64,000 nt of DNA from Phycisphaerae bacterium (GCA_963666835.2 CAXXGO010000001.1:320001-384000), one strand, 5' to 3'; positions 1 to 64,000 are shown, counted from the stretch's first letter. Notes: generated by a model not told the origin, from the sequence alone. Numbers and translations are program-made.

Positions 1-435
1 CTCTCCGCGCGGATCACCTCCCTCGTCCTTCTACAAACCTATGTCCGTTCATCTCGATTAACGCGAGCCCGGCATAACTTATTTCTGGCAAAGAGGTTAC
101 GCCTATCGGCCCCGCCAGCTCGCCGTGACGGTTATGCGGCTTGTCTTGCCAGGGCAACGTTGCGGGCCGGGCAATGATGCATCAGAACAACAACGCCGAG
201 CTGCCCGCGGCGAGGGTATTTCACAAGGCAAAACGTCGGGCTCTGCCCGACAACTCTCTCGAGGGGTTCATGTGACCGCACGTCGATATAGGCCGTTGTG
301 CTCCAAGGGCCTGATTTGCTAGGATGGCGATGCGGTGCCTGGCCCAGCTCCGATAACCTGTTGGCTCTGAGGCTGAAAATGGGCGACGGGCACGCGAGAA
401 CCGATATATAGCTGGTGTGACGCATTCGGCCACTA

Positions 436-1356
436 GTGAGTATTACAGCTTTGCGTTCTTCGACGAATGTCTCCTCAGCCGCCGCCCAGGCGTGCGCAAA
501 GATCAACCTGACTCTGCGCGTTTTGGGGAAACGCGCGGATGGCTTCCATGAGCTTGAGTCTCTGGTGGTCGGTGCAGATCTGTGCGACCGGGTGGAATGC
601 ACTATCGATAGCGAACCCGGGATATCCCTGGCCTGCAACGACCCCGCCCTGGCGCAGCCGGACAATCTCGTCTGCCGTGCGGCCGCTCACTTGGCCAAGC
701 GGCGCGGGCTGGATCCCGCCCTGCGGATCAAGCTCGATAAGAAGATTCCAGTTGGTGCGGGCTTAGGGGGCGGGAGCAGCGACGCGGCGGCCACGCTCCG
801 CATCTGCAATCAGCTTTGGATGACGGGACTCGACGATACCGAGCTGGCGTCTCTCGGCGCGGATCTGGGCTCGGACATACCGCTCTTTTTCGGCCTGCCG
901 AGCGTGCTGATGACCGGTCGCGGTGAGCGGGTAACGCCTATGCTGCTTTGCTGGAGCGGTTGGGCTCTGTTGGCTTTTGCCGGTCCTCTCGTGCCAACCG
1001 CCAGCGTTTACAGAGCTTGGCGCCCTTCGGACGTTGCGCCTCACTCCGACGATCAGGTCGAACGGCTCGCCGAGGCTTCAAGCGCCCAAGAGCTAAGCGC
1101 GATGTTAATCAACGATTTGGAGGCGGCCGTGTTTCGCGTTTCCCCAACGGTCGCCCACGTGTACGATGAACTCAACCGATTGGGCATCGGTCCGATGCGA
1201 ATCAGCGGCGCCGGATCGGCGCTGTACCGCCTGTTTGACGAAAGAGCCGAGGCTTGTGAAGCCGCGTCGAGGATAGAGGCGGAGGACCCGAGAGTGGAGA
1301 CAACAGTGGTGGCCGTGCCCGTCGGAAAACACAACATGGTGAGCAAGGAGAACTAA
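436..1356 (+). CDS. ispE: 4-diphosphocytidyl-2-C-methyl-D-erythritol kinase
   Basis: AKINLTL, DGFHELES, GHMP motif KKIPVGAGLGGGSSDAA, LGSDIP, ISGAGS. Confidence 0.95.
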   Translation: MSITALRSSTNVSSAAAQACAKINLTLRVLGKRADGFHELESLVVGADLCDRVECTIDSEPGISLACNDPALAQPDNLVCRAAAHLAKRRGLDPALRIKLDKKIPVGAGLGGGSSDAAATLRICNQLWMTGLDDTELASLGADLGSDIPLFFGLPSVLMTGRGERVTPMLLCWSGWALLAFAGPLVPTASVYRAWRPSDVAPHSDDQVERLAEASSAQELSAMLINDLEAAVFRVSPTVAHVYDELNRLGIGPMRISGAGSALYRLFDERAEACEAASRIEAEDPRVETTVVAVPVGKHNMVSKEN

Positions 1357-1357
1357 A

Positions 1358-2254
1358 TTGGATATCACCGACGTACGCATTAAGCTCGTCAACGACAACA
1401 CCGACCGACTCAAGGCGTTTTGCAGTATTACGCTCGACGACGAGTTCGTGATTCGAGACATCAAGCTGGTGGAGGGCACCAACGGGTTGTTCGTGGCGAT
1501 GCCGTCGCGGAAGTTGTCCTCGTCCTGCCCCGAGTGCCGCCATAAGAATCCCTTGCAGGCCCATTACTGCAACGACTGCGGAGCGGAGTTGCCCAAGCAG
1601 CGCATGCCTACCGACGACCTGGGCCGGATGAAGCTCTATCGCGATATTGCTCATCCGATTACTCCGGATTTTCGGCAGACGCTTCAGGACCGAATCGCCC
1701 AGGCCTACGAACTGGAATGCGAGGAAGTGGATGAGGACGCCCTCGAAGAGTGCGGATTCTCCGCGGAAGATTCGGCAGAGGACGCAACGGAGGAGGAGAC
1801 TGACGTCCGTTCCGACGCCATTGACGAGGACGAGACCGACGAACCGAGCGAATACAGTTCGCTCATTGCTAACCTGAACCCGGGAGAGCGTTCCCGCCAA
1901 AGGGGTCGGACCGAAACCCGCGGTGGCGACCATCGCCAAAGGCAAGGCTCAGCCCAGGATGCCAAAGGTCGCGGACGGCGCCGGAAGCGTCCGTCTCAGA
2001 GGTCCTCGGGCGACCGAACGGAACAGGTGCAAGGCCCCAAGACGGCGACGACGGAGAAGGTCGTCGGACGTCGTGACGCGAAATCCGGTAAACCGGCGTT
2101 TTCGCAGAAGACCGGCCCGAAGGACGAGGAGGTCCTACCGGTCGGAGCCGGTAGCGTTAGTAACAAATTGTCGTCACAGAAGCCGACTGAGCAGCACCGG
2201 CCGGTGGAGACAACCCAGGAAGACCCCGACGCATTCGGTGCCGGGATTCTGTAG
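1358..2254 (+). CDS. spoVG: SpoVG family protein with Zn-ribbon insert and long disordered C-terminal tail
   Basis: DITDVRIK, LKAFCSITLDDEFVIRDIK, GLFVAMPSRK, YRDIAHPI; CPEC..CNDC insert; TTG start 1 nt after the ispE stop. Confidence 0.9.
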   Translation: MDITDVRIKLVNDNTDRLKAFCSITLDDEFVIRDIKLVEGTNGLFVAMPSRKLSSSCPECRHKNPLQAHYCNDCGAELPKQRMPTDDLGRMKLYRDIAHPITPDFRQTLQDRIAQAYELECEEVDEDALEECGFSAEDSAEDATEEETDVRSDAIDEDETDEPSEYSSLIANLNPGERSRQRGRTETRGGDHRQRQGSAQDAKGRGRRRKRPSQRSSGDRTEQVQGPKTATTEKVVGRRDAKSGKPAFSQKTGPKDEEVLPVGAGSVSNKLSSQKPTEQHRPVETTQEDPDAFGAGIL

Positions 2255-2377
2255 ATAGCATCCGACTTGTTTATCCACCCCGGCGTATGGGGAAAAGAGA
2301 CTGCAAACAAGGGGCCGGGAGGCAGAGAACTGCGGAACCGGACCCCGCTTTTTGAGAAACTGACACGGAGCCATTGA

Positions 2378-3898
2378 ATGTCCAGCACAGCGGAAACCAT
2401 GGAGAAGATCGTCGCACTTTGTCGCCGTCGCGGGTTCATCTTCGGCAGTAGCGAGATCTACGGGGGCATCGGCGGCTTCTGGGATTACGGCCCGTTAGGG
2501 ACGGAGCTCAAGCGCAACATCAAAGAGGCCTGGTGGAATGACATGGTCCGCAACCCGCCGCCCGGTCCGAACGGAACGACGTTCCAGATGGTCGGGGTGG
2601 ATTGCTCGATCATTATGAACCCCAAGGTCTGGGAAGCCTCCGGGCATGTGGGCGGGTTCAGCGATCCGATGGTGGACTGCACTGAGTGCAAGAAGCGCTT
2701 CCGGGCGGATAAGGCGTGGGTGGTTAACCTCTTCAAGGGCGATGCGGAAACGCCAGTCCTGACGGTCGGTGTGGAAGCGGATACCGACGAGGAGGCGGCC
2801 TCTTTGGCGATTGGCGGTTTGAGCTCGAAGCAGAAGAAAGCCGTCGGTGTTGGAGCGCAGGAGGTTCGCACGGCTGCTACAGTCGTGGGCGAGCTGCCGG
2901 AATCCGCTGAACGAAAATGCCCCGCGTGCCAGGCAAACGCCCTGACCGAGCCTCGTGAATTCAACCTGATGTTCCAGACGTACGTCGGAGCTCTGCAGGA
3001 CGCGACCAGTATTGCGTACCTTAGGCCGGAGACGGCGCAGGGGATCTTCGCCAACTTCAAGAATGTGATCGATACGTCGCGGGTCAAACTGCCCCTGGGT
3101 ATCGCTCAGATGGGCAAGAGCTTCCGCAACGAAATCAACCCGCGTAACTACACGTTCCGTTCGCGCGAGTTCGAGCAATACGAAATAGAGTTCTTCTGCC
3201 ACCCGTCGGAGGCGGGGATGTGGTACGAGTTCTGGCGCGACACGCGCCATCAGTGGTACACGGGGCTGGGCCTTAAGAGCGAGAAGCTCCGTCTGCGCGA
3301 GCACGTGGGGAACGAGCTGGCCCACTATGCCGAGGCGTGCGCCGACGTCGAATTCGACTTCCCCTTCGGGCTCAGTGAGTTGGAGGGCATCGCCAACCGC
3401 ACGGACTACGATCTGAAGGCCCACATCGATAAGAGTGGCAAGGACTTGTCATATTTCGACGCCGAGCGTAAGGAGCGGTTCGTCCCGTACGTCATCGAGC
3501 CGTCCGGCGGTATCGATCGGAGCGTGCTGGCGTTTATTACCGAGGCATATACCGTTGACGAGAACCGGGCCAGCCCTGAGTTTATGAAGTTCCACCCGCG
3601 GCTCGCCCCGATCAAGGCGGCCGTGTTCCCCCTCGTGGCCAAGGACGGCATGCCGGACATCGCCGAGCCCATTTTCCGCGAGCTGAAGAAACAGTACCCG
3701 TGTCAATACGATTCCAAGCAGTCGATTGGGAAGCGTTACGCCCGCATGGACGAGGCCGGCACCCCGTACTGCTTCACGATCGACGGACAAAGCAAGGAGG
3801 ACGGCACGGTCACCGTGCGCAGCCGCGACGACGCGAGCCAGGACCGCATCGACAAGTCGCGCTGCCTCGAGTATCTGCGCGACAAGCTGGCCCAGTAA
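2378..3898 (+). CDS. glyQS: Glycine--tRNA ligase (homodimeric type)
   Basis: RRGFIFGSSEIYGG, DYGPLG, LRPETAQG, GKSFRNEI, RSREFEQ, EGIANRTDYDL, anticodon-domain SIGKRYARMDEAG. Confidence 0.96.
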   Translation: MSSTAETMEKIVALCRRRGFIFGSSEIYGGIGGFWDYGPLGTELKRNIKEAWWNDMVRNPPPGPNGTTFQMVGVDCSIIMNPKVWEASGHVGGFSDPMVDCTECKKRFRADKAWVVNLFKGDAETPVLTVGVEADTDEEAASLAIGGLSSKQKKAVGVGAQEVRTAATVVGELPESAERKCPACQANALTEPREFNLMFQTYVGALQDATSIAYLRPETAQGIFANFKNVIDTSRVKLPLGIAQMGKSFRNEINPRNYTFRSREFEQYEIEFFCHPSEAGMWYEFWRDTRHQWYTGLGLKSEKLRLREHVGNELAHYAEACADVEFDFPFGLSELEGIANRTDYDLKAHIDKSGKDLSYFDAERKERFVPYVIEPSGGIDRSVLAFITEAYTVDENRASPEFMKFHPRLAPIKAAVFPLVAKDGMPDIAEPIFRELKKQYPCQYDSKQSIGKRYARMDEAGTPYCFTIDGQSKEDGTVTVRSRDDASQDRIDKSRCLEYLRDKLAQ

Positions 3899-3905
3899 GC
3901 GTCGG

Positions 3906-3955
3906 CTGGGTGCCCCATGGCTTTAGTCGGGTGGCCCATGGCTTTAGCCGTGGGG
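3906..3955. repeat. GGGTGG-type palindromic REP (GGGTGGCCCATGGCTTTAGCCGTGGG) plus a partial tandem copy
   Basis: Hairpin right after the glyQS stop; similar to hairpins at 35414-35447 and 35524-35556. Confidence 0.6.
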
Positions 3956-4035
3956 GAAGATCTTCGATGTTCGGATAATCGGGTGGCGCCAGCCGTTGGG
4001 GAAGGCCGCCCATTCTTTGCTGGAGGCCAGGATGT

Positions 4036-5985
4036 CTATTCAGAGCGGGCGACTGTTCCGGCGATTCGTCCGGAATGCTCCGCCAGGGCGCTCGAGAACC
4101 AGCCTCGCATGGAAGAAGGGACGAGCTTGCGGGCCGTGTCGAGTGCCTCGGCAGCGGCAGTAGCGTCTCCGGCCTCATACTGTAAGCGCGACATCAACGT
4201 GTAGAGAATAGCATTGGAGTCCGGATGTTGCTTGGGCAAAGCGATCAGGTCGCGACAAGCTGTTAGCATCCGCTCATTGGCAGTACCGGCCGAATCCGGT
4301 CGGCTCAGAACATCCAAGCCGCGGAACTTCAGTAGTGACATTCCCGGCGGAGCGTGCTGCAAGCCCTGGTCGAGGAACTCGGGCTTACGCTCCGAGCGCT
4401 CGTAGGCAACCCGGTCCGACTCGGGATGGCGGTACGGAACCACGAGAAAGCAACGCCCGGTCTGGCCAACGAGACGTTGCCAATGGGCTTTATCAATTGC
4501 CAGAGACCAGGCCGGCTCGGCCAACGGGCGATTCTGATCGGCCGGCCAATCGTACTTGCCCCAAAACGTCGGCTGCGATCCTCCGAACGGCTCATCTCGG
4601 AATACAATAACAACGTCCTCCTCGCGGGCCTGCCCCGCCAGGTACTCCGCGCAACCGCGCCAATCAGGACGCGTATACCGCCCCATCAGCCGGACGGTTC
4701 CCATTGCAGGGGTCGCCAGTAACGCGATCGTTCCGATTGTCGCCAGCCCACGGACTGCGAAAACCGGCCGCCGAACATGCCAGGTCGCACGAAGAGCGGC
4801 CACCAGGGCCACGGCCGCAAAGAACGCCACCACCGGCACCAGAAACAACGCATAACGACCGCGGATCGGTTCGTGCGGGGCGAAGACCGTAAACACCGAC
4901 AGGTACACCGGCGCGAGGATCACCATAACCGTGCAAACGAGCGCGTTGGCAAACGGAAGCACTCGGCGACGCCGCCAACAGACAACGACACCGATTACAG
5001 CCAGTACTAGGAATGCCGGATGGTAGTCACCGAACATCACGAGAGTCGCCTGCCGCCAAACGCTTAGGTGCTCGACGATTCTGTTGAAGAACGGCTCCGC
5101 CAAACGGGCGGACGGTCCGGTTCCCGCGCGAGACAGGCTGACAATCGAAACCGCCCGAGGGGCGAAGTGGATGTAGGCCAGTACCATGGGGATCGTAGCC
5201 AACCCGATAAGGAGCGTAACCCACCACGCGCGCCGCAACGTCCCCGATCGCGCTGCCACCGGTGTCGGTGCGCTCAACCGCAACGCGATCAGCGCGGAGG
5301 TGAGGACGATTCCGCAGGAAAGCAGTACCACCATCGGGCCCACGCTTCGCGTCAGAGTCATCACATAGGCGGCCGCTGCGAAGACGATCACCCGGCGTCG
5401 ATCCGCCCGCTCCAGTACGCAAGCCAGTGCCCAGAGCGTGACCAAAAGTGCGGCAATGAAGATGGTATAGGGTCGAGCGTCCTGGCTGGCCCGCCAATGC
5501 ATTGGCGAGAAAGTCAAGATCGTGGCCGCAATCAGGCCCTCACGCCAGGACGCCAACCGTCGCCCCAGCAGGAAACAGGCCGCGACCCCGGTGACGCCGA
5601 AGAAAGCCGCGGGCGTCCGGCGGAGGTAGTCGGAGGCTTCGATCTTACTGACGGCCCACCCCAGGACGTAGTCCAGCGGCGGCTGCCATTGGGACAACGC
5701 GGTCCGCGCCACATAGTGCGGCGGCAGCGCGTACGATCGGGTCTGAAGGTACTCATCCTCCCAGCGGCCCTCGCGTCCCAAGCCCCAAAACCGCAGGACG
5801 GCCGCGATCACCAGAATAGCCAGCAATGCGGCAGGTACGAACCACCTGCGGCCACGGCAGCAAGACCGGTTGAGTGGAGGCGCAGCTTCGCCCGCCGCGC
5901 ACTTAGGCGATTCAGCGTGCGGATCCGCTGAGGAGGGCTTCGTCTTGGATGTTGACGGTCTTGCCGGTGACACGTTGAACCTCAA
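4036..5985 (-). CDS. Integral membrane glycosyltransferase (GT39/ArnT-PMT-like) with TPR-like C-terminus
   Basis: WEDE, QPPLDY, SQDARPY motifs; many TM segments; PDWRG soluble domain; start uncertain. Confidence 0.8.
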   Translation of the reverse strand: MRFNVSPARPSTSKTKPSSADPHAESPKCAAGEAAPPLNRSCCRGRRWFVPAALLAILVIAAVLRFWGLGREGRWEDEYLQTRSYALPPHYVARTALSQWQPPLDYVLGWAVSKIEASDYLRRTPAAFFGVTGVAACFLLGRRLASWREGLIAATILTFSPMHWRASQDARPYTIFIAALLVTLWALACVLERADRRRVIVFAAAAYVMTLTRSVGPMVVLLSCGIVLTSALIALRLSAPTPVAARSGTLRRAWWVTLLIGLATIPMVLAYIHFAPRAVSIVSLSRAGTGPSARLAEPFFNRIVEHLSVWRQATLVMFGDYHPAFLVLAVIGVVVCWRRRRVLPFANALVCTVMVILAPVYLSVFTVFAPHEPIRGRYALFLVPVVAFFAAVALVAALRATWHVRRPVFAVRGLATIGTIALLATPAMGTVRLMGRYTRPDWRGCAEYLAGQAREEDVVIVFRDEPFGGSQPTFWGKYDWPADQNRPLAEPAWSLAIDKAHWQRLVGQTGRCFLVVPYRHPESDRVAYERSERKPEFLDQGLQHAPPGMSLLKFRGLDVLSRPDSAGTANERMLTACRDLIALPKQHPDSNAILYTLMSRLQYEAGDATAAAEALDTARKLVPSSMRGWFSSALAEHSGRIAGTVARSE

Positions 5986-6379
5986 TCGTCCCGGGCACGC
6001 TCTGTGAACTACTGGCTACTGCGTTCAACAAGCTCTGAAACGCCGCCCGGTCCTCAACCAACGGCTGCCTCCAGGCAGTCGCGTAGTTGCGGGAACACGG
6101 CACATGGTCCTCGCGGGGAGTGGTCCGCGGTGATGCCACCTCGGCGCCAGCCCTTCGAGAAACCTCGTACGTGTGGGTAATATCGGGCGTTCGGCGTGCC
6201 GATTTGAGACCGCAACCGGGAGAACCCGGGCTCGGCAGCGCGACGAACCCGGTGCGCGACCGATATTAACGTGTTGCAGGCCTGCTAGCTCCAGCTTGCG
6301 CGGCCAACGTCCGAAAAACAGAAAGCAGGGCGTCTGCGCGGTCGAAGCGCTTACGCCCGAGGTGCGAAGCGAGATACGC

Positions 6380-8035
6380 ATGGACATTGGACAACCACAG
6401 CCCGAACCGCGAAGCGGCGCTCGAATCGCGCCGATTCTGTGGGGCGTCGCGGGGCTGGCGTTGTTCGTCCATGTGCTGGCCTTCAGCGCCTCGCAGCTCT
6501 GGCTCTACCCCGATTCGAGGTGGTACATCGAACTGGCGGTCGGCATCGCGGAGCGGCTGGACCTGGCCGACGAACGCTTCCTCATTCGGACCCCGGGTTA
6601 TCCGCTGATGCTGGCCTCCATATTCTCAATCTTCGGGCGAACCAGCCCGACGGCCATTCTGGTAATCCAACATGCCATGGTTGTGGCAATCGCCGTGGTG
6701 GCGACTCTGACGGGCTGGTATTTGACCTCATCCCGCAGCATTGCCTTGTTGGCCGGCATCCTGACGGCGTGCAGCTTGCCGCTGATCGGCTTTGCGAACG
6801 TCGTGATGACCGAAGTACCGTACACGCTGGCGTTGGTGGTCTCGGTGTGCTTTCTGGTGAAATACCACCGCTTCGGGGGAACGTGGTCGCTGGGCCTCGC
6901 ATCGCTGGTGGGCGGATTGGCATGCCTGTTCAGACCGGTCGGGATGATCATCATTGCGTTCTGCGCGATGGCCGCCCTTCACCGGCTGTGGGTCGAGTAC
7001 CGTACGGCCGAACGTCGTAACCTGAAGATGCGCCAAGTTGCGGCGGTCCTGAGCTCGGCGATTGCCCCGGCGATGTTGATCTCGTTGCCGTTCGTGATTC
7101 ACAATGCGGTCAACGGAAGTGGTCAACAGGCCGGATGTACGATGGGAATCTCCCTTTTTCATCGTGTTGCTCATGTAGAACGTCGCGACTCAGAAGATAG
7201 CGCAACATGGTCGGAGATCCGCAACGTCGTCGAGGAGGCTAAACAAGCAGGCCATCTGGGCGCTTCGGGCTCAGCTCGTCGTTGGTGGGACGTCTGGTGC
7301 GCTTACCGAAACGTCCGCGGAGAGTCACTGGCCGAGACCAGCACCGCGGTCACCCGAGCGGCTCTCGACCTCGCCGCCGAAGACTGGTCGCAGTTCGCAC
7401 AAGATACGATCACTTATGCGGGGCGGACTCTCTTGATGCCGGACCCGACCTATCGGTACCAGCCCAGGCCGGATTCCGTTCGCGCCGGTGTAGCTGCAGC
7501 GGACGATGCGATTCTCGACATCTCCATGTTCGAACCGAATGTACGCAGATACATGGCCTCGGAGATTCTGGAGAAGTACCTGCCGCTGCACTACGACGTC
7601 GCGGCGACCACGCCGTTGTGGACGACTATAGCCGTCTGGGCGTATGACCATATCGAAGCAGGTCCGCCCATCATAGGAATGGGCGACTCTCCGTATGAAG
7701 AATTTGCTTTCCTTTGTGCGGCGGGGGCCTTGCTCGCGTTGGGTCTTCGCGAACGGTGGACCTGGCTCTTGGTTAGCGGAATAGCCTTCGGGCAGGTGAT
7801 AGCGTCGGCGCTTCTTGCCGGAACCGTTCCGCGTTACGCCATTCCGGTGCAGCCATTGTTGAACCTCTGCGCCGCGTTGTTGATCGTCGCTGTCTGCCGA
7901 ACTCTGCTGCGGGGTGTACGCGCCGTAGTCCGACGCAAAGGGATGCCGCAAGTGCGGGGTGTCAAACGACGACAGGATCTTTGCGCGCCGTTTGCGTCCG
8001 AGATTCGGATCAAGCGTTCGCTCACGACCGGATGA
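6380..8035 (+). CDS. Integral membrane glycosyltransferase (GT39/ArnT-like)
   Basis: YPDSRWY, RTPGYP, VMTE, LFRP and PRYAIP motifs; multiple TM segments; ORF is open from 6173. Confidence 0.75.
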   Translation: MDIGQPQPEPRSGARIAPILWGVAGLALFVHVLAFSASQLWLYPDSRWYIELAVGIAERLDLADERFLIRTPGYPLMLASIFSIFGRTSPTAILVIQHAMVVAIAVVATLTGWYLTSSRSIALLAGILTACSLPLIGFANVVMTEVPYTLALVVSVCFLVKYHRFGGTWSLGLASLVGGLACLFRPVGMIIIAFCAMAALHRLWVEYRTAERRNLKMRQVAAVLSSAIAPAMLISLPFVIHNAVNGSGQQAGCTMGISLFHRVAHVERRDSEDSATWSEIRNVVEEAKQAGHLGASGSARRWWDVWCAYRNVRGESLAETSTAVTRAALDLAAEDWSQFAQDTITYAGRTLLMPDPTYRYQPRPDSVRAGVAAADDAILDISMFEPNVRRYMASEILEKYLPLHYDVAATTPLWTTIAVWAYDHIEAGPPIIGMGDSPYEEFAFLCAAGALLALGLRERWTWLLVSGIAFGQVIASALLAGTVPRYAIPVQPLLNLCAALLIVAVCRTLLRGVRAVVRRKGMPQVRGVKRRQDLCAPFASEIRIKRSLTTG

Positions 8036-8107
8036 CCCTCAGAACGGCGTTCGCTCGAAACCGAATTGCGAGGTAGTCTGACCGTTTTGCCGACAGGAAG
8101 CGTTTAC

Positions 8108-9145
8108 ATGCCATCGCCGTCCGTCACGGTTATTATTCCGACCCACAACGCGGCGACCACCGTTGCCGCTTGTATCCGTTCGGCGCTATCCGCCGAATAT
8201 GACGGGCCGCGCGAGATTATCGTGGTGGACGACGCCTCTACGGACTCTACTTGTGCCATCGTCGAGTCTCTGGATTGCCGTCTTATTCGTAAAGAACAGA
8301 ACCACGGTCCGGCCGTCGCACGTAACGCTGGAGCGAAAGCGGCGAGCGGCGAAGTGTTGATCTTCATCGACTCCGATACCGAGATGCGCCCTGACGCCAT
8401 TCACGAGGCGGTCGAGGCGTTGTACGAAGACGGGGTCCACGCGGTAACCGGCATGTATGAGCCGGAGCCGCTAAACTCCGGGTTCTTCCCCGCATATTAC
8501 TCGTATCTTAAGTACCACGCCTTCACGGCCAACCCCGTTCGCCGTATCCAGGCGTTTGGTGCCCAATGCGCAGCGATTCGCAAGAGCACGTTCGAGCAAG
8601 TCGGTGGGTTCCGGCCGTTCCCCTGGGGGGTGGACATCGAAAATGACGAATTGGGCTTTCGGATCAACCGCCACGGCCCGGTCGTTCTGGCACGCAAGTT
8701 CAGGGTGGGCCACAACTTCCCCGAGTTCCGCAAGCTGCTCCGCGTTTTCACCGGTCGCGTCTACTGGTACATACTGTTCATTCATCAGTGCCGTAAGGCG
8801 GAAACGGTCTTGATGACCCGGGGACTGGGGACGGCTACGGCGGCGTTTCCGGCCGCGGGGTTGGCACTGCTATTGATGTTAGTGCTACCCGCTGATCCGG
8901 CGCGCGCGCTTCTGATGGCCTTAGCCGGGCTGGGGTTGGCTGTTTTCGCTTGGGGATACTGGGGTCTCTGGCGACTGTGTCGGAAGCGGCGTGGGTGGGG
9001 TTTCGCATTGGCTGCGGCCGGGGCGAGCGCCTTTTTCTCCGTAGTAATATCGGCTTCCGCCGCGTGGGCTCATCTGACGATTGCGTGGTCTCGATTGCGG
9101 CGAGACAAAGCACCGTTAGTCCAACCGGCGATGGAGCAGGCATGA
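8108..9145 (+). CDS. Family 2 glycosyltransferase with C-terminal TM helices
   Basis: VIIPTHN, VVDDASTD, GPAVARNAG, FIDSD (DxD), VGGF. Confidence 0.9.
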   Translation: MPSPSVTVIIPTHNAATTVAACIRSALSAEYDGPREIIVVDDASTDSTCAIVESLDCRLIRKEQNHGPAVARNAGAKAASGEVLIFIDSDTEMRPDAIHEAVEALYEDGVHAVTGMYEPEPLNSGFFPAYYSYLKYHAFTANPVRRIQAFGAQCAAIRKSTFEQVGGFRPFPWGVDIENDELGFRINRHGPVVLARKFRVGHNFPEFRKLLRVFTGRVYWYILFIHQCRKAETVLMTRGLGTATAAFPAAGLALLLMLVLPADPARALLMALAGLGLAVFAWGYWGLWRLCRKRRGWGFALAAAGASAFFSVVISASAAWAHLTIAWSRLRRDKAPLVQPAMEQA

Positions 9146-10311
9146 TGCCGGCAACGCTAAGACGACAGGCTCGAACTCTGTGGACGCTGTACACGTCTCG
9201 AACGCCGGTCTACGTGATTCTATATCTTACGTCGCGATGCAACTTCCGTTGCCCGATGTGTTTCTATCTGGACGAAATCGCCGATCCCGAGAAGGAGGAG
9301 ATGGCGCTTCCGGAAATGGAGAAAATGTCCCGGAGTCTGGGACGTCTCATCCAGCTCTCGCTGACCGGGGGTGAACCTTTTCTTCGAACCGACATTCCCG
9401 AGATTGTCGATATCTTTGCCCGCAACAACCGGGTCCAATACGTAACGATCCCAACCAACGGTTCCCTCACGGAACGAATCGCCGCTACGGTAGAGCGCGT
9501 GACCCGCGACCATCCCGAGATCAGCTTCCGAATCGCTCTGTCCTTAGACGGTTTTCCGGAAGACCACGACAAGATCCGCGGCGGAAACAGCTTCGAGAAG
9601 ATCGAGGCAACTCTGACAGTTCTGGAGGGAATCCGCAGCCGAGTGGATAACCTCGTCATCGACGTCAACACGTGCTATTCCTCGCTGAACGACGGCAACG
9701 TCGATGGGCTGGTCGATTTCGTAGCCGATCGCTTCAACGTAGACAATCACACGGTTACGTATGTCCGGGGAAACGCCTCTGACACAACCAAGGACGTTAC
9801 GGTTAGCGGGTATATGCGGTTGGTGGACGACATTCGGCGCCGGCGGGCGCCTCGTGAATCGCGCCCGTTCTCCAGTCTGCTCCGCGCGGTAATGGATTAT
9901 CAACGAGATATCATCCAGCGGACTCTCGCCACCGACCGGATGCAGGTGCCGTGCGTCGCCGGGCGAAAGATGCTCGTCGTAACGGAGAAGGCCGAGGTAC
10001 TGCCGTGCGAGATTCTCAACCGGTCCCTGGGTAATCTCAAAGAGTGCGACCATCACGTGCCGACCCTGCTGCGCACCGCGCGCTCCCGAAAGACCGTCGA
10101 CTGGATTCGCCGGACGAAGTGTCATTGCACGTTCGAATGCGCCTTGGCCACCAGTATTATCTACCATTGGCCCAGCTACCCGCGACTTTTCTGGCGTGCG
10201 TTCAAGGAATGGTGGCGGTCGCGCCGCGGCTTGTCCGCAGCGGCAAAAGCCGGACAGCACGAGCCGGCTTGTTCGCCTTCCGCAATCAACCCGGTGGAGG
10301 CCTCGGCATGA
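9142..10311 (+). CDS. Radical SAM protein with SPASM/Twitch-like C-terminus
   Basis: CNFRCPMC, LTGGEPFLR, TNG, PCVAG..PCE..CHCTFEC; ATGA overlap with the GT2 stop. Confidence 0.9.
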   Translation: MMPATLRRQARTLWTLYTSRTPVYVILYLTSRCNFRCPMCFYLDEIADPEKEEMALPEMEKMSRSLGRLIQLSLTGGEPFLRTDIPEIVDIFARNNRVQYVTIPTNGSLTERIAATVERVTRDHPEISFRIALSLDGFPEDHDKIRGGNSFEKIEATLTVLEGIRSRVDNLVIDVNTCYSSLNDGNVDGLVDFVADRFNVDNHTVTYVRGNASDTTKDVTVSGYMRLVDDIRRRRAPRESRPFSSLLRAVMDYQRDIIQRTLATDRMQVPCVAGRKMLVVTEKAEVLPCEILNRSLGNLKECDHHVPTLLRTARSRKTVDWIRRTKCHCTFECALATSIIYHWPSYPRLFWRAFKEWWRSRRGLSAAAKAGQHEPACSPSAINPVEASA

Positions 10312-11786
10312 ACATCCTCTATGTCATCCGAGACATGTCATTCATCGAGCCCCTCGGAGTGATGTCGTTATCCGCGATCTCCCGCGCCGACGGCCACAAG
10401 AGTGCTCTGGGAATCATCAACGAGCAAGACGTAATCGCCAAGATCGAACGATCGAGACCGGATCTCGTCTGCCTCAGTGTGATGTCCGTGGACGCCAAGG
10501 TCTTTGGGAAACTCGCCGGCGAACTCCGGGCGAGGTTTCCCGATATCCGTATTGTGGCCGGCGGACCCCACGCGACTTTTGAGCGCGAGGCCATGAGAAC
10601 CTGGCCGGTCGACGCGGTAGTGCAGGGGGAGGCCGATTGGGCCTTTCGCGACCTGATCCGCGCAATCGATGCCGACGAGCCGTTCGATCACCTCGACAAC
10701 ATCAGCACGATCGATACGGCCAATTCTATGCGGCGGTTGATTGAACCTCTGGATGACTTGCCGCACCCCGATCGAGCGTTGGCGTATCTGCCCGGGGGGC
10801 ATTTAGCCGACTTGAACGTGAAATCGTTCATGGCCAGCCGAGGGTGCGCGTTTCGGTGTGCCTATTGCTTCAACAGCAAGTACAACGAACTGTACCACGG
10901 GAACGGTACGACCGTGCGGCGTTTCAGTGTGGACTACGTTATCGAGGAAATCGAGCAAGTTCGCGCCGACTACCGGCTGACGTTTGTGCGGTTCGGCGAT
11001 GACATGTTCGCGTATCGCGCCGACGACTGGCTGTTGGAGTTTGCGGAGAAGTACCCGCGCCGAATCGGGCTGCCGTTCTATTGCCTGATCCGGCCGGACG
11101 TGCTTAAACCGGAACTGGTCGCGGTCTTGCGTCGAGCTGGGTGCCATTCGCTGGCACTGTCCATAGAGGCCGGCAACCCGCAATTGCGCCGGGAGGTCCT
11201 CCAACGACGAATGAGCGACGAAGCCATCACGGAGGCCTTCGAGAACATCCACCGAGCCGGCATCCACGTTTACGCCAACGCCATGTTCGGTTTGCCGGGA
11301 GGTACGATTGACGACGACATCCGGACCGTAGAGCTGGCCGCCCGCTACCGGCCCGCGTACCCGAGTTTCACCGTGCTGACTCCTTTTCGCGGTACTCTGC
11401 TTGGCGAACAGTGCGCCGAGCGCGGACTGATCGACGGCGAGTATCCCGAACGTACCACGGACCGATCGATCCTCAACTGTTTTAGCGAGAAGGAAAAAGA
11501 CGTTCAGGTCAACCTGGTTCACCTCGGCATCTTCGCAGTACGATTCCCCATTCTTCGAAATCTGATCCTGAAACGCCTGATCTTCTGGAAACCGAACCAG
11601 GTCTTCTTCGCAGCGTGGTATCTGATGAAGAACTACGTATCGGCCAAGTACATCTGGCCGATACGCGCCGGCGTGTTCGCCAAGGCGCGTTTGGCTTTGC
11701 GGGCTCTAGCGTTTGAATTCTCCGGTCGAATCAGCTTTAGGGCTCTGCTATCCGGAAGACGGCGAAGCGTAACCGCCAAGACCTAG
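10308..11786 (+). CDS. Cobalamin-binding radical SAM protein (class B methyltransferase-like)
   Basis: EPLGVMSLS, GGPHAT, GEAD, SRGCAFRCAYC, FGDDMF, GLPG; ATGA overlap. Confidence 0.9.
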   Translation: MNILYVIRDMSFIEPLGVMSLSAISRADGHKSALGIINEQDVIAKIERSRPDLVCLSVMSVDAKVFGKLAGELRARFPDIRIVAGGPHATFEREAMRTWPVDAVVQGEADWAFRDLIRAIDADEPFDHLDNISTIDTANSMRRLIEPLDDLPHPDRALAYLPGGHLADLNVKSFMASRGCAFRCAYCFNSKYNELYHGNGTTVRRFSVDYVIEEIEQVRADYRLTFVRFGDDMFAYRADDWLLEFAEKYPRRIGLPFYCLIRPDVLKPELVAVLRRAGCHSLALSIEAGNPQLRREVLQRRMSDEAITEAFENIHRAGIHVYANAMFGLPGGTIDDDIRTVELAARYRPAYPSFTVLTPFRGTLLGEQCAERGLIDGEYPERTTDRSILNCFSEKEKDVQVNLVHLGIFAVRFPILRNLILKRLIFWKPNQVFFAAWYLMKNYVSAKYIWPIRAGVFAKARLALRALAFEFSGRISFRALLSGRRRSVTAKT

Positions 11787-11850
11787 CTCGGGTTATTCGC
11801 GACGTCCGCCCAAATGCGCGTAACTTACCATAGCGTCCCCACCCATAGGT
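11783..11850 (-). repeat. Partial copy of MITE-like element H (end CTAGCTCGGGTTATTCGC)
   Basis: Reverse complement resembles 26540-26596 and 56725-56786. Confidence 0.6.
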
Positions 11851-11872
11851 GCCGTAATGCTGGCGCAGACAA

Positions 11873-12268
11873 GTAGGTCCGGCTCAGCCCGATGGTACTC
11901 ACCTTGGCAGACGAGAAGAGCGCGTCCTCTCTGATATGCGGACTGCGTGCCGTCTGAGTACGCCAACGGCGTTTCGTCCTCCAGCCCAGGGTTGCCACGC
12001 AGCGGCTACCCAGGGATCATGGTTAGATCGCAGATCAACGGGGTTGCGGCGTGCTGGCGAGACCTCCGAAGCCGATTGCCGTCCGCGGTCTGTAGCCTTC
12101 GGGCAATTCCTAAAAAACGTCCGCCGGCCCTTCGGGCGGAACGGGGGCGCGTGGGGAGCGAATCGCACCCACGGCTCCGCTTCGCCCCACCCGTGGCCTC
12201 GTCCCTTCGGGTGGATTACCGCACGACCGCCGGACAAGGCTAGTGCCATCGGGCAGAGCCCGGCCTAC
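11873..12268. repeat. REPIN-like element E bounded by inverted GTAGGTCsGGCTCAGCCCrATGGTACT REPs
   Basis: Inverted termini; internal ~150 bp (12063-12211) matches 49830-49982 in reverse orientation. Confidence 0.8.
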
Positions 12269-12457
12269 CGTACTTTGCCTACGCGCTCCGGCGGGATCGA
12301 ACCGGACGCGGGCAAGCCGCGGACCATACCTGCGGGAAAATACGAATGCCCGGCGCATGACAAGGGCCGGCCCTTCCCGGCCGGCCCTATCCACTTACTT
12401 CCCGTCGTCTTTCCCCGCCCAACTGATAGGCGCACCTTTTGTGCGCGGTACTTCGTC

Positions 12458-12832
12458 TTACGCCGCAGCCTGCTGCTTCGGCAGGTTCTGCTTGGCCAGC
12501 TCGACCACCACGTCAAAGTCCGCCGGAGCCGAGATCGCCATCTCGCTCAGCACCTTGCGGTTGAGCTCCACGTTGGCGGCATTCAACCCGAAGATGAACC
12601 GGCTGTAGCTGATTCCGCGAGCCCGGCACGCGGCCGTCAGACGCGTAACCCACAGCGCCCGGAAATCGCGTTTACGCCTGCGCCGATCACGAAAAGCCAT
12701 TGAAGCCGCCCGGACGACCTCTTCCTTCATCAGCCGCCAACGTCTTCCCGGCGCGCCCCGATAGCCCTTCACCAGCTTGCGAACACGCTTCTTCTTACGG
12801 TTTCGAGCAGCGCCGTAGCTCACTCTTCCCAT
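12458..12832 (-). CDS. rplT: 50S ribosomal protein L20
   Basis: KGYRG, AFRDRRRRKRDFRALWVTR, SYSRFI, LNRKVLSEMAI. Confidence 0.97.
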   Translation of the reverse strand: MGRVSYGAARNRKKKRVRKLVKGYRGAPGRRWRLMKEEVVRAASMAFRDRRRRKRDFRALWVTRLTAACRARGISYSRFIFGLNAANVELNRKVLSEMAISAPADFDVVVELAKQNLPKQQAAA

Positions 12833-12901
12833 AGCTGTCGACTCCTCGAATCGAACCCGGCCGCGGATCGCCCGCCGCCCGAGCCCATGCTTGCCACTGC
12901 T

Positions 12902-13099
12902 CTAGCCTTCGCCAAGCAAGATCTTCATGTACTTCTGCACCGCGCCCTTCAGGATCGCCGGTCGGCGCATCGCCCGGCAATGATCACCGGTCTTCCAGCT
13001 CATTAGATGGCCGGAATTGGCCCGCTTATACCGCACTTTGCCCGTGGCGGTGACCTTCACGCGCTTCTTGAGGCCTTTGTGCGTCTTCATCTTCGGCAT
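12902..13099 (-). CDS. rpmI: 50S ribosomal protein L35
   Basis: MPKMKTHKGLKKRVKVTATGKV; directly upstream of rplT. Confidence 0.96.
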   Translation of the reverse strand: MPKMKTHKGLKKRVKVTATGKVRYKRANSGHLMSWKTGDHCRAMRRPAILKGAVQKYMKILLGEG

Positions 13100-13249
13100 A
13101 ACTAAACCGCCTTCCCTCACATCACGGAATCACAAGAGCCCTGCATTATATGGCCGGCTCGATCACATGCAACCGCACCGCTCGACGTTTTGCCCGTTCC
13201 TTCGCCCGAGCCCGCGCCCGACGAAGCGGGTTATTTATCGGACGTTACA

Positions 13250-14800
13250 ACCGCCGGGTGCCATGGCCCACGCTTGCGTGGCCATGAGGCCCTGTAGGGT
13301 CGGCTTCGCACAAGCGCATCAACCTCATCACGCGGGGTGACGGGCGGCAGAGTGTAGGGCATGGTCGAGGTACGAGACCTGCCGCCGGGTGCCATGGCCC
13401 ACGCTTGCGTGGCCATGAAGGTCCGCAGTCCCGTAGGGCATGGTCGAGGTACGAGACCTGCCGTGATTGTCGATGCGTGATCGCCGCGCTGATAGGGCAC
13501 CGCAGGCAGGTGTAGGGCATGGTCGAGGTACGAGACCTGCCGTGGTCTTCGCGTCCCGCGCGACGTGCGCCATCGTGGCAGGTCTCGTTCCTCGACCGTG
13601 CCCTACAGGGGGTGACAACCGGGTGGCATGGGTCAACTTGTTGACCCGTGCAGCTTGGCGAGCCGCAGGCATCACGGGCAAGCTGGAACGGTCCATGACC
13701 CTAACGCGAGATTGAGTGACGACCGGTACTTCGCTGCGCAAATCGGCGACGCTTGCCCATGCCACCCAGGACGGCAGGTCTCGTGCCTCGACCGTGCCCT
13801 ACGAGGTCTTCGCGCGATGTGCGTCATCGTTGCAGATCTCGTGGCTCGACTGTGCCGTGAGTCAAGCCCCTTGGGGCGACAGGTCCTGTAGCCCCACGGC
13901 GTAAGCCTGGGGAAACCGTGCGGTTACTTCGCGCCAAGCCCCTTGCGGACGGCAGAAGACATCGAGGTTTGGATCGGATGCCGATGATTCAACATCGCAA
14001 GGGAAGCACGTTGGTGAGCGCGCGGACCTCTTCGATCATCAAAGTGCCGCCCCTGGCGGGGCTGGGGTTGACGTGCGATTCGATCCCGCGGCTCACGCCG
14101 CGGGCTTGGCAGAGCTGTCGCCCTGACGGGCTAATCCTGCGAAACACCCGGGTGGCACATATTTGTACGACTCGAACTACTGCGGCCTTGATGGCAGGTC
14201 TCGTTCCTCGACCGTGCCCTACGTGGTCTTCGCGCGACGTGCGCCATTGCGGCAGGTCTCGTTCCTCGACCGTGCCCTACGTGGTCTTCGCACGATGCCT
14301 GATCATCGGCTCGCCCATGTCCGGCGGGAACGACCCTGAACGGGCCGCGGAGGTTCGCAGCATACGGCAAGGACAAAAGGACGCCCGGCCTGAATCGCTT
14401 GCGTATCGAAAGCCTGACGGTCCGCACAGCGAACCCTTGGCCAAATTCGGCGGGTCGCTTACGCTCGCCGTACCGATTGGGCCGGGTCGCTTACGCGCGC
14501 CGTACCGATAGGGCACCGCACGCGGGTGTAGGGCATGGTCGAGGTACGAGACCTGCCGCGATTGTCGACGCGTGATCGCCGCGCTGATAGGGCACCGCAG
14601 GCAGGTGTAGGGCAGCGTCGAGGTACGAGACCTGCCGCGATTGTCGATGCCTGATCATCGGCTCCCCCACGTCCGGCGGGAACGGCCTTGAACGGGCCGC
14701 GGAGGTTCGCAGCACACGGCAAAGACAAAAGGACGTGGGCCATTCGGTCGCGTATCGGTCATGGACGGGTCGCTTACGCTCGCCGTACCGATGGCCGGCG
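13250..14800. repeat. BIME-like mosaic of REP elements (about 10 copies of GTAGGGCAyGGTCGAGGwACGAGACCTGCC plus other palindromes)
   Basis: Copies at 13354, 13433, 13512, 14528, 14607 (+) and 13577, 13773, 13831 (degenerate), 14193, 14251 (-); CATGGCCCACGCTTGCGTGGCCATG hairpins at ~13262 and ~13393; ~90-bp direct repeat 14293/14645. Confidence 0.9.
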
Positions 14801-14890
14801 GGGCGCTAGTGCTGCCCGGCCCCCTGAGATACGCTACCCCGAGCGGGCACGCCGGCCGGGGATGCAAGGGCGACCAGGGAAGGGTCCAAC

Positions 14891-16636
14891 ATGGCAATCG
14901 GGCAGATCAAGACCGCCGCCAAACGCCGCGGATCGGGAGATACGTTGTTCTGGATCGTCCTTGTCCTGGTCCTTGCGGGCGCGGCGGCCGTCCGCTTCCC
15001 GGGGCTCAACGCTCGTGAACTCTGGTTCGACGAGAACTGCACCTTCTACATCGTCCACAATCTGTACGATTGGCCCGCCGACGGGCCGGATCAATGGCGC
15101 GAGGTCGCCCACCTCCCCTACTTCGCAGCCCTGCACGCCTGGACCCGCCTGGCCGGTGAGACCATCTGGGGGATGCGGAGCTTCTCGGCGCTGGTCGGCT
15201 GCATCGGTGTGGCTGCTCTGGGCCTGGTCGGGCGCCGGATTGCCGGAACGGGCGTGGGGCTTGCCGTCGCCGCCTTGGCTGCATGCAGTCCGATCCACGT
15301 CCACTACAGTCAAGAAGCCCGCGGGTACACGTTCTGGCTGCTGCTCGTGACGGTGGGCGTGTATCTCATCTGCCGGGCGGCTCAGACCATGCGGGCGCGC
15401 TGGTGGACAGCCTACGCCGGATGCGTTTGGGTTACGGTGCTCACGCACTACTTCGCAATCCTCTGGCCCATAGGAACGCTGGCGGGAGCATGGCTTGCCT
15501 GCGATCGCCGGCGGTTCCTGCGGCAGTGGGTCGTTACTCACGTCGTGCTGGGTATCGCCCTTGCCCCGGTGGTCTTGCTGTTGGTCTTACCCCTAGCCGA
15601 CGGAGGCTCGAAGCCCTGGTTTCGTGAGGTTTGGGCCGGATACCCACCGGCGCTGGCCGTGTTGAAGTCCCTGTGGGCGATGCTGCCGTCGGGCGGCTAT
15701 CCGGATTACCTGGGTGCCGTTGCCACAGGCGCCGACGCCGCCGCGGCCCGACTCGGCCCGGGCTGGAAGTTCGCCGCACTTTGGGGCTCGGTCATCGTTG
15801 TCGCCGCGATGGCTCTGATGGTGGCATCCACCCGCGACCGTCACAGCTCGAATACCGACGCGAGCGACTCCGACGCCTCTTTGAGTCGCCGCGGATTGCT
15901 CGCGGTTATGATTAGTCTGTCGGTTGTGTACTTGCTGGCGTCGCTGCTGCACTCATGTCTGTTTGAACCGACTTACGTGGTCGGGCGGTACGATCTGGCG
16001 GCGTGGCCGTCATTGGTCCTAGCCGTGGCTTTGCTGATCGAGGCAACTTCAGCGCGCATCGCCCGATCGCGTCTCGGACGCTGCTCGATCGGCGTTGCCT
16101 TTACCGCGTTGCTGGGCGGCTGTGGGGCGATCACGTTATACGGGGCGCAATTAGCCCCGGTCTCCAACCCCCTGACCGATCGAGCTCGACAGATTGCCGG
16201 GTTCGTGGCACCGAAGGATCTGGTAATCAGCCTGGGCAAATACAAACTCTTTGTGACGTACGAATGGCACCGTATCGGGTTCTCGGCGGAGGTGATTTCG
16301 TTCCCCACCTGCCACGACCGCCAGCTCTGCTGGGACGACGCCGACGCCGAGTTGGCCGACCCGGAGACGCTCCATCGAGATGCCGTCGCCGTGACCGCCC
16401 GGGTGGACGAGGCTTTGGCCGCCGGGCGGGACGTTTGGCTCCTCGCCCACGGCAAACCGGCCGGGGCCCGTTGGGAGGTCGATCGGCAGCTCTTCGCCCA
16501 CTTCGCCAAGCAGGGACTCAGCGTGATCCCTCTCGACGACAAGCTGGGTTTGGCGGCGATCGTGCGCATCGTGGTCGCGCCAACCCGGGATCAAGATCAA
16601 ACGGAGGTTTCGCCCACCGTTTCGAGGACCCGATGA
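14891..16636 (+). CDS. Integral membrane glycosyltransferase (GT39/PMT-like)
   Basis: LWFDE, HLPYF, YSQEARGY, THYF; multiple TM segments. Confidence 0.85.
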   Translation: MAIGQIKTAAKRRGSGDTLFWIVLVLVLAGAAAVRFPGLNARELWFDENCTFYIVHNLYDWPADGPDQWREVAHLPYFAALHAWTRLAGETIWGMRSFSALVGCIGVAALGLVGRRIAGTGVGLAVAALAACSPIHVHYSQEARGYTFWLLLVTVGVYLICRAAQTMRARWWTAYAGCVWVTVLTHYFAILWPIGTLAGAWLACDRRRFLRQWVVTHVVLGIALAPVVLLLVLPLADGGSKPWFREVWAGYPPALAVLKSLWAMLPSGGYPDYLGAVATGADAAAARLGPGWKFAALWGSVIVVAAMALMVASTRDRHSSNTDASDSDASLSRRGLLAVMISLSVVYLLASLLHSCLFEPTYVVGRYDLAAWPSLVLAVALLIEATSARIARSRLGRCSIGVAFTALLGGCGAITLYGAQLAPVSNPLTDRARQIAGFVAPKDLVISLGKYKLFVTYEWHRIGFSAEVISFPTCHDRQLCWDDADAELADPETLHRDAVAVTARVDEALAAGRDVWLLAHGKPAGARWEVDRQLFAHFAKQGLSVIPLDDKLGLAAIVRIVVAPTRDQDQTEVSPTVSRTR

Positions 16637-16739
16637 TCTGCCGGGCTTCGAGTTGCCAAACACTGGCCTGCCGGCGAGAAAACTGCGAAAATACCGTGCA
16701 GGGCTCGCTCTCGCGGCGATGTCCTCCTCAGGGATCCGG

Positions 16740-16833
16740 TATTTGAAAAAGGGGACTGGCTCCGAGTTGATTCCCACTTACGGTGTCAAGCGACGCCCTC
16801 GGCGAGGTGCCTGTACCCTTTGTCAACGGACTG
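16740..16833. mobile_element. ~95-bp MITE-like element G
   Basis: Imperfect TIR TTGAAAAAGGGGACTGGC / GCCTGTACCCTTTGTCAA; similar copy at 63143-63238; flanked by 12-bp direct repeat TCAGGGATCCGG (16728-16739, 16834-16845). Confidence 0.7.
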
Positions 16834-16871
16834 TCAGGGATCCGGGGTCTGATGGACTTGGAGAGCCCGAC

Positions 16872-17657
16872 GTGTGGCCGATTCTCAACGGGACGGTTGT
16901 TAATACGTTTACGGTGCTGATAGGCAGCCTGGTTGGCTTGGCAGTATCGGCCAAGCTTCCCGAGCGATACCGCCTGATCGTCCTCAACTCGTTGGGGTTG
17001 GTAACGATCGCCCTGGGCATCGATGCGGCCGTGCTGCGGTTCGCCGATACGGTCGAGATGTTCGCCCCTCTCGTCCCGGACGGGAAGACGTACGGAGCCC
17101 GAGTGGCGATGGTGATGATCGGCTCGCTGATCATCGGCGCGATCATCGGGACCGCCCTGCGGATCCATGAGGGAATCGAGTCACTGGGCGCGTGGATCCA
17201 CGGGCGCTTCTCCGGACAGAACGGAGCGACGTTTGCCGAGGGCTTCCTCACGGCCAGTGTTATCTTCTGTGTAGGCCCCCTCACGCTGGTTGGTTGTCTT
17301 CAGAATGGCGCTTACGGCGACCCAAGTTACCTCTATATCAAGGCGCTGCTGGACGGCTTTTGCTCGATCGCTCTGGCTTCGGCGTTCGGGTGGGGAGTGT
17401 TCGCGAGCATTCTGACCGTATTCGGGTTTCAGGCGGCTTTGGCGATGCTCGCCTGGTGGGCGGCCGAGCCTCTGGATGATTTGTCTATCGGTCTGATGAC
17501 TGCGGTCGGCGGCGTGGTACTGCTGGCCACCGCGCTGATGATTCTGGAGATCAAGAAGATTCCGGCCGCAAACCTGCTACCGGGAGTGTTTCTGCCGCCG
17601 CTGGTCGTGTGGATTGTTGAGCTGGTTTCTCCGGGGACCCTGTTGCCGGTTGGGTGA
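16872..17657 (+). CDS. DUF554 family membrane protein
   Basis: GTVVN, EGFLTASVIFCVGPLT, KALLDGF, ANLLP; GTG start with GGAG RBS. Confidence 0.9.
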   Translation: MWPILNGTVVNTFTVLIGSLVGLAVSAKLPERYRLIVLNSLGLVTIALGIDAAVLRFADTVEMFAPLVPDGKTYGARVAMVMIGSLIIGAIIGTALRIHEGIESLGAWIHGRFSGQNGATFAEGFLTASVIFCVGPLTLVGCLQNGAYGDPSYLYIKALLDGFCSIALASAFGWGVFASILTVFGFQAALAMLAWWAAEPLDDLSIGLMTAVGGVVLLATALMILEIKKIPAANLLPGVFLPPLVVWIVELVSPGTLLPVG

Positions 17658-18427
17658 CGGTTCCGGCAGCGCACCGAGGGACGATGAACGAGTCGCTTGA
17701 CGGTAGTGAGTCAATCTCAAGCGCGCAGGATGAAGCGGACGGTCCCCCGGGGATGCCGCCCGAGACTCCTTGCCCTTACCTGCCGGATCGCAAGTTCCGG
17801 GGCGAGGCTTACACGGTCGAGGGGATAGACTCCGAGACCTACGAGCTGCTGATCGGACACGGGTTCAGGCGTTGCGGGCAATTCATCTACCGCCCGCGGT
17901 GCAACGGGTGCCGCGAGTGCCGGCAACTTCGCGTACCGGTGTGGCGCTTCCGCCCGACGCGCTCCATGCGGCGGATCCAACGCCGCAACGCCGACCTTCA
18001 CGTCGAAATCGCCGAGGCCACGCCAACGCCCGATAAGTTCGAGATGTACCTGCGATACCTCAACGCCCGGCATGACGAGACTATGGCTCGGACGTACGAG
18101 TCCTTCGTCGACTTTCTCTATGGGTCTCCGATCGACACTCGCGAAATCCGGTATCATGTGGGCCGCCGGTTGGCCGGGGTAAGCATCGCGGACTGGTGCC
18201 CGGACGGACTAAGCAGCGTTTATATGTACTTCGAGCCCGACTTCAGCGACCGAAGCCTCGGTACGATGTCCGTTCTCTGGGAGATCGATTACTGTCGCCG
18301 CGAGGGGTTGTCGTACTACTACCTGGGTTTCTTCGTTCCAGGCGGAGCGGCAATGGAATACAAAGCGCGCTTTCGCCCGAACGAGGTTCTGGTTGGTAGC
18401 GAGCACTGGATGACTCTCCGGGAGTAG
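17654..18427 (+). CDS. Arginyl-tRNA--protein transferase-like (ATE/Bpt family) aminoacyltransferase
   Basis: CPYLP, GFRRCG, YRPRC..C, LSSVY, SLGT, YYYLG, MEYKARFRP; start may be ATG 17684. Confidence 0.9.
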   Translation: MTVPAAHRGTMNESLDGSESISSAQDEADGPPGMPPETPCPYLPDRKFRGEAYTVEGIDSETYELLIGHGFRRCGQFIYRPRCNGCRECRQLRVPVWRFRPTRSMRRIQRRNADLHVEIAEATPTPDKFEMYLRYLNARHDETMARTYESFVDFLYGSPIDTREIRYHVGRRLAGVSIADWCPDGLSSVYMYFEPDFSDRSLGTMSVLWEIDYCRREGLSYYYLGFFVPGGAAMEYKARFRPNEVLVGSEHWMTLRE

Positions 18428-18437
18428 AATACCGAAC

Positions 18438-19538
18438 GTGTCCGCCTCCGATCTTGCTGCTACTTCTGATCTCGCCGGCCGGTCCTTCGAGCGTATCCTC
18501 CTCGTCAAGCCCAGTTCGCTCGGCGATGTAGTACACGCCTTGCCGGTTCTTCACGGATTGCGAACGCGGTACCCCAGCGCGACGATCGATTGGCTGATCG
18601 CCGAGCCTTTCGCCCCGCTCATCGAAGAGCATCCGGAGCTCGATGGGGCCATCCGTTTCGACCGGCGCCGATATGGTCAAATGGCACAGAGCCCCCGGGC
18701 GCTGCGGGAGTTTGCGTCCTTCGTGCAGGGCCTTCGGGCGCGGCGTTACGATCTCGTGGTAGACCTGCAGGGGCTCTTCCGAACCGGCTTCCTGACCCGT
18801 GCGTCTGGTGCCGGCGTCCGAATCGGTTTTCGCCAAGCGCGGGAAGGTGCCTGGATCTTCTATACGCACTTCGTCCCGATCGACGATCCGAACATCCACG
18901 CCGTTGACCGGTACTACCTCACCGGCAAGTTGCTCGGTTTCGACCACGTCCCCCCGGAGTTCGGTCTGCCTTTGAAGGAGGCCACCCGAACCGAGACGAC
19001 CGACCGTCTCAGGTCCTCTGGTGTGGCGGAGGGCGAGCGGATTGTCGCCGTCGTCCCCGGCACGAGGTGGCCGACAAAGATGTGGCCCGCGGAACGCTTC
19101 TCGGACGTTATTGACGAGCTGCACGCTCGGAAGCCGGCAAGATGCGTCCTGCTGGGCGGCCCGGATGAAGTATCGCTGTGTGCCGGCATTGCCGAGCGAT
19201 GCAAGTCGAAGCCGATCAACCTGGCGGGTGAAACTTCAATCCCCCAGTTGGCGGCGGCGATTAGCCTCTCTGACGCAGTTCTGTGCCACGATTCCGCAGC
19301 TTCGCACCTGGCCGTGGCGCTCAACCGGCCCCTGGTGTGCCTGTGTGGGCCTACGAATCCGCGCCGGACCGGTCCCTGGGGTCGTCCGGACGATGTTCAG
19401 CAATTGGACTTGGATTGTTCCCCGTGTTACCTCCGCCGGCTCTCGCAATGCCGGCACGAGCACCGGTGCATGCGCGATCTCGACGCTCAGAGGGTGCTCA
19501 CAGCCGTTGTCCGGTCCCTCGAATCGTGCGGCAAGTGA
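18438..19538 (+). CDS. waaF: GT9 ADP-heptose:LPS heptosyltransferase
   Basis: ILLVKPSSLGDVVH, DLQGLFRT, TKMWP, HDSAASHLAVA, GPT, CSPC; assignment to WaaF rather than WaaC is tentative. Confidence 0.8.
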   Translation: MSASDLAATSDLAGRSFERILLVKPSSLGDVVHALPVLHGLRTRYPSATIDWLIAEPFAPLIEEHPELDGAIRFDRRRYGQMAQSPRALREFASFVQGLRARRYDLVVDLQGLFRTGFLTRASGAGVRIGFRQAREGAWIFYTHFVPIDDPNIHAVDRYYLTGKLLGFDHVPPEFGLPLKEATRTETTDRLRSSGVAEGERIVAVVPGTRWPTKMWPAERFSDVIDELHARKPARCVLLGGPDEVSLCAGIAERCKSKPINLAGETSIPQLAAAISLSDAVLCHDSAASHLAVALNRPLVCLCGPTNPRRTGPWGRPDDVQQLDLDCSPCYLRRLSQCRHEHRCMRDLDAQRVLTAVVRSLESCGK

Positions 19539-19633
19539 CCTAATTGCGGGTGATGCCCAGACCTTGAAGACAATCGGTCGATATAGGGCATGCGTCCGCG
19601 ACGTCCCGGCTTGGCGACCCGGTTCTTCCTTCC

Positions 19634-20299
19634 TTGGGGGAGACGGGAAAGCCGGAACGGATTACACTGCGCAGCGACCTGGCCCACTTGGGGGTGTTTG
19701 CCAAAGAGTACAGGAAGGATCTCCGGTCCGTGGCGAGATTTCGGTATAAGCTGCGCAAGTTCTTATTAAACAAGATCTTGCACGCGGACGATACTCCGCA
19801 CGCTATCGCCCTGGGGGTGGGGCTGTCCGTGCTGATCGCGTTCCTGCCGCTTGTGGGGCTGCAGACCGCGATTGCCGTGGGCTTGGCTGCACTCCTGCGG
19901 GCGAACAAGGCCGTGTGCTTCCCGATTGTCTGGATCACGAACCCGGCCACGATGTGGTTCATCTATGGCGGATGCTGGAAACTTGGGCATTGGATCGTCT
20001 CTTCCGCACCTCCGCACGGCGTGCCGGCGCCGCTAGCTCAACTGGAACAGTCTCCGACAACACCGTTCTACGATGTCGCATTCTGGGAAGAGAAGTTCAA
20101 GATCCTGATGGACCTAGGCAAGGAGCTCTGGATCGGCTGCCTGATTGTTGGTGCGGTGCTTGGGATTATCTCTTACGTAATAACCCACCGCGGGGTAATT
20201 GGCTACCGGGAACGTCGTCGACAGCGGATTCTCCGACGGAATATGTTCCGGGCGAAGCTACAGCATAGCAAGATCTCTCAGCGGGGTACCTCTTCCTGA
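19634..20299 (+). CDS. DUF2062 domain membrane protein
   Basis: DDTPHAIALGVGL, WITNPAT; true start may be GTG 19694 or 19730. Confidence 0.85.
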   Translation: MGETGKPERITLRSDLAHLGVFAKEYRKDLRSVARFRYKLRKFLLNKILHADDTPHAIALGVGLSVLIAFLPLVGLQTAIAVGLAALLRANKAVCFPIVWITNPATMWFIYGGCWKLGHWIVSSAPPHGVPAPLAQLEQSPTTPFYDVAFWEEKFKILMDLGKELWIGCLIVGAVLGIISYVITHRGVIGYRERRRQRILRRNMFRAKLQHSKISQRGTSS

Positions 20300-20315
20300 C
20301 GCACACCGCGACTCA

Positions 20316-21422
20316 TCACGTTCTGATCCGGTCAATCATCACGACGGCAACGGTGGCGAAGATGAAGATGGGAATCCAGGCCGGCAGCGCCGAAGCGGAC
20401 TCCGGCCGGACACTCTGGGCTACGAACGACACCACGTAGCACAGCCCGCAGATCAACATGCACTTACCGGTATCGTTCAGCACGTTGGCCGGCGAACGAT
20501 CGAGGAAGCAAGGCAACCCGAGCAGCAGCATAATCAGGCTCACGATCGGAGTGGCGATCCGTCCGTGTCGGGTATGGATGATGCTCGCCCGGTCCGCCGA
20601 GGCGTCGTCCTGCAGCTCCCGAAGCTGACGGAGGCTAAGAAACCGGATCCAACCCTCCGATTGCCGAAGTTGGATAGCCTCCGGGCTCAGATCGCTCTCG
20701 TAGTACAGCGGGTACGACTCCTCCTCACACTCCTCCGGACCCAATCCGGAATCGGCACAGCGAGTCCGGACCCGCTCACGCCCGCGCTCCAACCGCCATC
20801 GACCGTGGGGACGGGTCAGAGAAGGCGCCTCCCACACGGCGCGGTCCGCCTCGATGGTGCTGGTCACCGCTCCATTCTCGTTACGGGTCATCACCAGCAA
20901 GTTCCGCAGGTCGTGATTGGTCGGATGGAACTGCGCCGCCGACAGCAAAGCATCCCCTCGATCATGGAGAAACAGCACTTCGTAGGCCTTGCGTCCGTCG
21001 GAGTCGTCGTGGTCGCGCGACAACTGGTGGGCCACAGCCGGGATCAACAGCTCCGTGTCGATGACCAACAGCGCGGTTGTGGCCAGGCCAAAGAGAATCA
21101 CCGGGGCGGCCGCCCGGTACAGGCTCACGCCGGACGCCAGGATTGCGGTCATTTCGTTGAGTTTGCGCAGGCGAGCGAGGCTGGCCATGCACGCGAATAA
21201 CGAAATCACCCCGGATAACTGGGCGAAGTAGAGGAAGACGTTAGGCCCGTAGTACCCGACGATGTTCTTAATGACCGTCGCGAGCGGATAGCCCTGTTCC
21301 GTGAACTCGTCCATGTTCACGAACATGTCGAGCACCACGTACAGGCTGATCATGACCGCGAGAGCGATGACGTAGTTGATCATCAGCGAGCGAAGAATGT
21401 AACGATCGAGAATCGTGAGCAT
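20316..21422 (-). CDS. lptG: LptF/LptG family LPS export permease (LptG-like)
   Basis: MLTILDRYILRS, NEMTAILASGVSLYR, C-terminal AWIP; second gene of the pair. Confidence 0.85.
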   Translation of the reverse strand: MLTILDRYILRSLMINYVIALAVMISLYVVLDMFVNMDEFTEQGYPLATVIKNIVGYYGPNVFLYFAQLSGVISLFACMASLARLRKLNEMTAILASGVSLYRAAAPVILFGLATTALLVIDTELLIPAVAHQLSRDHDDSDGRKAYEVLFLHDRGDALLSAAQFHPTNHDLRNLLVMTRNENGAVTSTIEADRAVWEAPSLTRPHGRWRLERGRERVRTRCADSGLGPEECEEESYPLYYESDLSPEAIQLRQSEGWIRFLSLRQLRELQDDASADRASIIHTRHGRIATPIVSLIMLLLGLPCFLDRSPANVLNDTGKCMLICGLCYVVSFVAQSVRPESASALPAWIPIFIFATVAVVMIDRIRT

Positions 21423-21439
21423 TGCCAGCGTTTTCCGTA

Positions 21440-23032
21440 TCAGCGCCGCAGCACGCGGGTCAGGGTCCAGAAGTCTACCCCTGCAACAATCAGGATTCCG
21501 CTCCACATCAACAGCAAGCCCGGCAAATGGGTTGGCGCATTCTGGGACATCTGTTTGCCCATGACGATCGTGATTATCACGAACAGGGAGGGCACAAAGC
21601 TGATCCCAAAGGCCGTTACCGTGTGGGCGCCGCGAAAGATGATCCCCAGCACCGCTCCGAGAATAACCAGCACGAACGCGCTGGCGCTGAAGGCAAAACG
21701 CTCGCTGACGGTGGCTTTGATCTCACGGATTGTGTCCCCCAGGGCGTCCTGGACTTCCGCGCGTTTCTTAGCGAGCGGATCGACCCCGCCGGCCCCTTCG
21801 GTCGGAGCCATCAACTCCGCCGGGCTCATCTCTGCCACGTTGGCGGCGACCTGCTCGTCGATCGGAACGGGCCCCAGCTTCTCCTTGACACGCTGTGTAT
21901 CGCGGTTCCCTTCGGTCACGCGCACGTCGCGCAGCTCAATCTGCACGCCGGACTCCGCCAGGATCCTTCCGCCGACTACGCGGAGGTAGGCCTCTTTAGC
22001 CGAGAAGGACCGTCTTCGCCCTCCGCGGTCCTCACGAACCACAACGTCCTCGAGTTTGAAGCCGGTCTCCTGCGGCTCGAACGCTCGTGCCGAACGGACC
22101 ACATACTGCACACCGTCGCCTGCGAGGGTCAGTTCCTGTCCATCCAGCCAATCATCGAGCAGGGCTCCGTAGACCATCCACTGCCCGACCCCGATCCGAA
22201 GCTGTCTGACTTCCTTGCGGACATCCAGCCAGTCATGCGGGTCGCGCCAGCGTGCGAGTAGTTCGGCGAGATTGAGGAACTTGATCTTCTGGGGGACTAA
22301 GCTGGGGATTTCGTTCTCGGGAAAGGTCTGCTGCTGCTCCTCGAGAAACTGGTGGGTGCGGCGATCGTAATAACTCAGACCGCTCATCACGGCCGACACC
22401 CCGATCCGACTCTCCGTCCGGCGGACATTGAGATCAACACGGCGGGCGGTTCCGAATCCGACCCATTCTCCGTCGTCGACCTTGACGTAAGCCACCCGGT
22501 GCAGACTGATTCGATTGGCGTCGCCTAAGTCCACCGTGGTTTCGTCGGCATAGACCCGGTACCCGCCGGGCAACGTAAGTCCGCGCGGCCGGTTCAGCCG
22601 CCGCTGGATCATAGTCCCCAGATCCGCCCCGATGAACTCGTTCAGATTCCGCACCATGCCGGGAATCGCGAAGTTGATCAGAACGAACGTAACGGCCGCG
22701 GAGAACAGGCTGAGCGCCACCGACGGTAGAAAGAGCACGTGCATGTTGATCCCGCTGCTGCGGCAGGCGACGAACTCATTGTCGGCACTGAATCTTCCGT
22801 ACGTGGCCGCGGAGCTGAACAACGCGGCAATCGGGAGGGTCAGCGCCGCGGAGATCGGCAATACCAGCAGCATCATTCGCAGGAGCTGTTCCGGCGTGGC
22901 GTCCCCCAACTTGATCATGTTGAGTACGCCCCCGCCCAGTCCGAGCACACCGGTGAGGGCCACGACCGTCAGCAGGAAGGTCTTGCCGAGTTCGCGGAAG
23001 ATGTAACGTTGCAGCGTCCAGGGAAACGCCAT
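21440..23032 (-). CDS. lptF: LptF/LptG family LPS export permease (LptF-like, enlarged periplasmic region)
   Basis: TLQRYIFRE, YGRFSADNEFVACRSSGI, LGAVLG. Confidence 0.85.
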   Translation of the reverse strand: MAFPWTLQRYIFRELGKTFLLTVVALTGVLGLGGGVLNMIKLGDATPEQLLRMMLLVLPISAALTLPIAALFSSAATYGRFSADNEFVACRSSGINMHVLFLPSVALSLFSAAVTFVLINFAIPGMVRNLNEFIGADLGTMIQRRLNRPRGLTLPGGYRVYADETTVDLGDANRISLHRVAYVKVDDGEWVGFGTARRVDLNVRRTESRIGVSAVMSGLSYYDRRTHQFLEEQQQTFPENEIPSLVPQKIKFLNLAELLARWRDPHDWLDVRKEVRQLRIGVGQWMVYGALLDDWLDGQELTLAGDGVQYVVRSARAFEPQETGFKLEDVVVREDRGGRRRSFSAKEAYLRVVGGRILAESGVQIELRDVRVTEGNRDTQRVKEKLGPVPIDEQVAANVAEMSPAELMAPTEGAGGVDPLAKKRAEVQDALGDTIREIKATVSERFAFSASAFVLVILGAVLGIIFRGAHTVTAFGISFVPSLFVIITIVMGKQMSQNAPTHLPGLLLMWSGILIVAGVDFWTLTRVLRR

Positions 23033-23306
23033 GAGGGATACCTGTTGGCCGCGCCGAGGTCTGCTCCAACCGTGGAACCCACCCCGCTTCAGCCGTACGG
23101 ACACCACTGCCCCCGCCGCCTAGCCGCCGGGTTGCAGGTTGACGCGAAATCGTAGACTCTGCGGTCGACATTGCAACCGAAACGGCGGAAAAGCCGCCCC
23201 TACCCGTGGAAAACCGTGTGCCGGATACCGCAGAAAAGCCGATAACAACCCTGATATCAGTGGTAGTAGTGCGCATTTGACCTACGAACTAACGGGAGTC
23301 CGCTCG

Positions 23307-24929
23307 GTGGAGCCCAGCTTCCAACGGAAAATCGTCCCTCTCAACGAGCTGCTGACGGCCGTTGATGCGGCGCGTCGAGCCGGGCATAGCATTGTCCAAT
23401 GCCACGGGTGCTTCGACATTGTGCACCCCGGGCACATTCGCTATCTGGAATTCGCCCGGCAGCAGGGCGACGTGCTGGTGGTCACGCTTACCGGCGACTC
23501 CGACATCTCCAAGGGAGCGGAGCGTCCGTACATCCCCCAGGAGCTTCGGGCGGAGAACCTCGCCGCGCTGATGTTCGTGGATTACGTCTGTATCACGTCT
23601 TCGCCGACAGCGGTGACCGTCCTCGCCCAGGTTAAACCCGATGTCTACGTGAAAGGGCGCGAGTACGAGCGGTCCGGCGACCCGCGGTTTCTGGCGGAGA
23701 AGGCGGTCGTCGAGGAGTACGGCGGGCGGATCATCTTCTCGAGCGGCGAGATCGTGTTCAGCTCGACCGAGCTGATCGAACGAATTCCCCGAAGTCGCGA
23801 AACGGAACTACACCGCGTCGACCTGTTATGCCGACGGTACGACATAGACTCTTCTGCCATTGAGGTGTCACTCGATCGATTCCGCAACCTGAGAGTCCTG
23901 GTTGTGGGGGACCTGGTTATCGACCGGTATGTGCTCTGCGATGCCATCGGCGTGGCAAGCGAATCGCCCATGATCAGCCTGGTCCAGCGCGACGAGCGAA
24001 GCTACGTCGGCGGCGCGGGAATCGTCGCCCGGCATGTTGCGGCGTTGGGAGCCCAGGCCTTCTTGCTGGCTGCCGGAGGGACGGACGAGTCGACCTCCAT
24101 GGCCTTCGATGTGCTTACCGGCGAAGGGGTCGAGACCGAGTTCCTCGGGTCGCGGCCGGCCTTGGTAGAGAAGACCCGCTTCCTCTCCGATGACAGCAAG
24201 CTTTTCAAGGTCGACCGGGCCCAGCGTCTTCCGCTGGACTCGCTTGCCGAGAAGCGCGCCGCAGTAATCCTGGAACAACAGGCCAAGACGGTCGACGCGG
24301 TCATCTTCTGCGACTTCGGCTACGGAATGATCACCGGCAGCCTCCTGGCTCGTGTGCTGCCCACTCTGCGCCAAAACGTGCCGATTCTCACGGCCGATGT
24401 CAGCGGCGGAAGGGCCAACCTGCTCGACTTCCGCCATGTGGATCTGCTCTGCCCGACCGAGCGCGAAGCTCGCGCCATGCTGAACGATTTCGACTCCGGG
24501 CTGTCCAACGTTGCCTGGAAGGTCCTTCAAGAAACCCAAGCCCGGCATCTGATCGTTACGCTCGAAAAACGCGGCTTAGTCGTGTTCGAACGGGCCAGCC
24601 AGGACCGCGGCTCGCGGGATTGGAACGGTAGATTGAAAAGTGCGCAACTGCCCTCGTTCGCCGAGCACGCCGTCGATCGCCTCGGCTGTGGTGATGCCCT
24701 GCTGGCCGCGGCGACTCTTTCGCTGGCCGCCGGAGATGGGCTGATGCAGGCCGCCTACCTCGGCAACGCTGCGGCCGTTATGGAGATCTCCATGCTAGGC
24801 AATCATCCCGTCGACGTAGCTCGCCTGCGCGACTGGCTGGACACCCGCCGCGAGCTTCGGGTGCCGCCGACCGCAGTGCCGGGCAATATGGCGGGGCACC
24901 CCCCGCTACGACCGATTGAAGCAAGCTGA
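23307..24929 (+). CDS. hldE: Bifunctional heptose nucleotidyltransferase / PfkB-type kinase (HldE/RfaE-like, reversed domain order)
   Basis: N-terminal GCFDIVHPGH, KPDVYVKG; C-terminal VVGDLVIDRY, GGAG, DFGYG, DRLGCGD. Confidence 0.85.
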   Translation: MEPSFQRKIVPLNELLTAVDAARRAGHSIVQCHGCFDIVHPGHIRYLEFARQQGDVLVVTLTGDSDISKGAERPYIPQELRAENLAALMFVDYVCITSSPTAVTVLAQVKPDVYVKGREYERSGDPRFLAEKAVVEEYGGRIIFSSGEIVFSSTELIERIPRSRETELHRVDLLCRRYDIDSSAIEVSLDRFRNLRVLVVGDLVIDRYVLCDAIGVASESPMISLVQRDERSYVGGAGIVARHVAALGAQAFLLAAGGTDESTSMAFDVLTGEGVETEFLGSRPALVEKTRFLSDDSKLFKVDRAQRLPLDSLAEKRAAVILEQQAKTVDAVIFCDFGYGMITGSLLARVLPTLRQNVPILTADVSGGRANLLDFRHVDLLCPTEREARAMLNDFDSGLSNVAWKVLQETQARHLIVTLEKRGLVVFERASQDRGSRDWNGRLKSAQLPSFAEHAVDRLGCGDALLAAATLSLAAGDGLMQAAYLGNAAAVMEISMLGNHPVDVARLRDWLDTRRELRVPPTAVPGNMAGHPPLRPIEAS

Positions 24930-24973
24930 CCCTATCTCCCCGCCCGGTCATTTGGCAAAAACCCTGTCAGATT

Positions 24974-25880
24974 TTAGGGCACGGTCGCGGAACGAGACCT
25001 GTCGTCGCGGGTGGCATGGGCAAGCGTAGCCGATTTACGTAGTGCGGTCCCGTTCGTCACTCGATCTCGCGTTAGGGGCATGGACCGTTCCAGCTTGCCC
25101 GTGGGTGCCTGCGGCTCTCCAAGCTCTACGGGTCAACAAGTTGACCCATTCCACCCGGGTGTCATCGCCTGTAGGGCACGGTCGAGGTACGAGACCTGCC
25201 ACGATGGCGCACGTCGCGCGAAGACCACGGCAGGTCTCGTTCCTCGACCATGCCCTACACCCGCGTGTCTCGCGCAATCAGCCCGCAAGGAGCTTGGCGC
25301 GAAGCGGCCACACGGTTTCCCCAGGCTTGCGCCGTGGGGCTTCAGGATCTGTCGCCCCAACGGGCTGCCGGCCTTCGGCGTATGTTCGGAAGACCCACGT
25401 CGCGCAAGGGCTGCAGGCAAGGATGCCTGCGCTACGCAAGAGCAACGGCAGGTCTCGTTCCTCGACCATGCCCTACACCCGCGTGTCTCGCGCAATCAGC
25501 CCGCAAGGAGCTTGGCGCGAAGCGGCCACACGGTTTCCCCAGGCTTGCGCCGTGGGGCTTCAGGATCTGTCGCCCCAACGGGCTGCCGGCCTTCGGCGTA
25601 TGTTCGGAAGACCCACGTCGCGCAAGGGCTGCAGGCAAGGATGCCTGCGCTACGCAAGAGCAACGGCAGGTCTCGTTCCTCGACCATGCCCTACACCCGC
25701 GTGTCTCGCGCAATCAGCCCGCAAGGAGCTTGGCGCGAAGTGGCTACACGCCCAAAGTCCCTTCGGGACGATTACCCACATGGCGGCCCGACGAAGGTTA
25801 GTACCATTGGGCAGAGCCTGACCTACTTGCTTCATCAAAGGGCTTGTTCCAGGGGGGCAGGCTGGAAGCCTGCGTTACGC
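24974..25880. repeat. REP mosaic containing a 218-bp tandem repeat (about 2.35 copies)
   Basis: REP copies at 24974, 25171 (+) and 25229, 25447, 25665 (-); units start at 25228, 25446, 25664; half of element E at ~25757-25828. Confidence 0.9.
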
Positions 25881-25999
25881 GGTCGGTTGAAGCAAGCTGA
25901 AATTCGACCACCCGTCCCGAAAAAGCAATAACGCCTCAAGCCCCGAAACGTCAACAGTTATAGAAGAGGCGTGGATTTCTCATCGCCACTCGCGGTTTC

Positions 26000-26431
26000 T
26001 TGATTTATGATATGGATGCCATGACGGATCTAAACCACATCCCCGAGCATCTGCGGACGCCGAGAGTAGAGCGCTGCGGTTTGTTGCGATCACCAATACT
26101 CCGGATCTTCATCTTTGCCTTGCCGGGCATTCTCCTTCTGGCCGGCGGAACGACCGCAACACCGTACGTCCCGTCGCCGGTGCCGAATTTGATCACTAAT
26201 GGTGTGGCCTCACTGCTCCATCCCGACAACTGGCCCGCGTTGTTCGCCTGCTCGATCTTGATCTGTCTTCCGGGGTACTTGCTGTATGTTGGCGCGGACT
26301 ATCTGGCTGAGGTCACTGCGGCTCGGATGATGCCCGCCGACACTACTTCGGCAGTCGTGTTCCGAGTTGTAGCATACCTTATCGCACTCGCCGCCGCGTA
26401 CTACGCTCTGGCGCGCCTGCTGGGGTCGTGA
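26000..26431 (+). CDS. Small hypothetical membrane protein (3 TM)
   Basis: Three hydrophobic segments; fills the space between repeat blocks; start uncertain. Confidence 0.55.
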   Translation: MIYDMDAMTDLNHIPEHLRTPRVERCGLLRSPILRIFIFALPGILLLAGGTTATPYVPSPVPNLITNGVASLLHPDNWPALFACSILICLPGYLLYVGADYLAEVTAARMMPADTTSAVVFRVVAYLIALAAAYYALARLLGS

Positions 26432-26432
26432 A

Positions 26433-26596
26433 GGTCCGGGCTATCCACGCAAGCGAAGTGCAGGCGGTAAGTCAATGTAGCGCCAGGGCTTGTCCCTGGC
26501 GTGGAAGCGTGATGTGTTACTTTGACACCATCCACAACGGATGACGCTACAGTGAGTTACGCGCATTTGCGCGGACTTTGTGAATAATCCGGGCTA
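26433..26596 (+). mobile_element. ~165-bp MITE-like element H with internal GTAG REP doublet
   Basis: Ends CCGGGCTATCCAC / GTGAATAATCCGGGCTA; internal GTAGCGCCAGGGCTTGTCCCTGGCG; inverted homolog at 51660-51825. Confidence 0.75.
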
Positions 26597-29500
26597 CGGC
26601 GCGACCTCGCTGAGGGTATGCCTCTTGGCACCTTCAATGATACGGCTTACTTCTTCGAGGCGGGTCGGTCCGGGCTGCGGCCGTTCCTCTTCCCGGAGCT
26701 CGACGGGCTCGGGCATTTCGACCTCGGCCTTCGGCTTGGACGCTTCACGTACTTTCGGTTCGCTGAGCATCCTCAGCCGGCTGGCCGGTCCGGCTTCGCC
26801 GTCGCGAGTAAGTGGCGAACTGAGCTGGGACATTCTCCGCAGGCTGTTGACGGAATGGGTCTCGCTGAGTGAGGGGCACTCTTTGAGAGTGTTTTCCAGG
26901 CGTGTCTGCACACGCATGGCCTCTTCGACCCACTCGCGCAGGGCGTTGCTGGCCTGATCCGTTTCTGCGGAGAGCAACGACAGGCGTTCGACGGCCCGGC
27001 GATTAAGATCCTTGGATTCGTCCGCGCTCTTTTTGGCTTCCTGGCTGGCCTGCCAGAGTCCGGCGAAGACCTTTCGCACGGCGGCGCACACTCGTTCCAA
27101 CTGGGCGGCTTGGGCTTGGGCGCTGGCGACGATTTCGGAAGGTTTGGCAGACATCTGCTGCACCGATTCATCGATCTGGCTCGCCTTCCGCTCAAGAGCT
27201 TGCAGTTCGTCACGAAGGGTCTCACATTGGGTCGCAAACTCGTTGAGGAGGCGTTCACCGGCTTCGGCCGTGCTCTCGGCCGACTCGACGTACTCGGACA
27301 ATTGAATGGTGGACACCTCGGATTCGTGATTGAGCCGGGCTTGGGTTTCGACCAGCTCCCCGGCGGTCGCGCTGGCGTCCTGGAGCTTGGCGGTCTGCTG
27401 AATCGCGTTGTCGACCGCGATAGCCAGCTCACCATGGGCCGCCCGAGCTTCGTCGACTGCCTTCCTCACGCAACCGTCCACTTCCTTGGCGGTGGCGAGA
27501 ATGCGCGAGATCCGCTGCAGGCGATCGACGAGACCGCCGGCCTTATCCGCTTCGGTCTTGACCCTCTTGATTTCGCGGTCGGCGATGTCGATCCGGCCGG
27601 CCAGCTCGCTGGAGATGTTGGACGCGGATACCGTGCCTTCCTGCATTTGACTTATCAGTTGTTCGGCGCGGGTATTACCTTCAGTGAGTTCGTGGGCGGC
27701 GTTCTCCGATAGTTCCGCCAGCGAAGCCACTTCGATGTTGACGGCGGCAAGCTTCTTCTGAGCTTCACCCGCCTTTTGGATGAGTTCGTGTCCGTTCTTG
27801 TTAGCCTCTCCCAGTTCGCCCAGGAGATGCCCCGCGGCAGCGGTGTGAGAGGCAAGCGGTCCGATCTTACTCTCGGCGTCTGTGGCGATGCGTTGCACGG
27901 CATCGCGGACGTTGTTGGCATCCATAACCATGTCGCGTAGTCGACGGTCCACTTGTTCGGCATCGGTCCGGGCCGACTCGAGGCGAGCGATCACCTGCTG
28001 CCCGTATTGGTTCTGCTCGTGTATCTCGACGAGTCGCTCGTGAGCGGTGCCTATCTCGACGAGCACCCCCGCGACGTTACGCTGCATCGTCTCAATCTGC
28101 CCGTAGCACTTGTCGGCGCTGCGGAGCATGTCCTCGCCGCGCTCCAGAACCTCGGCCAGACTGCCGGCGGCGGTGTCGGCCCGGGCGCTCTCGTCGGTGA
28201 TTACGATCTGCATCCGTTTGACGACGCCGCTCATTTCAGAAAGCCGTTGATCCGTGGCTTCGACACCGTTGGCCAGGGTAGTGAAGGTCGAATCCACTTC
28301 GGCTTGGCGGCTGCGGACGGTCTCCAGTCGGCTGTTGATCTCCGAGACATCCCGACGCACGTCCTCGACGATTCCTGCGCGAAGATGTTGGCAATCCTTC
28401 AAGGCGTCCCGCCCTTCGTCGGAAACGGACTTCATCTCGGCGCGAATGGTTTCAAGATCGTCGCACGCGGCCTCGTAGGCCTCTTGCAGTTGCTGTTGGA
28501 ACCGGTCTTGCGCGGCGGAGGTTAGTTCTGTAATCTCGCGGCGTAGGTCTTCGGCGATTCGGGTGCGCAGGTGCTCGCACTCCTTCAGAGTCTCCCGCCC
28601 GTCAGTGGTGGCGGAGGTTATTTCATTGCGAATCGTCTCGAGGTCTTGGCTGGCCGTCTCGGATGCCGTTTGCAGTTGCTGGCGGAACCGAGCCAGGGCG
28701 GCGGAAGCAAGTTGTTTATGCATGCCGTCCACAGCCTCTGCACGTTCATTCAGATCCGTCGCGCATCCTTTGACAGTTCGCTCGGCCTCGGCCACGGCGG
28801 TGCTCGTTTGCTGCAGTAGGCTTTGCAACTCCTCCTGCGCGGCCTGGACCTCTTCGCGCATGCTGCTCTGCTGCGCCGCGAGCGCCTCAGCCAGTCTCAT
28901 CCGCGCATCATGCAGAGTTGAATCGACAAAGGTCTTGCGCACCTGTTCCACTTCCCTGAGCGCCTCTTCGGCGGCGGCCTGTTGCGCGGCGACGGCTACG
29001 TCTACATGAGAGACGGAGTCGGCGGCCCGGTCGATCATTGCGCAGATGCGTTGTTCGGCATCTTTCGAGGTTTGGGTCGTCTGCTCGAGAAGCTGCTGAA
29101 GTCGGCGCTCGGCGTCACTTGTACGGCACAAAGCTTCATCGACGGCGGCCTGGATCGTCGTTCTGGTTTCTTTGGCGGTCTCGTCGTGGTCGCGAGCTAA
29201 TCCGCTGAAGTAGTCATCGATCCGAGCTCGGCACTCGCGCCACGCGGTTTCGGTAAGTCTTTCGTGTGTGCGTTCGCCTTCCTCGATGCCCTCCTGGAGT
29301 TTCCGGCATTGTGCTGCGGCGGCCTCCTGAGCCCCGGTGGATTCCGCCGAGATCTGTGCAAGGATGGTCTGGAGTTTGCCCTTCAGTTCGTCACTCGCAT
29401 CGAGCCCGGTCATCAGTTGGGCGATGCTCTGCTGAACCCGGTCGCCGCGATCGGCCAGTTCCTCGGCAAACGCGGTGAGGCGTTCCTCAACGCGGTCGGA

Positions 29501-30691
29501 GCGTTCGCACGCCTTCTCGGCGTTCTCGATGAGCGCGGTGAGTCGGCTCTCCCAGCCGGCTTGTTCCGCGGACGACGCCTCCACCACGGCCGCGGCATGA
29601 TCCGCCATGGCCACCCCACGTTCCAGCCGCTCCAGGAACATCTCTCCCTGAACCAGTAGGCTCTCGATTGTGCCGGCCAGCTCTTCACCTCGGCCGTTGC
29701 GCGACAAAGTGGAGCAACCGCTTGGAGGGCCACTGGCGGCATAGCGTACGGCGTCGCTGCCGATCGATCCGGCTCCCTGTGCGTTGCCTGCATAATCCGC
29801 TTGGGCCGGCCCGACCCAGCTTGTCGAAGCAACGGGTTCTCCGAGCAGCGCGGTTAGCGAAGCGCCTACTTCGCGGGCACTTGCGGACCGTTCAGCCTTC
29901 TCGGAGACGGTTGACGCGACAGCCTCGGTGACGCGCGCCTGCTCGGCGCGGTATGCGGCTAACATGGCCGCATGGCACATACGGTTGATCGCGCGAGGAA
30001 TACCGCCGGTCCCCTGGTGGATCAGGGCGACGGCCTCGGTGTCGAATAGGCTCGTTTCGCCCGCCCCGGCAACCCGCAGGCGGTCTTGGATGTATTGCTC
30101 AGTCTCGGCCGGTGACAGCGAAGGCACGGTGTGGTCCCCGTGGACTTGCTGACCGAGCCGCATGCACTCGGGCTGATCCAGCCGGGCGCGCAATTGGGGC
30201 TGCCCTACCAGCATGACCATGAATCGCACGTCCTCGTTGGCTTGCAGATCGGCCAGCGTACTGACGTCCGTTAGCGCCTCGGCGGAGAGGTTTTCGGCCT
30301 GGTCGATAATGAGTATTACCCGGCCGTCGGCCTTCGCCGTTCTGGTAAGGTGGCGGCGGAGCCGGGCGAGGCAGCGGACGCGGCTGCCGGAGGAGGGCAG
30401 GGTGATTCCCAGCCCCTTGCAGGCTTCGCGCAGAACGTCCAACGCTCCGTTGGCCGGGGCCGTCAGGACGGTGACCTGATCGGTGGCATTAAGGCGCGGG
30501 AGCAACGTGCGCACGAGGAGCGTCTTGCCCGCGCCGACCTCTCCCACCAGAACGGAGACGCCGCGACCGTGTTGCGCTTCGTATTCCATCGTTCGCAGGA
30601 TGTCCTCGTGCGCCGGGATGGCGCAGAAGAACTGGGCGTCGGGCCGATCCTCGAATGGTGAGTTGCGAAGTCCAAAGAAGTTGCAGTACAT
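26594..30691 (-). CDS. ExeA/GspA-like AAA ATPase fused to a ~1000-aa coiled coil
   Basis: MYCNFFGLRNSPF, Walker A GEVGAGKT, Walker B IIDQAE, LVGQPQL, GGIPRAIN; remainder is A/E/Q/L/R heptad-rich. Confidence 0.85.
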   Translation of the reverse strand: MYCNFFGLRNSPFEDRPDAQFFCAIPAHEDILRTMEYEAQHGRGVSVLVGEVGAGKTLLVRTLLPRLNATDQVTVLTAPANGALDVLREACKGLGITLPSSGSRVRCLARLRRHLTRTAKADGRVILIIDQAENLSAEALTDVSTLADLQANEDVRFMVMLVGQPQLRARLDQPECMRLGQQVHGDHTVPSLSPAETEQYIQDRLRVAGAGETSLFDTEAVALIHQGTGGIPRAINRMCHAAMLAAYRAEQARVTEAVASTVSEKAERSASAREVGASLTALLGEPVASTSWVGPAQADYAGNAQGAGSIGSDAVRYAASGPPSGCSTLSRNGRGEELAGTIESLLVQGEMFLERLERGVAMADHAAAVVEASSAEQAGWESRLTALIENAEKACERSDRVEERLTAFAEELADRGDRVQQSIAQLMTGLDASDELKGKLQTILAQISAESTGAQEAAAAQCRKLQEGIEEGERTHERLTETAWRECRARIDDYFSGLARDHDETAKETRTTIQAAVDEALCRTSDAERRLQQLLEQTTQTSKDAEQRICAMIDRAADSVSHVDVAVAAQQAAAEEALREVEQVRKTFVDSTLHDARMRLAEALAAQQSSMREEVQAAQEELQSLLQQTSTAVAEAERTVKGCATDLNERAEAVDGMHKQLASAALARFRQQLQTASETASQDLETIRNEITSATTDGRETLKECEHLRTRIAEDLRREITELTSAAQDRFQQQLQEAYEAACDDLETIRAEMKSVSDEGRDALKDCQHLRAGIVEDVRRDVSEINSRLETVRSRQAEVDSTFTTLANGVEATDQRLSEMSGVVKRMQIVITDESARADTAAGSLAEVLERGEDMLRSADKCYGQIETMQRNVAGVLVEIGTAHERLVEIHEQNQYGQQVIARLESARTDAEQVDRRLRDMVMDANNVRDAVQRIATDAESKIGPLASHTAAAGHLLGELGEANKNGHELIQKAGEAQKKLAAVNIEVASLAELSENAAHELTEGNTRAEQLISQMQEGTVSASNISSELAGRIDIADREIKRVKTEADKAGGLVDRLQRISRILATAKEVDGCVRKAVDEARAAHGELAIAVDNAIQQTAKLQDASATAGELVETQARLNHESEVSTIQLSEYVESAESTAEAGERLLNEFATQCETLRDELQALERKASQIDESVQQMSAKPSEIVASAQAQAAQLERVCAAVRKVFAGLWQASQEAKKSADESKDLNRRAVERLSLLSAETDQASNALREWVEEAMRVQTRLENTLKECPSLSETHSVNSLRRMSQLSSPLTRDGEAGPASRLRMLSEPKVREASKPKAEVEMPEPVELREEERPQPGPTRLEEVSRIIEGAKRHTLSEVAP

Positions 30692-31044
30692 CGTTTGTGC
30701 ACCTAAAGGACGACGTCCAAACCGGCGAGCCGGCGGCCCGCTCCTCGTCGAGCGCATCAACGCACAGCCCACCCCGAGGGAGCGCGCGCGTCTCAACGTC
30801 CTAAAAGAAACATCGGCGTCGGTTTTTATGGGCTGAAGTTATCGGGCAGAGGTAATCAGGCGGCGGAGACGCCCTTTCTTCTGCGGGATATCCCGGTGCT
30901 CAGGGCTGATATCAGCCATGTTGCGAGGTTGGCGGGCGGCGGCGGGGACGGGCAGGCGATACGCGGCGGACGCCGAGGACCTGAGCGATCCATCCTCATC
31001 GCACTTGCGTGAAAACTAAGGACCCGCGACCGCGGTGGACGTAG

Positions 31045-31470
31045 TCACGGTTTGTCCGGGGCCTTGATCGGCAAGTCGAACAAGCTCCCGTCTGGATGCT
31101 TCAGCCACAGCCGCCGGTGCTCTGCAACCGGGGTACGCTCCAGCCGGTCTTTGCCGTCCACGATGACGCGAATCTGTATGTAGTCGTCGATAAGATACAG
31201 AACGTCTCGGCGACCGGTCCCTCCCCAGTGGATCGCCGCTCTATCCTGGTACTTCCCGGCGAGGATAGTATCGAGATTGTTCAGCTTGTCGCCGATTGAG
31301 ACGCGTTCATGAAGATACTCCGCCCAGAGCGCCATGACGAATGTGACGCTGTCTCTTTCGCTGCGGATGCTCACGTCCTGCGGACCTTCGGGCTGCGCCA
31401 TCGCTATGACCGAGCAGAGAAACCCGCATGCGCCAACAGCTAATGCGACAATACTGACCTTATGCATCAT
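31045..31470 (-). CDS. Hypothetical secreted protein
   Basis: Signal peptide-like N-terminus; ATGA overlap with the upstream gene; GAGG RBS. Confidence 0.6.
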   Translation of the reverse strand: MMHKVSIVALAVGACGFLCSVIAMAQPEGPQDVSIRSERDSVTFVMALWAEYLHERVSIGDKLNNLDTILAGKYQDRAAIHWGGTGRRDVLYLIDDYIQIRVIVDGKDRLERTPVAEHRRLWLKHPDGSLFDLPIKAPDKP

Positions 31471-32111
31471 TCCACCTCTTTCATAAACTGCCTCGCCTCG
31501 ACGCGGGAGAACCGCCACCACCATGCAATGGCTCCGATCGCACCGAAAAGAGCGATCACCATTATCGGCAGCGTGTAGAACTTGACCGTCGGTAGCAACG
31601 AGACGCTGTACCGCGCCACCAGCTCGTGCGGTATGGCGGCGAGAGCCGGCGCGGGCTCTTCGACCTGTAGGCGGGCGTCGTAGGCGCCGACCGGAAAGGA
31701 CGGCGAGCGCATCCGAAAGGCCCGCTCCCGACGTCCCGATGGAAGCGCGTGTTCGATGAGAGAATCACCCTCAAGCGTGCTTTCGTACACCGTGTTCCCG
31801 AGTCTGTCGGTAACGATAAACCTGGCGATCAACCCGGACAACAACGCGCCGTCTGCCACCGACTTCGTTGCATCGGACGGCACCTCCACATGGAGGTATA
31901 CGTCCATTGGCGGTATGTACATTTGTGTGAAATCACCGGCGTATGTACCGCGTTCTGAAAGATCGACCGCCAGCCTCATCGGGACGGCCTGCTGCAAATG
32001 ACGGATCCGCTGCTCATATTGTATTGTGCAATAGAGAGACGCACCTGCAATGCACATGAACAAAACCGCCAAGCCACCTGCGAAACACCGAGCAAAGCTG
32101 TGCATCACCAT
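31467..32111 (-). CDS. Hypothetical membrane protein (N- and C-terminal TM segments)
   Basis: Two hydrophobic helices flanking a beta-rich domain; translationally coupled to the next gene. Confidence 0.65.
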   Translation of the reverse strand: MVMHSFARCFAGGLAVLFMCIAGASLYCTIQYEQRIRHLQQAVPMRLAVDLSERGTYAGDFTQMYIPPMDVYLHVEVPSDATKSVADGALLSGLIARFIVTDRLGNTVYESTLEGDSLIEHALPSGRRERAFRMRSPSFPVGAYDARLQVEEPAPALAAIPHELVARYSVSLLPTVKFYTLPIMVIALFGAIGAIAWWWRFSRVEARQFMKEVE

Positions 32112-32443
32112 GCCTTCGTGTACATGCGTACGCTGACATCAATCGCATTCCACCAGGGTACTCTAACAGAACTCCACGCGCGCTGCCACCGGAGGAGCAG
32201 ACGACGGACGACCAAAAACGCCAGCGGAGAATTGTGACGCCTCCAGTCTCGCGGCCAATTGATGCGGACCCGCCACGGTATAATCGGCCGTAATCGCGTG
32301 ATTCCCATGCCAGGCATAGCCACTCAGGCGCGGGACCGCTCAATCTCAGAGACCAAATGGCGGGGCCAGCCCCCGCGGGGCTAACCCCGGTGACTTTGCT
32401 TGAAGGCATAGGTTTTGCGTCATTCTGTTCGTTACGCGGCATA

Positions 32444-32890
32444 CTGCAGGCAGGATGCCTGCGCTACGCGAAGGACGCCGGCGCGGGTCGATGCGTGGCC
32501 CGAAGAGGCTTAACAACATAGCCCAGGGTCGGTCCCGGCTTGCCGGGACGCCACCCTGCGTATCGGAACGTCAAATCCGATCGAGCCCTGCAAGGGTTCC
32601 ACAAACCGAAGGCCATTGTTCAACCCGCTTCGGGGTCGGTGTTTAAAGGGACTTTGTGCCCCAGGGTCGCACTTCGCGGCTGCGCCGCTTCGTTTACCCT
32701 CGGCTTTGCTGTTAAACTCCTTCGGCGTAAGTCCGGAAGGTGCACGTCGCGCGGAAACCACGGCCGGCGCATGACTCGGGGTCAGGATGGGACGCTAACC
32801 CTTTCCTGTACGGCTCCTTCATCCGCTACTCCATGCCGGTTTATCCCGGCGCTTTCCAGGTCTCGTGCCTCGACCGTGCCCTACGGGACT
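32444..32890. repeat. REP cluster with a long imperfect fold-back element (32498-32730)
   Basis: GCAGGCAGGATGCCTGCGCTAC at ~32446; CCCGAAGAGG..TAGCCCAGGG..CCCTCGGCT..CCTTCGG; main REP at 32857-32884. Confidence 0.7.
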
Positions 32891-33194
32891 GCGGCAACAT
32901 CACGCGGAAGGTGACGCAGCTTGCGGATTCCGAGCCAGAAGAGCCGCGCATCCGTTCAAGCTGCCGGTCTTCCTCCAACGGTCGCGCGGCCTTGCGGTTC
33001 TTAGGATCGCAGCCGGCGTGACTTCGGATAACCACAAGGCAGTGGAGAGTGTCCCCCAATCGGTCGCCTCCAGGAATCTGCCGCTTAGGCCTTTCCATGC
33101 TCTCTGCCACTTGATATAGTGGACCGCTCAATCCCCGGCACAGGGTGAGTGTGCGCTTACAAATCCGGAATCCCAATCAGAGGAAGGAGCAATC

Positions 33195-35216
33195 ATGGCG
33201 GGAAGTCTGCGACTACGGTGCGGTTTGATTGGTGTGGTTCTAACGACGGCGGCCACATTGGGAGCGGAACTCTCCGTCCCCGACGATCCGCTCTTAGCAG
33301 AGCAGTGGGGGCTACACAACGTCGGGCAGGAGGTGGCCGGGATAGCCGGGACGCCCGGAGCTGACGTCGCAGCCCTCAAGGCCTGGGCCGATTACTACCC
33401 GACTCGCCCGGTGACTGTGGCGATTGTCGGCACGGGGGTCGACCCGCATCCGGAGTTCGCCGATCGGCTCCTCGAGGGCTACGCGATCGTCGGCGATCCC
33501 TACAACAGTCTGGACATCGGCGTGTCCGATCCGCTCGGGACATACGTGGCCGGGGTGGTGGCGGCCTCGCGGGGTAATGCGGTGGGAATCGCCGGGGTGG
33601 ATGACACGGTCCGACTGCTGCCGGTCCGGGTGTTCGCGGAGGGCACCGGCAGTGAGATTGCGGTGGCCGCGGGCATTGTCTGGGCGGTTGATAACGACGC
33701 CGATGTGGTCCTGGTTCCTCTGCAATACTATGGTGGCTCGCAGGCTCTTCAGGATGCCGTCGCATACGCGTATGCCCAAGGAGTGCTGGTCATTGCTCCG
33801 ACCGGCAAACAGGGGTATTCGTCGCTGGCCTACCCGGCGGCGTTCGACGGGTGTCTGGCGATAGCGGCCACGACTAACCGCGACGAGCGGGCGGACTTCT
33901 CGAACTACGGCGTCGGGGTGGACTTAGCCGCACCGGGTTGGAATGTTCTTTCCACCTGGCGGCCAGATACTTATGCAAGTCTGGAGGTGGCGTGGAACTC
34001 GGCCGCTGCCATGGTGGCCGGGGCTGCGGCGATGGTCCTGTCGCACTCGCCGGGGTTAAGCCCGATCGAGGCCGGGCAGGTCTTGTTGGACTCGGCGGAC
34101 GACCTCGGAGACCCAAGCTTCTTCGGGCATGGGCGTTTGAATATCGCCGCGGCTTTGACGCTGGCCCCGGCACCGGCCGTGCGGTTTGAGCATGTGGGCG
34201 CGGTTCCGAGCACTATTGAGGCCGATACGCCGGCGATCTTCTTCGTGCGTGTTTCAGATGGGTCGCAGGCAGTGGTGCTCGGCTCGGTGCGTTTATGGTA
34301 TCGCACACCGGGCGGGGCGTTTCGTGCCCGGGTCCCGGCGGCGGCCGGCGGAATGTATACCGTGGAGTTGCCGCCGGTGTTGTGCGATGAAGTTGTCGAG
34401 TTCTACCTCGCGGCCGCCGGCGACGGCGGCACGACGGTTTTCGATCCGCCGGGCGGGTCTGCGGAGCCGTATACCGCCCACGCGGCCGAGCGCGTATTGC
34501 TGTTCGCCGACGACTTCGAAACGGCGCAGCCGGGGTGGACCGCCGTTGCGGAAGGGGTGAACCCGACGGGTTTGTGGGAGCGCGCCGTTCCGGTGGGTAC
34601 GACGGCCCAGCCCGGCTTCGACCGCACTCCGAATGCCGGAACGTCTTGCTATATCACCGGTCAACACCACGGCGGGCATGACGGAACGAACGATGTCGAC
34701 GGCGGTCCGGTTCGGCTACTCAGCCCGCCGGTGGCGATTGCCGGGGAGTATGACATCGAGGTGCGTTATGCGCAGTGGTTCCATTCATCCGGTGACGATG
34801 TGGACGAGATGGTCGTGGAGTTCTCCTGTGACAACGGCGTGTCATGGCAGGTTGCGGACGTGGTCGAACCGACCGCCGGCTGGGAGTTTCACAGCTTTCG
34901 TCTCGGTGATCTTCCCGGGGTGACCAGTGACGAGCTACGGGTCCGATGGTCCGTGGCCGACGCTGGGGATCCATCACTGACCGAAGCGGCGATTGACGAG
35001 TTTGCGGTATGGGCGATACGCTGCGGATCGTTGAAAGGCGACTTCGACGGTGACGGCGACGTGGATCTTGACGACTGTGCGGCGTTTCCCGAATGCCTGG
35101 TCGGCCCGCTGGAGACTCCGGGCAACCAGGCCTGCGCCGCGTTCGACTATGATAACGACGGCGACGTCGACCTGCCGGATACGGCGAAGCTGCAACGGTC
35201 GTTTGACGTGCCATAG
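33195..35216 (+). CDS. Secreted S8 (subtilisin-like) protein, probably inactive, with beta-sandwich domains and dockerin-like C-terminus
   Basis: Signal peptide, QWGLHN, GIAGV, FSNYG..VDLAAPG, FGHGRLN; GDFDGDGDVDLDD and DYDNDGDVDLPD. Confidence 0.85.
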   Translation: MAGSLRLRCGLIGVVLTTAATLGAELSVPDDPLLAEQWGLHNVGQEVAGIAGTPGADVAALKAWADYYPTRPVTVAIVGTGVDPHPEFADRLLEGYAIVGDPYNSLDIGVSDPLGTYVAGVVAASRGNAVGIAGVDDTVRLLPVRVFAEGTGSEIAVAAGIVWAVDNDADVVLVPLQYYGGSQALQDAVAYAYAQGVLVIAPTGKQGYSSLAYPAAFDGCLAIAATTNRDERADFSNYGVGVDLAAPGWNVLSTWRPDTYASLEVAWNSAAAMVAGAAAMVLSHSPGLSPIEAGQVLLDSADDLGDPSFFGHGRLNIAAALTLAPAPAVRFEHVGAVPSTIEADTPAIFFVRVSDGSQAVVLGSVRLWYRTPGGAFRARVPAAAGGMYTVELPPVLCDEVVEFYLAAAGDGGTTVFDPPGGSAEPYTAHAAERVLLFADDFETAQPGWTAVAEGVNPTGLWERAVPVGTTAQPGFDRTPNAGTSCYITGQHHGGHDGTNDVDGGPVRLLSPPVAIAGEYDIEVRYAQWFHSSGDDVDEMVVEFSCDNGVSWQVADVVEPTAGWEFHSFRLGDLPGVTSDELRVRWSVADAGDPSLTEAAIDEFAVWAIRCGSLKGDFDGDGDVDLDDCAAFPECLVGPLETPGNQACAAFDYDNDGDVDLPDTAKLQRSFDVP

Positions 35217-35304
35217 AAGGAGCACGGCGACGACCGCCTATCATCCTGCGGCGCCGGCATTGAGACGGGCGTCTTCTATGACGGTATGGTGTCACTATGA
35301 GTCT

Positions 35305-35720
35305 GGTAGCATGGGTCAACTTGTTGACCCGTGTTACGCAAGCGGCGCCATTTGTAGGGCATGGTCGAGGTACGAGACCTGCCGCGGCCCTTGTATGACA
35401 GACAGTATCGCAACAGGTGGCCCGCCTCTTCAGAGGTGGGGGACTCGAAATGTGTCTAGCTTTGTAGGGCAGGTCGAGGCACGAGACCTGCCGCAACGGC
35501 GTGCATTGTCCAAAGCCATGGACGGGTGGCCCACCTCGTTAGAGGTGGTGGACTCGGAATGTGTTTAGCTTTGTAGGGCACGGTACGAGACCTGCCGCAA
35601 GAACGGTAGAGTCCGCTGTGCGGACCGTTTGGTTCCGGGTTCTGCCGCGCGTTGTTTTGTGCGTTGTGCGACGTGCTGCAGGCAGGATGCCTGCGTTACG
35701 TGATGGCGTCCCCCACCGCT
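35305..35720. repeat. BIME-like array, ~110-bp period, alternating GTAG REP and GGGTGG hairpin
   Basis: TTTGTAGGGCA at 35351, 35461, 35570; GGTGGCCCrCCTC..AGAGGTGG hairpins between them. Confidence 0.8.
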
Positions 35721-35723
35721 AAA

Positions 35724-37570
35724 GGGCCTGTCGGTTTAGTCGCAGCAGACGGAGTATGGGTGAGCGATCTCCGTGCGGCTCGCGCTGTTGCACGGCTACG
35801 TTCTCCTCATCCAATCCGTGTCATCGTGGGCGTCCCTGGCAGATCAGACTCCCTATCTTCCCTAATAGAACGGTTTTTCCTGCGCGCAAGCCTTTTTAGG
35901 CCTCTTACATGGCTTTGACCCGACCGTCGGCGCGCAGAGCTCCCACTATCGCTATCAGTTTCTTTATGTTGAAGGCTGTGCATGCCCATAACCACTCGGT
36001 TCGGACCTTGTCCAATCCACGTAGCAGAAACTGCCGAAGCCCCATTGCATGCTTGATGACTGCGTTGGGAGTCTCCGCCAGATGCGCCCGCCGTGCGTAG
36101 TCCTTCTTACCGGATGCCGTCTTCAGCCGCGCCGCAACCTTCTGGCGAAGCGGTTCATGTTGATCATGTGAAACCGTTCGCCGCTTGCACTTGCCGGATA
36201 GACAATCTTCCGCCAGCCTGCAACCCTCACATGACAAACACCGATAGACCCGGTATTCCGAATCGGCGCCGTTCTCACGACCCTTCGTCTTGACTTGATC
36301 AAACGTCAGCCGGCGACCCTGTGGGCAGTAATAGCAGTCTTCTTCCCGCTGATAAACGAAGGCGGCGCGGTCCAGCTTTCCCGTCTGACGACGACGAGGA
36401 AGCTTAGCCCAGTCCGCCTCCGGCACCGGGGTACTCGGGTCCGAACGTTCCGCCGGATTGTCATCCGGCAACCGCGAAGTCCCCGTAGGCATCAAAGGTT
36501 CATTCCCCGATCCACCAACGCCGAGAGGTTGCCACCCGTGCCAAACGTTGAATCTGCCACCAACTGCCCGGGTTTCTGACCAAAAGCGGATTCAATACGC
36601 TCGGCCGTGGGGATTACGGCCTCCGCTTCGTTAATCTCGTTGAGCACGTCCCCATCCACGATCATCCCGCACTCATCATCCGCAGCGGCCACTGGATTGT
36701 AATTCGGACCACAGCCGCCCTCTTTGTTGGGCATGATCGTCGAATCCGGGTCAGCCACCGGAACTTTGGCCTTACGTCTCGAAGTGCTTTGGGGCTTGCT
36801 ATGCTTGGCGTCGATCTTCTTCGCAGCCTCCAAAGCCTTATGAAGTTGTTTCTGACGCTTCTTCAGGTCGCCCAATTCAGACGGCAGGGTGTTGACCGAA
36901 ACGCTATCGCCGAACAGATCCCTCTCGCTACGATCTACCTGATCCGCCTCGACCAACACTCTCTCGATCTGCTCGTCCCAAACACGTAATCGTTCTTCAA
37001 GCGTCTTGACAGTGGCCGTCGCATGTGGACTGCTATTCGCTTTGACGCGAGTCCCGTCCAACGCCACCTGATTCAGGCGTATCAATCCCATTTGCATAGC
37101 CACGCGGCCGATCTGTCGGAACAGATCCTTCAGTTCTCATTTGAACCTCGTGCGGAAATCACAGAACGTGGAATGGTCAATGCTCCGTCCTTCCGTCAGC
37201 CACCTGAAGTCGACAGCGTGACCGCACGCCCACTCCAGACGCCGACTCGATCGGATCCCGTTGGTCAGACCGTACAGAATCGCCCCGGCCATGATCTTAG
37301 GATGAATCGGCGGCTGCCCCGCCACCAGAACATAATGTTGCTCCCAGCTTGCCCAATCCAGTCCATCGAGGATTTCCATCAAGAGCCGCACCGAGTGATT
37401 CTCGGGGATGCGGTCTCCCAACGTCTCGGGAATCAGGAGTATTTGGTCTCTGGGCAGCGGGGCTCGGTTCCATCTGCTCATGCTCGTTGCCTCCCTGCGA
37501 CGCCTCTCTTCCTGACGCTCGGCCACGAACACCTGCCATCAAGAACCATGCCAATTAAATCGACAGGCCC
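35724..37570 (-). mobile_element. IS1182-family insertion sequence (1847 bp)
   Basis: TIR GGGCCTGTCGrTTTArT at both ends; 4-bp target duplication TAAA (35720-35723, 37571-37574). Confidence 0.9.
35905..37481 (-). pseudogene. IS1182-family transposase, disrupted
   Basis: IPENHSVR, SSRRLE, DHSTFCDFR, LDGTRVKAN, YYCPQG, RQFLLRG; in-frame TGA at 37137-37139 and a frameshift near 36495. Confidence 0.9.
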
Positions 37571-37705
37571 TAAAGAGGTGGGCCACCCTTCGTTGCCGGG
37601 TCCAGGGATCGCGTAAACAACCAGCCGGCGGGCGGATCGCGGGATCAGCCCGAAGGGCTGAAAGACAGTAGCCGTGGGCATCGCCCACGGACAGCCCCGC
37701 AGACG

Positions 37706-39058
37706 TCAGGCATTTTCGAGAATCTCGTTCAGCTTATCGACGGTGATACCGAGTTCGACGGCGGCTTTGGCTTTGTTGCCGCCCATGAAGCGGACGGTGT
37801 CATCGACGTGGTCCCGCATCACGTCCTTCAGGCTCCGCGGACGAAAGCTGATCAGACTCCGGCGGCCGGAGGTTAAAATGTCGCGCATGTAATGGGCCAG
37901 CGAGTCTATCCCGACCAGTTTGCTCTCGGTGTTGATGACGCTGGTGGCCACGACGTCGCTTAGCTCCTGAACATTGCCGGGGAAGTCGTAGCTCAGCAGC
38001 AGGTCCATCAGTTCGTCGGTGAAGCCGTCCACCTTGCGGTTTACTCTCTTGGCCTCCCTTTGCAGGATGTCGTTGGCCAGAATGGGAATGTCCTTCCTGC
38101 GCTCCCGCAACGGCGGCAAGCGCAGCGAGTTAACCATCAGGTGATAGAGCAGGTCCCGTGAGAAGGTATCTTGGTACTTCTCCACAGTTAAGTCGTGGAG
38201 CGAAGCGACAATAATCCGCACGTCAATCCGGTTGATGCGCGGTGAAGACTCCCGGTAGAACTCCTTTTGTTGAATGACCCGGTTTAGTCTCAACTGGACG
38301 GGGATCGGAAGAAGCTCGATGTTGTTGATGAACAGCGTCCCGCCGTCGGCCTCTTCAAGAAAGCCCGGACGGTTTGGTTTCTCCTGATCTTCTGGGTTGG
38401 CGCCGAAGAACTCCCGGGGGAATTCGTCCATGTTGTGGGCGGCGGCGTCGACGGCGACGAAGGGCCCGTCGCGGCGCGGGCTTGCTCCGTGGATGGCCTT
38501 GGCCAGGGACATCTTCCCCGTTCCTCGTTCGCCGAAGATGAAAACGCACAGATCGCCCGAGGCCATCTTCTCCGCTTGGTGGAAGAGCCGGATCATCAGC
38601 GGAGACTGTGACCGCAGGTGGTCGAAGGCCTCCCGATAGTCCAGATCTTCCCGCTTGAGCTGCGTCGGCAGGTCCTTGATATGGTCCTTCGTAGCGCCGT
38701 GTGTTATAGCCTTGCCGAGCACCTCGATAAGCAGCTCGTCATCGACGGGTTTGGTCAGGTAGTCGAAGGCGCCTCTCTTGAGCGACTTGACCGCCAACTC
38801 CGCGTCGTTCACGCCGCTGAGCACCACCACCGGGAGGCTGATACCTTTTTCGTTGATGTGCTTGATGATGTCCATCCCGCTGAGGTGGGGCATGTCCATA
38901 TCCAGGAGCATCGCGTCGAACTCGTCCTTGGCCAGCAGGTCGGGGACGCCGCGCGGGTCGTTCAGAATCGTCGGCTCGAATTCCCCGGTCTGCATGAGGA
39001 AGACCATCAGGTGGTTCGTCACGGCTACGTCATCGTCAACCAGAAGGAGTTTTTTCAT
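37706..39058 (-). CDS. NtrC/AtoC-like response regulator (REC-AAA-HTH) with degenerate sigma54-activator motifs
   Basis: LLVDDD, LLDMDMP, YLTKP, GERGTGK, ADGGTLF, FPGNVQEL, GNKAKAAVELGI. Confidence 0.9.
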   Translation of the reverse strand: MKKLLLVDDDVAVTNHLMVFLMQTGEFEPTILNDPRGVPDLLAKDEFDAMLLDMDMPHLSGMDIIKHINEKGISLPVVVLSGVNDAELAVKSLKRGAFDYLTKPVDDELLIEVLGKAITHGATKDHIKDLPTQLKREDLDYREAFDHLRSQSPLMIRLFHQAEKMASGDLCVFIFGERGTGKMSLAKAIHGASPRRDGPFVAVDAAAHNMDEFPREFFGANPEDQEKPNRPGFLEEADGGTLFINNIELLPIPVQLRLNRVIQQKEFYRESSPRINRIDVRIIVASLHDLTVEKYQDTFSRDLLYHLMVNSLRLPPLRERRKDIPILANDILQREAKRVNRKVDGFTDELMDLLLSYDFPGNVQELSDVVATSVINTESKLVGIDSLAHYMRDILTSGRRSLISFRPRSLKDVMRDHVDDTVRFMGGNKAKAAVELGITVDKLNEILENA

Positions 39059-41019
39059 CGTTGTTCTCCGTTGGCGACCCCGGACAGCGCCGGGCTGACG
39101 TTCCCCTCTGCCTTCTTACAGGGGAATTTGATGGTGAAAGTCGTCCCTTCTCCGATTTTGCTCGAGACCGAAATGCTCCCGCCGTGTTCTTCAACGATCC
39201 GATATACGATTGCCAACCCCAACCCCGTTCCGCCGCGGGCTCGCTTGGTGGTGAAGAAGGGGTCGAAGACCTGCTTGATCGTCCGCTCGCTCATCCCGGA
39301 TCCGTTGTCGCGGACTCGCACGACTACCCCGGCATCATCGCGACTGGTGATCACCTCGATCAAGCCCCGGCGATCCTCGGGGATAGCCTGTCCCGCGTTG
39401 ATTATCAGGTTGATCAGGATCTGCTCGATCTTCTGCACGTTCCCCTGGAACTCCGGCAAATCCTCCGCCAGCTCCACCTCGACGTCCGCGGTTTTGTGGA
39501 TCTGGTTATGAGCCAGGCGAACGCTCTCTCTGATTACCGCGTTAAGATCGACTCTGTCGATCAGCAGCCCTTCGTCCCGGCGGGCAAAACGTTTCAACCC
39601 TTCGACAATACCCTTGATGCGTTCGGAACCATTGGCCATGTCATCGATGAGGGTGGTGATGTGCTGGCGGAAGAAGCTGTAATCGAGCCGGGCGATCTTC
39701 AGGTCGGGATGGTCTTCGTAATAGGCGTCGATCAGGGGCAGAATGTCGTCCATCGCCTGCCTGATTATCTTGACGTTGCCGCGGATGAACTGGTTGGGGT
39801 TGTTGATCTCGTGGCCGATTCCGCTGACAAGTTGCCCAAGTGACGCCAGCTTGTCAGCCTGCTGGAGCTGTTGCTCGTAGTTCTTCTGATCGGAGATGTC
39901 CCGATAGAATTCGATGATCCCGTCGACCTCGTGGTTCTTGCTGAAAATGGGCAGAGCGTGGACCTCGAAGAAACGATCGTCGTGCCTGATCTCCAGGCTG
40001 ATCGGCGTCTTTTGTTTCAGGATTCTCGCCAACCGGCAGTCGAGGCAAGGACGGTCGCCGTCGAAGAAGGTCTTATAGCACTTGTCCCCGGCGACGTACT
40101 TGTCGGTGTTGGTCATCAACACTTTGCGATCGCGGTCGATGATCGCCACCGTATCCGGGATGGCCTGGAAAATCGTCTCGAGCCGGGTCTTCGATTCCTG
40201 GAACCCCCGATTGATTCGGTCCATATACGAGTTGACCCGCTCGAGTTCCTCGCGTTCCTTTTTCAGTTCGTCTTGGCGCCTATCGATGTCCTCCCGCAGA
40301 TCCTTCCTCTCCAGAGCCCCGACCAGCATCCGGGCAATCTCGTCCATCATTCGTTGTTCTTCAGGCAGGAACTCTACGTCATTCGAATCATACGCCAACC
40401 AAATGCTGCCGCGGACCTGTCCTCCAACTACAAGATCAGTCGTGATGTACTCGACCGCATCGGGCTTTACGCCGTACTCGCGACCCTCGTAGACGCTGTA
40501 AACGAGCACATGCTCCGGGTAGTGCATGCCGTCACGCAAGTATCGGGGCAGGTGGGTCAGAAATTCGTCGATGGATTTCGACACCTCGACCCATTCCGCA
40601 ACGGCGTAGATGCACGCCAGTTCCTTCGCCCGCTCCAGCCTCTTCCAGTCATCTTTGTACGTCAGATTCTCCAGAGTTGTGAACCGGCTTCCCCACAGCA
40701 AAAAGAGCCGGCCGTTCTCCGTGTCTTCCATGACGGCCCTCAGCGGGATGGAAGGCCGGCCGGGACGCGTCTTCCAGATGATCAACTCCGGCCCGTCATT
40801 ATCCGCAAGTCTCTCTTTCGTGGTGCGGATGACATCAAGAGCGGCTTTTTCGAAGACCTCCTCGGCACGCCGCCCGGACCAATCCGGCTTTCCATCGCCG
40901 ACGGTCTCCTCCGCTAACGCCTCGCTCATGTGGGCGACTTCCCCGGCTTCGGTCAGGATCAAGAGGTAGTCGAAGCTCCTCTGAAACAGGCGGCAGGTGT
41001 CCGCGAAGGTAATGTTCAT
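39055..41019 (-). CDS. Cytoplasmic PAS-domain sensor histidine kinase
   Basis: GIGHEINNP, QILINLIINA, DNGSG, FDPFFTTK, GTGLGL; ATGA overlap with the regulator; no TM segment. Confidence 0.92.
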   Translation of the reverse strand: MNITFADTCRLFQRSFDYLLILTEAGEVAHMSEALAEETVGDGKPDWSGRRAEEVFEKAALDVIRTTKERLADNDGPELIIWKTRPGRPSIPLRAVMEDTENGRLFLLWGSRFTTLENLTYKDDWKRLERAKELACIYAVAEWVEVSKSIDEFLTHLPRYLRDGMHYPEHVLVYSVYEGREYGVKPDAVEYITTDLVVGGQVRGSIWLAYDSNDVEFLPEEQRMMDEIARMLVGALERKDLREDIDRRQDELKKEREELERVNSYMDRINRGFQESKTRLETIFQAIPDTVAIIDRDRKVLMTNTDKYVAGDKCYKTFFDGDRPCLDCRLARILKQKTPISLEIRHDDRFFEVHALPIFSKNHEVDGIIEFYRDISDQKNYEQQLQQADKLASLGQLVSGIGHEINNPNQFIRGNVKIIRQAMDDILPLIDAYYEDHPDLKIARLDYSFFRQHITTLIDDMANGSERIKGIVEGLKRFARRDEGLLIDRVDLNAVIRESVRLAHNQIHKTADVEVELAEDLPEFQGNVQKIEQILINLIINAGQAIPEDRRGLIEVITSRDDAGVVVRVRDNGSGMSERTIKQVFDPFFTTKRARGGTGLGLAIVYRIVEEHGGSISVSSKIGEGTTFTIKFPCKKAEGNVSPALSGVANGEQR

Positions 41020-41902
41020 CTCGGAGTCTCCACAACCCGCCCGCAAGTCGAACGGTGGCGGATTGGCTCTGGGGTGACTGCGGGGCCTCGAAGGAGCGGC
41101 AGAAGCGAATGCCTTGCCCCGGTTGGGCGAGAGAAAACGACTCCATGGGCCGATGCTCGGCGCGGACGACGTCGGTCGCGCGAGCTCATGATGGATACCC
41201 GGACTCGCCCAAGTGCGCCTTGGTCGTACAGTTGTCCGAAATCGCTCAACCGAAACCTCCTCCGCAGAAACTTTCAGAACCATCATACGGGAAAAGCCCG
41301 CCCGTTTCACGGTTCTTCGGACCGAAGACGAATTGCCTCAGCTAAAGTGTCTCTGCAGGCGAAAATGCGCAGTACCCGTTAGCCCGGAACGCCGATCACC
41401 CGCCCTGGGTTTCGTGAGCGATGTCGAATGCGATTCTCGGTTCGCGGGCTAGTCAGAGAAACGGCGCTGATGTTCTCCGAGCATCATCGAGCCACTTTCC
41501 GGCTCCATCATCTGTGCTGGGTTGATACATGTTTGCGCAATGGATGCGACGTTCTCTGACGAGTTGGTCAGCGAAGGCGGGCTGTCATCGTTCGCGCGGC
41601 AGACCGCTGAGTTGATCAGGCAACGGTCGACTCGGTGTGCGGTTGAAGGACGAATGCCTAAATGCTCAGGCGTGCGCGGTATGGCTGCCGACCTTTGGGG
41701 ATTGCACAACTGTCATATCTGAGGTTTCCTAATAACTTCTAGCGAGCGCACTCGTTCGGCATGCCATCCCAAAGGGATTATCTGTAGACTCATCAGCCTA
41801 CAAGGCGCGCGGTTTTGAAAGCCGCAAGCGCCCGTTGATCACCAAGATGCCCCTCTAATGCCACATATCCGACACTTCGGTTATATTCATCGTAGTTTTC
41901 TC

Positions 41903-41932
41903 TTGACGTGCGGATTATGATGGTGGTATAAG
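41903..41932 (+). promoter_or_regulatory. Putative sigma70 promoter of the protease gene
   Basis: TTGACG-N18-TATAAG with extended -10 TG, ~150 bp upstream of 42079. Confidence 0.5.
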
Positions 41933-42078
41933 CGGGTATCCGTTTGAGGACCGCGCACGTGGGCCCAGGGGTATGTCCAATCTTGAGCGCGCCAACCTCG
42001 CCGGACAAACCACGATACGGGTGGCATTCATGCCGGCACATGAAGTTCATTTCAGGATCTGCATAAAAGGAGAGAGTA

Positions 42079-45000
42079 ATGGGCGGGATTATTATGGCGA
42101 GAATGGGTGGGCGGTGTCCGTGGTATGGGGTTCCACACCGGAGAGTGGAAGTCTTGTTGCGAGGGATGGCGTTTCTTGTTGTGGTGGCGCTTATTGCATC
42201 ACCGGCGGCGGCCGACGAACAACGTGCTCCGCAGCCCTGCACGGAAGACGATGTGTCGATTGTCTGCGCGGTCGAGCCGCCACCGCCGGATGCGGAGATG
42301 TGTCTGCGAAGCGCGCTGCCGTTCTACCTTATGGACCTCGAACCGCAGCTGGCGGATCTTCAGTTGCCGCTAGACCCGGAGGATCCGGATCCTGCGACTC
42401 TGAGGTGGTACGATATCGCTACGCAGGAAGAGGGTGACATCCCGCCGGAGGTGGACGAGATCGATGAGACGTTCTTCGATGACGACATGGACGAAGCGGG
42501 GTGTCTGCCGGATGCCTGCGGGGAGCCGTCACGAATGGTATTCGGTCGCGACGACCGCGTGCGCGTTTGGAACACCCTGGCTTACCCCTGGCGGACAATA
42601 GGACGAATGGTAATGACGTTTCCCGGGGGTAGCACTGCTAGCTGCACCGGGGCGCTCGTTGGTCCCCGCCATGTGCTGACGGCCGGGCACTGCGTTCACA
42701 CTGGGGGAAAGGGAGGTTCGTGGGCGACATCGGTGAGTTTCTCGCCGGGGCAAAACGGCGCGGCCATGCCCTTCGGGACACACTTCGCATCGCTTCTGGT
42801 CACATTTCGGGGGTGGACGGATCGGCGATCCCGCAACCACGACATGGCGATATTGGTGTTCCCGGCATGGGACCGTCCCGGCGCCGCGGTTGGCTGGTTT
42901 GGCTACAGCACCGGCGGGGCGAGCGATGTGGGGCGGATCCGCAACATCTCCGGATATCCGGGCGATAAGCCTTGGGGAACACAATGGTGGCACGCCGGGA
43001 AGATCCACCATCGGACAACATACCTGTTGCGTTACCGAATCGACACGGCCGGCGGGCAGAGCGGCTCACCCGTCTGGCGATACACGGGGACCACCCTGGG
43101 GCGTTACATCCGGGCAGTTCACCGCGGCTGGGCCACGATCTGGCGATGGTTCAGATGGCGGAAATACAACGAAGGAGTGCGGATCACGCGCGGGAAGTTC
43201 AATGTCATCAGAAACCTGAAGACCGCTCATCCGTTCGCCGCGGATTCGCCCGGCTATCTGCCCGAGCCTTGCGATATGTGCGGACCGGACTGCAATCAGA
43301 ACGGTGTTCCGGACGAGTGCGATATCGACTGCGCTGGGTTGGGAGGGCTATGCGCAGACGCCCCGACCTGCGGAGGCAGCGCTGATGCAGACACGGATGG
43401 CGTTCCGGATGAATGCGCCAGTGCTTGCTGCCATGCGGATGGGAGCTGTACCATCGAACCCTCGGGGTGGCATTGCCTGGAAGCGGGCGGGGCATACGGC
43501 GGACTTGATTCCACGTGTGCGATATGCGTCGATGCCCCGGCGCCGGGGGCGTGCTGCGATCCGGATACGGGGGATTGCGCAGACGTATTCTCGTGGAATT
43601 GCGCAGGCGTGTTCCATTCTGGTGTCGATTGCAGCGCCGGGGTCTGCGACGTCGGGGCGTGCTGTTTTGGGGACGGCTCCTGCTCGCCTATGGACCCCGG
43701 AAGCTGCATGGACGAGTTTCTGGGCTTCGGTACAACCTGTGACCCGAACTGCTGTCTGCAGTCCAGCACGGGAGCGGATGACTGCGGAGGCGCGGTGGTT
43801 CACGCGATAGCGGTTCCGCCGCTGGGTGATCCTCCGATGAGCGTTACTGTGTCTGGTGACACCACGAATGCGGGATTGGCTCCCGAGACTTGTCCTGCCC
43901 TCGGCGAGGTGTGGTGGGAGGCGTTCTCTGTGGACGCAAATGCGGAGGTCACCGTCGACTTCTGCTGCAGTGATCCGCCGGCCAATGATGTGTCAATCTA
44001 CTTGGCCGAGGGCTGCCCCTGCGCGAATCTGATTGAGGCGGATGAGGCGCCGGACTTGGTCGGCTGTGGCGACGGCAACGGGTCTGTGAAGTTCACCGTG
44101 CCGGCCGGGACATACTACGTTCCGGTGCTGGTGGACCGGGACGAGAATGATGAGATCTTCGGGCATCCGTATCAAATGCATATCTTGGTAGCACATCCGT
44201 TTTACGCGGCGTGTTGTGAGATCGGGAGCGACACGTGCACGGTTACAGACCGAGCAACGTGTGAGGAGTACGGGTATTGGCTTGGCGGCGGTGACGTGCC
44301 CGTTGTGACATGTGCCGCCGACCCGTGTGTCATCGGCGCCTGTTGCATTGGTGACACCTGCGACGATGGACCGGCGTGCGACACGTTAGCGGAGTGCGAG
44401 ACGGTCTGTGGTGGGGTGTTTGTCGGGTATGGCACGTGCGCCGATGATGTATGCACTACCACAGCGAGCTGCGATTATTGTGATGGAAACCTCCGAACCG
44501 GCCCGCTGGTTTCGCCCAGTGACCGAAGTGTCAACCTGCGGGCGGCCGATGATCTCCAGCCGGCGGGTTCCACGATCAGTGCACTATGTTGGGTGGGCCG
44601 CTACGAAGACCTCGATGGCGTTCACGACTGCGGGGAAGACGCGGTGGATGACTTCGTCATACGATTCTATGACGACGCCGGCGGTATGCCGGGAGCGGAG
44701 ATCGGCCCTCCCGGCGGCCAGGCGGTTACCGTTGCCAAAAAGGCGGCGGTGCCGAGTCTGATGGGCGACTGGTTGTACAACGCATCACTCGATGTTCCGC
44801 TTAGTGTGGATCCGGGGAACTGTTATTGGATGGAGATCACGAATGATCTGCAGGTCGGTACGGAGTGTGTCTGGGTGTGGGCAAGTTCCGCCTCGGCCGC
44901 CAACAAATTCAGCCTTCGTGACGCCGACGGTTCCTGGGAAGCCGAGGACGCGGTCGCGCACGACTTGGCCTTCTGTATCGACTGCGGGCTGGACAGTCTG

Positions 45001-46221
45001 GGCTGCGGTGACTTTCTCGGCCATTGTTGTACTTGTTCGGCCTGTCAGGAGAACACGACTCTGATTGAATGCACGTTGACTTACGGCGGGCAGTGGGATC
45101 CGGCGAACGACTGTGGCGGGGCGAGCTGTCCGACCGCGGCGGCCAACGATGACTGCCTCGACGCGATTGACGTTGTGGGAGATCTGGAATCCGGAGTCAG
45201 TATCGCCTTCGACAACCGGTGCGCAACTCGCGACGGGGCGGAAGGAAGTTGCCCGGAGTCGGGCGTCAACTTCACCGGCGATGTCTGGTTCAATTGTTAC
45301 GTCCCGGACAGTGGATTACTCACGGTGTCACAGTGCGACGCCGATTACGACGGCATGCTGGCCGTGTATGGCCCGTTCGGGGACTGCGATGACGCGTGCC
45401 TTACTGTGGAACCCGGATGCCCGCTCGTTGATGATGACATTATCCTCGGATGCGATGACGACGGGTGTTGCAGCGGTTCCGCGATGTGCGGTGGTACGCT
45501 GGCGGACATTCCCGTCGAGGCCGGGGGCTGCTACAAGATCCGGGTGGGCGGTCGAAGCGACCGCGGACGCCCAGGGGGACACGGTACGGTTAGTGTGTCT
45601 CTTGCGCCCGGTCCCCCCCTTCTGGCGCCGGTTCAGGCGCCCCCGCCGGAGGACTGCGTGAAGAACCGGTATATCTCGATTATGTCAGGCAATCCTGGAG
45701 TCGCAGTGGGATTGGAGGTCATGGTCGCTTCCAGTTTGTATTTCCCGGGTTCGGTGGGCGAGACCAAATACGTCGGCGCCATTAACGCTGCCGGCTACTA
45801 TCCGTTGGTTGCTACGCCGAACGTGCAGGTCTGGCCCAACAGCCCGCTGCACGTTTTCGACTGTATGATCCATCCGGCGGCGACTTTCGACGTGCGGGCG
45901 ACCGACGGGATGGGCGTCTTCTCGCCGCCTCTCGTGATCGCCACGATACCAAAGCCGGGCGCGAAGTTCTTCGGAGATTGCGTCGGTCCTTTCATCGGGA
46001 CCTGGTCGTGCCCGGACGGAGTCACGAGCGTCTCCGATATCATGGCCGCTCTGCAGCTGTTTGCGACTGCACCGACCGCTCCGCCGGTTCACTGGGCAGA
46101 CATTCACGATGCGGGGCCGAACAACATCGTTACTATGTCGGACGTCCTGTTGCTGGTGAATGCGTTCAAGGGCGACCCCTACCCGTACAATCCGGGTACT
46201 CCAGCTATTCCGTGTCTGTAG
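42079..46221 (+). CDS. Large secreted V8/trypsin-like serine protease with Cys-rich repeats and dockerin-like tail
   Basis: Signal peptide, VFGRDDR, YPWRTIG, LTAGHC, HDMA, GQSGSP; DCNQNGVPDECD, several GACC modules, ANDDC module. Confidence 0.9.
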   Translation: MGGIIMARMGGRCPWYGVPHRRVEVLLRGMAFLVVVALIASPAAADEQRAPQPCTEDDVSIVCAVEPPPPDAEMCLRSALPFYLMDLEPQLADLQLPLDPEDPDPATLRWYDIATQEEGDIPPEVDEIDETFFDDDMDEAGCLPDACGEPSRMVFGRDDRVRVWNTLAYPWRTIGRMVMTFPGGSTASCTGALVGPRHVLTAGHCVHTGGKGGSWATSVSFSPGQNGAAMPFGTHFASLLVTFRGWTDRRSRNHDMAILVFPAWDRPGAAVGWFGYSTGGASDVGRIRNISGYPGDKPWGTQWWHAGKIHHRTTYLLRYRIDTAGGQSGSPVWRYTGTTLGRYIRAVHRGWATIWRWFRWRKYNEGVRITRGKFNVIRNLKTAHPFAADSPGYLPEPCDMCGPDCNQNGVPDECDIDCAGLGGLCADAPTCGGSADADTDGVPDECASACCHADGSCTIEPSGWHCLEAGGAYGGLDSTCAICVDAPAPGACCDPDTGDCADVFSWNCAGVFHSGVDCSAGVCDVGACCFGDGSCSPMDPGSCMDEFLGFGTTCDPNCCLQSSTGADDCGGAVVHAIAVPPLGDPPMSVTVSGDTTNAGLAPETCPALGEVWWEAFSVDANAEVTVDFCCSDPPANDVSIYLAEGCPCANLIEADEAPDLVGCGDGNGSVKFTVPAGTYYVPVLVDRDENDEIFGHPYQMHILVAHPFYAACCEIGSDTCTVTDRATCEEYGYWLGGGDVPVVTCAADPCVIGACCIGDTCDDGPACDTLAECETVCGGVFVGYGTCADDVCTTTASCDYCDGNLRTGPLVSPSDRSVNLRAADDLQPAGSTISALCWVGRYEDLDGVHDCGEDAVDDFVIRFYDDAGGMPGAEIGPPGGQAVTVAKKAAVPSLMGDWLYNASLDVPLSVDPGNCYWMEITNDLQVGTECVWVWASSASAANKFSLRDADGSWEAEDAVAHDLAFCIDCGLDSLGCGDFLGHCCTCSACQENTTLIECTLTYGGQWDPANDCGGASCPTAAANDDCLDAIDVVGDLESGVSIAFDNRCATRDGAEGSCPESGVNFTGDVWFNCYVPDSGLLTVSQCDADYDGMLAVYGPFGDCDDACLTVEPGCPLVDDDIILGCDDDGCCSGSAMCGGTLADIPVEAGGCYKIRVGGRSDRGRPGGHGTVSVSLAPGPPLLAPVQAPPPEDCVKNRYISIMSGNPGVAVGLEVMVASSLYFPGSVGETKYVGAINAAGYYPLVATPNVQVWPNSPLHVFDCMIHPAATFDVRATDGMGVFSPPLVIATIPKPGAKFFGDCVGPFIGTWSCPDGVTSVSDIMAALQLFATAPTAPPVHWADIHDAGPNNIVTMSDVLLLVNAFKGDPYPYNPGTPAIPCL

Positions 46222-46243
46222 AGAAGCCGGTCCTTGACCACTG

Positions 46244-46280
46244 GGGCACTCGGCGGTCGGACCGCGGCCTCCGGGTGCCC
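46244..46280 (+). terminator. GC-rich hairpin after the protease gene
   Basis: GGGCACTCGG..CCGGGTGCCC stem; weak U-tract. Confidence 0.35.
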
Positions 46281-46441
46281 TTCGTGGTGTTCCTAAGAGG
46301 GGCGGTGGGCGGTGTCGTCTGCCCGAATCTCGTCGTTTCGGAGTATCTGGTCGTTAGTCATGTTTGGTTCTGCTGTCCTGTTTTTGTCGCGGCAACTGCT
46401 CGAGGTTGTTTTGCGGATGTCGGAATGAAAGGAGCCGCATT

Positions 46442-46630
46442 ATGTTAGGTAAGTCAGTTGTAGCGTCTATCGTCTGCCTGTCTGTCGCGGTTAACGTAGA
46501 CGCAGACCAGTTTCCGAATGGTCCAGGTGATCCCAGTTGTCCGGACGACTTAAGGCAAAATCGCAAAATAGGCAAAATCGGGACTAAAATCGTGGACAGC
46601 CACCTATTTATCAAAATCTATAAAATCTAA
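46442..46630 (+). pseudogene. Probable 5' remnant of a secreted-protein gene running into the stutter array
   Basis: AAGGAG RBS, signal peptide MLGKSVVASIVCLSVAVNVDA, ~17 further codons, then repeat-derived sequence. Confidence 0.5.
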
Positions 46631-46666
46631 AATCGACTAAAATCGGGGACAGCCACCTATTAAAAT
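46557..46666 (+). repeat. Stutter array 1, left part (5'-anchored truncated copies of AAAATCGGGGACAGCCACCTATTTATT)
   Basis: Unit starts at 46557, 46565, 46574, 46586, 46613, 46622, 46629, 46639, 46662; continues at 48211-48231 and 49711-49754. Confidence 0.85.
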
Positions 46667-48210
46667 GGTTCTTCCGCCGAATCTGTGGAAGGATTTCATA
46701 GGTTGAGGTAATCCTCGGCCTCCGGCTCGGGAGCTGTCCGGGGCGGCCCCTTCCGCACCGTCCCCCTCGGCGTCGGCCCTAGTCGGGTGAGACCGACGCC
46801 GAGGGTGACGGAGCTACAGGGGCCTGGAGGCAGCGTTTGGTTTACGTGATGGAACGGGCAGAGGCCGGCTTGTGTCCGGGACAAAAGAAGTGCATCGTTC
46901 GAGAATCCGGTAAATTGGTGTTTGCGAAGACATCAACCCGGAGAAAACGAACGATGCAAGTGAAGACCATCCTCAATCGCGTCCACAAAGTCAAGGGCTT
47001 CGTCTACGGAGACGTTCGATTCCGTGATTCGGATCCCATGACGCTGGAAGTCGAAATCCGGCCGCGACGCGGCAGCCGTCCGTTCTGCTCGGGTTGCGGC
47101 CGCCGAGGCAAGGCCTACGACCGAATGCCGAGACGATCGTTCTCGTTCATTCCGCTGTGGGCCTTGCCGGTTGTGATGCTCTACGCACCCCGCCGCGTCA
47201 AGTGCGAGGATTGCGGCGTGAAGGTCGAACTGTTGCCTTGGGCGGACGGTAAGAAGCGAATCACCAACGCTCACGCGCTGTTCCTCGCTCGGTGGGCGCG
47301 CCGCCTGAGTTGGAAAGAGGTGGCCACGGTGTTCAAGACCAGCTGGGACACGGTCTACCGCTCGGTTGCCTGGGTCGTCGAATACGGCCTGAAACACCGG
47401 GATTTGGACAACGTCGCCGCCATCGGCGTCGATGAGATTCAGTTCCAAAAAGGACATCGGTATCTGACGTTGGTCTACCAGGTTGAGAACTCGTGCCGGC
47501 GTCTGCTGTGGATCGGGCAGGATCGCACCGCCAAGAGCTTCCTGCGTTTCTTTCGCATGATGGGCAAGCCGCGATCAGCCGGAATCCGTTACGTCTGCAG
47601 CGATATGTGGCAGCCCTACCTGCGCGTGATCCGGAAGAAGATCCCCGACGCGATTCACATTCTGGATCGGTTCCACATCGTGGCCAGGCTGAACAAGGCG
47701 GTTGACGAGGTCCGGGCGGCCGAGGCGAAGGAACTGGCACGCGAAGGTTTCGACCCGGTGCTGAAGCACAGCCGGTGGTGCCTGCTGAAGCGTCCCGCGA
47801 ACCTGACGAACAAACAGGGAGCCAAGCTCAGCGAACTGATGCGATACAACCTCAAGAGCATCCGGGCCTACCTGCTCAAGGACAGCTTCCAGGCGCTCTG
47901 GGATTACGAGTCATACCACTGGGCAGGACGATTTCTGAAGGGGTGGATTCAACGGGCCATGCGCAGCCGGCTTGAACCGATTAAGAAAGTCGCGCGCAGT
48001 CTGCGTGCTCATGAGAACCTGATCTTGAATTGGTTTGCGGCGAGAAAGCAGTATTCGTCCGGGATCGTGGAGGGACTCAACAACAAGGTCAAACTGACCA
48101 TCAGAAGAGCCTACGGCTTTCGAGAGCTAAAGGCCGCGGAAGTCGCCCTATATCACGCACTTGGCAAACTACCCGAACCGAAAATCCACCACAAATTCTG
48201 CTGAGGAGGC
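46667..48210 (+). mobile_element. ISL3-family insertion sequence (1544 bp)
   Basis: Imperfect TIR GGTTCTTCCGCCGAATCTGTGG / CCACAAATTCTGCTGAGGAGGC; 8-bp target duplication ATTAAAAT (46659-46666, 48211-48218). Confidence 0.92.
46954..48204 (+). CDS. ISL3 family transposase
   Basis: Zn finger CSGC..CEDC, IGVDE, CSDMW, DRFHIV, EGLNNKVK..RRAYGFR. Confidence 0.95.
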   Translation: MQVKTILNRVHKVKGFVYGDVRFRDSDPMTLEVEIRPRRGSRPFCSGCGRRGKAYDRMPRRSFSFIPLWALPVVMLYAPRRVKCEDCGVKVELLPWADGKKRITNAHALFLARWARRLSWKEVATVFKTSWDTVYRSVAWVVEYGLKHRDLDNVAAIGVDEIQFQKGHRYLTLVYQVENSCRRLLWIGQDRTAKSFLRFFRMMGKPRSAGIRYVCSDMWQPYLRVIRKKIPDAIHILDRFHIVARLNKAVDEVRAAEAKELAREGFDPVLKHSRWCLLKRPANLTNKQGAKLSELMRYNLKSIRAYLLKDSFQALWDYESYHWAGRFLKGWIQRAMRSRLEPIKKVARSLRAHENLILNWFAARKQYSSGIVEGLNNKVKLTIRRAYGFRELKAAEVALYHALGKLPEPKIHHKFC

Positions 48211-48231
48211 ATTAAAATCGGGGACAGCCAC

Positions 48232-49710
48232 CAATAGTGTTCGGCACTCAGATTGCGTTTGATTGACGATACCGTCAAGCCCCGCTTCGGCACGACAAAT
48301 TCGCGCCAGGCTTTGCTTGCGCTCGCGCCGCCGGTCGCGCATAATCGGGTCCATGGCGGGAAGGCGCAAGAAGAAGATCGAGGAGCCTGACTTGAGGGGC
48401 TTCAAGCACTTCAAGTTCCTCAACAGGATTCTGGAGCGGCTGCACGATACGGCGTGTGAACGGGATCGGGCCGGCAACCGCGATTTGCACTACGACCAGT
48501 ACGCCGCACTCATCCTGCTGTATTTCTTCAACCCGATCGTGACGAGCCTGCGCGGGATCCAGCAGACCAGCGAACTCAAGAAAGTTCAAAAGAATCTCGG
48601 GTGCTCGAGAGCCTCACTCGGTTCACTCTCCGAAGCGGCTCGCGTGTTTGACGCCGACCTGCTTCGCGGCATCATCCAAGAGGTGGTCGACGAACTGCCG
48701 GCCCTTGCGGGTAACCGGGAATTCAAGGACATCCGTGGCATTATCACGCTGATCGACGGAACTGTGTTATCCGCCCTTCCCAAGCTCGTGCAAGCGATGT
48801 GGAGCGATGTGAAGGGTGCGCATGGCCTCAAACTGCACACGCACTTCGAGTTGCTCAAGGGGGTGCCAACCCGCATGGACCTCACGGACGGCGATGGCAA
48901 CGAACGGGCTGCGCTCCAAAGAAGCCTACTGCCCGATCGGGTGTACGTGATGGATCGAGGGTACGCCAAGTTCGAGCTGTTCGCCGACATTCTTAAGGTG
49001 AAGTCCTCTTTCGTGTGCCGCGTCCGTGACAACAGCGTGTACGAGGTTCTTGAGGACAGGACCCCGTCCTCAGCGGACCACGTGGCCAAGGCCGGCGAAG
49101 TTCAAAGCGATCTAACTGTTCGATTCACTGGCGGCCAGGCCGCCAGAGCTGGGCTGAATCAGCCCCTGCGTCTGGTCAAGATCGTGTGCAACCCCCACCG
49201 GCACACCCACAAGAACGGGCGAGGCGGCCCCGAACAGGGCGAAGTGCTTCTGGTGGCTACCGACATCATGGACGTCGAGCCGGAAGTCATCGCTCTGATC
49301 TACAAGAACCGCTGGGCAGTCGAGACGTTTTTTCGTTTTTTCAAGCACATACTGGGCTGTCGACATCTGTTGAGCCACTGCGAGAATGGAATCGAGATAC
49401 AGACTTATGTCGCGATCATCGCATGCTTGTTGATCGCGCTATGGACGGGGCGAAAGCCGACTCTTCGCACGTACGAAATGCTCTGCTTCCACATGAGCGG
49501 CCTGGCGGACGATGAGGAGTTGCTCGCCCACATCGAAAAACTGAAACCACAAGCATAGCCGCGTCGTGGCGCCCGCACGGAACCGGCCGCTGCGCATGCG
49601 CGGATTTCTCTCGGTACGCTCCTCCAAAAGACGCCCACTACCGAAACAAGGCCGCGCCCCTCCTCTGCGACATCCATCGCCATACGCAATCTGAGTGCCG
49701 AACACTATTG
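48232..49710 (+). mobile_element. IS4-family insertion sequence (1479 bp)
   Basis: Perfect 27-bp TIR CAATAGTGTTCGGCACTCAGATTGCGT; 10-bp target duplication GGACAGCCAC (48222-48231, 49711-49720). Confidence 0.95.
48353..49558 (+). CDS. IS4 family transposase
   Basis: LIDGT, KLH, MDRGY, YREK motif YKNRWAVETFFRFFK. Confidence 0.95.
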   Translation: MAGRRKKKIEEPDLRGFKHFKFLNRILERLHDTACERDRAGNRDLHYDQYAALILLYFFNPIVTSLRGIQQTSELKKVQKNLGCSRASLGSLSEAARVFDADLLRGIIQEVVDELPALAGNREFKDIRGIITLIDGTVLSALPKLVQAMWSDVKGAHGLKLHTHFELLKGVPTRMDLTDGDGNERAALQRSLLPDRVYVMDRGYAKFELFADILKVKSSFVCRVRDNSVYEVLEDRTPSSADHVAKAGEVQSDLTVRFTGGQAARAGLNQPLRLVKIVCNPHRHTHKNGRGGPEQGEVLLVATDIMDVEPEVIALIYKNRWAVETFFRFFKHILGCRHLLSHCENGIEIQTYVAIIACLLIALWTGRKPTLRTYEMLCFHMSGLADDEELLAHIEKLKPQA

Positions 49711-49771
49711 GGACAGCCACCTATTAAAATCGGGGACAGCCACCTATTTATTGACACCGCTTATGGGCCAA

Positions 49772-50094
49772 GTGGGTCGGGTTCTGCCCAATGGTACTAA
49801 CCTCGTCAGGTTGCCATGCGGGCAACCGTCCCGAAGGGACGGAGGCGTGTAGCCACGGGTGGAGCGAAGCGGAACCCGTGGGTGAGATCGCTCCCCACGT
49901 GGTCCCGCCCCGAAGGGCCGGCGGACGGTTTCAGGGATCGCCCGAATAGCCACAGACCGCGGACGGCAATCGGCTTCGGAGGGTTCGCTCCGCGGACCGG
50001 TTTGCGGCCGGGTACTGAAGCAAACGGTCCGCACAGCGGACCCTCTCTCGTTTCGTCTGCCAAGGTTAGTACCATTGGGCTGAGCCCGACCTAC
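49772..50094. repeat. REPIN-like element E, second copy (inverted relative to 11873-12268)
   Basis: Termini GTGGGTCGGGTTCTGCCCAATGGTACTAACCT / AGGTTAGTACCATTGGGCTGAGCCCGACCTAC. Confidence 0.8.
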
Positions 50095-50165
50095 TCAGAA
50101 TGGTGCCCGAACAGGGCGTTCGGCGGTCTGACCGCAACGTCCCCGGAGCCCCCTCGTGACGTTCG

Positions 50166-50492
50166 TCAGGACAGGTGTTGGATGGCCTCTTCCAGCGTGG
50201 GGCAGATGGTCACCCAAGCGTCGAGCCGGGTCACGTTGAGGACCCCCGCCACGAACGAAGTCGGGGCGACCAGGACGACGTCCCCTTCGCGCAGGCGGGC
50301 ACTGTTGACCAGCCCGACCAGGGACGAAAGGCCTTGAGAGTCGATGGTCGCCATGGCCGAAAGGTCGATGGCCAGCTTCGGCGCCTCCTGCGAAACCAGG
50401 TCGTGCAGAGCGTCCATGAACTGCTCGGCGTCCAGTTCGCCCGATACCTGCACTACGGATACCGGCCCGCCCTCGTCGATCTTAAGTTCCAT
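50166..50492 (-). CDS. STAS domain anti-sigma factor antagonist
   Basis: VSGELD, IDLS, IDSQGL (phosphorylatable Ser), VTRLD, TLEEAI. Confidence 0.9.
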   Translation of the reverse strand: MELKIDEGGPVSVVQVSGELDAEQFMDALHDLVSQEAPKLAIDLSAMATIDSQGLSSLVGLVNSARLREGDVVLVAPTSFVAGVLNVTRLDAWVTICPTLEEAIQHLS

Positions 50493-50559
50493 GTTCGTCA
50501 TCCAAACCGCGGATCCGCCTGCTCGGGGCTCGCTCCCCTCGGCGACGGCCACCGCGTAG

Positions 50560-51555
50560 CTACTTCGTTAAATTGCCCGAATCGACCCGTCGGCGAGCGG
50601 CCCGGGTCAGCAGGTAATTCTCCCCCCGGAAGACCGTTACCTCTCCGGAGACCACGAACACCAGTCCGGCCGTGCCTCGCACGGAAGTCTGTACCATTAG
50701 CTCGACGTTCTTGTTAGGAAGAAGCTTGATAGGTGGCTCCGGGTAGTCCGGGTGGTCAGATTCGAACACCAAGGTCCACCAATCGCCATCCCTAATCAAC
50801 CGCCCCGGCCTCTCCACTAGGGGAGACCCGTCCGGCCTGAGGGATCGGCCCGCGGCCGGTGAGCGAGTGGTAAGCGGAGTTGCCGGACCGCCCTGTATCG
50901 GGATGACCTCTTGCGTCGGTCGTTGTTGATCGAGCTGGTCGATCACGGCGGTCGTCGGGGCGTCCGCCGCCAGGGCTTCGGTTTCGGCCGAAGAGCCCGC
51001 TGCGGCCGGGCCGGGTTGCTCGGGCTCGACAGGTGGACCCGAATCGCCGGGACCGCCCATTGATCGGGTCGCGAACCGCGGCAGGAGGTAATTCAATCCC
51101 TCGAAGACCGTTAACTCTCCGGACACGACGAAGGGGTATTGCACCGGGGCGCCGACGGTCGAGCGGACCATTCCGTCCAACGTGCTGTTGGGGAGCAAAC
51201 GCAACGGCGGGGTGCCGTCATCGTCCTGGGGCGAGAACACCCACCAGCCTCCGGCCTCGGTCAGGCGACCGAGGCGGCTTACCATTGAGGCTCCCTCCGG
51301 CCACAGCGGGACGACAGGTCCCCTGGCACTTTCCGCGGACCCGGCCGGTTTGATTACCTCGTTGAACGGCCGCAGCCTTTGCAGAGCCCGCAGCACATCC
51401 TCGGCGGTAGCGTCGGCGGGATCACCCTCGACCACGGGATCGGTTTGCGGGGTTTCCAAGCCGGGTCCGCCTTCGTTGGGCGAGTCGGCCCAGGCGTTGA
51501 GCGCCACGACCAGTCCCACAGCGAAGGCATGCCAGGTTATTGAGTTCAGGTTCAC
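50560..51555 (-). CDS. Secreted hypothetical protein with an internally duplicated ~90-aa domain
   Basis: Signal peptide; R.GRL..G.WW..PP..LLPN..MV..FVVSGE.TVF.G.NYLL.R occurs twice. Confidence 0.8.
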   Translation of the reverse strand: MNLNSITWHAFAVGLVVALNAWADSPNEGGPGLETPQTDPVVEGDPADATAEDVLRALQRLRPFNEVIKPAGSAESARGPVVPLWPEGASMVSRLGRLTEAGGWWVFSPQDDDGTPPLRLLPNSTLDGMVRSTVGAPVQYPFVVSGELTVFEGLNYLLPRFATRSMGGPGDSGPPVEPEQPGPAAAGSSAETEALAADAPTTAVIDQLDQQRPTQEVIPIQGGPATPLTTRSPAAGRSLRPDGSPLVERPGRLIRDGDWWTLVFESDHPDYPEPPIKLLPNKNVELMVQTSVRGTAGLVFVVSGEVTVFRGENYLLTRAARRRVDSGNLTK

Positions 51556-51659
51556 GCTGCGATCTCCGCACCTGCCGGATTACCGCCCCGTCGGCCTCTG
51601 CGCGGCGATCACCCTTCCTCCAGTATCGGTCCCAGCAGCCGTTTCGTCCAGCCTCGCGA

Positions 51660-51825
51660 TGCCCGGGGTTGTCCACATCGTTCGCATGAACGCGCGTAAC
51701 TTACGGTAGCGCCATCCCTTGTGGATGGCGTCATGGTGACCCAGCGCGCTTCCACGCCAGGGACAAGCCCTGGCGCTACATTGATTCGCGGCCTGTACTT
51801 CGCTCGAGTGAATAATCCGAGATAG
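51660..51825 (-). mobile_element. MITE-like element H copy
   Basis: Reverse complement aligns along its length with 26433-26596. Confidence 0.75.
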
Positions 51826-51880
51826 GCGAGTGTCGGGACGGCAACCCGTTGTCCATCGGCCCGGCGCGGGGAATGCGACG

Positions 51881-53191
51881 CTACTCGCCGACGAGCAGGA
51901 TACGGTTCTTTCCGTTGCGTTTGGCGGTCAGGAGCGCTTGGTCGGCCTGGGTCACCAGGTCGGCGCCGGTCGATGCGTTCCACGGGTATGTGGCCAGACC
52001 ACCACTGATGGTCAACAGCCCGACTCCGGACGGACCCAGCTTGGGGAAACGGTGGGATTGCAGGGCGCTTTTGAACCGGTCCAACACGGCCAGGACACCG
52101 GCAGGGTGCTTTGAACCTACTGAGCGCGGGCCTTGCGGATCCCAGAAGACTACCGCGAACTCGTCCCCGCCGTATCGGGTAACGATGTCCTGCTCCCGGC
52201 AGTGCTCGCGGAACAGCTTGCCGGTTTCACGGAGAACCTCGTCACCGGCATCGTGTCCGTACTCGTCGTTGTATTGCTTGAAGTCGTCAACGTCGAAAAG
52301 CAGGATGGTCACCTGGAACCGCTCCTGGGCGGCGCGGGCCAGGATCCGGTCGAGTTCGCGCTGGAGATACCGGCGATTGGGCAAACCCGTACACTCATCC
52401 GTCAACGCCAGCCGGCGCCATTCGCGCTGCCCGACCGCGGCTTGCAGCAGGTGCCCCGCCAACGTGGCGTAATGCTCGAGCTTCTCGGTGTCGCCGGGGG
52501 TGAAAGGGCCATCAATTCGCTCGGTCAACGTAAGCTGACCAATAATTCCGTCGGTACCTTCGATCGGGGCGCTGAGGACCGGTTTGGTCACAACGTCTCC
52601 CGAGGTAGCCACCGCTCCCTCGACGATCACAGTCGCCCCGCGCGTGCCCATGGCCAGGTGGATTAACTTGGCCAACTCCTCGACCAGAGCCATCGGCCTG
52701 GCATCAAGCTGGGCGAGCGTCGCCGCGAGCTGAGTCAGTTCCGCCGTAGAGACAGCCGGGGCGGGAGCAAAGGTCTGCTCAGTCAGAGCCGCCGGGCGAA
52801 CATACCCCACGGCCGCGTCCATTTCGTCCCCATCCAACGGTAAGAGCAAGTAATCATCCGCCCCTCCGGTCAGCGCCCGGCGTGTGACCGATTCCGACTC
52901 CGGAGTGCAGCAGAGAATGAGCTTGGCCTCCTCCCCGGCAGCCGAACGAAGTCCGGCGACGGCTTGCTCGGGGCGACCGATCGCCGGGTCCGCACACGCC
53001 AGAACCGCCCGAACCGGACGGCGGGCCACATCGGCGATAGCTGACAGATATGTGTCAGCGGTTGAAAAGGACCAATCCGGGTAGAACTCGCGTAATCTGT
53101 TGACCAGCGCCCCTTGTTGCGCCGGCGGGGCGATTACGACCATGCGGTCACGGCTCAGCGTATCCTCGCTCTTGCTCGTGCGATTGATCAC
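51881..53191 (-). CDS. Diguanylate cyclase with degenerate receiver and GAF-like domains
   Basis: TDECTGLPNRR, DVDDFKQYND.YGH.AGD, I-site REQD, RYGGDEF, AKRNGKN. Confidence 0.92.
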   Translation of the reverse strand: MINRTSKSEDTLSRDRMVVIAPPAQQGALVNRLREFYPDWSFSTADTYLSAIADVARRPVRAVLACADPAIGRPEQAVAGLRSAAGEEAKLILCCTPESESVTRRALTGGADDYLLLPLDGDEMDAAVGYVRPAALTEQTFAPAPAVSTAELTQLAATLAQLDARPMALVEELAKLIHLAMGTRGATVIVEGAVATSGDVVTKPVLSAPIEGTDGIIGQLTLTERIDGPFTPGDTEKLEHYATLAGHLLQAAVGQREWRRLALTDECTGLPNRRYLQRELDRILARAAQERFQVTILLFDVDDFKQYNDEYGHDAGDEVLRETGKLFREHCREQDIVTRYGGDEFAVVFWDPQGPRSVGSKHPAGVLAVLDRFKSALQSHRFPKLGPSGVGLLTISGGLATYPWNASTGADLVTQADQALLTAKRNGKNRILLVGE

Positions 53192-54075
53192 GCTGAATCC
53201 TCCTCATCAGCGTCGTCTTCGTTTCCGGGCCTTGTGGCACGCTCCGGAGCAATTGCCGCGACGTCGTCGCCGATCAGAGCTTGCAGCTCCGCCTCACTGA
53301 GCAGCGGCTGATGCCCGTCAGAGTCGGAGTCGGAGTCAGGACGCACCCTATCCGCCGGTTTGTTCGATGGCCCCGGAGCACTGCGCTTCGGGCCGGTTCG
53401 CACCGGACGGTCTGCATAACGCAGCCAGGGGACCCGCGCCGGACCAGATGCAACCTCGGGCGACTCCGGAGGGAGCCCGGCGGCGTCTGCCTCAGTCGCT
53501 TCGTCGGCATCCGACTCATCTGTTATGTTCAATCCGAATGCGTCGGTGGAGTCGCCCTCGGTTTCGGGAAGGACGTCCTCCTCCTCCGGTGTTACCGTCG
53601 CAGGCGTGATCGCAGGGTCCTCCGCGACCGGTTCGACGGCAGGTCGTTCGAAGGCGATCGGCACCGATGGGATCGGATCGGCAAGGGCCTCCGCCGGCGT
53701 TTCGGTCGTCAAAGACCCCGGCTGCAGGATGTCCGGACTCACCCGGCCTGTAGCTCCGGATTCGATTGCCCGAACAACCCGCGGTTCATTCTGCGGGGCG
53801 CCGTAGACGTAAACGGGAGCTTCCGGCTCCAGGCGGGCCGCGATGGCGAAGAACTCCAGCTCGGCGGTTCCGAGATCGTCGACGCAAACCACCACCAGGC
53901 GAGGAGCGGGCCTCGTCCTGCAAAGCTCGGCCAACCCCGCGTAAACGTCGCCGCACACCTTCACCTTCAAAGTAGTCGTGGTGAGCAGAGAATCGACCCC
54001 CGCCGCCGATTCGGCTGCGGATTCGCCGCGAATGTGGAGAACTTCAAACGATGAACCGACCACTGTTCTGGACAC
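53188..54075 (-). CDS. Hypothetical protein: atypical receiver-like domain, acidic Pro-rich linker, C-terminal LLSEAELQALI motif
   Basis: GTG start with GAGG RBS (ORF open from 54189); GTGA overlap with the GGDEF gene. Confidence 0.7.
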   Translation of the reverse strand: MSRTVVGSSFEVLHIRGESAAESAAGVDSLLTTTTLKVKVCGDVYAGLAELCRTRPAPRLVVVCVDDLGTAELEFFAIAARLEPEAPVYVYGAPQNEPRVVRAIESGATGRVSPDILQPGSLTTETPAEALADPIPSVPIAFERPAVEPVAEDPAITPATVTPEEEDVLPETEGDSTDAFGLNITDESDADEATEADAAGLPPESPEVASGPARVPWLRYADRPVRTGPKRSAPGPSNKPADRVRPDSDSDSDGHQPLLSEAELQALIGDDVAAIAPERATRPGNEDDADEEDSA

Positions 54076-54227
54076 GATACGCCTCACGCCCAATAACCCC
54101 CGAGATGCACGCGCACCTTTCCCTTTTCTGCCAAGTTTAGGGGGAAAGGGCAGTACAGTCAATTCCGGAGAAAGCGGCGTTTGATACAATAGAGGCCTGT
54201 AGAGTGATAAGGACCTGGAGGCGGATC

Positions 54228-55409
54228 ATGTCCCGGCGATGTGTGGCGGTAGCGGCTTGGTTGATGCTGGCGGTCTCGACCGTCCAGGCGGACGATGTTC
54301 TCCACCGTTACGAAGGCGACGTGCTGCCTTACGACGAGTCCGCCGGGTGGATCGTCCCGAACGCCTGTGAGGGGGCCTGCACCGACGCCCTCGAGGACGG
54401 ACGCTACGTCGCGCGGTGGTTCGATATGGCCACCGGCGATAACTTCTACTACCACCACTGGATTGCGCGAGCGCCCGAGGCCCCCCCCCCCACGCTGTGG
54501 GTCGAGTGGCAGTTCCGATCCAATCATCCGTTCGGGTGGGGGTTCTGTGACGGGAGTTTCACGGTCGATTACGCTGACATCCACGACATGCTTTTCTTGT
54601 ACGGCGATGGAGTTATTTCGCACAGCGGGGACCACTACGTAACCGGGCTCGCCTTGGACGAGTTCCACACGTATCGCTTCGAAAGCCTGGACGGCACCAA
54701 CTACCGCTTTTCCGTCGACGGATTCGTGATCAAGGAGTGGGCCGAGGATCAGGGAAACGATGTTGACTTCGTTCAGTTCGGCGGAACCGGCGGGTGTCTC
54801 GGGTGTCCGGTTACCAGCATAGCCAACGAATGGGATTTCATTCGCTACGGCAGCCTGGCCTCGGGCGAGGAGATCGGCGCGTCCGATCCGCCTTGCGGCG
54901 AGCTGGATCGCTACCTGCACGCGGACCTGGATCGGTTCACCGTCACCTTTGTTGATGCCCACGGGGAGCCGATCGCCAATTATGTGTACGTGGACGATAT
55001 CACCGTGGAGGTGAGCGTGGGCGACGCCCCGGTAGTCGTGCAGACCCGTCGCCTCGACGGCGGGGCCCCGGAAACGGTTGAGATTGTGCTCGACCGGCCG
55101 TTGGCGGTGGACGCCGTAACGACGTTCACTTTTGACGACGGTGCGAATGTCAACGTTGTGGAGTACAGCTACGCTGCGCCGGGTTTCTGCGGGGACGACA
55201 TCGTGAACCGACCTGACGAGGAGTGTGACGGCACCGATGACGCCGCCTGCCCCGGTTGGTGCCACGATGACTGTACGTGTCCTATTCCGGAAATCCCGGA
55301 AATCCCAACGCTGTCGACCTGGAGTCTGGTTGTTCTGGCCCTCGTACTGCTCACCGTCGCCAAGCTCACCGCCCGCCGTCGTCGGGCCGCTTCCCTTGGG
55401 AAGCCGTAA
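54228..55409 (+). CDS. Surface protein with IPTL-CTERM sorting signal and Cys-rich module
   Basis: GGAGG RBS, signal peptide, CGDDIVN..EECDG, IPTLSTWSLVVLALVLL..RRRR. Confidence 0.85.
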   Translation: MSRRCVAVAAWLMLAVSTVQADDVLHRYEGDVLPYDESAGWIVPNACEGACTDALEDGRYVARWFDMATGDNFYYHHWIARAPEAPPPTLWVEWQFRSNHPFGWGFCDGSFTVDYADIHDMLFLYGDGVISHSGDHYVTGLALDEFHTYRFESLDGTNYRFSVDGFVIKEWAEDQGNDVDFVQFGGTGGCLGCPVTSIANEWDFIRYGSLASGEEIGASDPPCGELDRYLHADLDRFTVTFVDAHGEPIANYVYVDDITVEVSVGDAPVVVQTRRLDGGAPETVEIVLDRPLAVDAVTTFTFDDGANVNVVEYSYAAPGFCGDDIVNRPDEECDGTDDAACPGWCHDDCTCPIPEIPEIPTLSTWSLVVLALVLLTVAKLTARRRRAASLGKP

Positions 55410-55454
55410 CCGCCAAGGTCAGAAAGGTGTTGTTCCCTCGGCTCGCCCCTTTCT

Positions 55455-55650
55455 GGGGAAAACCCGGGGGGAAAACCCAGCGACGGGAAAACCCGGGGAA
55501 AACCCGGGACAGTCACCTATTTATGGGGGAAAACCCGGGACTAAAACCCGGGACAGTCACAATAGTGTTCGGCACTCAGATTGCGTATGGCGATGGATGC
55601 CGCAGGGGAAAACCCGGGGGGAAAACCCGGGACAGTCACCTATTTATTGA
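55455..55650 (+). repeat. Stutter array 2 (5'-anchored truncated copies of GGGGAAAACCCGGGACAGTCACCTATTTATTGA)
   Basis: Eight AAAACCC-anchored units of variable length, the last one full-length. Confidence 0.85.
55560..55609 (-). mobile_element. Solo right end of the IS4 element
   Basis: CAATAGTGTTCGGCACTCAGATTGCGTATGGCGATGGATG is the reverse complement of 49671-49710. Confidence 0.9.
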
Positions 55651-55659
55651 GGGCAACCA

Positions 55660-56786
55660 CCGGAACTTCTTGGAGCATCGAAGTGTCGCTCCTGGCGGGG
55701 CTCGGGTTGACTTACGACGCGATCCCGCGGCTGACGCCGCGGGCTAGGCAGAGCTGCCGTCCTGACGGGCTGGCCCCGCGAGCCACGCGGGTGGCACATC
55801 TTCGCGCAACTCAAGCCACTGCAGCCCTAATGGCAGGTCTCGTACCTCGACCGTGCCCTACACCCGCCGACGACGCCCTACGTCGGGTGCCACCAAGGTG
55901 TCATACGACGAGCTGTTGACCCGTGGAGCGCGCCGCGCCGCGGGCTTCCACGCAACCGAGCCGTAGTCGCCCCCCATCGTTCATGGCCACGCAAGCGTGG
56001 GCCATGGCACCCGGCAACCGAAAGGGCGGATCTGGAAACCCTCCACCTAAAAGCGCGCGCGCCCGAGTTCTATCCCGACCCCGGCAGGTCTCGTACCTCG
56101 ACCGTGCCCTACACCCGCCAACTGTAGCCGGCTGTCGATCTCGATTCTCCAGCCCGAAGGGCTCAGATGAAGTAGCCGGGGGCAAGTCCGCCATTGGCGG
56201 ACGCCGCCCCCGGACCCGATCCCCGCAACCAGCGTCACCCCGGTAGGGGTCAAATGCCTTGGGCGAATGCGTTTCGCGAGTCCGCCATGTCTGTCGACGC
56301 ATTCTCAACAAGGCCGGATAGCGGAAACAGACGCGCGGTTCATCGACGCCGTCTCTTTCACCCTTCAGGGTGATTGGGGGTGTTGGGCTCGCACCCGGGG
56401 GCGGCGGCCGCTGCGCGGCCTTGCCCCCGGCTACTATCTTATAGGCTTTCAGCCTGAACACCGAGCGGGTCTGCAGCTTGTTACGCTGGGCCTTGCCCCC
56501 GGCTACTATCTTGCAGGCTTTCAGCCTGAACACGTAGCCGGCTTGACGCCTTTCACTGAGAAAGAAGCCGCGGCCTTTAGCTTGCCACGCTGGGGAATGG
56601 GGCGCCGGCGAGTCGGACGGATACGCTCGGCTTGCCCGGCAAAGATGTGTAGAACAAGGAGGAGCTTGTCCCTGGCGTAAAGGCGCTGTGTCTCTATCAC
56701 GTCACCCACAAGGGCGTCACCCACAAGGGGTGACGCTACAGTAAGTCACGCCCGTTTATGCGAACGTCATGAGTAATCCGGGTTAG
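55660..56786. repeat. REP/REPIN mosaic
   Basis: ~200-bp homolog of 14021-14222; main REP at 55832, 56083; hairpin 55982-56012; fold-back element 56152-56460 with 72-bp-period duplicated end; element H copy ~56660-56786. Confidence 0.8.
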
Positions 56787-56813
56787 TCCGGTTGGCCGGT
56801 TCGTCCGTTGCCG

Positions 56814-58496
56814 TCAGTCGACCACTTGCCCGTTGCGGTATGATCGAATCACCTCGACGAATCGGCCGCCGTCGGTGAATATCGGGGCGGGTGCAGAAGG
56901 CGCTGGGTCGCGATCCGCCAGCCGGCTTATGTCGCCCGATAGCGGCGTTCGACAGATAACGGCTTGGCAGGGCAGCCGGCAGCGCACCGCATCGCGCAGG
57001 CAGATGGTGTCTGCTGTGAAGGTGATCTCGCGGCGATACCAATCGTGAGTCAGCCGGAGGTAGTCCGCCGGTTGCCAGCGTTTCTCCCACGTGGGGTATT
57101 CACCGCGGATTTCGCGAGATGCGCTGTCGTGTTGCCGCAGGAAGCTCCGTAACGGAGCCCATCGCTTCCGCGGCTCACGGAGCGGACGTCTCAGTATTCC
57201 GTGCGCGGTGACAGAGTCGCCGCCGACCCGGACGTCGACCCGCCGATCCCAGCGATTGGCCGTGCGCACCGCAAAAGGAAACACCACCTTGACCCCCGGT
57301 TCCTCCAGCGCGCTTTTGCCATTACGCCAGGTGGCGTGCAACGCCCCTCCGCTTTTCAATCCGACCACCGCGTGATAGTCGCGCGTCGTTCGGATTACCA
57401 GTCCGGCGTTTGGGAAGAAGACCTGCCCGTCCTTCTCGAAAGGGAGCACATCCTGCGCGGGGAGACTTTGGGGAGCAGCGAGTGCGGCGAGGATCAGACG
57501 CGGAGCCATCAGTGACAGCAGGTCGTCATGCCACGGGGGTAAATGGCCGGCGCCGTATCGCGCATATCGTTGTCTGGTAAGCGCGGCCAGAGACGCCGCC
57601 TCGCGCAACGTGGTCGCCATCAGCTCCGGGCCGTATGGACTTATAAACGCGGTGCCTTCGGAGCCGTAACACCCGCCGAAGCTGCCGTCGGGGTGGGCGA
57701 AGTGAGTCATGAAGGCCATAGCTTGTTTAATTGCCGGCAGCAACTCTTCCCAGCCGGTTCGGCGAAAGAGGCGGGCGAGGGCGTCCACCGCCAGCGACAA
57801 ACGCCCGAGGTCCGCTCCACCGTGTTCGGGGAACCAACCTTCTTCATCCTGGCGAGCCAGCAGTCTGCCGAGCCGATCTCGCGCCGTCTTTAGTACGGTT
57901 GTGTCCCGGATGACTACCGCACCATCAACCAAGGCGCCGACCGTCGTGGCTTCAAGCCAGGGGGTCTGCTGGGGCTGACGAGCCAGCCACCGCGTGTGTC
58001 CGATCAGATCCCGCAACAGCAGTTCCGTCTGGAATTCGGAGGAGTCGGCCAACAGGTGGATTACATGAGCCGAGCCGGCCGGATACAGCGGGGCTCGCCG
58101 CGCTGCTCGACGCCGTGGTCGACCGTCGCGCGTCAACGACATCTGCCAGCGAACCAGCGAAGCGCGCACGCACTCCCGCAGATAGGCGTTGTCAGCCAGT
58201 TCGGGATCATTGTCGACAAGCATCCCAATTGCTTGGGTCGCCGCCGGCCGACGACACCATAACTCACTGTCGTTGCGCAAGCCCGCCCGCCGGTAAGACT
58301 CATCATCCAGCCACGGTGCCGAACCGAGGATATGGCAGAGCCGGGGCAGACAAGATCGGGCGACCGTTCCATACACTGCGGCCGGCATCGCGCTGAGAGG
58401 CGACGGTACCTCGCTACGCCGATCCGGTGCAGAAGAAGGTGGCAAAGCTTCCGCTGCGTTTTCGATATTGACAGGACTGCCGGCCATCACACCCAT
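56814..58496 (-). CDS. Hypothetical protein, helical-barrel-like (QDEEGWF / HPDGSFGG motifs)
   Basis: Long ORF co-oriented downstream of yidD; start uncertain. Confidence 0.65.
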   Translation of the reverse strand: MGVMAGSPVNIENAAEALPPSSAPDRRSEVPSPLSAMPAAVYGTVARSCLPRLCHILGSAPWLDDESYRRAGLRNDSELWCRRPAATQAIGMLVDNDPELADNAYLRECVRASLVRWQMSLTRDGRPRRRAARRAPLYPAGSAHVIHLLADSSEFQTELLLRDLIGHTRWLARQPQQTPWLEATTVGALVDGAVVIRDTTVLKTARDRLGRLLARQDEEGWFPEHGGADLGRLSLAVDALARLFRRTGWEELLPAIKQAMAFMTHFAHPDGSFGGCYGSEGTAFISPYGPELMATTLREAASLAALTRQRYARYGAGHLPPWHDDLLSLMAPRLILAALAAPQSLPAQDVLPFEKDGQVFFPNAGLVIRTTRDYHAVVGLKSGGALHATWRNGKSALEEPGVKVVFPFAVRTANRWDRRVDVRVGGDSVTAHGILRRPLREPRKRWAPLRSFLRQHDSASREIRGEYPTWEKRWQPADYLRLTHDWYRREITFTADTICLRDAVRCRLPCQAVICRTPLSGDISRLADRDPAPSAPAPIFTDGGRFVEVIRSYRNGQVVD

Positions 58497-58608
58497 TGCA
58501 TCGCCGAATATGTCCGTGGATTCCCCGCCGGTGGGGACGAACCCGGCCGGCCTGGTGCGTCGGCGCACCTCGTTGGTGTTATCGAACCTTCCACCGGTTG
58601 GTCTGAGG

Positions 58609-58920
58609 TTATTCCGGTTTGGGGCGGTCCTTTGCCTTCTGCGGGGCGGGAACCGGGTCGATCCCGCCGCGGCCGAAGGGATGGCAGCGGACAACGCGGC
58701 GCAGGGTCAGCCCCAGACCTCGCCAGAGCCCATGGGTCTGCAGGGCCTCGATTCCGTATTCGCTGCAGCTTGGGCAGAACTTACAGCTTCCCAGCAGGAA
58801 CGGCCGAACCATGGCCTGATAGCATCGGATGGTAAGGACCACCGCGAATACCAGCCAAGCCTCAGCGGCGCGCCGGATCCGTTTGGGGAGAGACTCTACG
58901 ACTGGCACGGGACCACGCAT
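58609..58920 (-). CDS. yidD: Membrane protein insertion efficiency factor
   Basis: IRCYQ, CKFCPSCSEY, HGLWRG, RCHPF..GGIDPVP. Confidence 0.95.
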   Translation of the reverse strand: MRGPVPVVESLPKRIRRAAEAWLVFAVVLTIRCYQAMVRPFLLGSCKFCPSCSEYGIEALQTHGLWRGLGLTLRRVVRCHPFGRGGIDPVPAPQKAKDRPKPE

Positions 58921-58932
58921 GAGCGTGGCACT

Positions 58933-59856
58933 CTAGAACAGAGAGACCACAAACACAATCAAGGACGTGCCGACCGTGGCGATAGCCACCCAGCCCAGAA
59001 GCTGGCGAGGACCCGGGCCCAGCGGTCGCGTGGGTTTGTCCATCACCTCGAGCGCCGTCGCGACGCCTTCACATACCTTCAACGCCAGCGGGGAAACACG
59101 GGTCGTGACCCGGCGCAGAGACTCTCGAACCCGTGCCGAAGATGACGGAGAAGCAGTCGCGGCCGGGCTTTCCGCTACGGCGACGTTCTCAGCGGCGACG
59201 GCCGGTTCGGGGGCGGTTGGCGCTGCTTTCTTCACGGCCGCTTTCTTAGGAGCGGGCGGCTCCGGTTCCGCGCCCGGTTCGCTCAGATCGGGTATCGAGC
59301 TGTCGTTCTCCCATTCAGCGGGTGCGACCAATTCGCCGTCCGGCTGAGTGAATTCGGCCATGAAGTCCGGAACGTCCGAGCCGGAACTCGGATGCGGGTG
59401 GGGAGTTTCAGCGGCAGGCTCACCGTCCGGTTGGGTGAATTCGGCCATGAAGTCGGGGATGTCCTGACTTACACTCGGAGGCGGCTCCGCGGCTGCCCCG
59501 GCGGGCTCAACTGCCCCAGCGGGTTCCTCGACTTCCGCAGCTCCTTGAATGGGCTCCTCAGGAAATGCCCCAAGGTCCGAGCCGGCTTGGTTGAGTAGTT
59601 CGTCAATCGTAGCCAGCTCGGCATCCAACTGAGCGCTCACGTTGTCCGCCCGCGCGGGGGCGGTTGCGGCCTCAGCAATGGCGGTTTGGCTCTCTTCCTC
59701 CGTATCCTCCTCCATCGCGCCGATTTCGGTGGAGACCTCCTTGGCGAGCGCAGCCGCTTCTGAGAGCAGCGCATCGAGGTCGTCTTCCGAAACGCCCAGG
59801 CCGTCAACGCCCTCCGGTGGAAAAGAAGATGGATCTTGCGTGGGGTCGTCAGTCAT
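58933..59856 (-). CDS. Acidic Pro/Ala-rich protein with a C-terminal membrane anchor
   Basis: Low-complexity acidic body; duplicated D(I/V)PDFMAEFTQPDGE; terminal TM LLGWVAIATVGTSLIVFVVSLF. Confidence 0.75.
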   Translation of the reverse strand: MTDDPTQDPSSFPPEGVDGLGVSEDDLDALLSEAAALAKEVSTEIGAMEEDTEEESQTAIAEAATAPARADNVSAQLDAELATIDELLNQAGSDLGAFPEEPIQGAAEVEEPAGAVEPAGAAAEPPPSVSQDIPDFMAEFTQPDGEPAAETPHPHPSSGSDVPDFMAEFTQPDGELVAPAEWENDSSIPDLSEPGAEPEPPAPKKAAVKKAAPTAPEPAVAAENVAVAESPAATASPSSSARVRESLRRVTTRVSPLALKVCEGVATALEVMDKPTRPLGPGPRQLLGWVAIATVGTSLIVFVVSLF

Positions 59857-60003
59857 GTTCAGTAGAATCCTCAGGGACGCTCACACGCCGTGGCGACGGT
59901 AGGCGTAGACCCACCGCAGCCGGTTCTTACATTCGTTTTATCGGTCCATCGACCCGGAGGCGTGAGGTTGCCGAGCCCCGAAGAGCGCTGATAATCGACC
60001 CGC

Positions 60004-60747
60004 ATGCCTATCCCGCGCTTATTCTGCCCGGAACTGGCGGCCGGGACGATCCGGTTGTCCAGGGAGGAGACCCAACACGCCGCGGCCGCTCTGCGCCTCC
60101 GGCGAGGGGCAGAGGTTGTCCTCTTCGACGGTCGGGGCAACGAAGGCGCCGCCCGTATTACGGACTTCGAGCAGCGACAACTCACCGTTGACGTGTCTGA
60201 GATAACACGGCACCCCTTCGAGCTACCTTGCCGGCTTACCCTGGCCGTAGCCATGCCCAAAACTCCGCGGCAGGGTTACTTGATCGAGAAATGCACGGAG
60301 CTGGGGGTCGCCGCGATCTGGCCGATTATCGCGGAACATAGCGTGACTAAGCCCGCCAAGGCAGCCGTCGAGAAGTGGCGGAGGCGCGCGGTCGAGGCGG
60401 CTAAGCAGTCGCGCCGCTGCTGGATCCCGGAAATCTCGCCGCCGCGGTCGTTTGCGGAATCGTTGGCGGATTCGAAGGAGGTGGAACGGAGCTTCCTGGC
60501 ACACCGTTCGGACTCGGCGGTTCCCCTTTGCCGGATCTTGGCTTCGCACGTGTTGCCGGCTTCGATCCTGGCTTGGATCGGTCCGGAGGGAGGTTGGTCC
60601 GAACCGGAGCGGGAGCAGGCAATCGAAGCCGGCGCGACGGTGGTTTTGCTTGCGCCGACGATCCTGCGAACGGAGACCGCCGCGGTTACAGTATGTGCGG
60701 CCGTGGCTCTGGCAGGCGGGCCAGACGCCGCGCCACCCGAGGTTTGA
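60004..60747 (+). CDS. rsmE: 16S rRNA m3U1498 methyltransferase
   Basis: LFDG.G, EKCTELGV, EAAKQSRR, IGPEGGWS, ILRTETAA. Confidence 0.95.
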   Translation: MPIPRLFCPELAAGTIRLSREETQHAAAALRLRRGAEVVLFDGRGNEGAARITDFEQRQLTVDVSEITRHPFELPCRLTLAVAMPKTPRQGYLIEKCTELGVAAIWPIIAEHSVTKPAKAAVEKWRRRAVEAAKQSRRCWIPEISPPRSFAESLADSKEVERSFLAHRSDSAVPLCRILASHVLPASILAWIGPEGGWSEPEREQAIEAGATVVLLAPTILRTETAAVTVCAAVALAGGPDAAPPEV

Positions 60748-60757
60748 GGAGTTTCCG

Positions 60758-61945
60758 ATGCCGGTCTACCCGGTCCGTGAGCTAGCGAGTGATGAGAGCA
60801 GGACGGCGGACGCGGTCACTTTCGCGGATCAGGTCGACATCAGGTCCTTCCCAAGGCGGAGTCTTGGTGTTGCTCTGGTCGTGACGGTCTTCGCGGCATC
60901 AGGTCTACGCGCGGCGGAGCCGGATCCCGCCGAAGAGCGTTTCGCATCCGTTACGAAGTACCTGGCGGCCGAGCAAGCCCGCCAGGGTATTCCGGGCATG
61001 TCCGTTGCGATTGTGGAGGACAACAAGCTCGTCTGGTCCAGAGGTTTCGGTCTCGCGGACGTCGAGAACGACGTTCCGGCCACGCCCCAAACCGTCTATC
61101 GCATCGGATCGGTGTCCAAGATGATCACGGCGACGGCGGTCATGCAGCTCGTGCAATCCGGGCGAATCTCCTTGCGTGCTTCCGTCCGTGATTACGTCCC
61201 CGAGCTGCCGGACAAGGGGGAGACCATCACCGTCCGACACGTTCTGGCGCACCTATCGGGAATCAGGCACTTTCGCACTGCAGGCGAGTTTCTGAATCGA
61301 GAGCCCTACGCTCGCCTCGTCGATACGCTGGCGGTTTTCAAAGACGATCCGCTGGTCGCCCGTCCCGGGGAGCGCTATGTGTACAGCACGTGGGCCTATA
61401 ACTTGCTCGGGTTGGTTGTCGAGCGCGTCAGCGGTGAGCCTTACGGTGATTACCTTGCCAAGCAGGTGTTCGAGCCGGTCGGGATGACCGCTACGGGTCT
61501 GGACGACGTCCGGGCGGTGATCCCGCATCGAGCCCGCGGGTACGCGCGTACTCCGGAGGAAGTGCTGCTCAATTCCCCTTACATTGATCTCAGCGTGCGC
61601 TACCCGGGCGACGGGATCGTCTCTACGGCTGAAGACCTTGCCCGCTTCGCCGCGGCGTTCAACGCGGGCAAGATCCTCGAACAGTCGGTCAGGCAGGTAA
61701 TGACCACCGAGCACCGAAACGCGGCCGGTGAGCCCGTCGGGGGTGGGTTGGGGTGTTTCGTGCGAGACCTGGACGGGCGCAAGATCATCGGCCACGCCGG
61801 AACTACCGCTCAGGCCTCGGCTTTCCTGCTGATCGTACCGGGCGACGATGTGGCCGTGGCGGTGCTGACGAATCTGGAACGCGCCGACGTGAAGACCATC
61901 GGCCTGACGGTGGCACGAGAGCTCCTGGGCCAGGGCGGCGAATAA
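60758..61945 (+). CDS. Serine hydrolase, beta-lactamase/PBP class C-like family
   Basis: IPGMSVAIV, IGSVSK (SxxK), HLSGI, PGERYVYS, GHAG; GAGG RBS. Confidence 0.9.
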   Translation: MPVYPVRELASDESRTADAVTFADQVDIRSFPRRSLGVALVVTVFAASGLRAAEPDPAEERFASVTKYLAAEQARQGIPGMSVAIVEDNKLVWSRGFGLADVENDVPATPQTVYRIGSVSKMITATAVMQLVQSGRISLRASVRDYVPELPDKGETITVRHVLAHLSGIRHFRTAGEFLNREPYARLVDTLAVFKDDPLVARPGERYVYSTWAYNLLGLVVERVSGEPYGDYLAKQVFEPVGMTATGLDDVRAVIPHRARGYARTPEEVLLNSPYIDLSVRYPGDGIVSTAEDLARFAAAFNAGKILEQSVRQVMTTEHRNAAGEPVGGGLGCFVRDLDGRKIIGHAGTTAQASAFLLIVPGDDVAVAVLTNLERADVKTIGLTVARELLGQGGE

Positions 61946-61971
61946 CCGCTCGCAAGGGTTCTCAGGGGGGG

Positions 61972-61999
61972 TTGACGGGCAGACGGTTTTCGCTACATT
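61972..61999 (+). promoter_or_regulatory. Putative sigma70 promoter of rplM-rpsI
   Basis: TTGACG-N16-TACATT, ~50 bp upstream of rplM. Confidence 0.5.
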
Positions 62000-62046
62000 G
62001 AGCGGCTCGACTTTGTTGAAATGCAGCAGCTAGGTGCGGTAACGTT

Positions 62047-62490
62047 ATGTCTCAGTGTAAGATACGAAGTTTTGTGGCCAAGACCGGCGAAGTGGATCAG
62101 AAGTGGTATCACCTTGACGCCACGGATCGAGTGCTAGGGCGCGTGGCCACGAAACTCGCCACGGTTCTGATGGGTAAGCATAAGGCGATTTACACGCCGC
62201 ATGTGGACACGGGTGATTACGTTGTGGTCACCAACGCCCACAAGATCCGCGTCAGCGGCAACAAAGCCAATACGATGATCTACCCGCGGTATTCGTACTA
62301 TCCCGGCGGATACAAGGAGGTCTCGTTCAGACAGGTGCTCGAACGGCATCCGGAGCGAATCCTGCGCGAGTCGGTCCGACGCATGCTCCCCAAGAACGCC
62401 TTGGGACGGCACATGCTGGATAAATTGAAGATTTACACCACTGACACCCATCCGCACGGCGCCCAGAATCCGGCACCGTGGGAGTTTTAA
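62047..62490 (+). CDS. rplM: 50S ribosomal protein L13
   Basis: LGRVAT, GKHKAIYTPHVDTGDYVVV, MLPKNALGR, HPHGAQNP. Confidence 0.98.
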   Translation: MSQCKIRSFVAKTGEVDQKWYHLDATDRVLGRVATKLATVLMGKHKAIYTPHVDTGDYVVVTNAHKIRVSGNKANTMIYPRYSYYPGGYKEVSFRQVLERHPERILRESVRRMLPKNALGRHMLDKLKIYTTDTHPHGAQNPAPWEF

Positions 62491-62520
62491 GAACAGACTT
62501 GCAGGCGGAGGCCTTAAGAC

Positions 62521-63021
62521 GTGACGGACGAGCCAACACCGATTCCCGAGAGTGAACCGCAGATTCCTGCTCCCGAGCCTCCGGCCGCGCCAGGGCCGGC
62601 CCCGGAGCCGGTCAAGACGCCGCCGATAGCCGGTAAGCAGTACATCTGGGGAACCGGGCGGCGCAAGACGGCCGTAGCTCGCGTGCGAGTGCGGCGGGGC
62701 GAGGGCAAGTTCATCGTCAACAACAAGGATGTGGATACCTTCTTCTGCATCGATCGGGACCGCGCCATGGTCCGCAAGCCGTTGGAGGTTACGGACACGG
62801 GCAAGATCTATGACGTGTTCGTTAACGTTAAAGGCGGCGGCATCACGGGTCAGACCGGTGCCGTTGTGTTGGGCCTGGCGAGGGCTTTGCGGAACGCCAG
62901 CGCGGACTACGAGCCGAAGCTGCGAGAGTACAACCTGCTTTCGCGTGACCCGCGTAAGGTCGAGCGGAAGAAGTATGGGCAGCGGGGTGCTCGTCGTCGG
63001 TTCCAGTTCTCGAAACGTTAG
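62521..63021 (+). CDS. rpsI: 30S ribosomal protein S9
   Basis: GTGRRKTAVARV, GGGITGQ, RDPRKVERKKYG..QFSKR. Confidence 0.98.
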   Translation: MTDEPTPIPESEPQIPAPEPPAAPGPAPEPVKTPPIAGKQYIWGTGRRKTAVARVRVRRGEGKFIVNNKDVDTFFCIDRDRAMVRKPLEVTDTGKIYDVFVNVKGGGITGQTGAVVLGLARALRNASADYEPKLREYNLLSRDPRKVERKKYGQRGARRRFQFSKR

Positions 63022-63055
63022 AACGTCGATTTGCTGAGACCCACAGCGACTATTC

Positions 63056-63093
63056 AAGGGCTCCCCGGTCTGGTACCGAGGAGCCCTTTTTTT
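63056..63093 (+). terminator. Intrinsic terminator of rplM-rpsI
   Basis: AAGGGCTCC..GGAGCCC stem followed by T7. Confidence 0.85.
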
Positions 63094-63142
63094 AGGCCAG
63101 GACTTCGCGGCGGCTTCGTCGTCCCGTCGTGATTGGCTTGGG

Positions 63143-63238
63143 AGGCCGTTGAAAAAGGGGACTGGCTACGAGCAGATTACAGCTTACGGTGCCAAGAGAC
63201 GCCATCGGCGAGGTGCCTGCACCATCTTTCACCGGCCT
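63143..63238. mobile_element. MITE-like element G, second copy
   Basis: AGGCCGTTGAAAAAGGGGACTGGC..GGTGCCTGCACCATCTTTCACCGGCCT; homologous to 16740-16833. Confidence 0.75.
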
Positions 63239-63250
63239 GTTAGGGAGTCC

Positions 63251-64000
63251 ATGACTCGGACCCTTCAGAATGCACTGGCACCCTACGCGGTTCCTGCGGA
63301 TGCGGCCGCGGAGCGAGCTCATCAAGAGCCGGAGCTGGGCTCGGCGGAGCCGCGCGAGCCGTTTGAGCTGGACCGGCATCGGATCATCGGTAGCACCGCC
63401 TTCCGCAGGCTGGAGGGCAAGACCCAGGTCTTTGCCCCATCGCACCACGATCACTTCCGCACGCGGCTGACCCACACTTTGGAGGTCGCCCAGATTGCCC
63501 GGTGCCTCGCCCGGCGGCTTCGTGCGAATGAGTCGCTCGCCGAGGCGATTACGCTTGCTCACGATTTGGGGCATCCGCCGTTCGGACATGCGGGCGAGGC
63601 CGCTCTGGACGAGGCCATGGCAGGCAGCGGCGGCTTCAACCACAACGCGCACTCGCTACGGGTGGTGGAGTATCTGGAGCACCCGTTCCCGCCGTTTCGC
63701 GGGCTGAACCTGACGGCGGAGACGCGGCTCGGGCTCGCGGCGCACGAGACGCAGTACGATTGCCCGAGTTCCGCTGGGTCGATGTCGGATGATGGTGCCA
63801 CGGTTATGGCCTCCGGTCCGTCGGTCGAAGCGCAGATCGCCTCGATTGCCGACCGGATCGCGTATGACTGCCATGACCTCGAAGACGGAATCGGGGCCGG
63901 GTTGGTAACGCTGGACGAACTGGCCGGGATTGATCTGTGGGACATCTCCTTTAACGCGGCTACCGGAAGCAATCCGTTAAAACAGGGTACAGGAACCTCG
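63251..64000 (+). CDS. dgt: dGTP triphosphohydrolase (HD family), 3'-truncated by the window
   Basis: Translated by hand from ATG 63251: DRHRII..AFRRLEGKTQVF, RTRLTHTLEVAQI, HDLGHPPFGHAGE, ADRIAYDCHDLEDG; open to the window end. Confidence 0.92.
   Translation, partial: MTRTLQNALAPYAVPADAAAERAHQEPELGSAEPREPFELDRHRIIGSTAFRRLEGKTQVFAPSHHDHFRTRLTHTLEVAQIARCLARRLRANESLAEAITLAHDLGHPPFGHAGEAALDEAMAGSGGFNHNAHSLRVVEYLEHPFPPFRGLNLTAETRLGLAAHETQYDCPSSAGSMSDDGATVMASGPSVEAQIASIADRIAYDCHDLEDGIGAGLVTLDELAGIDLWDISFNAATGSNPLKQGTGTS

Follow-up and report, generated by a model that had tools for sequence, protein, structure and literature searches.

The TIRtron was described by Di Nocera, De Gregorio and Rocco (2013, PMC3733652) as a RAYT-like Y1 gene framed by GGGGWSAS terminal inverted repeats (TIRs). 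In the text of Quentin et al. (2018, PMC6006769) its transposase, TIRYT, is equated with TnpA-Y1 subclass 2.1, the largest RAYT-like group (14.9% of species), which is characterized by the motifs NHVH, W[EQ] and YIELNP (NHxH / WQ / YxExNP), a median length of 238 aa and no GTAG REPs; it corresponds to RAYT group 1 of Bertels et al. (2017, PMC5581495). For the amplification of BIMEs, the text of Ton-Hoang et al. (2012, PMC3333891) gives a model in which a nick, priming from the 3′-OH and rejoining to the phosphotyrosine produce tandem units. The TnpA-REP enzymes assayed cut at C^T or C^A, and that of E. coli needs an attacking 3′ C, according to the text of PMC8266576. In the IS4 family, target duplications of about 10 bp and, in some members, a strong specificity for the target arms are reported in the text of De Palmenaer et al. 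(2008, PMC2266710). A search of literature listings, with subscription texts, figures and supplements outside its scope, returned two works that use the names TIRtron or TIRYT, nothing on polarised truncated TIR copies and no biochemical study of subclass 2.1.

The locus studied here belongs to a Phycisphaerae bacterium and lies in a window of 64,000 nucleotides (the whole stretch of DNA that was analysed). Array 1 consists of ten units at 46557-49754, interrupted by one ISL3 and one IS4 element (Table 1). A sequence-only reading had held that ten units remain once both IS elements and their target duplications are removed, and exactly those ten were recovered. The units, of 7-29 bp (8, 9, 12, 27, 9, 7 and 10 bp, in order, for units 1 to 7), are nested prefixes without spacers, and TRF finds only fragments of 2-3 copies with periods of 8, 10, 12 and 16; with a varying period and no spacers, the array is neither a fixed-period VNTR nor a CRISPR, as had been stated. 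The core 17-mer has 7 matches in the window at ≤3 mismatches against 0.20 expected, and 52 matches genome-wide at ≤2 mismatches, so that TIRs are dispersed as a repeat family. Because all 7 window matches lie on the + strand, the motif of array 1 is a solo end, without an inverted partner in the window. The hexamer that follows the TIR of unit 10 is placed as it is in TIRtron left ends; a full promoter was looked for at this point and not found. Since the ISL3 target spans the junction between units 8 and 9, array 1 is older in the cell than the ISL3 insertion.

Table 1. Features of arrays 1 and 2 (positions in the window) and of related elements on contig C6
Feature	Position	Strand	Description
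Units 1-7 of array 1	46557..46638	+	Short or degenerate 5′-anchored copies of the TIR tip
Unit 8 (copy of the terminal TIR, 23 bp) with the opening 5 bp of unit 9	46639..46666	+	Perfect prefix copies
ISL3-family IS, 1544 bp, 8-bp target duplication	46667..48210	+	Passenger
Target duplication of ISL3 and middle of unit 9	48211..48231	+	
IS4-family IS, 1479 bp, 10-bp duplication	48232..49710	+	In the core of unit 9
Target duplication of IS4 and end of unit 9	49711..49725	+	
Unit 10	49726..49756	+	Full terminal TIR, dyad centre 49738, then TTGACA hexamer
Array 2	55459..55650	+	Same TIR family, 8 units
Internally deleted TIRtron-A derivatives	G000 C6:566420-572675, 1424792-1425136, 2263302-2263644		

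The stutter pattern in array 1 is real. Short-read contigs (Logan contigs were used for the comparison) match units 1-8 and 10 exactly: in run X1, which may be the source sample, one contig covers 45600-46694 and a second one 49683-49872, both with 0 differences, and a contig of run X4, which comes from a different sample of that study, likewise shows 0 differences over 46326-46635. An assembly or sequencing artefact would have in its favour that no single contig covers the entire array; the exact reproduction of the units in two samples, the IS target duplication bridging a unit junction and the occurrence of the same pattern in many independent assemblies reduce that explanation to a practically negligible one. 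The joints of array 2 are also seen in Logan contigs, where they may stem from other TIR copies.

Upstream of array 1 the window encodes a secreted trypsin-like protease of 1380 aa with cysteine-rich repeats (42079-46221). At 46442-46558 a signal-peptide-like frame of 39 codons runs into the array and may be a gene that an outer deletion has truncated; since the frame has no paralog in the genome and only 2 weak matches in 60 family genomes (E 0.001-0.007), an outer deletion at array 1 is unproven. Hairpin repeats, some of them REP-like of the GTAG type, lie just inside both arrays (49767-50095 and 55830-56560) and are very numerous in the genome.

Judged by its sequence, the motif of the arrays is the TIR of a TIRtron, an element of a kind already described. 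The assignment follows from the fit of the repeat to GGGGWSAS: units 8-10 of the window and family A have GGGGACAG in many copies, family B has GGGGACAC, and family C deviates at one position. That no candidate enzyme is encoded in the window had been noted from the start, and the intact transposase gene sits on contig C6 (G000 C6:1415k), where a Y1 gene of 238 aa stands between two copies of the motif in inverted orientation; the element, TIRtron-A, measures 796 bp and has TIRs at both ends. The proposed inspection for a gene beside the motif thus led to a Y1 transposase. Similar TIRs lie next to homologues in six relatives (L009-L014), in some of them at one end only, and the TIR is present in many phyla (at least 133 loci). 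The TIRYT homologues that bear a source name come mostly from Planctomycetota, an enzyme of 98% identity (P0002) is known, and no relative was found in viral contigs with the one query used. As the window TIR differs from the TIRs at the TIRYT gene by one core base, a lost relative may have been the acting enzyme. The TIR motif is recognizable as a degenerate dyad. The TIR copy at the 3′ end of the gene folds (z −3.45), the window copy has a fold no better than that of shuffles (z −1.04), and the TIR lacks GTAG; the dyad is a correction to the earlier statement that the repeat is not a palindromic REP.

The TIRYT of this genome probably belongs to subclass 2.1. PF01797 has 9 matches in the genome, the TIRYT gene being above the cut-off, and it is the only Pfam domain listed for the relatives of the protein; against NCBIfam NF047646 the score of 66.8 falls under the cut-off of 80. 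The motifs NHLH, WQ and YVERNP and the length of 238 aa are similar to the subclass 2.1 signature, not letter for letter, and across 114 sequences H60 and H62 are invariant and Y119 is kept at ≥90%. The predicted structure (pLDDT 89) finds its best match in 4ER8 (E. coli TnpA-REP), followed by the TnpA of IS608 and ISDra2, and ends in a short helical C-terminal tail with helices at 157-207. Two more TIRYT genes are present in the genome, each with its own TIR family (B and C).

Some further observations were made on these elements. Internally deleted derivatives of TIRtron-A, of 200-500 bp, keep both TIRs at several loci, with no obvious target duplication. A family-B TIRtron (L002, G000 C6:1520200-1521150) is stuttered at both ends, and its outer units contain GC-rich inserts that prefix copying does not explain. 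The distribution of TIRs is uneven, with most of them on C6 and none on the 746-kb contig C3. A Y1-like domain at G000 C6:2222173-2222388 lies in frame within a 997-aa open frame, by eye methyltransferase-like (DNA). Other hairpin-flanked Y1 genes (G000 C1:1689714, 801499 and 288162; C6:345699), which are of an IS200-like type (subclass 1.2 by motif) and of a REP-associated type, are candidates for the remaining repeat families of the genome.

Duplication at the TIRs is one-sided. The polarity test assumed no anchor; it counted those perfect tandem duplications whose junction lay 11-18 nt upstream of the dyad centre. In this genome, outer-edge duplications were present in 12/36 cores of family A, 3/9 of family B and 3/40 of family C; the mirror position gave 0 duplications in the three families, and random sites 0/400. 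In family C, stutter is rare in spite of an intact gene and 40 cores. In other genomes, where counts are descriptive because the genomes are related and a sample, 29 of the 147 cores were duplicated at the outer edge, with a peak at −15 to −11, against 0/147 at the mirror under the strict test. A loose mirror control, in which any repeated 6-mer counts, gave 0/36 in this genome and 18/134 in the others; we suspect that the latter matches come from nearby inverted partner TIRs. When genome and relatives were searched for the motif, as the sequence-only reading had advised, truncation arrays were found only on its 5′ side.

The common 5′ start claimed for the units is confirmed as an anchoring, not as a single base, since starts fall in a zone of about 7 nt. 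Counted from the dyad centre, positions −11 to −17 hold 63/64 of the start weight (the method ranges from −11 to −19), and copies begin 0-6 nt outside the A-tract of the TIR. Their ends are variable: 46/64 of the end weight lies at −7 to −3, in the G-run, followed by a tail, ends below −7 being invisible to the method. Copies range from 6 to 356 bp. Ten long ones, with 40-354 matched bases, begin at TIR heads; the left end of the transposase element itself carries units of 80, 51 and 310 bp, one long copy includes the first ~80 codons of the transposase, and long units reproduce the start of the local DNA downstream. A search for paralogous flanks (85 queried, 19 with a paralog) yielded 9 informative family-A rows from 8 arrays, in which the similarity to the paralog breaks off 1-5 nt outside the head, the two sequences differing from that point; hence, the A-tract is part of the element.

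Junctions without microhomology number 20/64, fewer than in the shuffled null (30.9; p about 0.005), so that pairing of 1-2 nt helps, which would also suit template switching. The ambiguity of the junction is 0 or 1 nt in 46 of the 64 events. No dinucleotide is shared by the 20 unambiguous junctions, which have 11 different ones at their starts and 8 at their ends; with the junction taken as proxy for the cut, C^T occurs once and C^A twice among these starts. Arm pairing was not linked to stutter (Fisher p 0.14 and 0.62), and outer-arm pairing reaches fewer than 5/6 bases in 49 of 54 stuttered cores. A dependence of stutter on a hairpin was rejected for lack of such a link.

The order of the units was analysed with a sequential-copy model, in which each unit repeats the beginning of the terminal TIR together with the 0-8 flank bases in front of it. 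Perfect fits were obtained for 22/35 units in family A, 10/23 in family B and 48/84 in other genomes, with shuffled-flank means of 3.8, 3.8 and 18.6, respectively; misfits were 13/35, 13/23 and 36/84, and 20 more units are one base off the model. In array 1, four of the nine outer units are perfect (1, 6, 8 and 9) and five imperfect, with one mismatch in units 2 and 7, two in unit 4 and three in units 3 and 5. Outer units are closer to the terminal TIR than to their neighbour in other genomes (14 vs 2) and in family B (4 vs 1), and the inner-template test was unsupported in family A of this genome (4 vs 5).

The two IS elements differ in their relation to TIRs. ISL3 has three other full copies in the genome, none of them in TIRs, whereas all four full copies of IS4 and one end remnant lie inside TIRs, two of family A and three of family C. 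A survey of 80 metagenomic relatives of the IS4, 74 of them with at least one end, gave 121 distinct ends (L171-L279), and 104 of these lie directly beside a GGWC or GWCC target, with the spacing that was expected and an A-tract further out (chance expectation 4.4). The IS4 of the window can thus be placed in a clade that targets TIR-like sites of several families. A matching 9-bp duplication was found at only 12 of the 50 IS4 loci with both ends, most of the two-ended loci having unmatched flanks. Unit 6 of array 2 contains a 50-bp piece of an IS4 end (55560-55609) that breaks off where the following unit has its head; the remnant shares its base variant with the other IS4 copies and not with the one in array 1. 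It reads most simply as a deletion anchored in the same zone.

We propose, as the reading that we hold to be fairly probable, that array 1 represents the outer tip of a solo TIRtron end and owes its length to TIRYT, an HUH/Y1 enzyme, acting repeatedly in trans by nicking, copying and rejoining. The nick, the priming, the variable synthesis and the rejoining are steps that we infer. TIRYT would bind the core of the TIR and nick the strand in the zone just outside it, its tyrosine remaining linked to the 5′ end of the TIR. The 3′-OH of the flank would then prime strand-displacement synthesis by the host polymerase into the TIR, which would usually halt once 6-15 nt had been added, in the G-run, and would occasionally reach ~350 nt. 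Joining of the new 3′ end to the 5′ end of the TIR by TIRYT would leave a truncated copy beside the working TIR, and each new copy would push the older ones outward. Were the TIR joined to a 3′ end lying further upstream than the nick, flank would be deleted instead. IS4 and ISL3 would have arrived later, as passengers. The sequence-only reading had attributed the array to repeated enzymatic events at one defined cut site and named HUH/RAYT nicking among its candidates; that candidate is strengthened by the intact Y1 gene framed by the motif, by the arrays lying only 5′ of the motif and by the fit of nicking, copying and rejoining to most units, while 'one defined site' proved too tight. Several results weigh against the proposal: the imperfect units, the unsupported inner-template test in family A, the shortage of junctions without microhomology, the absence of the C^T or C^A rule of the enzymes assayed, the rare stutter of family C and the one-base difference between the window TIR and the TIRs at the gene. 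A search for an uninterrupted allele of the array 1 locus gave none.

Other explanations share part of this evidence. The enzyme might make two cuts and then join them, one cut falling at the tip in one DNA copy and the other on the sister or new strand, where its position would vary independently of the sequence; the fixed end could in that case be a bottom-strand 3′-OH, and the variable cut would correspond to the second cleavage of the BIME model. Duplications, deletions and one-sided junctions would be explained equally well, and E. coli TnpA-REP cuts over >400 nt around REP and joins strands in vitro according to the text of PMC3333891. Two cuts at one dinucleotide, however, would produce an ambiguity of ≥2 nt, more than the 0 or 1 nt of most events, and the enzyme would have to lack a sequence rule at both cuts, which makes this alternative rather improbable. 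A non-catalytic role is also conceivable, with bound TIRYT or the structure of the TIR stalling replication as a roadblock and the host switching or slipping with 1-2 nt of microhomology. The enrichment of such microhomology and the concentration of end weight at −7 to −3 agree with it, and identical re-copies (units 8 and 9; five 15-mers at C6:63108) could arise by slippage after a first copy. Nevertheless, a stall would fix the end of the copy, when it is the start that is fixed and ends extend out to +350; the pattern is one-sided although the motif is a dyad; and a stall at a TIR structure is at odds with the poor pairing of the outer arms in stuttered cores, which shows that a hairpin is unnecessary. 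We consider the roadblock unlikely.

Footprints of serial insertion and excision, left either by complete TIRtrons or by the IS4 that targets TIRs, had been another candidate of the sequence-only reading and would be in keeping with the internally deleted TIRtron derivatives at several loci and with the landing of IS4 in TIRs. They are unsupported and, in our opinion, very unlikely: IS4 makes its duplication of 9-10 bp inside the core and not at the tip, family C stutters rarely in spite of holding three of the four full IS4 copies, and long units have the local downstream origin that local copying predicts. A staggered cut followed by end-joining was discarded, as no Ku was found in the genome (92% complete).

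If TIRYT acts as we propose, by nicking, copying and rejoining, the stutter probably marks where and how it cuts. What array 1 adds to the described element is a quantified start zone, a length range, the absence of a dinucleotide or hairpin rule and a witness of deletion. The concrete prediction is a cut zone at −11 to −17 from the dyad centre, on one side only, with no dinucleotide rule and with products of 6-350 bp. Such an enzyme would be a nickase-ligase writing local duplications at a 23-bp site, under rules unlike those of IS608 TnpA and E. coli TnpA-REP. More tentatively, and with doubts prevailing, TIRYTs in general might be one-ended HUH editors that nick by distance close outside a TIR, with neither hairpin nor dinucleotide rule, and join its 5′ end to nearly any free 3′ end, so that TIRs would generate duplications and deletions. 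The arrays would then be ordered records of successive events, and TIRs would be site-directed makers of duplications (6 to 350+ bp) and of flank deletions, stable enough for a dedicated IS4 clade to live on them.

The locus resembles the TIRtrons of the text of PMC3733652 in that TIRs occur as singles, dimers and clusters and in that several families coexist in one genome. That text, taken apart from figures and supplements, mentions dimers and clusters but not 5′-anchored truncated copies, and the junction zone, the long prefix duplications and the IS4 targeting are features found here and not in it. A helix-turn-helix tail is given for the TIRYT examples in the text of PMC6006769, whereas here PF01797 is the only Pfam domain and the model has a short helical tail. 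The IS4 of the window shares the size of the target duplication and the arm specificity with the subgroups IS4 and IS4Sa of PMC2266710; its preferred target is TIRtron-TIR-like, and the text of that paper does not tie specificity to such repeats. With the REPtron, as presented in the texts of Corneloup et al. (2021, PMC8266576) and PMC3333891, TIRYT shares the fold, 4ER8 being its best match, and would share the chemistry of nicking, priming and rejoining. Unlike the REPtron, the TIR has no GTAG foot, no hairpin requirement and no C^T rule, and its units are truncated variably, REPtron units in those texts being whole BIMEs. The scheme proposed here would thus be the BIME amplification model, as set out in the text of PMC3333891, minus the second sequence-specific cut.
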